Shown one piece after another: positions 1-31,498 of a DNA stretch of 31,498 bases. Position 1 is the stretch's first letter; the number at the start of each line of letters is the position of its first letter. The position numbers and the translations under genes were made by a program. The notes beneath the pieces are model-generated. The model ran no database searches, was not told the origin of the DNA, and saw only the letters and a program-made list of their open reading frames with translations. Source of the DNA: an uncultured Opitutia bacterium (GTDB lineage Bacteria > Verrucomicrobiota > Verrucomicrobiia > Opitutales > UBA953); contig CAIVYX010000008.1 in the NCBI GenBank assembly GCA_903910245.1, positions 1-31,498 on the forward strand. The letters are read 5' to 3'.

Positions 1-240
1 CGCGACCGAGTGATCGCTTCGCTTGCGAAGTACCACATTCCCTACACCGATGATGAGGCGTCGGATTCGCTGACCACGAAGCTCTCGCAGTTCTACGCTG
101 ATCGCACCTTGACTAAGAACCCCATCACCCCCGCCGACCAGGCCGAAGCCTACTTCCTCCTCGTGACCAACCGCCTCAGCAAGACGACCGGACAGGTCAT
201 CACCGTAGACGGCGGCCTCCACGAAGCGTTCCTGCGCTGA
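1..240 (+). CDS. C-terminal fragment of an SDR-domain protein, probably the bifunctional rhamnulose-1-phosphate aldolase/short-chain dehydrogenase (5' truncated by window)
   Basis: Frame is open from base 1. It ends ...RTLTKNPITPADQAEAYFLLVTNRLSKTTGQVITVDGGLHEAFLR*. The TTGQVITVDGG SDR tail followed by AFLR* is typical of this bifunctional family. Confidence 0.65.
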   Translation, partial: RDRVIASLAKYHIPYTDDEASDSLTTKLSQFYADRTLTKNPITPADQAEAYFLLVTNRLSKTTGQVITVDGGLHEAFLR

Positions 241-380
241 TCCTGTGCGCGTCTCCCTCTTCGCCCCTTGCTTCGTCGACCAGCTGCCCCCCCAGGTAGG
301 CTTGGCGACAGCCAAGGTATTGAAGCGCATCGGAGCCCACGGCCCGAAGGAACTCTATCTAGTGCTCATCGGTTAAGCCC

Positions 381-3300
381 ATGCGCCTCGCTGCCTCCCT
401 CAGCCTATCCGTCGCTTTATTCGCGGCACTCGGCGCCGAGGTGAAGCCTTTCAGATGGTCAGGCCAGCTCAACGTCCCTGACCCCACCTCCTGTACGCTC
501 GATGAGGCGGGTAACGTCTACGTGGCGTCTACGACGCGACGGAAAGCCGGCGACCTCGATATCCGCGAGCATTCCATATGGATTCCCGACGACGTCGGCC
601 TGACTTCCCCTCAAGAGAAGCTGGCGTTCTTTCAGCGTGAACTGGCGCCCGGCAAGTTGAAGGCCCCGCGCGGCGGACTCAAGGACCACAACAAGGATGG
701 TTCGATCGACTGGAATGACCTCACGGTCCCGAAGGAGACTATCTATAAGCTCAGCGACTCCGATCGTGACGGTGTCGCTGACAAAATCACGATTTTCGCG
801 GACGGCTTCAACTCGCCCATCTCCGGCATCGCCGCTGGGGTCATGTACTTCGATGGCTGGGTCTACGTCACCGCCATCCCCGACGTCTGGCGTCTCAAGG
901 ATACCGACGGTGACGGCGTGGCCGACGTGAAGGAACTCGTCGCCACGGGTTTCGGCAGCCACATCGCCTACGCCGGCCATGACATGCACGGCCTGCGCCT
1001 CGGCCCAGACGGCCGCATTTATTGGAGCATCGGTGACAAAGGATTAAACGTCACCAGTAAGGAAGGAAAGAAGTTCACCTATCCCCACCAAGGTGCCGTC
1101 GTTCGATGTGAGCCCGACGGAACGAATTTCGAGGTCTTCGCTCACGGCGTGCGCAACATTCAGGAGATCGCCTTCGACGATTTAGGTAACATCATCGGGG
1201 TCGACAACGATGCCGACCAACCCAAGGAGCGGGAGCGCCTTGTCTATTTACTCGAAGGCTCCGACTCTGGCTGGCGCAATCAACATCAATACCAGAAGAG
1301 CGAAAGTCGTTGGATCAAGGAAAGTATGTGGATGCCGAAAGGTGCGGCCGACCAGCCGCTCTTCATCACCCCGCCGATCGCCAACTACTCAGACGGTCCT
1401 GCCGGCTTCCTGCGCGAACCTGGCCACGCCCTGGACGGCGACCTCCGTGGCCGATTCTTTCTCGATCAGTTCCCAAAGGGTAAGATGGACGCCTTTACCT
1501 TGGAAACCGATCAAGATTCTTTCCGCCAGACCAACCTCCAAGTCGTCACCAGCGGCATCATGGGCATCGGCATGGCCTGGGGCACCGACGGTCGCGCCTA
1601 CTTCGCCGACTGGATCGGCGGCTACCCGCTCGACGGCAAAGGTGCGATCTGGCGCTTCGACGTGGCTCCGAACATCGACAAGACGTCCGAGCAGATTCTG
1701 TCCAAGCCCTTTTCGGTCGCCGTCCCCAAGGACGAACTGCTGGGGCTGCTAGGTCATCGCGATCAACGCGTGCGTGTGAATGCTTCGATTCGTCTCGATC
1801 GCCTAGGAGCCTGGGATGACATGCTCGCCTTGGCCAAGAAACCAGAGGCCACCCGCTTCGCCCGCATCCACGCCATCTGGGGTTACGGCATGGGCGTTCG
1901 TCTCGGCAAGGTCGCCGACGTGACCGCGTCATTGGCCTTGCTCGACGACGCCGACAGCGAGATCCGCGTCCAGGCGCTTAAGGTACTGAGCGAGACCAAG
2001 CCGAACGGCCACCTTATCGCCAAGGCCGCCGACCAGCTCGCCCACAAAGATTTCCGTGTTCGCATCCAGGCCGGGCTTACCTTGGGCAAACTGGGCGGCA
2101 AAGTCCCGTTCGACGCCTTCCTTCAGGACCCCGATGCTGACCTCATCCTGCCTTGGCTTCGTCACGGCCTGGTCAGCGGACTCGCCGGCACGCAATCAGC
2201 AGAAGAACTCTTGGCTCAAGCCCAATCCGAATCTGGTGCCAAGGCCACTTTCGCTACGCTGGCGCTCGTTCGGCAGAAATCTCCCTTGCTCGGGAAACTC
2301 CTCCATCACGCCAACCCCGATGTCGTCAATGAAGCCGCCCGGGCGATCCATGACGATAAAGGGATCCCTGCCGCCGTTGGCGCCCTAGCCTCAGCCTTCG
2401 GGCGACCCACGCTGCCTTTGCAGGCGGCCCGGCGCGCTCTTAACGCCAATTTGCGCCAAGGCGACGAAGCCGCCCTATCCCGACTTCTGGAATGGACGCT
2501 GAAGCAGCCGGAAGGCGCTCCGCTCCGCAGCGAAGCATTTAAGGCCTTACTGGCCTTCGACCAGCCTCCGGACCTCGACCTCGTCGACGGTACTGCGAAG
2601 CAGTATGCGGCTCGCGACAAGGCCACGATCGCCCGCGTCCTTCAGTTCCGCCAGGCCGACCTGCTCTTGCTCCAGAAACCTGCGGAACGCGCCGCCGTCC
2701 TCGAGCTGATGGTGAAATATGAGTTGGACCTGCCCTTCCCGATCCTCCTCGCGCTGGCGGAAGACCTCAAAGCTGCTCCCGGGGTCCGCCTGCAGACGTT
2801 GCGCCTGCTTGGACGCAAGTCCATTGAACCCGCCGCGATCATCCGCACGCTCCGCTCTGCCGCGGGTGAAGGTAATCCCTCCGAGGTCCGGATCGAAGTT
2901 GTCGACCAGCTCTTTTATCGGGATGCGACCGCGGCCTTGGAAGTCGCTCGCCTAATCATCGATTCAAAGTCGGCCAAGATCCCCGAGAAACAGGCCGTGG
3001 TGGCCGCGCTCCGCGGCCGCAATGATGCCAGCTCGGTCAAGCTCTTGCAGGAACTCGTGGACCGCCTTGCCGTTCGCAAGCTCGACGCCGGCCTTAAGTT
3101 GGATGTCTACATACTCGCCCGCGAATCTAGTTCGGCCGATGTCGCCGCTGCGCTCAAGAAGTACCTCGCCGTCACTCCTAAAGGTGGCTTGAAGATGGCC
3201 TCGCCCGAGATTCCCTACGAACTCCTCACCGAGGGCGGTGACGTGACCCGTGGCAAAGCCATCATTAACGGCCATCTCAGCGCCAATTGTATCGCCTGCC

Positions 3301-3686
3301 ACCGCGTCGACTCTGATGAAGGTAGCGAAGTCGGTCCCAGCCTCAGGAAGGTCGGCGCTGAGCGTACTAAGCTCGAAATCGCCGAATCGATGGTCGAACC
3401 CTCTGCCAAGATCGTGCCAGGCTTCGGCATCGAAACCATCGTGCTCAAAGATGGAACGACCCTCGCGGGAAGCGTTACGAAGGAAAGTCCCAAGTCCATC
3501 GATGTGAAATTGGCAGACGGTAAGACCCAGAAAGTCTCCATCGCTGTAATTGCCTCACGTGCCCCTCCAATCTCCGTGATGCCGCCCATGCTGGGCATCC
3601 TTACGCCCGAAGAGATTCGCGACGTGGTTGCCTACCTTGCTGGACTGAAACCGAAGACAGCCAAGGCCCCCAAGACGAAGAAATAG
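381..3686 (+). CDS. PVC-type heme-binding (CxxCH) protein: signal peptide, dehydrogenase-like beta-propeller, HEAT-like repeats, C-terminal cytochrome c (1101 aa)
   Basis: Hydrophobic N-terminus (MRLAASLSLSVALFAALGA). Propeller motifs DTDGDGVAD, HDMHGLRLGPDGRIYWSIGD and HGVRN. HEAT-like RVRVNASIRL and RVRIQAGLTLGKL. Heme motif NCIACH then GPSL, with likely distal Met in SVMPPM. Confidence 0.85.
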   Translation: MRLAASLSLSVALFAALGAEVKPFRWSGQLNVPDPTSCTLDEAGNVYVASTTRRKAGDLDIREHSIWIPDDVGLTSPQEKLAFFQRELAPGKLKAPRGGLKDHNKDGSIDWNDLTVPKETIYKLSDSDRDGVADKITIFADGFNSPISGIAAGVMYFDGWVYVTAIPDVWRLKDTDGDGVADVKELVATGFGSHIAYAGHDMHGLRLGPDGRIYWSIGDKGLNVTSKEGKKFTYPHQGAVVRCEPDGTNFEVFAHGVRNIQEIAFDDLGNIIGVDNDADQPKERERLVYLLEGSDSGWRNQHQYQKSESRWIKESMWMPKGAADQPLFITPPIANYSDGPAGFLREPGHALDGDLRGRFFLDQFPKGKMDAFTLETDQDSFRQTNLQVVTSGIMGIGMAWGTDGRAYFADWIGGYPLDGKGAIWRFDVAPNIDKTSEQILSKPFSVAVPKDELLGLLGHRDQRVRVNASIRLDRLGAWDDMLALAKKPEATRFARIHAIWGYGMGVRLGKVADVTASLALLDDADSEIRVQALKVLSETKPNGHLIAKAADQLAHKDFRVRIQAGLTLGKLGGKVPFDAFLQDPDADLILPWLRHGLVSGLAGTQSAEELLAQAQSESGAKATFATLALVRQKSPLLGKLLHHANPDVVNEAARAIHDDKGIPAAVGALASAFGRPTLPLQAARRALNANLRQGDEAALSRLLEWTLKQPEGAPLRSEAFKALLAFDQPPDLDLVDGTAKQYAARDKATIARVLQFRQADLLLLQKPAERAAVLELMVKYELDLPFPILLALAEDLKAAPGVRLQTLRLLGRKSIEPAAIIRTLRSAAGEGNPSEVRIEVVDQLFYRDATAALEVARLIIDSKSAKIPEKQAVVAALRGRNDASSVKLLQELVDRLAVRKLDAGLKLDVYILARESSSADVAAALKKYLAVTPKGGLKMASPEIPYELLTEGGDVTRGKAIINGHLSANCIACHRVDSDEGSEVGPSLRKVGAERTKLEIAESMVEPSAKIVPGFGIETIVLKDGTTLAGSVTKESPKSIDVKLADGKTQKVSIAVIASRAPPISVMPPMLGILTPEEIRDVVAYLAGLKPKTAKAPKTKK

Positions 3687-3697
3687 GCTCTGCGGGG

Positions 3698-3731
3698 TTG
3701 AGTCGGTCACGGGATGATGTGATAAAGCGCC
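3698..3731 (+). promoter_or_regulatory. Putative promoter directly abutting the start codon (leaderless-type)
   Basis: TTGAGT at 3698-3703 and (T)GATAAA at about 3720-3726. ATG is at 3732, 34 nt after the first T. No Shine-Dalgarno. Confidence 0.4.
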
Positions 3732-5948
3732 ATGCTGCTTCGCCTACTGCTGCTTACCCCGCTGCTGGCCTTTGCCCAACCATCCCTCGTTGCTGATTGG
3801 CAGAAGCAGTACGATGCATGGTATTGGCCCGCCCAGATGGCCCGACCGGAGAATGTCCGCTGGTCTGATTCGGGTCGTCTGATGCTCTACTCTTCGCGCG
3901 AGAGCTCAGGACAGGCCTGGAAACTGGCGGATTGCGTAACGGGGCAGGTCCGGCCGGCGTTTGACCATGAGAAAGTGGCGGCAGCTTTGATCGAACTTAC
4001 CAAGAACAAGGTGACATCGAAGAAATGGCCGTTCACCCGAGTCATTGCACTGGACGACGGACGCGTGCGTCTCGAATCCGACACCGAAGCCTGGGTCGTC
4101 GAAGCCAATCAAAGGCTTACCCCATCGCAACCGGGCAAGAAGACCGACGACGCGACGCCTGAGAAATCCAGCAAAGGTCCCGGCGAATCCAAGCGCCTGT
4201 CGTCGTCGAAGGTTCGCGCCGAATCTCCGACCGGCGAACACAAGGTGGAACTCCGCGGCGGTGACGTCGTCCTGATCGACCTTAAGAAAGCCAACACCGA
4301 GACCCGGCTCACCCAAGACGGCATCGAGGGCAAGGACGGATGGGTCGGCCCGGTCAGCTGGTCGCCCGATGGTAGGCATTTCGCTCTCTGGCGCGAACGC
4401 ACGGTCCCGGTTCGCCAATACCTCGTCACGGATTCCGTGAAGGAGACCAAGAAGCCGATGTCCTACGACAAGCCAGGAGACGATCGCACGGAACGCATTC
4501 CTTGGGTCTTCTCGGTCGACGGAAAATCTTCCGGCCGCCCATCGACCGACGTACTCCCGCTTTCACATACGACCGACCGTCTCGATTGGTCGGCCGACTC
4601 CAAGCGCCTGCTTTCCGAATTCATCAAGCGGGGCTTCACTGGACACGGCATCATCGAATATGACAGCGATCGTCGTTCTTGGCGCCGTCTGCTCACCGAA
4701 GAAGACCCTAAATTCGTCCACACCTACGCGACGCGCTACCGTTACGACTTGAATGAGGGCCGCACGCTCTGGCTTTCGGAACGCAGCGGCTGGCTCCAGC
4801 TGTACTTGGTTGACCTGAAATCCGGGAAGACGCTGGCCGCCGTCACTTCAGGCCCTTGGGTGATGAAAGAAGTCATCAAGGTCGACGAAAAAGAAGGCGC
4901 GATAACCTTCATCGCCCTTGGCCGCATTCCTGGGGAGAACCCCTACCACCAACATTTCTGCAAGGTCGGCCTAGATGGACGAGGCTTCGTCGATTTAACC
5001 CCTTCTGTCGGCCACCATGAAGCAATCTTCTCACCCGATCGACGCACCCTCATCGACATATCTTCCCGCGTCGACCAAGCGCCTACCTATACCCTTCGCA
5101 GCGGCATCGACGGGCGTGCCATCGCCACCCTGGCCTCTGGGGACCTCAACCCCCTGAAGAAGGCTGGCTGGACGCCCGCCATGCCCTTCGTCGCCAAGGA
5201 TCGCGACGGTAAGACGGATATTTGGGGCGTCGTCACGCGCCCATACCCTTTCGACTCCAAGAAGAAATATCCGGTCATCGAGAATATCTACGCCGGCCCA
5301 CATGGCTCCTTCGCTCCGCGATCCTTCAATTGGTGGCATCGAAATCACCGTGAGCTGTCCATGCTCGGCTTCTACGTCGTCCAAATGGACGGTCGTGGCA
5401 CCAGCAACCGCGGCAAGGAGTTCCATCAAGTCAGCTGGCGCAACCTCAAGGACGGCGGTTTCCCGGACCGTATCGCCTGGATCAAGGCCCTCGCCAAGTT
5501 CGAACCCAACATGGACATCTCCCGCGTTGGAATCTACGGCGGTTCCGCCGGTGGCCAGAACACCGCCCACGCCTTGCTGTTGCACGGCGAATTCTACAAG
5601 GCCGGCGCGGCCGACTGTGGCTGTTACGATAATCGTATCGATAAGCTCTGGTGGAACGAGCAGTGGCTAGGCTACCCGGTCGGGCCTTGGTACGAGGAGA
5701 ACTCGTGCGCGCGTTACGCTGCCAACCTCCGCGGGCGGCTCTTCCTTTCCGTCGGTGAAGCCGACACCAACGTCGACGTGAAATGCAGCTACGATTTCCG
5801 CGACGCCTTGCTCGCCGCAGGCAAGAAAGACCAGTTCGAGTTCCACGTCGTCTCGGGGGCCAATCATGGGGCCGGCGAGTCCAACGAGATGCGCGAGAAA
5901 CGTGCACGTTTCTTCGAGTCCGCCCTCGGTAAGCCCCTCCCCCTCTGA
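3732..5948 (+). CDS. Secreted S9-family (DPP IV-like/prolyl oligopeptidase) serine peptidase
   Basis: Signal peptide. Propeller region with WSPDG/FSPD repeats. Catalytic domain with IYAGP, DGRGTSNRGKEF, nucleophile GIYGGSAGG, Asp in GEADTNV and His in GANHG. Confidence 0.88.
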   Translation: MLLRLLLLTPLLAFAQPSLVADWQKQYDAWYWPAQMARPENVRWSDSGRLMLYSSRESSGQAWKLADCVTGQVRPAFDHEKVAAALIELTKNKVTSKKWPFTRVIALDDGRVRLESDTEAWVVEANQRLTPSQPGKKTDDATPEKSSKGPGESKRLSSSKVRAESPTGEHKVELRGGDVVLIDLKKANTETRLTQDGIEGKDGWVGPVSWSPDGRHFALWRERTVPVRQYLVTDSVKETKKPMSYDKPGDDRTERIPWVFSVDGKSSGRPSTDVLPLSHTTDRLDWSADSKRLLSEFIKRGFTGHGIIEYDSDRRSWRRLLTEEDPKFVHTYATRYRYDLNEGRTLWLSERSGWLQLYLVDLKSGKTLAAVTSGPWVMKEVIKVDEKEGAITFIALGRIPGENPYHQHFCKVGLDGRGFVDLTPSVGHHEAIFSPDRRTLIDISSRVDQAPTYTLRSGIDGRAIATLASGDLNPLKKAGWTPAMPFVAKDRDGKTDIWGVVTRPYPFDSKKKYPVIENIYAGPHGSFAPRSFNWWHRNHRELSMLGFYVVQMDGRGTSNRGKEFHQVSWRNLKDGGFPDRIAWIKALAKFEPNMDISRVGIYGGSAGGQNTAHALLLHGEFYKAGAADCGCYDNRIDKLWWNEQWLGYPVGPWYEENSCARYAANLRGRLFLSVGEADTNVDVKCSYDFRDALLAAGKKDQFEFHVVSGANHGAGESNEMREKRARFFESALGKPLPL

Positions 5949-5950
5949 AC

Positions 5951-6481
5951 ATGTCCAACCCTCATCCTGGCCTGATTGAACTCAAGCTTAACAACGTTGG
6001 CCAGCTATTCAACACCATGGACCCTTCGCCGTTCCATGAGCGTGATCTCGACCATGATGCCGAAGAGTTCATCCTCAGTTGGGCGCGCGAACATGAAAGG
6101 GATTCGGACCTCCGCATTCGCATCGTGCTTCGCCAACCCGAAGATGCGGAATCCGCGCGTTTGGTCAGAGAATCGATCCAGCATTATTTCGGCTATCGCG
6201 CCCGCATCGCTCGCCGCGACCTCGGCGATCTTTTCCGCGAAGGTCGCACGGCGCTACTTATCGGCCTGCTCTTCCTAGCGGCCACCCTCATCTTACGGGA
6301 CCTGATCGCCCCAGGGTATCGACTGGGTGATTTCCTCCGCGAAGGCCTAACGATCTGCGGCTGGGTCGGCCTCTGGAAGCCCATCGACATCCACCTGTAC
6401 CGTTGGTGGCCCCTGCAGGCCCACGGGAGGCTCTTAACGAGGCTTTCGGGCTGCCCTGTCGAGGTCGTCTTTGAGGCCTAA
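5951..6481 (+). CDS. Conserved hypothetical membrane protein (176 aa, about 2 C-terminal hydrophobic segments)
   Basis: Starts 2 nt after the peptidase stop. Contains DPSPFHERDLDHDAEEFI and hydrophobic stretches ALLIGLLFLAATLIL and GLTICGWVGLW. Confidence 0.75.
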   Translation: MSNPHPGLIELKLNNVGQLFNTMDPSPFHERDLDHDAEEFILSWAREHERDSDLRIRIVLRQPEDAESARLVRESIQHYFGYRARIARRDLGDLFREGRTALLIGLLFLAATLILRDLIAPGYRLGDFLREGLTICGWVGLWKPIDIHLYRWWPLQAHGRLLTRLSGCPVEVVFEA

Positions 6482-6522
6482 GAGGTGGCCGCCGCGAGCT
6501 CAATAGGTCGAGTGCGGAGTGG

Positions 6523-6590
6523 GAAATAACGAATTTTTTACGATGAGGCATTGACTGAGAGGGGGGGCTGCCCCAATCCCAACCTTTCGC
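6523..6590 (+). promoter_or_regulatory. Putative promoter: AT-rich upstream tract, TTGACT -35, G7 run in the spacer
   Basis: AAATAACGAATTTTTTA at about 6524-6540, TTGACT at 6551-6556, GGGGGGG at 6561-6567. No convincing -10 box. ATG is at 6591. Confidence 0.4.
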
Positions 6591-8375
6591 ATGCAGAATT
6601 TCGCGAGCCAGTGCCTGGACCAGACCAAGGCCCTCCTCAAACTCAACTTCAACTCCCTTTCAGCCGATGGCACTGTCGTGCCAGTCGAAGGAGAGGTTTC
6701 TCGGGCCGATGAGCCTGGCCACGCCGCCCTCGCCTTTGGGGAATACTTCCGCGCCACTGGGGAACTCCACCTCGACCGTCAGAATATCGCCGAGATTGTC
6801 GCCCGGACGATCACCGCCCAGGTCCGCATCAGTAAAGGCTCCGACAACGGCATGGCCTTCGCCTGCCTCGGACTCCTCGCGTTTGGCCCGACCCGCGAAC
6901 GTAACCCGGTCTGGGAAATCCTCGACGAAGCCACCCGCGCCCTCATCGACGAGCGTCTCGCCATCGAAAATGACCATCATGATCACGTCCAGGCCTTCGA
7001 TATCGCCAAGGCTGTTTGCCGCTTCTCCTTTGGTCTTACCAAGAAGGACGAGACCGGCCCGCTGGTCGATCGTTTCATGGATCGTATCGCCGCCGCCTCT
7101 ACAGGTGGATTTCAAGACGAAGCATCCAAGGGCGCCCACGCCGACAACTTTGGTGGTGCCTTCGATCTGTATGGCGTCGTCTCCCTGATTTTCATCCGCC
7201 AGTCGCTCCAGTTGCACGCCAACATTCAGCTGCGCGACTCCAAGCTGCCTAAGCTGCGCTCGCTGGCCGAGAAATATATCCGCGTCATCATGGACACCGT
7301 CCGCGAAGACGGGCTGGGCTGGTCTTATGGTCGTGGTATCGGCGCCTACGGTCAGATGCACTGCATCACCTTACTCCTGCAGGCCCTGCGCGACCGCTGG
7401 GTGCCGGTCGATAAGGAACCGCTGGCACGTGACCTGGTCCGTCGTCTTTACGCTAATTTCTTTACGACCTTCTTCGACACCGAACACGGGCTAATCATTG
7501 TCCGCGATGCCGAGCGCGACACTATTCCGGGCCATACGACCCGCATGGCCAACTTCGATGCCGCTCGTTATCTCTCCCAGTGGTCGCGCCTCGCCAAGAC
7601 CATTGGCGGCGACCTCGAAGTCGTCAGGCCAGCCAACCGTCTGGCAGTTTGTCGCTTCTTCTCTTTCGACAAGTCCCCGCGCAAGGAACAGGGCCTGCTC
7701 TCCTATCAGGATCCAGCTTCTGGTCTGCACATCATCTTGCCGTTGGTATCTTCCGGTTCGCACCGCTTCTCGGATTCACTGGCCTTCCCGCACATGCCTG
7801 GCGTCTTCGACTGGCCGTCCAATCAGCAGACCAGCCCATTCATTCCGGAATTTACCATCGCTGGTAAGGTCTACACGCCCTCCTTCTACGGAAAAAATGC
7901 CCAGGTCGCCATGGGCATCAAGGCTGGCACGTACCACTTCCGTTACGACCAGCCTGACCTGATTGACCGCGATGAGAAGATTTCCACCAACATCGCCTCC
8001 TTGAAGGTGGATTGGGAATTCAATGGGGGCCGCATCGTCGCCCGCTATACCCTGACTGCCAAGTCCGCTGTCATGCTCGAGGATTTCCGCCTGGTGCTCC
8101 CGATCGCCTCCACGCATTCACGCATGACTCCAGGCAACTCCCTCGTGCTCGGCGCCGAGTCCCATCGCTGCGAAGTGATCAAGGACGACTTCCATGCTAC
8201 CTGGGCTGAGACCAAAGTCGTGAGCGATAGCCCCAAGCACCGTACCTGTTGGGGTAAAGTCCACTTCTACCAGACCTTGCAGCGGGACAAGTCGATGCCC
8301 TTACGCGCCGGCATGACCTACGCCTTTGAAATCGCCTACCAGCCCCACATCGTGCGGGCCGGGGACGCGGCTTGA
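6591..8375 (+). CDS. Hypothetical cytoplasmic protein (594 aa), function unknown
   Basis: Long ORF with gene-like codon use (third positions mostly C/G) filling the space between neighbours. No signal peptide and no motif I can assign. Confidence 0.85.
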   Translation: MQNFASQCLDQTKALLKLNFNSLSADGTVVPVEGEVSRADEPGHAALAFGEYFRATGELHLDRQNIAEIVARTITAQVRISKGSDNGMAFACLGLLAFGPTRERNPVWEILDEATRALIDERLAIENDHHDHVQAFDIAKAVCRFSFGLTKKDETGPLVDRFMDRIAAASTGGFQDEASKGAHADNFGGAFDLYGVVSLIFIRQSLQLHANIQLRDSKLPKLRSLAEKYIRVIMDTVREDGLGWSYGRGIGAYGQMHCITLLLQALRDRWVPVDKEPLARDLVRRLYANFFTTFFDTEHGLIIVRDAERDTIPGHTTRMANFDAARYLSQWSRLAKTIGGDLEVVRPANRLAVCRFFSFDKSPRKEQGLLSYQDPASGLHIILPLVSSGSHRFSDSLAFPHMPGVFDWPSNQQTSPFIPEFTIAGKVYTPSFYGKNAQVAMGIKAGTYHFRYDQPDLIDRDEKISTNIASLKVDWEFNGGRIVARYTLTAKSAVMLEDFRLVLPIASTHSRMTPGNSLVLGAESHRCEVIKDDFHATWAETKVVSDSPKHRTCWGKVHFYQTLQRDKSMPLRAGMTYAFEIAYQPHIVRAGDAA

Positions 8376-8451
8376 GGTCGGTTTCCCCGTCCGGCTAGCC
8401 TTCGGGGTTGTCCTAGGCCGTTACCGTGCCCTATTCCTAGGGTATCTTTTC

Positions 8452-9993
8452 ATGCCCAGTCCGTTCTACATCACCACGGCCATCGACTACGCCAACGGTT
8501 CGCCGCACCTCGGCCATGCGTATGAGAAAGTCCTCACCGACGTGATCTCGCGCCATATGCGCATGAGCGGCCGTAAGGTGCACTTTCTCACCGGTCTGGA
8601 CGAGCACGGCCAGAAGGTCCAGCAGACCGCCCTTAAGCGTGGCGTTGAACCCCAGGTCCTCGTCGATGAGATTGCCTCGGTCTTTAAGGGCATGCTCGCC
8701 GACCTGAATATCTCGCACGACGATTATATCCGCACGACCGAACCGCGTCACCAGAAGATCGTGCAGCAGTTCCTGCAGAAGCTCTTCGACCAAGGCCTGA
8801 TTTATAAGGGGCAGAAGACCGACTGGTACTCCACCCGCCAGGAACAGTTCCTCACCGACAAAGATCGCGCCCCGGACGGATCCTGGCCCGAGATCTACGG
8901 CGAGGTCACGCAGACGACCGAGGAGAACTACTACTTCAAGCTTTCCCAGTTTCAGTCCTGGCTCGTCGAGCACATCAAGTCGCACCCCGACTTCATCACG
9001 CCGCGCTTCCGCCAGAACCAAGTCCTCGAGTTCCTGAAGGAGCCGATGAATGACCTCTGCATCTCGCGTCCGAAGTCCCGCCTGACCTGGGGTATTGAGC
9101 TCCCTTTCGATACCGCCTTCGTCACCTACGTCTGGTTCGATGCGCTGACCAACTACTACTCTGCCGTCGTCGACAAGGGGCTCTGGCCCGCCGACGTCCA
9201 CGTCATCGGTAAGGACATCCTGTCGCCGCCCCACGCCGTTTACTGGCCCTGCATGCTCAAGGCCCTCGGTATCGAGCCGCCGCGCCAGCTGCTGGTCCAC
9301 GGCTGGTGGACCGTCAATAACCAGAAGGCTTCCAAGAGTTCCGGCAACGCCACCAACACCCTCGGCTTCGCCGCCTCCCACGGCGCCGACGCTTTCCGCT
9401 TCTACCTGTGCCGAGAGATGGTGGTCGGACAGGATGCAGACTTCTCGACGACCACTTTCGAAAACCGCTACAAGGCGGACCTCGGCAACAATCTCGGCAA
9501 TCTCGTCAACCGACTCCTCAACATGGTCGGCCGTAATTATGGCGGTTCGATCCCGGCTGCCGCGGCCGACGAAGATCTCGAAAAGAACCTCCGGCAGCTC
9601 TGGAGCGTTTCCATCAAGAAGTACGACGAGTCGTTTGCCGAATACCAGGTCAGCCACGCCCTCGAAGCCCTCTGGGTCTTCATCAGCGCCATGAACGCAT
9701 ACATCGAGGCCCGGGCGCCCTGGAAACTGGCCAAGTCCACTGACGTCGCCGATCGCGCTCGCCTCGATTCCTGCCTCGCGCATGTGGCGGAAGGCCTTCG
9801 CTTGGTCGGCACAATCCTCACTCCGGTGATGCCGGCCACCTGCGACAAGTTGCTGACCAACATCGGTCGCCCCGTCGCTACCCATTTCGAAGGCCAGCTG
9901 ACTTGGTCCGCTGCCTGCACGGGCTCAAAGGTCGCTGAAAAGTGCATCCTTTTCCCGCCGATTGAGGCTCCGGCCGAAACTCCTTCGGCCTGA
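8452..9993 (+). CDS. metG: Methionine--tRNA ligase, short form (513 aa, no C-terminal dimerisation/OB domain)
   Basis: MPSPFYITTAIDYANGSPHLGH (HIGH motif), LTGLDEHGQKV, DDYIRTT, DLCISR, YVWFDAL, IGKDI, and KASKS in place of KMSKS. ATG at 8452 chosen over the ORF-track start 8326. Confidence 0.97.
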   Translation: MPSPFYITTAIDYANGSPHLGHAYEKVLTDVISRHMRMSGRKVHFLTGLDEHGQKVQQTALKRGVEPQVLVDEIASVFKGMLADLNISHDDYIRTTEPRHQKIVQQFLQKLFDQGLIYKGQKTDWYSTRQEQFLTDKDRAPDGSWPEIYGEVTQTTEENYYFKLSQFQSWLVEHIKSHPDFITPRFRQNQVLEFLKEPMNDLCISRPKSRLTWGIELPFDTAFVTYVWFDALTNYYSAVVDKGLWPADVHVIGKDILSPPHAVYWPCMLKALGIEPPRQLLVHGWWTVNNQKASKSSGNATNTLGFAASHGADAFRFYLCREMVVGQDADFSTTTFENRYKADLGNNLGNLVNRLLNMVGRNYGGSIPAAAADEDLEKNLRQLWSVSIKKYDESFAEYQVSHALEALWVFISAMNAYIEARAPWKLAKSTDVADRARLDSCLAHVAEGLRLVGTILTPVMPATCDKLLTNIGRPVATHFEGQLTWSAACTGSKVAEKCILFPPIEAPAETPSA

Positions 9994-11370
9994 TTGGACA
10001 ATTCCCGCGGAGACCTTACCTTCCCGGCTGTGGATTCCGTCAAGACCATCGACGAAGTTGCCTTGTTGGCCGATGCTGAAAAACGCGCCGGCGGTGAAGG
10101 GTTTGTCAGCTACACCTTTCCGACGCCCGAACTCGATCCGCTGGCGGTGTTAGAGACGCTGAACGAACCGACGCCGCGTGGGTATTTCGAAAATCCTTCG
10201 CGTAAGCGTTCCCACGCGGCCGGCGCGCCGCTTCGCCAATGGGCGGGACGTGGTGACCAGCGCTTCGTCGAAGCCGACAGATGGCTTCGCGCACTCGATG
10301 CCAGCCTGACCTGCGTCGGCCCGCGCCCACGCGTCATCGCGACGTTCCCCTTCTACCCCGGCAGCGACACCGATGGCGCGCAGGCCAAACTCTTCCTGCC
10401 TAGCTGGCAGGTCGTCAGCGAAGATGGCCTGACGACGGTCACCCTCTGCGAACTGGCTGCCCCGGGTTGTGCCGCCCGACTGGCCATCCGCGCAGAAAGC
10501 TTCCGCAAGTTCAGCTACCGCTCCAATCCCCCACCCCCTCGCGCACCCGTCCCGACAGTCCTTTCGGAAGTCGGCGGATCATGGTTCCCGTCCGCGGTCG
10601 TCCGCGCGACCGAGTTGATCAAGGAAGGTTCGTTCGAGAAGATTGTCCTGTCACGCGCCTTCGATTGGCGCCGAGCCGAGCCCTTCAGCATCTACGCGAC
10701 GTTACACCGCCTGCGTCGCGGCAATCCGCAGTGCCACACTTTCCTCGTCGACGAGGCCGACGGCGCGTTTGTCGGTGCCACGCCCGAGACGCTACTTTCC
10801 CTCTTCGACGGCGCCGTCCGCTCGGAATCCGTTGCCGGCACGACCCGGCGCGGCGAATCAGCCTCTGAAGACGCCAGCCTGGCTGAAGCCCTCCTGTCGA
10901 GCGAAAAGGATCTCCGCGAACATAGCGCCGTTACCGCCTCGATCCTGCGACGCTTGCGCATGGTCGGCGTGCTGGCCGCGACCTCGCGTAACGCCGAACT
11001 CCTGCGTCTGGGCAACGTGATGCATCTCCGCACGCCGATCGAAGGTACCATGCCCATCGACCGTCGCTTCCTCGAGGTCGCCGGAGAACTTCACCCGACC
11101 CCCGCCGTCGGCGGTAAGCCGCGCGCCATGGCCCTTCCGTTCATCCCCGGATTCGAACCCCACCAGCGTGGCCTCTACACCGGTGCCGTCGGCTGGGTTC
11201 GTTCGGATGGTGCCTCAGGCAAGCTCTTCGTCGCCCTTCGCTGTGCCCGGCTCAAAGGTTCCGAAGCCCGCGCCTTTGCCGGCGCCGGTATCGTAGCCGG
11301 CTCAAATCCTGATGCTGAGTCGACGGAAACAGAGATGAAGCTACGGACAATCCTGGAAGCGTTGTTCTAA
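9994..11370 (+). CDS. menF: Isochorismate synthase (chorismate-binding MST family)
   Basis: EKIVLSR, FVGATPETL, VAGT, KDLREH, LHPTPAVGG, RGLYTG and AGAGIVAGS...E...K. The TTG start abuts the metG stop, so the exact start is uncertain. menF versus entC-type is not resolved. Confidence 0.85.
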   Translation: MDNSRGDLTFPAVDSVKTIDEVALLADAEKRAGGEGFVSYTFPTPELDPLAVLETLNEPTPRGYFENPSRKRSHAAGAPLRQWAGRGDQRFVEADRWLRALDASLTCVGPRPRVIATFPFYPGSDTDGAQAKLFLPSWQVVSEDGLTTVTLCELAAPGCAARLAIRAESFRKFSYRSNPPPPRAPVPTVLSEVGGSWFPSAVVRATELIKEGSFEKIVLSRAFDWRRAEPFSIYATLHRLRRGNPQCHTFLVDEADGAFVGATPETLLSLFDGAVRSESVAGTTRRGESASEDASLAEALLSSEKDLREHSAVTASILRRLRMVGVLAATSRNAELLRLGNVMHLRTPIEGTMPIDRRFLEVAGELHPTPAVGGKPRAMALPFIPGFEPHQRGLYTGAVGWVRSDGASGKLFVALRCARLKGSEARAFAGAGIVAGSNPDAESTETEMKLRTILEALF

Positions 11371-11372
11371 GA

Positions 11373-11810
11373 ATGAAGGTCGTTCTCCAACGCGTGCTCT
11401 CGGCTTCCGTGTCCGTGGAGGGAACCACCACCGGCAAAATCGGCCCTGGCTACCTCCTGCTTGTCGGCTTGGCCGCCGGCGATGACGCCGCCACCGTCCG
11501 CAGGTTGGCTGCGGATGTCTCTAAGGCCCGACTGATGCCCGACGATCAAGGCAAGATGGGCGTCAATCTTCGTGACGTCGGCGGACAGGCCTTAGCCGTG
11601 AGCCAGTTTACTTTGCTGGCCGATTTCTCCAGAGGAAATCGACCGTCGTTCAATGGCGCCGCCAAGCCAGAAGTCGCCAAAGCGCTGTTCGACTTGTTCG
11701 TCCAAGAACTTTCCATCCTCCTCGATCAGCCCGTGCCGACCGGAGTCTTTGGAGCCGACATGCAGGTCGAACTCGTGAACGACGGCCCAGTGACGGTGGT
11801 ACTTGAATAG
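11373..11810 (+). CDS. dtd: D-aminoacyl-tRNA deacylase
   Basis: MKVVLQRV, SQFTL, GNRPSF, GVFGADMQVELVNDGPVT (Gly-cisPro motif). Confidence 0.97.
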   Translation: MKVVLQRVLSASVSVEGTTTGKIGPGYLLLVGLAAGDDAATVRRLAADVSKARLMPDDQGKMGVNLRDVGGQALAVSQFTLLADFSRGNRPSFNGAAKPEVAKALFDLFVQELSILLDQPVPTGVFGADMQVELVNDGPVTVVLE

Positions 11811-11858
11811 TTTAGGCTTAACCTCTGACCCCGTCATCGCTACGTCTGGAGGCCGCCC

Positions 11859-12617
11859 ATGCTTTCCGTCCGCATCATACCTTGTCTCGACGTCCATGGC
11901 GGACGCGTGGTCAAGGGCGTCAAGTTCGAGGAACTGCGTGATGCCGGCGACCCTGTCGCCGTCGCGGCGGCCTATGAGAAGCAAGGAGCCGACGAGCTTG
12001 TCTTCCTGGATATCACCGCTTCCAGCGACGAACGACGCACCATGGTCGACGTAGTTGAACGGACAGCTGACCAGGTCTTCATGCCGCTCACCGTCGGCGG
12101 TGGCCTTCGTTCCGTTGAAGACATCCGCACGATGCTCAATGCCGGCGCCGATAAGGTCTCCCTCAATACCTCTGCGATTAAGGACCCCGACCTCATCCTA
12201 CAGTCTGCACGTAGGTTCGGCAGCCAGTGTATCGTGGTGGCGATTGACGCGAAGAACGTCGGCCCGGGTAAATGGGAGGTCTTCACCCACGGCGGTCGCA
12301 ACGCCACGGGACTCGACGCCATCGAATGGGCCCGCAAGGCCCACTCCCTCGGCGCCGGCGAGATCCTTCTGACCAGCATGGATCGCGACGGCACTGCTGC
12401 CGGTTACGACATCCCGCTCAATCTTGCCGTCTCTTCGGCCGTCGAAGTCCCCGTGATCGCCTCAGGCGGCGCCGGTAACCTCAACCACATGGCTGACGTC
12501 TTGAAGCAGGGCGGCGCCAGCGCGGTCCTCGCCGCCAGCATCTTCCACTTCGGCACCTATACCGTCCGGCAGGCCAAGGAGCACCTCCGTGCCGCTGGTT
12601 TGCCCGTCCGGCTTTAA
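11859..12617 (+). CDS. hisF: Imidazole glycerol phosphate synthase cyclase subunit
   Basis: [67 protein letters not shown] Shine-Dalgarno 6 nt upstream. Confidence 0.98.
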
Positions 12618-13930
12618 GCGAGGGGAGTCGGGACGGCTTTCGGCATCACCAGGATTTTATCGAGGCGGTGGCCATCCATGTCCACGACTTCGAAGATATA
12701 GCCTAAGGCCTCGACGCGGTCGCCTTCAGCCGGAATACGGCCAAGGGTGCGCATGATGAAGCCAGAGATCGCGGTGAAGCGGCCGGAGCCTTCGCCCGGG
12801 AATCGACCAATAATACCCGTAGCTTCCCGGAAATCGTCTAGCGAGACAACCGCATCAACGACCCAGCTACCATCATCACGGCGGCGGATTGGCTTGGGTT
12901 GAGCAATCGGCGAACCTTCGTTCGGAAGCTCGCCGACGACCGATTCAAGCACATCGTTCAAGGAGACGACGCCGCGGACTCGGCCAAACTCGTCCGTGAC
13001 CAGTGCGATATGAATCTTATCCTTGCGAAACATCTCCAGCAACTGCGTCCCCGTGCAGTTGGTCGCTACGGTCGGAGGCTCGGTGAGCAAGTCCTTGATC
13101 GAGGCGGTACCGACGAGTGAGAGGTTGGCCCAGAGACGTTTCACCGAAACGACGCCCAGCGGACGGTCTGGCGAACCTCGATAGACCGGAAACCAGGTGT
13201 GGCCCGAGGCCACGACCTTGCGCCAATTGACTTCGTCCGTGTCTTCAAGGTTAAGCCAGACGACGCGATTACTCGGCGTCATGAGACGCTCGGCGGTCAC
13301 TAGGTCAAGGGATAAGGCTCCGTGCACCATGCGATGCTCCGCCGCGTGAAGCACGCCGGAAGCCATGCCTTGATCGACCATCATGCGCAACTCATCTTCG
13401 GACATTGTGTCTTCAGGTGTACGCTTACGACCGAAGAGGCGCAGAATAATATCGGCGAAGAAACCCAGAGTGCTGACCAGTGGCGAGGCGAGAAACGAGA
13501 CCGCGATCATCGGTCGGGACAGCATCACCGCCAAGCTTTCCGGATTAGAGAGCCCGATTCGCTTGGGCACGATTTCAGCCAAGACGATGGTCAACGAACC
13601 AATCACGAAAGAGACCCCCGTGCGGGAGATGCCGTCCGCATTATCGTGCAGCCACGCCCAATTGCTGGCCTCAAGGTAGGGTTTGATATGCGCCGCCAGC
13701 GGCGCACCGCCGAAGGTTGCCGCGATGATACTCCCGAAAGTCAGTCCGACCTGGACGGTAGAGAGGAACTTAGAGGGGTTGGCGAGGAGCTCTAAGGCCG
13801 CCTTCGCCCCCTTGCTACCATCTTCGGCCAGACGGGTCAGCCGACGACGGTTAGAGGAGACGAGCGCCATTTCCGAAAGCTCGAAAATACCAATGGTGGC
13901 CCAACAGGCTAATATGACGAACAATTCCAC
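12614..13930 (-). CDS. Hemolysin-family/CorC-HlyC (CNNM-CBS-CBS-CorC) Mg/Co transport-associated membrane protein
   Basis: SEMALVSS...[50 protein letters not shown]-terminal [17 protein letters not shown] at 13930 is preferred because the ORF-track TTG at 13966 coincides with a TTGACT -35 box. Confidence 0.92.
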
Positions 13931-13966
13931 GAAAACAGGCCTAGGGACGACGCGACCATCAGTCAA
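13931..13966 (-). promoter_or_regulatory. Putative leaderless promoter for the corC-like gene
   Basis: Minus strand: TTGACT-17 nt-TAGGCC-7 nt-GTG. Confidence 0.55.
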
Positions 13967-13972
13967 ATCCGC

Positions 13973-14010
13973 TTGTTCACATCCTCCCTCCCCCTACGTT
14001 CTATCCCTTA
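13973..14010 (+). promoter_or_regulatory. Putative promoter for nadB-panE (very short leader)
   Basis: TTGTTC(13973)-16 nt-TACGTT(13995)-10 nt-ATG. No Shine-Dalgarno. Confidence 0.5.
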
Positions 14011-15621
14011 ATGGCGACCCATTTCGAGGCAATCATCGTCGGCAGCGGCATCGGCGGGCTGAGTTTCGCGCTCAACCTCGCGCAACGCGGCCATTCCGTC
14101 GCCATCGTGACAAAGAAGACGAGCTCGGAATCGAACACGAACTGGGCCCAAGGCGGCATCGCCTGTGTCACCGATAAGACCGACGACTTCCAAAGCCACG
14201 CGAAGGACACCCTGACGGCCGGCGATGGCCTCTGCGACGTGGATGCCGTGAAGCATATCATCGAATCCGGCCCAGCCCGTGTCGCCGAACTCATCGCCTG
14301 GGGTGTCGAATTCGAGAACGGCACCGACGGCCGCCCCGATCTGGGACGCGAAGGCGGACATTCTCAGCGCCGCATCCTGCATGCCCGCGATATGACCGGG
14401 CGCGCCATTGAATCCGCGCTGCTCCGTGCCATCGCCCGCTCACCAAAGGTGGTGATGCTCGAGCACCACCTCGCCATTGACCTCATCACTCGCGCCAAGC
14501 TCGGAGCGTGCCCAATCGGCGCCGGCGATGACCGCGTCCTTGGGCTCCACGTGCTCAACACCAAGGCTGGCCGGGTCGAGACACTTTCGGCCGACGCCGT
14601 GGTCCTAGCTACCGGTGGCACCGGACAAGTCTACCAGTTCACGACCAATCCCGACATCGCTACCGGCGATGGCATCGCGATGGCTTACCGTGCTGGCGCC
14701 GAAGTGCGCGATATGGAGATGGTCCAGTTCCATCCGACCGCGCTCAAGGCTCCTGACGGAAGCCGTGCGCTGATCTCCGAAGCCGTCCGTGGCGAAGGCG
14801 CCATCCTGCGCGACGTATCTATGCGGGCGTTCATGAAGGACTTCCACCCGCTGGGTGACCTGGCTCCTCGTGACATCGTGGCCCGCGCCATCGACTCAGT
14901 CATGAAACGTGACGGCGCGCCGCACGTTTTGCTAGACGCCACTCAAGTGGCCAAAGGCCACTTCGCCGAACGCTTCCCGCATATCCACGCCACTTGCCTC
15001 AAGGCCGGCTTCGATCTCACCAAGCAGCCGGTCCCGGTGGTTCCCGCCGCGCATTATCTCTGTGGCGGTATCGCCACGGACCTCCGAGGTCAGACATCAT
15101 TACCGGGCCTTTTCGCCGTCGGTGAAGTCGCCTGCACCGGCCTGCATGGCGCCAATCGCTTGGCTTCCAACTCACTACTTGAAGCGGTGGTACTCGCCCA
15201 TGACGGCGCCGCCGCCGCTCACGATGAAATCATCAGCAAGCTCGCCCTATCGTCGCCCCTGCCTGCCTGGATTGATGGATCGGCCGGCGATCCCGATGAA
15301 CGCGTGGTGCTCACCCACAACTGGGATGAGCTCCGTCGCACGATGTGGGACTATGTCGGCATCGTCCGTTCCACCAAGCGTCTCCAACGCGCACGCACGC
15401 GTATCGGCACTCTTTCGGATGAGGTCCGGGAATATTACTGGAACTTCCGCGTCGAGCCTCGTCTGCTCGAACTCCGTAACCTAATCCAGGTGGCCGAACT
15501 CATTATCGACTGCGCTTTGCAGCGTCGGGAGAGCCGCGGCTTGCATTTCACGCTCGATTACCCGGCTAAGCTGGCCGAAGCGCGCCACACTTCCGTGCGG
15601 CGACCCCAAGGTCGTCCATGA
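14011..15621 (+). CDS. nadB: L-aspartate oxidase
   Basis: IIVGSGIGGL FAD motif, SNTNWAQGGIA, REGGHSQRRILH, VQFHPT, ISEAVRGEG, LAPRDIVARAI, PAAHYLCGG, GLHGANRLASNSLLEA, RRESRGLH. Confidence 0.97.
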   Translation: MATHFEAIIVGSGIGGLSFALNLAQRGHSVAIVTKKTSSESNTNWAQGGIACVTDKTDDFQSHAKDTLTAGDGLCDVDAVKHIIESGPARVAELIAWGVEFENGTDGRPDLGREGGHSQRRILHARDMTGRAIESALLRAIARSPKVVMLEHHLAIDLITRAKLGACPIGAGDDRVLGLHVLNTKAGRVETLSADAVVLATGGTGQVYQFTTNPDIATGDGIAMAYRAGAEVRDMEMVQFHPTALKAPDGSRALISEAVRGEGAILRDVSMRAFMKDFHPLGDLAPRDIVARAIDSVMKRDGAPHVLLDATQVAKGHFAERFPHIHATCLKAGFDLTKQPVPVVPAAHYLCGGIATDLRGQTSLPGLFAVGEVACTGLHGANRLASNSLLEAVVLAHDGAAAAHDEIISKLALSSPLPAWIDGSAGDPDERVVLTHNWDELRRTMWDYVGIVRSTKRLQRARTRIGTLSDEVREYYWNFRVEPRLLELRNLIQVAELIIDCALQRRESRGLHFTLDYPAKLAEARHTSVRRPQGRP

Positions 15622-16532
15622 AGATAGGTATCGTTGGAACGGGAGCTCTCGGAGGATGGTATGCCGCGCTGCTCGCGGAGGCCGGACACGAAGTACACTG
15701 CCTTGCCCGGAGTGATTTCGATATTATCCAGCAGAACGGACTCACCATCCGGAACAAGAGTCAGGAAAGAATCGTGCGGGTCGCCTCCGCCTCGCCTGAC
15801 GCCGCTTCAATCGGTCCATGCGATCATATCGTCGTCACGATAAAATCGACCTCGAATCATGCCCTCCCGGCGCTCGTGACCCCGCTGCTTGGCCCAGCCA
15901 CGGTCGTCGTGACCCTCCAGAACGGCATGGGCAACGTCGAGGCTTTGGCCAAGCTGCTTCCCGTCGAGCGCATCGTCGCCGGCCTCTGCTTCGTGTGTAT
16001 CAACCGCCTCGCCCCGGCCGTAATCGACACGACTCTCGCCGGTTACGTCCGGATGGCCGCCGCCACCGGCCCCATCAACTCTGCCGTCGAAACCTGCGTG
16101 GCCATTTTTTCAGGAGCCAGCGTGGATTGCCAGGCGGAGACTTCGCTCGAGTCCGTCCTCTGGAAGAAGCTTTGTTGGAATATCCCATTCAACGGACTCT
16201 CCATCGCGGGTGGCAGTATCACGACTGACCTAATCCTCGCTAACCCTGCGCTAAATGAGCGGGCCCACCTTCTCATGAAGGAGGTACAAGCGGCGGCTAG
16301 CGCCCGTGGCCATAGTTTCGAGGACACTCATATTAAACGTCAGTTCGTGGTCACGGTCGGGATGGGTCCCTATCGTCCCTCCAGTCTCATCGACTTCATG
16401 GAGGGCCGGGAGGTCGAAGTGGAGGGCATCTGGGGCGAACCGCTTCGACGCGGTCTCGCCGCTGGTGTGAAGATGCCGGAGACCGCAAAGCTGGTCGCCG
16501 AGATCAAGGCACGCATCGCCGCACGCAAGTAA
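15618..16532 (+). CDS. panE: 2-dehydropantoate 2-reductase (ketopantoate reductase family)
   Basis: IGIVGTGALGG, VTIKS, TLQNGMGN, WKKLCWN, SSLIDF...EVE. ATGA overlap with nadB. Confidence 0.88.
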   Translation: MKIGIVGTGALGGWYAALLAEAGHEVHCLARSDFDIIQQNGLTIRNKSQERIVRVASASPDAASIGPCDHIVVTIKSTSNHALPALVTPLLGPATVVVTLQNGMGNVEALAKLLPVERIVAGLCFVCINRLAPAVIDTTLAGYVRMAAATGPINSAVETCVAIFSGASVDCQAETSLESVLWKKLCWNIPFNGLSIAGGSITTDLILANPALNERAHLLMKEVQAAASARGHSFEDTHIKRQFVVTVGMGPYRPSSLIDFMEGREVEVEGIWGEPLRRGLAAGVKMPETAKLVAEIKARIAARK

Positions 16533-16536
16533 GGCT

Positions 16537-16974
16537 TCAACGTCCGAGCATCCCTACCCCCTCACGAACGAGGTCGGCGATACGCTCCTTGGACAGTAAG
16601 CTGGCTTGCGCATCAGAGATTACAAGAAACGAGCCCAGCACCCTGCCGCTCCGGTCCACCAAGGTCAGGCGAAGCGAAACCTTGCCGACGGGAATGCCGG
16701 CGCTCACCGGACGCGCGTACCAAGCGGCGTACAGGATCGCATCCGCTCCGGCCGGCTCCGTGGCCGCCACATATCCGCGGGACTGGAGCACCCGGACCGA
16801 TGTGTCATGGATGACGTCGCCGCAAAGGGCGAGGGCTGGCGAGGGGGCGCCGATGGCTTCCTGGACATAGACGCTTCGCACCAGGACAGGCGGGGCGTCC
16901 GGACCGACGCAGCCGGCCAGACCGAGCACAAGGCAGCCCAGTAAGCGGCGGGTCACCTGCCTGAATCGGTGCAT
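16537..16974 (-). CDS. Putative lipoprotein (145 aa), possibly DUF4136-like fold
   Basis: Basic N-terminus, hydrophobic stretch and lipobox LAGC (MHRFRQVTRRLLGCLVLGLAGC). LQSRGYV...ADAIL...LRLTLVDRSG pattern. Start set at ATG 16974. Confidence 0.6.
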   Translation of the reverse strand: MHRFRQVTRRLLGCLVLGLAGCVGPDAPPVLVRSVYVQEAIGAPSPALALCGDVIHDTSVRVLQSRGYVAATEPAGADAILYAAWYARPVSAGIPVGKVSLRLTLVDRSGRVLGSFLVISDAQASLLSKERIADLVREGVGMLGR

Positions 16975-17008
16975 AACTTGTTTATTACCCGTTCTCGCTC
17001 CGGGACAA
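16975..17008 (-). promoter_or_regulatory. Putative leaderless promoter for the lipoprotein gene
   Basis: Minus strand: TCCCTGC-TTGTCC-15 nt-TAATAA-7 nt-ATG. Confidence 0.45.
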
Positions 17009-17029
17009 GCAGGGACATGATGGGACCTG

Positions 17030-17065
17030 TTGACCTTTGGGGTCAGCAACACTCCCCTTCACGCA
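17030..17065 (+). promoter_or_regulatory. Putative leaderless promoter for the HAD-DciA fusion
   Basis: TTGACC at 17030 lies 36 nt before ATG 17066. The -10 position (TCCCCT) is weak. No Shine-Dalgarno. Confidence 0.45.
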
Positions 17066-18121
17066 ATGGCCCGCGTCCAAGCCGTCACCTTCGACCTAGC
17101 AGGCACCCTGCTCTTCCCGCACCCCTCGGTCGGTGCCGTGTATGCGGCCTGTGCGAAGCGACATGGCATCGAAATTGAAGCCGCCGTCCTGGACGCGTCA
17201 TTCCCGCTGGCGCTCAAGGGCGGCCCGAAGAACGCCAAGCCCGAAGTATTCTGGAAGGAAGTCGTCCAGCGTTGCTTTGGCCCAGCGCTTCCAGCTTCCA
17301 AGATCGATCCGGTCTTCAAGGAGTGCTGGGACGCGTTCGCTCGACCAGAATCCTGGCGTATGGCTGCTGGTTCGCTCCAGGCGATTTCCGCTATCCGTTT
17401 CCTCGGCGTGAAAGTCGGGGTACTTTCCAACGCGGATGCTCGCATGCGTAACGTGCTCGAAGGCCATGGGCTGACGCGACACCTGGATGGCATCTTCCTG
17501 TCCGGAGAATCCGGACACTCCAAGCCTGACCCTAAGGCTTTTGGTCAGGCTGCCCGTGCGCTCGGCAGCTCGGTCTCCGGCTTGGTGCACTTCGGCGACA
17601 GTCCGACGGAAGACGGCGAAGGGGCCCGGGATGCTGGAGCCACCGGAGTGGTCGTCGGCGGTGCGCATGCGCCGGATCGCTGCCTGCGCAACGAGAAGAT
17701 TTCCGAATCACCCTACGCGATTCGGGCCTTGCTCACCGAAGGTAAGCTCAAGGGGAAGTTTTCGCGTACCGTGCAGAACCTTTTGGCGAACCTCCGCGGC
17801 CTGCCTGAAGACCGCGGTCGCTCCACTGACCGCGCGATGAAGACAATCGACGACGCGGTGCTCGATGCCTTCAAGAAGCTCCGACTGGACAAACCCGTAC
17901 CGGAGACGGCCATCGTGGCCCATTGGCTGGAACTACTCCCGCTCAAGCTGGCCAGACGTTCCGCCCCGCTCCGCGTGCTCGAAGGCGGCAAACTCGTCGT
18001 CCAATGCGAGAACTCCGTGATTAAATCGGAAATCCGCTTCCACGAGCGGGCGATGCTGGCCAAGATTAGGCTGCTGCGCGGATGTCAGGAGGTCAGGACG
18101 ATCAGCTTCGTGAACGCCTGA
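17066..18121 (+). CDS. dciA: Fusion protein: N-terminal HAD-IA (REG-2/HDHD3-like) hydrolase plus C-terminal DciA/DUF721-like domain (351 aa)
   Basis: HAD motifs I VTFDLAGTL, II VLSN, III SKP, IV FGDSPTEDGEGA. From about 17753 the sequence reads KFSRTVQNLLANLRGLP...AIVAHWLELL...LARRSAP...GKLVVQCENSVIKSEIRFHERAMLAKIR...GCQEVRTISF, the DUF721 pattern W-x3-(V/L)...L-V-(V/I)...S-x3-(S/Q)-E-(L/I). There is no internal stop. Confidence 0.75.
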   Translation: MARVQAVTFDLAGTLLFPHPSVGAVYAACAKRHGIEIEAAVLDASFPLALKGGPKNAKPEVFWKEVVQRCFGPALPASKIDPVFKECWDAFARPESWRMAAGSLQAISAIRFLGVKVGVLSNADARMRNVLEGHGLTRHLDGIFLSGESGHSKPDPKAFGQAARALGSSVSGLVHFGDSPTEDGEGARDAGATGVVVGGAHAPDRCLRNEKISESPYAIRALLTEGKLKGKFSRTVQNLLANLRGLPEDRGRSTDRAMKTIDDAVLDAFKKLRLDKPVPETAIVAHWLELLPLKLARRSAPLRVLEGGKLVVQCENSVIKSEIRFHERAMLAKIRLLRGCQEVRTISFVNA

Positions 18122-18514
18122 TCAGTTCGACATTGGCTCGAAGGGCTTCTGGAATACGTCCTTAAATTCGTAGACTTCCTTGAAGTCCTCAAGATTGTCC
18201 TCGGGCGAGCGACCGAACATTCCGGTCTCGATGATATTAAAGACGATGTTGCCGACGTCGGCCGACTTCCGGAGACCCCAGTTATGGAGGAGCGGATAAG
18301 ACATCGGACCGTAGGTTTCGAGCACGTGCTGACGGAACCCTTCGAGTAACTGCGGACCGCTGACGTGCCGGTTCGTAGTACTCTTGCCCTTCTTCGGTTC
18401 ACCGTGCGTAAGCTTCTGGGCGAGGTCGAGCCCGAGACGAACCACGTCATAAGCCTGGGGCTGATAACGGGGGTCCTTCTGGCGGATGATGCGGACAGCT
18501 TCGTCGAAATCCAT
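18122..18514 (-). CDS. Minf_1886-family (Planctomycetes/Verrucomicrobia-restricted, TIGR04138-like) protein of unknown function
   Basis: DPRYQPQAYDVVRLGL, RHVSGPQLLEGFR, YGPM...WG, DVGNIVFNIIE, DNLEDF. Confidence 0.85.
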   Translation of the reverse strand: MDFDEAVRIIRQKDPRYQPQAYDVVRLGLDLAQKLTHGEPKKGKSTTNRHVSGPQLLEGFRQHVLETYGPMSYPLLHNWGLRKSADVGNIVFNIIETGMFGRSPEDNLEDFKEVYEFKDVFQKPFEPMSN

Positions 18515-18516
18515 GA

Positions 18517-19605
18517 TCAGAGTTTGGCGAGTTCGGAGAGCAGGCGGGCGTTCTGCGCTTCGGTACCAACAGTCAGGCGGAGCCAGCCCGTCATGCCGTA
18601 ACCGCGGAGCGGCCGCACGATCACCCCGGACTTCTGCAGGAGGGTGAAAACCTCCTCGGCCTTTGGGATCTGCACAGCGAGGAAGTTGGCTTTGCCATCG
18701 ATATAGGCGAAGCCGAGCTGCTTGAGGCCGGCGGACAGCTGCGCGATACCGGCGTCGTTTACTTCGCGGGTGCGACGAACAAATGCTTCGTCATCGAGGG
18801 CGGCTTCGGCGGCGGCAAGCGCTGGGAGATTCACGTTAAACGGCTGACGGACGCGATTGAGGAGGCCGCAGACGTCAACTGAACCCAGCAGGTACCCGAC
18901 GCGTAGCCCGGCAAGTCCATAGGCCTTGGAGAAGGTGCGGGAAAGCACGACCTTGCGACCCGACTGCATGAGCGGGCGCAGATCGGCGGAAGTTTCGAGG
19001 TATTCCGTGTAGGCCTCGTCGAGGCAGAAGATTACGTCCTCCGGCAAGGAAGCGGCGAAGGCGAGGATATCGGCCGGATCGTCGGTTCCGCCGGTCGGAT
19101 TATTCGGACTAGCCAGGAAGACGATCCGGGTCTTCGGGGTGACCGCGGCGCGCATGGCCTTGAGGTCATGGCGATAGCCCGGCATCGGCACTTCGACCGG
19201 TGTCGCACCGAAGAGCATCGTTGCGAGCTTGTAGACGATGAAGGCTTGCGAACCGAATACCACCTCGTCGCCCGGGCGAAGGAAAGTCTGCGCAAGCATG
19301 ATCATCACCTCGTTCGAACCGTTGCCGATGACGAAATTACCCGGCTCCAGCGACCATTTCTTTGCTAATTTCTCGCGCAGGAAGGTGCAGGCGCCATCGG
19401 GATAAAGGTGACAATGTTCGAGAGCCTTGCGGGCGGCGGCCAAACCAAGGGGCGAAGGGCCCAGGGGGTTCTCATTAGAGGCAAGCTTGATGACGGCCGC
19501 GGGATCTAGGCCGAACTCACGGGCAACGACCTCGATGGGACGGCCGGCCTCGTAGACGGGCTGGGTGAGCACAGGACGATTGGCTAGGTCTGAATAGGAA
19601 GCCAT
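18517..19605 (-). CDS. hisC: Histidinol-phosphate aminotransferase
   Basis: IKLASNENPLGPSP, YPD, GNGSNE, SPNNPTG, DEAY, PLP lysine in RTFSKAYGLAGLRVGY. ATG 19605 preferred. Confidence 0.95.
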   Translation of the reverse strand: MASYSDLANRPVLTQPVYEAGRPIEVVAREFGLDPAAVIKLASNENPLGPSPLGLAAARKALEHCHLYPDGACTFLREKLAKKWSLEPGNFVIGNGSNEVMIMLAQTFLRPGDEVVFGSQAFIVYKLATMLFGATPVEVPMPGYRHDLKAMRAAVTPKTRIVFLASPNNPTGGTDDPADILAFAASLPEDVIFCLDEAYTEYLETSADLRPLMQSGRKVVLSRTFSKAYGLAGLRVGYLLGSVDVCGLLNRVRQPFNVNLPALAAAEAALDDEAFVRRTREVNDAGIAQLSAGLKQLGFAYIDGKANFLAVQIPKAEEVFTLLQKSGVIVRPLRGYGMTGWLRLTVGTEAQNARLLSELAKL

Positions 19606-19638
19606 GAATGAAGTAACCAATGTGACTGTTGGTGCAAT

Positions 19639-19673
19639 TGGCAAGCGAGAGCGATCGCCCTCCCCGCTTGCCA
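19639..19673. promoter_or_regulatory. Inverted repeat TGGCAAGCG...CGCTTGCCA whose arms are back-to-back TTGCCA -35-like boxes for hisC and the rmlD-like gene
   Basis: Perfect 9-bp arms with an internal GCGATCGC palindrome. On the plus strand: TTGCCA(19668)-17 nt-TAAGCG-6 nt-ATG(19703). Confidence 0.55.
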
Positions 19674-19702
19674 CTGGCACTACCGAGGCTTAAGCGTGCA
19701 CC

Positions 19703-20668
19703 ATGAAACTCGTCGTCACCGGCGCCTCCGGATTCCTTGGTCGCGAGGTCTGTCTCGCCGCCTTGCGACGCGGACACGAAGTCCTGGCGCTGGGCGGGAC
19801 CCGCGCGCCGACGATCCCGGGCGTGGCGCAGGCGCGGGCGTTCGACCTCTGCTCCGAGGCCGCCCTCGAAGCCCTGGTGCTCGAAGAGTTCCCTCAAGCC
19901 GTCGTGCATTGCGCCGCCCTGCCGACGATCGAAGCCTGCCTGGCTGACCCCACGCGCGCCAAGGTACTCAACTCCGACGTCCCGAAAAAGTTCGCGCAGC
20001 TGTGCTTCCACCTCGGCGCCAAACTTGTCCACCTTTCGACCGACACCGTCTTTGACGGCATCGCGGGCAGCTATCAGCCCACCGACCAACCCGCCCCCCT
20101 TAACCTCTATGGGGAGACCAAGGCGGCCGCCGAAGTCGAAGTCCTGCGTTACGGCCGGGAACATGCCGCCGTGCTGCGCACCTCGCCGATTATTGGCAAC
20201 TCGGTCAGCGGCGACCGCGGATTACATGAACGACTGTTCGCCTCCTGGAAGGAAGGCAAGGCGACCACTTTATTCACCGACGAGATTCGCCAGCCTGTCG
20301 AGGTGTCGAACCTCGCGGACGTCACCATTGAACTTTGCGAACGCAGCAACCTCTCGGGGCTCTATCACTGGGCAGGCACCGAAGCCATGAGCCGGCACGA
20401 GATTGGCGTCCGGATCGCCCGGCATTTTGGACTTAATGCCGATGCACTCGTGCGATCAATCAGCCGCGCAGAAGTGCCCTCCGCTGCCGCCCGTCCACGT
20501 GACCTCAGCCTGCGCCTACACCCATTGGCCGGAAAGCTTCGCACCCAGGCCCAATCCTTCGACGAACAACTCGCGTCACTCCGTATTCCTCGCGGCAGTG
20601 AAGAATGGTACGAGAAAGAGACTGGCCGAAAGGTCGTGCGTCGGATGGAAAAAGGCGTAGACTTCTGA
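19703..20668 (+). CDS. Extended SDR, dTDP-4-dehydrorhamnose reductase (RmlD)/MAT2B-like
   Basis: VVTGASGFLG, VHCAA, HLSTDTVFDG, catalytic YGETK, FTDEIRQP, GLYHWAG. Confidence 0.85.
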   Translation: MKLVVTGASGFLGREVCLAALRRGHEVLALGGTRAPTIPGVAQARAFDLCSEAALEALVLEEFPQAVVHCAALPTIEACLADPTRAKVLNSDVPKKFAQLCFHLGAKLVHLSTDTVFDGIAGSYQPTDQPAPLNLYGETKAAAEVEVLRYGREHAAVLRTSPIIGNSVSGDRGLHERLFASWKEGKATTLFTDEIRQPVEVSNLADVTIELCERSNLSGLYHWAGTEAMSRHEIGVRIARHFGLNADALVRSISRAEVPSAAARPRDLSLRLHPLAGKLRTQAQSFDEQLASLRIPRGSEEWYEKETGRKVVRRMEKGVDF

Positions 20669-20670
20669 GG

Positions 20671-21366
20671 ATGGACGTTCTCCCGCGTCAAGCCGCCGAC
20701 GCCGTCGCCAACATGGCGGCGGACCTTTTGCTCTTGGAGTCCTATCCTGCGCCCAAGAACATACGCTTCCGCGCCTATGCCTGGTCGGCCCCCGCCTTCA
20801 CTTTCGGGGTATCGCAGTCGTGGGCCAAATACCGCGAAATCGTGCCCGCCCGCTACCCCCTCGTCCGACGTAGCACCGGCGGCGGTCTGGTTTCGCACCT
20901 AGATGATTGGACGTTCGCCTTGGTAATTCCGGACGGACACCCTCTTTTTAAGGCTGATGCGATGGCCAGCTATGCCGCCGTGCATGAAGCCCTACTCCAG
21001 GCACTCCTGCTCCAAGGTCAGCCGGTGCAGCTGGCACCCATGCCCTCGGGCACCCGTGACTTCCAATCGCCGGACGATTGCGCCCGGCGCGCCGAACCTA
21101 ATGATCTCGTTCGCAGCGATGACGGTCGCAAGGTGGCCGGTGCTGCCCAGAAACGCACCCGGAGCGGCCTCCTGATCGAAGGCTACATCTGGCGCCCCTT
21201 TCTGTCCGACTGCGATTGGGGCCGCTTTGAGAAGGACTTCGTTCAGACGCTCAGCGCAGTGCTGAAAAGCCCGGCTGTTTCCGTACCCGAACCGACCTAT
21301 CATCAGTTCGACCACGAAGGGACCTGGGCAAAGTTCGCCTCCCGGGATTGGAACGAACGAATCTAA
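20671..21366 (+). CDS. Lipoate-protein ligase/octanoyltransferase (BPL_LplA_LipB) single-domain protein (231 aa)
   Basis: NMAADLLLL, FRAYAW...TFG, VRRSTGGGLVSH, D...DGRKVAGAAQKR. No LplA C-terminal domain. Confidence 0.85.
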   Translation: MDVLPRQAADAVANMAADLLLLESYPAPKNIRFRAYAWSAPAFTFGVSQSWAKYREIVPARYPLVRRSTGGGLVSHLDDWTFALVIPDGHPLFKADAMASYAAVHEALLQALLLQGQPVQLAPMPSGTRDFQSPDDCARRAEPNDLVRSDDGRKVAGAAQKRTRSGLLIEGYIWRPFLSDCDWGRFEKDFVQTLSAVLKSPAVSVPEPTYHQFDHEGTWAKFASRDWNERI

Positions 21367-23906
21367 GCGAAGAGATCGAGCTCAGGGCCGGCTTCCTTGG
21401 CCTTTGGCTTAGGCGTAGCGGGCTTTTTGGGCTCCAGAGAGGGCGAGGGCACTCCGGCCATCGGTAAGGCCTTAGCGGGCAACCCTGAGCCAGCCTCAAG
21501 CCCTCCAAGGATCTCACGGGCACGCTGGACGACCGCCGGAGGCATGCCGGCCAACCGGGCGACCTGGATGCCGTAAGAACGGTCAGCCGCACCCGGGACC
21601 ACCCTGCGGACAAAGACAATCTCGTCCTTCCACTCTTTGACGGCGACGGACCAATTACGCAGCCGCTGCATGGAGTCGGCAAGTTTGGTCAGTTCGTGAT
21701 AGTGGGTAGCGAAAAGGGTTCGCGGTCCAGCTTCGGCGCCGCCGTGGAGATGCTCGGCCACGGCCCAAGCGATGCTGATACCGTCATAGGTGCTTGTACC
21801 GCGACCGATTTCGTCCAGCACCACCAAAGAACGCGTCGTGGCGTTATTCAGGATATTGGCGGTCTCGTTCATCTCGACCATGAAGGTCGAGTTGCCCCGC
21901 GAAAGTTCATCAGAAGCGCCGACGCGACAAAAGATCCGATCGACGAGGCCAATGCGTGCAGAAGCGGCCGGCACCCAGCAACCGAGATGGGCGAGCATGG
22001 CGATGAGTGCGACCTGACGGATGTAGGTCGACTTGCCGGCCATGTTCGGTCCGGTGAGTAAGGCGATCTGCTCGCCTGTGCTACTCAGGCGGGTATCATT
22101 GGGGACGAACGAACCCGCGCCCGGACGAGATTGCAGCATCCGCTCCACGACAGGATGGCGGCCTTGCTCAATCTCCAGCGCGTCGCTGTCATCGACGATG
22201 GGTTTGGTCCAGTTTGCTTCGCGGGCGAGTTCGGCCCAGCCGCGGACGATATCGACCTCGGCGACCGCCTGCGCGGTGGCCAACAAAGACTCCGTGCGGG
22301 CAATGACTCCAGCGAGCAGGGTCTGGAAGAGTTCGGTCTCGCGGGCGAGCGCCTGTTCGTCAGCGCGCAGGACTTCGCGTTCTTTGGTCCGTAGTTCTTC
22401 GGTGGTGAAGCGCTCGGCATTCACCATGGTTTGCTTGCGGATATAATCGGCGGGTACCGCCGCGAGATTGGCCTTAGTGATTTCGATGGCGTAGCCGAAG
22501 GCGCCGTTGTAACGGACCTTTAGGGACTTGATGCCAGTCCGGTGCTGCTCGTTGCGCTCGAACTCGGCGATCCAACCCTTACTGTCGGAGGCAAGCGAGC
22601 GGAGTCGATCGAGTTCGGCGTCGAAACCTGCGCGAAGCGCCCCACCTTCGCTCAGATCGACGGGAAGTTCATCGCCTAAGGCGGACTCGAGCCTTGCGAG
22701 GAGTTCTGGCTCGGGATTGATGCGGCCGGCCTGTTCGGCGAGCGCTCCTCCCGGAAGAGCCAGCAGTTCTTCCCGGATCGGAGGAAGGGAGCGAAGCGTA
22801 TCGCGGACACCGCCCAGTTCGCGCGGATTTCGGAGGCGGTTCTGCAAGCGAGCGAGGATGCGGGCGATATCGCGGACACCACGCAGCGCTTCACCGACGC
22901 GGGAGGAGGCGCCAGGATGCTTAAAGAATTCGCCGACGGCGTTCTGGCGTTGGGCGATCGTGGCGAGGTCGGTCGAGGGCTCGGCCAGCCAGAGCGCCAG
23001 CAAACGGGCTCCCGAGGGAGTCTCCGTCCGGTCAATCGTCTCGAGCAGCGAACCTTCGCGAGAGCCATTGGAAGATACGAAGAGTTCGAGGTTACGGGAA
23101 GAGGCCGCATCCAGCAGGACGGACGAACCCAGCTTAGTCTCAATCAGGCGGAAAAGATTCTTCGGACGGTCGCAGAGCGAATCGGTGACATAACCCAGGA
23201 CGGCGCCCGCCACGCCCAAGGCGGGATGTTCTTCGGTCAGACCAAAACCCGCGAGGCCATGGACCGAGAGGGTCTGGGCGACGAGCCGAGCGCCGGCGGT
23301 ACCATCAAAGTTCCATCCAGGTAGACGGGAGACCGCCCTCCCCTGCAGGAAGACCTCAAGCGCTTCACGATGTTCAGCGGGAGGCTCGAGTCCCTCCGGG
23401 AGGATAATCTCCCGCGGAGAGACCGAGTGAAGCAAAGGGAGCAAGCGCGCGGGAGAGGCATCTGTTGCTAGCCGAAAATCGGCCGTCGAGACATCCAGCC
23501 AAGAAGCATGCCAGCCCTGCTTGTCCCAAGAGATAGCCGCCAGATAGTTTCCCCGACGTGAATCGAGCTGCGAATCTTCAAGCGCCGTACCAGGAGTCAG
23601 GATGCGGGTCAGGCCTCGGCGGACTAGCTTACCGGCGACCGGCGCCTCGAGCTGATCGCAGATGGCGACTTTCCAGCCAGCCGCCAGGAGACGGTTTACG
23701 TAGGCGGGAGCGGCATGGTGCGGCAAGCCGGCCATCGGCGTCTCGTGACGCTTCGTGAGCGTCAGCCCTAAGACCTTGGCGGCCACCACGGCATCCTCAC
23801 CGAAGACCTCATAGAAGTCGCCTAGGCGAAAAAACAAGACCGTTCCCGGGGAGAGTTTCTCACGAAACTCGCGGTACTGACTCTGCATCGGGGTTTCTTT
23901 TTCCAC
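21363..23906 (-). CDS. mutS: DNA mismatch repair protein MutS (MutS1)
   Basis: ETPMQSQY, FFRLGDFYEVF, EQGRHPVVE, LLTGPNMAGKSTYIRQ, STFMVEM, LDEIGRGTSTYDG, FATHYHEL, SYGIQVARLAG. GTG 23906 preferred as start. Confidence 0.98.
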   Translation of the reverse strand: MEKETPMQSQYREFREKLSPGTVLFFRLGDFYEVFGEDAVVAAKVLGLTLTKRHETPMAGLPHHAAPAYVNRLLAAGWKVAICDQLEAPVAGKLVRRGLTRILTPGTALEDSQLDSRRGNYLAAISWDKQGWHASWLDVSTADFRLATDASPARLLPLLHSVSPREIILPEGLEPPAEHREALEVFLQGRAVSRLPGWNFDGTAGARLVAQTLSVHGLAGFGLTEEHPALGVAGAVLGYVTDSLCDRPKNLFRLIETKLGSSVLLDAASSRNLELFVSSNGSREGSLLETIDRTETPSGARLLALWLAEPSTDLATIAQRQNAVGEFFKHPGASSRVGEALRGVRDIARILARLQNRLRNPRELGGVRDTLRSLPPIREELLALPGGALAEQAGRINPEPELLARLESALGDELPVDLSEGGALRAGFDAELDRLRSLASDSKGWIAEFERNEQHRTGIKSLKVRYNGAFGYAIEITKANLAAVPADYIRKQTMVNAERFTTEELRTKEREVLRADEQALARETELFQTLLAGVIARTESLLATAQAVAEVDIVRGWAELAREANWTKPIVDDSDALEIEQGRHPVVERMLQSRPGAGSFVPNDTRLSSTGEQIALLTGPNMAGKSTYIRQVALIAMLAHLGCWVPAASARIGLVDRIFCRVGASDELSRGNSTFMVEMNETANILNNATTRSLVVLDEIGRGTSTYDGISIAWAVAEHLHGGAEAGPRTLFATHYHELTKLADSMQRLRNWSVAVKEWKDEIVFVRRVVPGAADRSYGIQVARLAGMPPAVVQRAREILGGLEAGSGLPAKALPMAGVPSPSLEPKKPATPKPKAKEAGPELDLFA

Positions 23907-23942
23907 TGCGAGCAGGGAAACTCTCCGCAAACGTGTGCGCAA
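23907..23942 (-). promoter_or_regulatory. Putative leaderless promoter for mutS
   Basis: Minus strand: TTGCGC-17 nt-TTCCCT-7 nt-GTG. The -10 box is weak. Confidence 0.4.
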
Positions 23943-23960
23943 GAACGGACTGCCCTCCCC

Positions 23961-23977
23961 CCGCCCCCGAGGGGCGG
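23961..23977 (-). terminator. GC-rich hairpin just downstream of the PIN-PhoH gene (possible terminator or stabiliser)
   Basis: CCGCCCC-TCG-GGGGCGG (7-bp perfect stem) starts 8 nt after the stop. There is no U-tract, so it is not a canonical intrinsic terminator. Confidence 0.35.
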
Positions 23978-23985
23978 TAAGTTGC

Positions 23986-25521
23986 TCACATCAGCTGGGC
24001 GGCCAGCTCAGACAGGGCGCTACGGACGCCACTGATCAATCGCACATTGGCGATGATAGCATGGCCCTTCATGCGCTCATGGGTGTGAATCAGCCCGTTG
24101 GACTTACCGTCGAGGTAAGGGGTATCGACCTGATCCAAGTCGCCGATGAGGACGACCTTGGAGCCTTCCCCGATTCGCGTGATGACCGTCTTAGCTTCGT
24201 GCGGGGTCATGTTCTGGGCCTCGTCGACGATCATGAAGGCATGGCCAATCGAGCGACCGCGGATAAAGGTCATCGCTTCGATTTCGATGAGACCCGAGTC
24301 GATGAGCCACTGATAGGGCTTACGGGGCTGACTAACGGCCTGAAACTGCGAACCGAAGATCGGCTGCGGCGCTTTCATCGCCTGGGCCTTCTTCTGTCGA
24401 CGTTGCGAATCGGTGGCCACTGCCTCCTTGGCCAACGGCATGGGCGCGGAGTTTCCGTTCTTCGAGAAGAGGACCTCAAGGTTGTCGAAGTAAGGTTGGA
24501 TGTAAGGCGAAAGTTTTTCCTCCTTGGTGCCGGGAAGCGCACCGATGTCCTTACCGATCTGCACGACCGGACGGGAAACGTAGAGCTTCTTGTAAGGTGA
24601 GAAATCGCTGAGCACCTGCGAGAGCGCGGCGGCGATGGAAAGAAAAGTCTTCCCGGTGCCGGCACGACCGAAGCAGGTGACGAGACGGATCTCGGGATTA
24701 AGGAGAGCGTCGAGGAAGATCCATTGCTCAAAGTTCTTGGGGATGACGCGCATGCCGCGGGGCATCTGGAGCCCTTTACGAGCACCGCTGTCCGAAGACA
24801 TGAACTCACGATAGAGTCCGAGGGGAACGAAAGCGCCTTCGCCAACGTGGCGAGCCGGCTCAGTCCACGAGTCGGACGTGAACATCACGTATTCATTCAA
24901 GATGAGGGGCGGCTCTTCCTTGACCTTCACCTGTACCTGGCCGAGTTCGCGGAAATCGCGCATGGCTGCGGCAGTCACCTTGATGGTGCGGTATTCACCC
25001 TCGTCGCTGGTCTCAACGCGGTCGTTACGATAATCTTGGACATCCACCCCGAGGGCTTGGGCCTTGAGCGCCATGCAGGCGTCCTTGGTGACGAGGATCA
25101 CCGGACCCTTCGAGGTGTCGCGCATGTAGATCGCGGAGGCGATGATGCGATGGTCTGGGGCGTCGACCTGCATGAACACGGCGCGGACTCGTTCGGCCTT
25201 GGCTCCGTTGAAGTGGTCGCGGATGAGCGACTCATTGATGACGATGCGGAGTTCACCGCCGTCGCGAAGCTTCGCGTGCAGGGCACCGGGTTTCGTCGGG
25301 TCGCCATCCACAATCTCCTTTAATGGACGATTCTCAAAGAGACTTCGGATCGATCGATTAACCCTTCGCGCACTGGCGCCAAGTTGACCTTGCTGGGTCT
25401 TCAGACGATCGAGCTCAGACAAGACCTCGACAGGCACAGCGACAATGTGCTCGTCGAACTTGAACAAGGACTCGGGATCGTGAATTAGTACGTTGGTGTC
25501 CAGGACGTAAGTCTTTTTCAC
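23986..25521 (-). CDS. PIN-domain plus PhoH-like ATPase (PhoH2/YlaK type)
   Basis: PIN: YVLDTNVLIHDP, VLSELD, APDHRII, LVTKD. PhoH: GRAGTGKT, RPVV, IGALPGTKEEK, IRGRS, VDEAQN, IGDLDQVD. GAGGAG Shine-Dalgarno before the GTG. Confidence 0.93.
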   Translation of the reverse strand: MKKTYVLDTNVLIHDPESLFKFDEHIVAVPVEVLSELDRLKTQQGQLGASARRVNRSIRSLFENRPLKEIVDGDPTKPGALHAKLRDGGELRIVINESLIRDHFNGAKAERVRAVFMQVDAPDHRIIASAIYMRDTSKGPVILVTKDACMALKAQALGVDVQDYRNDRVETSDEGEYRTIKVTAAAMRDFRELGQVQVKVKEEPPLILNEYVMFTSDSWTEPARHVGEGAFVPLGLYREFMSSDSGARKGLQMPRGMRVIPKNFEQWIFLDALLNPEIRLVTCFGRAGTGKTFLSIAAALSQVLSDFSPYKKLYVSRPVVQIGKDIGALPGTKEEKLSPYIQPYFDNLEVLFSKNGNSAPMPLAKEAVATDSQRRQKKAQAMKAPQPIFGSQFQAVSQPRKPYQWLIDSGLIEIEAMTFIRGRSIGHAFMIVDEAQNMTPHEAKTVITRIGEGSKVVLIGDLDQVDTPYLDGKSNGLIHTHERMKGHAIIANVRLISGVRSALSELAAQLM

Positions 25522-25566
25522 ATCTCCTCACGTGACCAAAATTGGAGAGAGCGCAATCCGTAAAAA

Positions 25567-25869
25567 TTATTTCGTGACGTCCATTGCGCTTAGGTATTCC
25601 CAACTATAGATACCTGTACGATGTCCGTCGCTGAACTCTAAAGTGACGGCATAGTTGCCGACGCGACTCAATCCGGTGACGACGACTCCGGGGAATCTTC
25701 GAGGCCCGTCGCCACCCCAACGCTGCCCGAGGATGTCGACCTCACCCATGTTCTCGGCGCTCGGAGAAAGCTCACGAAGAAGTTCGGCCCGGAGGCATTG
25801 CTCACGGCCATCTTCCCAGGTGATGGCAACGAAATCACCGATAATCTGAAGGTCTCGCGGCGGCCGCAT
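25567..25869 (-). CDS. DUF971 (gamma-butyrobetaine hydroxylase N-terminal-like) protein (100 aa)
   Basis: ITWEDG, LRELSPSAE, VGNYAVTLEFSDGHRTGIYSWEYL. Start at ATG 25869, not the ORF-track start 26103, which overlaps ybaB. Confidence 0.88.
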   Translation of the reverse strand: MRPPRDLQIIGDFVAITWEDGREQCLRAELLRELSPSAENMGEVDILGQRWGGDGPRRFPGVVVTGLSRVGNYAVTLEFSDGHRTGIYSWEYLSAMDVTK

Positions 25870-25903
25870 AGCCCCAAAGTGCGGTCTGTCGACGCGGTGG
25901 CAA
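25870..25903 (-). promoter_or_regulatory. Putative leaderless promoter for the DUF971-PIN/PhoH unit
   Basis: Minus strand: CTCCCTGC-TTGCCA-16 nt-CACTTT-6 nt-ATG. Confidence 0.5.
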
Positions 25904-25928
25904 GCAGGGAGCGGACGGCGGGACGACC

Positions 25929-25965
25929 TTGACTCCCCGGACCTGGTCGGGACTGTAATCGAACT
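25929..25965 (+). promoter_or_regulatory. Putative leaderless promoter for the ybaB-recR-rsm22-like operon
   Basis: TTGACT(25929)-19 nt-TGTAAT(25954)-6 nt-ATG(25966). No Shine-Dalgarno. Confidence 0.5.
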
Positions 25966-26271
25966 ATGGCAGGCGTAGGCAAACTCCTCAAACAGGCCCA
26001 GAAGATGCAACGTGGCATCGCTGAGGCCCAACATCAGCTCACTGCGGAGAGACTCGACGTCTCCCATGGCGGCGGCGCGATCAAGATCACGGTCAACGGC
26101 CATGGGCTGGTCCTCGCCCTGTCAATCGACCCCGAGTTCATCAAGGAGGACAAGGCGATGGTCGAGCAGTCCCTCGTCGCCGCCCTGCAGGAAGCATCGG
26201 CCAAGGCTCGGGAACTCCACGAGGCCACGATGTCGAAGGCTACGGCCGGCTTCTCCCTGCCCGGGATGTGA
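25966..26271 (+). CDS. ybaB: YbaB/EbfC nucleoid-associated protein
   Basis: KLLKQAQKMQ, GGGAIKITVNG, LSIDPE, directly upstream of recR. Confidence 0.95.
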   Translation: MAGVGKLLKQAQKMQRGIAEAQHQLTAERLDVSHGGGAIKITVNGHGLVLALSIDPEFIKEDKAMVEQSLVAALQEASAKARELHEATMSKATAGFSLPGM

Positions 26272-26277
26272 TCGCTC

Positions 26278-26880
26278 GTGACTCCCTCTTTCGACAAGGT
26301 TCGCCAACTCCTTAAGATGCTTCCGGGCATGGGGCATCGCTCCGCCGAACGCATCGCCTTGCACCTTCTGGTCGAAAGACCCGGCAAGCTCGCTCCCCTG
26401 CTTGAATCCCTGCAGGCTGCCGCCTCGGCGGTCCGAAGGTGTGCCCGCTGCGGAAGCCTCGCCGAGGCCGAACTTTGCCCGATCTGCCTCGAACCCAAGC
26501 GGGAGCCCGGGTCGATCTGCGTCGTCGAACAAGTGCCCGACCTAATGGCCATCGAGCGCTCTGCAGCCTATCGTGGTACCTATCACGTTCTGCATGGTCG
26601 CCTGTCTCCGATCAACGGCGTCGGACCCGATCAGCTTAACCTAGGTAGCTTCGAACAGCGGCTTAAGGACGAACCGATCACAGAGGTCGTCCTGGCTCTG
26701 GGCAACGACATCGAAGGCGAAGCGACCTGCCACTATATCAGCGAAGCAATCCATGCGGTCCGCCCCACGATCAAGATCTCCCGCATCGGCTTCGGCCTAC
26801 CCAGCGGCAGCGGCCTGACTTTCGCCGATCCGGCCACGCTGCGCAGCGCGCTGGAGGGACGTCGAGATGTCGCCAACTGA
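26278..26880 (+). CDS. recR: Recombination mediator RecR
   Basis: LPGMGHRSAERIA helix-hairpin-helix, C4 finger CARC...CPIC, ICVVE, YHVLHGRLSP, Toprim IEGEAT, RIGFGLP. Confidence 0.97.
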   Translation: MTPSFDKVRQLLKMLPGMGHRSAERIALHLLVERPGKLAPLLESLQAAASAVRRCARCGSLAEAELCPICLEPKREPGSICVVEQVPDLMAIERSAAYRGTYHVLHGRLSPINGVGPDQLNLGSFEQRLKDEPITEVVLALGNDIEGEATCHYISEAIHAVRPTIKISRIGFGLPSGSGLTFADPATLRSALEGRRDVAN

Positions 26881-28036
26881 TTCGTCCATAGCCTACCCGG
26901 CCGAAGCGGAGGCCTTCTGGGTTGGCCAAGCAGAACTAGTATCGGAAAAGGTCGGTGATGAAGCCCTCGAGCGCATGACACCCGCCGTGGCGCACCTTTC
27001 GGATCTCTTTACAACCGAGCGTCCCGATAAGAAATTCCCCGACTACTTCGCCGACCCCCGCCTGCTCGCGGCCTATGGCGTGTTCTTCCTGCCCCAGAGC
27101 TTCACTCGCACTTCCATCGCGCTGGCCCAGACCTGTGGACTGCGTGGCTGGAAACCTTCCAGCCAAGTCCCGGAGATCCTCGATCTTGGTTCCGGCCCTG
27201 GGTCTTGCGGTGTTGCGGCGGCCTATCGGCTCCGCCAAGCCGGCCTCAAAAAGATCACCCTACACGGCGTGGACAAGTCGCCGAGCGCCTTGGCTTCGAT
27301 GGAATCCTTCGCCCGGGCGACCCTCGGTGAGGACGTCGAGACGAAGACCCGCATCGGTGACGCGTCCCGACCGGAGACCTGGCCAGAAGGCCCCTTTGAC
27401 CTCATCGTCGCTGGGTTCGTGATGAACGAGATGCCTCAACTCGACCACGCCGCCCTGCTTCGCTGGTTCGGCGAACTCAAGGCTCGGCTCGCCCCGGGCG
27501 GACTCATCCTGATCCTCGAACCCGCCTTACGGATCACCGCCGAGCGATTGCAGAAACTCAGCGACGACGTGGCAGCCGGAGAAATGACCCGCATCGCGCC
27601 CGAACTCGATGCCCTGCCCGACCCGCAGCTCGGTCCAGGGGAACACTGGAGCCATGAAACGCGTGCTTGGGAAGCTCCGGCCTCGACCGCATTCGTCAAC
27701 CGCCACCTTCATCGGGATCTGCGCGAAGTGCGCTTTTCTTTCGCCGCTTTCTCAGCCGCACCCCTGACGCCGCTTCCGCCCGGATTGAGCCGACTAATAT
27801 CCGACGTCCAAATCATCAAGGGCCTCCTTCGTTTCATTACCATCCGCGACGGCGCAATCGAATCAGTCGAAGTCCCGACACGCGGCCTCTCTAAACATGA
27901 GGTCAAGAAGCTGGCCGCAACCTTCGGACGAGGGGATATTGTCCGGCATCCTCACCCGGCCTCGCCAAAATTACGCTTGGCCAATCATGAAGAATTAAGG
28001 GTGTTTTGGACGCCCGAAGCACCTCAGGTACCATAA
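26867..28036 (+). CDS. Rsm22/METTL17-like SAM-dependent methyltransferase-family protein
   Basis: AYGVFFLPQSF, ILDLGSGPG SAM motif, FDLIVAGFVMNEM, GGLILILEP, HWSH, RFSF. Overlaps the recR stop by 14 nt. Confidence 0.78.
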   Translation: MSPTDSSIAYPAEAEAFWVGQAELVSEKVGDEALERMTPAVAHLSDLFTTERPDKKFPDYFADPRLLAAYGVFFLPQSFTRTSIALAQTCGLRGWKPSSQVPEILDLGSGPGSCGVAAAYRLRQAGLKKITLHGVDKSPSALASMESFARATLGEDVETKTRIGDASRPETWPEGPFDLIVAGFVMNEMPQLDHAALLRWFGELKARLAPGGLILILEPALRITAERLQKLSDDVAAGEMTRIAPELDALPDPQLGPGEHWSHETRAWEAPASTAFVNRHLHRDLREVRFSFAAFSAAPLTPLPPGLSRLISDVQIIKGLLRFITIRDGAIESVEVPTRGLSKHEVKKLAATFGRGDIVRHPHPASPKLRLANHEELRVFWTPEAPQVP

Positions 28037-28134
28037 TGTCACAATGTCGGCAGGGCATTTGTTTGCCTGTCTACTCCGACCAGGATTTGCTCCAAGCAGT
28101 CTTTCACACCTGACTCCCTTCCCTCCTTATCTCC

Positions 28135-30171
28135 ATGTTTAATCGCGAACTCAGTTGGCTAAGCTTCGATCGTCGAGTCCTCGAACTCGCCGAAGACAAC
28201 TCCGTCCCCCTGCTCGAACGTGTCCGCTTTCTCTCGATCGTCAGTTCGAATCTCGACGAATTCTTCGAGATCCGTGTCGCAGGTATTATGCAGCAGGAGG
28301 AGTCCGCCAGCCATCCAGCGACCAAGGAGTTCCTCGCCTCTGTCTTGCAACGCACCCGCGACTTGGTCCAAGCCCAGCAACTTTGCTGGAAGCAGAAATT
28401 ACTGCCTGCGCTCTCGGCTCACGGCATCGAAGTCCTCGCCCGCGAGCAAATTGGCGATAGCGCCCGGAACGACCTTTCCCCCCGTTTCGATCGCGACATC
28501 CTGCCCGCGCTGACCCCGTTGGCCATCGATCCTTCGCACCCGTTCCCGGTCCTGACCAACAAAGGGCTATACCTCCTGGCCCTGCTTCGTGATCCGGCTT
28601 CGGGCGAGCTGCGCCGGGCAGTCGTTCCCGTGCCGCGGATCTTACCGCGTATCCTCGGCCTCTCGGACCGCAAGAGCTTCACCTTCCTCAGCCAAGTCAT
28701 TCAGCTGTTCATCCACCGGCTCTTCCCCGGACTCGAACTCCAGGGCTCCTGGGCCTTCCGCATCACGCGCAACAGCGATCTCTACGTCGACGAAGAAGAA
28801 GCCGTCAACTTGCTCGAAGCCATCGAAGACGAGATTCGCAATCTGCGTAAAGGGGCGCCTGTTCGGCTGGAAATCGAAGCCGACGTCCCCGAAGGCGAGA
28901 TGCAGTGGCTCCTGAATTCCATCAATCTTACCTCCGACAACGCGTTCCGCATCCCTGGTCCGGTCAACATGCTCCGCCTCGGAAGCCTGATCGACATGCT
29001 CGGTCGACCCGAACTTCTTTACCCCAGTTTCGTATCGGTGATTCCTCCCGAGTGCGCGGAACCGACCAAACTCTACGAACGCATCGCCGAGCATGACATC
29101 ATTCTACACCATCCATACGAATCCTTCTCGCCAGTCGTCGATTTCATCCGCCAAGCCGCCAAGGATGAGACAGTGGTGGCGATTAAACTGACCCTTTACC
29201 GTACCAGCGGGGACTCGCCCGTGGTCGAAGCACTCAAGGAAGCGGCTCGCAACGGCAAGCAGGTCACCGCGCTGGTCGAACTCCGCGCCCGCTTCGACGA
29301 ATTGAACAACATCGAGTGGGCCCGCCAGCTCGAGGAGGCCGGCGCCCATGTCGTTTACGGCCTCGCTGGCCTCAAGACCCATTGCAAAGCGTGTCTCGTC
29401 GTGCGCCAGGAAAAGGATGGCCTCCGGCGCTACGCCCACCTCGGCACCGGAAATTATAACCCAAAGACCGCCCGCATCTACACCGACTTCTCCTTGCTCA
29501 CCTGCGACGAAGAAATCACGGCTGATGTCGGCCTACTCTTCAACGTCCTGACTGGCAACCTCGCCGGCCCCAAGTTCAAACACCTCCTCATCGCCCCCTT
29601 CGACTTAGCGCGACGCATCGTGGAACTCATCAAGGCCGAGACTGCTAACGCCAAGGCCGGCAAGCCCGCGACAATCTTTGCCAAGGTCAATAGCCTTGTA
29701 GACCCTGAGGTCATCAACGCCCTATACGAAGCATCCCAAGCGGGCGTCCGCATCGAACTCGTGGTCCGTGGCATCTGCTGCCTCAAGCCTGGCATCGCCG
29801 GTAAGAGTGATCATATCCGCGTCCGCAGCTTCCTTGGTCGCTTCCTCGAACACAGCCGACTGTTCCGCTTCGAGAACGCCGAGGCGCAGCCCATCCTACT
29901 CATGGGCAGCGCTGACTGGATGCCTCGAAATTTCCAACGTCGTATCGAATGCGTCTTCCCTTTACGCTCCGCCCACGTGCGTCGTCGCATCGAAGAAGAA
30001 ATCCTCGCCGTCTATCGCGACCGTCAAGGGGATGCCAAGGCTCTTACCGGCGACGGTGAGTACGTCAGCTGCGAGCCCATGGGACGACTCGCACCGGGAG
30101 TGCAGGATACTTTCCTGCAGCTGGCAGCCAAGGCCGCTCAAGCTCGCCTCAGCGAACAGACGGAGAAATAG
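28135..30171 (+). CDS. ppk1: Polyphosphate kinase 1
   Basis: FNRELSWLSF, SNLDEFFEIRV, AIDPSHPFP, phospho-His motif LHHPYESF, IKLTLYRT, ELRARFDE, KTHCK, GTGNYN, GRFLEHSR, SADWMPRN. Confidence 0.98.
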   Translation: MFNRELSWLSFDRRVLELAEDNSVPLLERVRFLSIVSSNLDEFFEIRVAGIMQQEESASHPATKEFLASVLQRTRDLVQAQQLCWKQKLLPALSAHGIEVLAREQIGDSARNDLSPRFDRDILPALTPLAIDPSHPFPVLTNKGLYLLALLRDPASGELRRAVVPVPRILPRILGLSDRKSFTFLSQVIQLFIHRLFPGLELQGSWAFRITRNSDLYVDEEEAVNLLEAIEDEIRNLRKGAPVRLEIEADVPEGEMQWLLNSINLTSDNAFRIPGPVNMLRLGSLIDMLGRPELLYPSFVSVIPPECAEPTKLYERIAEHDIILHHPYESFSPVVDFIRQAAKDETVVAIKLTLYRTSGDSPVVEALKEAARNGKQVTALVELRARFDELNNIEWARQLEEAGAHVVYGLAGLKTHCKACLVVRQEKDGLRRYAHLGTGNYNPKTARIYTDFSLLTCDEEITADVGLLFNVLTGNLAGPKFKHLLIAPFDLARRIVELIKAETANAKAGKPATIFAKVNSLVDPEVINALYEASQAGVRIELVVRGICCLKPGIAGKSDHIRVRSFLGRFLEHSRLFRFENAEAQPILLMGSADWMPRNFQRRIECVFPLRSAHVRRRIEEEILAVYRDRQGDAKALTGDGEYVSCEPMGRLAPGVQDTFLQLAAKAAQARLSEQTEK

Positions 30172-31360
30172 AAGGCCCTAGGCAGATTCGCTCGACGGCC
30201 GCATTGAAGCAGTCCGCATCGCCAAGAATCTCCACCTCGAGGCGGACGAACATCAGCGGAATGGGCGGGCGGAAGCGCGCCTGCAGGCGGACCGCATCCT
30301 TTTCCGTCGTGACGATCATCTCGGCCTTGGCCTGCATGGCTTGATCGAGGACCTCGTCGAGATCTTCGTCCACGAAAGCGTGGTGATCGAGGAAGCGACG
30401 GTTGGCGACGATCTTCGCTCCATGGTTGATCAAGATTTCCTCGAAGCGCTCCGGGGTCGCGATGCCAGAGAAGGCCGCGACCCGGCGACCTTTGAGATCC
30501 GTCATCGGGAGGCGCTTAGGTCCGTCGACTTCGACGAGTTCGCAAGCACGGTGCGAGCAGGCGATGATCTCGGCCTTGGCATTGTGCCGACGAATGAGGC
30601 TGACGAGAGCCGGATCAGGCGGGCCAACGGACTTTGTCACGAAGACGTAGGAAGCTCGGCTCAGGTTGGAAATCGGCTCACGCAGGACACCGCGCGGAAG
30701 CAAGGAGCCGTTACCAAATGGGTCGCGGCTGTCGACGAGGAGCAGATTAATCTGGCCGCGCAGCGGAAGGTACTGGAGACCGTCGTCGAGCAGGATCGTG
30801 TCCACGCCGAAGCGCCGGAGTGCGAACCGGCCTCCCTCGACTCGGTCGCGGTCGACGATGACGATGACGCCTTCGCCACAGAGATTCTGCGCGAGCATGT
30901 AAGGCTCGTCACCGGCCTCATCCGGGCCGACCAGGACCGACTTGCCGTCGGACACCACGAGCGGATCGGGGCGACTGCCCTGGGTCAGCCAGCGCCAGAA
31001 TCGCTTCAGCATCGAATCGGAAGTTCCTTTATAGCCGCGGGAAAGGATGGCGACTTTGCGTCCGCGCGCCGTGAGCACGCGCGCCATCTTGAGCACGATG
31101 GGGGTCTTCCCAGTGCCACCGACAGTGAGATTACCCACGACCACGACCTTGCAACCGAGGGGTGTATCGCGAAAAAGCCGGTTACGATAGAGCCAGAGGC
31201 GCAGGCGGACTAAGACCTCAAAAATCCATGAAAGGACCTTCAGGAAGGCTCCCAGCAAGGCCGCCCCGGGGCCCTTGCGACGCTCGTAGACTACGTCTAC
31301 GGCATAGCTGGCCACGACCTCTCCCAGGGAGGAAAAGAACCCTCGGTGCTTCGCGGACAT
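30149..31360 (-). CDS. lpxK: Tetraacyldisaccharide (lipid A) 4'-kinase
   Basis: [62 protein letters not shown] 31360 preferred. Confidence 0.95.
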
Positions 31361-31395
31361 GGACGAATTGATGCAAAGTTGTTTGACGAAGGCAA
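31361..31395 (-). promoter_or_regulatory. Putative leaderless promoter for lpxK
   Basis: Minus strand: TTGCCT-17 nt-ATCAAT-6 nt-ATG. Confidence 0.45.
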
Positions 31396-31426
31396 CCATC
31401 CCGATTGAGAAGGACGACCCAGCGCC

Positions 31427-31498
31427 ATGCTCGTACACCTGTTGCGCACCAAACTTCTCCGAGCCGAGGTCACCGCGGCCCGGCTCGATTACGAGGGC
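31427..31498 (+). CDS. panD: Aspartate 1-decarboxylase, N-terminal 24 codons (3' truncated; absent from the ORF track)
   Basis: Translates to MLVHLLRTKLLRAEVTAARLDYEG, matching the PanD beta chain up to Gly24 of the Gly-Ser self-cleavage site. AAGGA Shine-Dalgarno-like sequence upstream. Confidence 0.85.
   Translation, partial: MLVHLLRTKLLRAEVTAARLDYEG

Follow-up and report, generated by a model that had tools for sequence, protein, structure and literature searches.

An in-frame fusion of a HAD-family hydrolase with DciA in a clade of Opitutales bacteria

The HAD-DciA gene and its two halves

The window, i.e., the whole analysed stretch of 31,498 nucleotides from an uncultured Opitutia bacterium, carries a complete HAD-DciA gene at 17066..18121 on the + strand, to which all the features of this gene described below also belong. 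It is a single open frame of 351 codons, running without interruption from an ATG at 17066 to the stop codon, which is counted in the end position 18121. An upstream TTG at 17030 is an alternative start that would lead to a protein of 363 aa; the majority of homologues have 351 aa. Two Pfam families match the product, namely PF00702 (HAD, residues 5-191, E 2.8e-19) and PF05258 (DciA, residues 264-348, E 3.6e-12, 46.8 bits, the cut-off being 24), and more than 100 protein clusters share this architecture. The in-frame HAD-DciA fusion proposed earlier from the nucleotide letters (the first-pass annotation) was thus confirmed.

Within the window locus, the gene has no same-strand neighbours, and a scan of 16850-18300 for promoters and terminators found none. 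A small ORF with a lipoprotein-type signal (LAGC, recognised by eye) and no NCBIfam family match lies upstream in the divergent orientation, and nadB and a panE-like gene are situated farther upstream, past this ORF. On the downstream side, a convergent gene of the Minf_1886 family (TIGR04138), with 0 bp between the two stops, is followed by hisC.

Residues 1-225 (17066..17740) form a HAD-IA hydrolase domain with a helical cap, similar to REG-2 and HDHD3 proteins. All four HAD motifs, already recognised in the first reading, are present. Motif I, D10-L-A-G-T14 (17093..17107), retains the nucleophile Asp and has a small residue at the Asp+2 position; motif II is S121-N122 (17426..17431), motif III is K153-P154 (17522..17527), and motif IV, which is acidic and metal-binding in HAD enzymes, is G177-D178-x4-D183 (17594..17614). 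Residues D10, G13, T14, S121, K153, P154, G177 and D183 are invariant in alignments of 54 and 102 fused proteins, and N122 and D178 are each found in 100 of the latter 102. Since the catalytic motifs are conserved in the fused proteins, the HAD half looks like a live enzyme.

The type of chemistry of this enzyme can be discussed on the basis of motif I. Its position 12 is occupied by A, V, S or T and never by D in the 102 fused proteins, and the unfused orthologues, with D-x-[AGTV]-G-T, likewise have no Asp at +2. In HAD phosphatases and mutases, Asp+2 is the general acid/base, and its loss speaks against an ordinary phosphomonoesterase and favours substrates with good leaving groups or other chemistry. 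Judging from its motifs, the HAD half is therefore not a classical DxDxT phosphomonoesterase; its motif I resembles those of phosphonatases and dehalogenases. The best NCBIfam match is TIGR02252 (REG-2-like), with residues 5-195 aligned to profile positions 1-202 at 131.2 bits, below the curated cut-off of 155.2, so that by profile score the HAD half is nearest to this family and is not a certified member of it. Human HDHD3 (3k1z) is the top solved structure both by profile (E 1.2e-32) and by fold, with 27% identity. The REG-2-like character, supposed initially because of the absence of the second Asp in motif I, was supported by these matches. No assigned substrate for HDHD3 or REG-2-like members was found in the literature search.

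DciA is the replicative-helicase loader in most bacteria, and the mechanism of its action is still being worked out. Residues 231-351 of the fusion are a complete group-I DciA, in which a disordered linker connects an N-terminal "lasso" helix to a KH-like domain, and the 123 C-terminal residues can be aligned over the full length with stand-alone DciA proteins of 122-123 aa. The KH-like domain (residues 261-351, 17846..18118) was recognised by profile and fold matches. The PF05258 alignment covers profile positions 5-89 of 89, with 49.8 bits when the C-terminal part is taken alone, and the fusion protein gave 49.9 bits in the whole-genome scan. A profile built of DciA sequences matches the PDB entry 7ykm, "DciA DUF721 domain", with E 3.8e-5. 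In an AF2 model of the domain, the pLDDT is about 90 across the KH part, and Foldseek placed D. radiodurans DciA (7ykm, TM 0.73, rmsd 2.2 A) first, followed by V. cholerae DciA in the DnaB complex 8a3v and then by DnaA domain I and RbfA. The early assignment of the C-terminal part to DciA/DUF721 therefore holds both at the level of the profile and at that of the KH-like fold.

The lasso helix motif, K231-P247 (KFSRTVQNLLANLRGLP, 17756..17806), is the presumed DnaB-binding element. AF2 places the helix itself at residues 234-243 when the full-length protein is modelled and at 6-16 when the domain is modelled by itself. The same motif, KFSRxVxNLLANLRGLP, stands at the very N-terminus of stand-alone DciA proteins (122-123 aa) in related genomes: they begin with M-[KRH]-F-x-R-x-[VI]-E-N-L-I-A-N-[LF]-R-[GS]-L-P, which corresponds to residues 231-247 of the fusion, and the first-pass annotation was right to ascribe such an N-terminal extension to stand-alone Opitutae DUF721 proteins. 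The linker between the lasso and the KH domain (residues 248-260, 17807..17845) is predicted to be disordered, with pLDDT below 50 over 244-258, and contains an insert of approximately 45 residues in genus g2. In the classification of Blaine et al. (2022, bioRxiv 10.1101/2022.01.24.477630), 94% of verrucomicrobial DciA proteins belong to "group 1", in which the extension precedes the domain, and terminal extensions of DciA, with one or two helices, have been described as a "lasso" that binds the LH-DH module of DnaB (PMC13501899). By analogy with the group I and II proteins considered in these papers (PMC13501899; Blaine et al. 2022), residues 231-247 would bind DnaB.

The first-pass annotation proposed a check for another dciA, dnaC or dnaI. 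With the Pfam model, a single DciA match was obtained in each of four genomes: that of the window (61% complete), G030 (99%), G082 (98%) and G010 (96%); the statement that DciA is single refers to the last three, which are fusion-bearing sister genomes. DnaB is present in both genomes searched for it, G000 and G030. Matches of the DnaC/IstB model PF01695 were obtained in four genomes and turned out to be the AAA+ domain of DnaA, which was the only protein above the cut-off. Because the lineage has DnaB together with a single DciA and the PF01695 model revealed no DnaC/DnaI, the DciA part of the fusion appears to be the replicative-helicase loader of this lineage. Its expected action, by analogy with other DciA proteins, is to bind DnaB via the lasso and to bring this helicase onto the origin.

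The junction of the two halves reads ...LLTEGKLKG-KFSRTVQNLLANLRGLP..., and around the HAD end and the DciA beginning ...IRALLTEGKLKG-KFSRTVQNLLANLRGLPEDRGRS...; a stop, a start codon and a change of frame are all absent, as the first reading of the sequence had stated. The tether GKLKG (residues 226-230, 17741..17755) stands in place of the ancestral stop, spacer and start codon, at the site where unfused relatives have the HAD stop and the dciA start. We rejected the possibility that DciA is initiated separately within the frame: there is no ATG, and the sole in-frame GTG and TTG fall inside the lasso motif.

Recurrence of the fusion and its origin from neighbouring genes

A search of 5.8 billion proteins gave more than 100 clusters (90% identity) containing both HAD and DciA, which are 45-95% identical and mostly exactly 351 aa long. 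In a scan of species-representative genomes, the best 80 loci were all fused, at least 75 of them were full length, and identities were 57-97%; these loci belong to metagenome-assembled genomes from lakes and rivers, assigned by label to Opitutae, Opitutales or Verrucomicrobiota, e.g., UBA953 and BS8. Since the architecture recurs in more than 100 clusters and in at least 75 species genomes, chance and assembly error are excluded, and the in-frame HAD-DciA architecture is real and clade-wide. It had been considered at the beginning that such a fusion could prove to be common and already annotated. Indeed, it is common in one clade and is present in databases, but the names given to it there are generic ("DUF721 domain-containing protein", "HAD-IA family hydrolase" and "putative hydrolase of the HAD superfamily"), and the architecture as such is undescribed in the literature searched.

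All the longer proteins found with this type of DciA are HAD fusions, and the fused groups are family f1 and the G010/P0122 lineage only. Fusions proposed from open-frame lengths for G137, G021, G163, G179, G087 and G065 proved to be separate genes: individual HAD and DciA searches gave separate open frames in G137, G021, G087 and G065, and ORF inspection gave adjacent but separate genes in G137, G021, G163 and G179. Long HAD-bearing ORFs in G202 and G222 (394 and 436 aa) are without a second Pfam domain and are probably over-called starts in GC-rich DNA. Long DciA-bearing ORFs in G033 and G125 are also without a second domain.

It seems extremely improbable that no true fusion protein exists, i.e., that the stop was lost by a sequencing or assembly error, or that DciA is made from an internal start or by cleavage of the tether. 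The disordered tether could be open to a protease, and GTG (V236) and TTG (L240) are in frame within the lasso motif. However, a start at either of these codons would truncate the conserved motif, the junction is open in more than 100 independent assemblies of 45-97% identity, the ancestral dciA ATG has been replaced by a codon for G, H or Y in each fused lineage inspected, and the sister genomes have no further dciA.

To trace the origin of the fusion, 141 sampled Opitutales genomes were searched separately for the HAD and DciA halves, and the coordinates were cross-matched by a script. A DciA match was found in 123 of the 141 genomes, a HAD orthologue (E<=1e-12) in 65 and both in 61. The two genes are fused in 7 of these 61 genomes (2 families, f1 and f11), and HAD lies directly upstream of dciA on the same strand in 31 (11 families), so that 38 genomes of 13 families have the pair fused or directly adjacent. 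They are on the same contig at a distance of 1.5-20 kb in 4 genomes (4 families) and on different contigs in 19 (8 families). At ten inspected loci of unfused relatives, the interval between the HAD stop and the dciA start, i.e., at the site of the tether, is from -4 to +36 bp in nine cases and 109 bp in the tenth. In the sampled rest of the class, none of the 36 genomes with both genes has dciA within 5 kb of HAD; because linkage is found in 0/36 genomes outside the order against 38/61 inside it, the pairing is a trait of Opitutales.

The flanking genes change between families and the HAD-dciA pair persists. A larger conserved operon around the pair was sought, and the variation of the flanks by family meant that it gave no functional clue. 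By eye, from the ORF sequences, rpsO-pnp are downstream in several loci, and a glycosyltransferase or an ABC transporter is upstream in others.

In a tree of the concatenated halves, all the fusions of family f1 form one clade (SH-aLRT 97), which includes both genera as well as metagenomic sequences, and the G010 fusion clusters with unfused pairs. On the strength of this latter position, the fusion probably arose twice, the second origin not being forced by well-supported branches. The junction sequences differ among the three fused groups. Within Opitutales, the HAD gene came to precede dciA as its operon partner, and loss of the HAD stop and of the dciA start codon then fused the pair, once in the ancestor of the freshwater family f1 and probably again in a second lineage. 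A fusion of neighbours was put forward as an alternative in the first-pass annotation, and the 31 adjacent and 7 fused pairs among 61 genomes, together with the short spacing, speak in its favour. The streamlined genome named there as the cause received no support: HAD-dciA pairing also occurs in Opitutales genomes of 3-8 Mb.

Context of the hydrolase and relations between the halves

Outside Opitutales, HAD orthologues have another partner. In 32 of 52 genomes belonging to nine families, HAD follows folC immediately and in the same orientation, the orthology across orders being defined by single best hits and the shared motif signature; the gaps between the folC and HAD matches are 39-141 bp. 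In G224, one ORF of 627 aa is a FolC-HAD fusion. In the Opitutales sample, folC was never found near HAD. In G191, a member of Opitutales with HAD apart from dciA, the HAD stop is overlapped by 4 bp by the following gene, which is pabB/trpE-like; it scores under the NCBIfam cut-offs and may encode either an aminodeoxychorismate or an anthranilate synthase.

Since the orthologues in other orders sit directly behind folC and in one case are fused to FolC, the HAD is probably a folate-linked phosphohydrolase, as far as the gene context can indicate. A candidate role would be the dephosphorylation of dihydroneopterin phosphates. There is no curated family for such a phosphohydrolase, and FolQ/NudB are Nudix proteins. 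According to de Crecy-Lagard et al. (2007, PMC1971073), dihydroneopterin phosphate is held to lose its last phosphate through a non-specific phosphatase that had not been identified, and the pyrophosphatase gene was still missing from most genomes in 2007 (PMC1971073). The literature search brought up no HAD protein proposed for the dephosphorylation of pterins. The folC-HAD pairing thus nominates a candidate for a step of folate synthesis without an assigned gene.

Another function, sanitising of nucleotides at the replication fork, was suggested in the first-pass annotation, and it has lost ground. According to this suggestion, the HAD would be a house-cleaning nucleotidase, which is brought by DciA and removes non-canonical nucleotides. 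Some HAD-IA proteins are nucleotidases, tethering to a replisome protein would fit such a role, and there is a weak partial match to TIGR02254 (YjjG-type pyrimidine nucleotidase; E 1.2e-7, residues 98-197, far under the cut-off). However, the top family and structure matches are REG-2/HDHD3-like, the Asp+2 general acid of HAD phosphomonoesterases is missing throughout the orthologue group, and nothing ties this HAD to nucleotides: its orthologues are found in the context of folC and the pabB/trpE-like gene and not in that of nucleotide metabolism. Moreover, in the DciA literature consulted, this protein acts in helicase loading, with no role described at the moving fork. Taken together, the data make a nucleotidase working at the fork very improbable.

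The relations between the two halves were considered using a full-length AF2 model. Its pLDDT is mostly above 90 over residues 1-225 and 261-351, with 84-89 over 191-220 and about 67 over 261-280, and falls to 58 over 221-230 and below 50 over 226-258, a region that includes the short helix 234-243. The overall pTM is 0.62, and no confident packing between the halves is predicted. Within the fused clade, 5-8 residues of varied sequence, differing in length by up to 3, separate the last HAD helix from the lasso; unlike this tether, the lasso sequence is conserved. Because the tether is short, variable and disordered and HAD is absent from about half of the DciA-bearing genomes, the halves most likely act independently, as expected for a passenger fusion of operon partners. 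In our opinion, it is quite probable that the protein as a whole consists of two modules, a HAD passenger and a complete DciA, which originated from the merger of two translationally coupled neighbours and work independently of each other. The fusion would fix 1:1 co-expression, and the hydrolase would be carried as a passenger to the DnaB ring.

Functional coupling of the halves is rather unlikely, and it deserves to be weighed against this view. The catalytic or ligand state of the HAD, with its cap open or closed, could gate the access of the lasso to DnaB, or the loader could concentrate a folate-linked enzyme at the replisome; in either form, helicase loading would be tied to the supply of one-carbon units and dTMP. 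Interaction is classically predicted from conserved gene pairs and fusions, and the retention of the pair in 13 families, whose DciA parts are just 25-46% identical to that of the window, amid changing flanks, as well as the fusion having probably arisen twice, would also be expected from selection for a functional or physical interaction. In addition, the tether is always about 5-8 residues long, so that the HAD directly abuts the DnaB-binding helix, and the catalytic residues of the HAD are still invariant after the fusion. On the other hand, roughly half of the genomes with DciA are without HAD (123/141 against 65/141 at E<=1e-12), the two genes are on different contigs in 19 genomes, and they are never linked outside Opitutales (0/36). 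The tether sequence is unconserved, the AF2 model does not pack the two domains against each other with confidence (pTM 0.62), and tight operons readily fuse without any functional meaning. A more far-reaching scheme, in which the HAD is the missing verrucomicrobial folate phosphohydrolase, acting on dihydroneopterin phosphates, and has become in Opitutales a regulatory head, whose substrate-driven cap closure close to the lasso helix gates the DciA-DnaB interaction and makes the start of replication depend on ongoing synthesis of folate and dTMP, appears clearly improbable.

In a whole clade, the only known loader bears a 25-kDa enzyme located 5-8 residues from its DnaB-binding lasso N-terminus, and this may be regarded as a natural experiment. 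With the HAD attached, the lasso of a group-I protein must have its N-terminal end directed away from the surface of DnaB. The presence of HAD at this position therefore constrains the chain direction and binding mode of N-terminal lassos, a question raised in PMC13501899. The Opitutales-wide HAD-dciA operon and the recurrent fusion make a link between metabolism and replication directly testable. If the fusion is a mere accident of an operon, its value is limited to annotation, and such proteins should be named as DciA fusions and not as "HAD hydrolase".

Comparison with known systems

The HAD-DciA architecture is populous and clade-wide and is built from two known families; it has no description in the literature searched. 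No paper combining DciA with haloacid dehalogenase and none describing a HAD-DciA fusion was found, in agreement with the first-pass annotation, in which such a fusion was considered undescribed. In comparison with the stand-alone group-I DciA proteins of other Opitutales (122-123 aa), the fusion has the same KH-like domain, the same N-terminal lasso motif and presumably the same role of the sole DnaB loader. It differs from them by a 225-residue enzyme domain located N-terminal to the lasso, which in the stand-alone proteins starts at residue 2-3. V. cholerae DciA (8a3v) belongs to group II and has a C-terminal lasso, whereas the lasso of the fusion is N-terminal to the KH domain.

Multi-domain variants of DciA are rare. 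Among approximately 26,000 DciA proteins, 99.7% were single-domain, and 38 rare variants were reported together with 8 from a wider search (Blaine et al. 2022, bioRxiv 10.1101/2022.01.24.477630). The partners listed there include thioredoxin, PDZ-peptidase, YspA, RecF/SMC-N, DNA pol III gamma/tau, GyrB, TPR and aminomethyltransferase; a text search of the same paper found no HAD partner. These variants likewise have a lineage-specific second domain, and some of the partners, e.g., GyrB, also look as if they could have come from fusions of neighbouring genes. Most of the variants comprise 1-36 proteins, whereas HAD-DciA fills a family-level clade, in which it forms more than 100 clusters (90% identity) and is known from no fewer than 75 species genomes.

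The HAD half has its own relatives. With REG-2-like HAD-IA proteins, including human HDHD3, it shares the core fold, the cap and motif I without Asp+2; it differs in being fused to DciA, in having orthologues paired with dciA or folC, and in scoring under the TIGR02252 cut-off. The FolC-HAD fusion and the folC-HAD pairs of other orders (e.g., L118:2867-4753:-) belong to the same HAD orthologue group, with motif I D-x-[AG]-G-T, and share with the HAD-DciA system the tendency to translational coupling with an operon partner and to occasional fusion. The order of the partners is different: FolC is situated upstream of the HAD in the former systems, and DciA is situated downstream of it in the fusion described here.

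Neighbourhood and variants of the fused gene

In the window, the fused HAD-DciA gene (17066-18121, plus strand) is followed on the minus strand by a convergent gene (18122-18514) for a protein of the Minf_1886 family (TIGR04138), a conserved hypothetical of Planctomycetes and Verrucomicrobia, and the stop codons of the two genes abut with zero spacer. The same arrangement was found in the near-complete sister genome G030, where the position of a small ORF divergent from the fused gene (window 16537-17052, minus strand) is also conserved. This ORF had zero matches in Pfam and NCBIfam; a lipoprotein signal (…LVLGLAGC…) is likely if translation starts at an internal ATG (16974).

Fused proteins of genus g2, from the same family as the window, are encoded at L017 (1489-2676, plus strand), L014 (1686-2858, plus strand) and L015 (2085-3395, minus strand). 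They reach about 395 aa because an insert of about 45 residues separates the lasso helix from the KH domain, and their tether between HAD and lasso differs in sequence from that of the window's genus.

DciA domains in long ORFs, and the PF05258 model in family f46

C-terminal DciA domains were found in a 741-aa ORF of genome G033 (L122, 551-2776, plus strand) and a 349-aa ORF of G125 (L123, 1333-2382, plus strand), neither containing a second Pfam domain. Their extra length represents either a very long N-terminal extension or an over-called start. In ten genomes of family f46 of the class (G215, G225, G234, G250, G258, G266, G282, G289, G295 and others; 2.2-2.8 Mb, 98-99% complete), the helicase loader was not found by the PF05258 model, which gave nothing above the cut-off and a single match below it in one genome.

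Genes adjoining HAD and its orthologues

Putative rpsO (S15)-like and pnp (PNPase)-like genes, recognised by eye from ORF sequences, occur after the HAD-dciA pair in several Opitutales families (L020, L021, L007, L008 and L022), at varying spacing and sometimes on a different strand.

In other orders of the class, folC is the directly upstream neighbour of the HAD orthologue in 32 of 52 genomes. The stop codon of folC (TIGR01499) overlaps the HAD orthologue in G285 (L120, folC 3225-4592, minus strand; HAD 2551-3225) and G258 (L121, folC 3207-4583, minus strand; HAD 2543-3283), and in G224 the two are fused as FolC-HAD (TIGR01499; L118, 2867-4753, minus strand). This adjacency and fusion nominate the HAD half of HAD-DciA as a candidate folate-pathway phosphohydrolase. 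In G191, a member of Opitutales with HAD (L012, 1489-2163, plus strand) apart from dciA, the HAD stop overlaps by 4 bp the start of a gene for a pabB/trpE-like chorismate-utilising enzyme (2160-3398, plus strand); if this gene is pabB, it would be a second folate-related neighbour of HAD.
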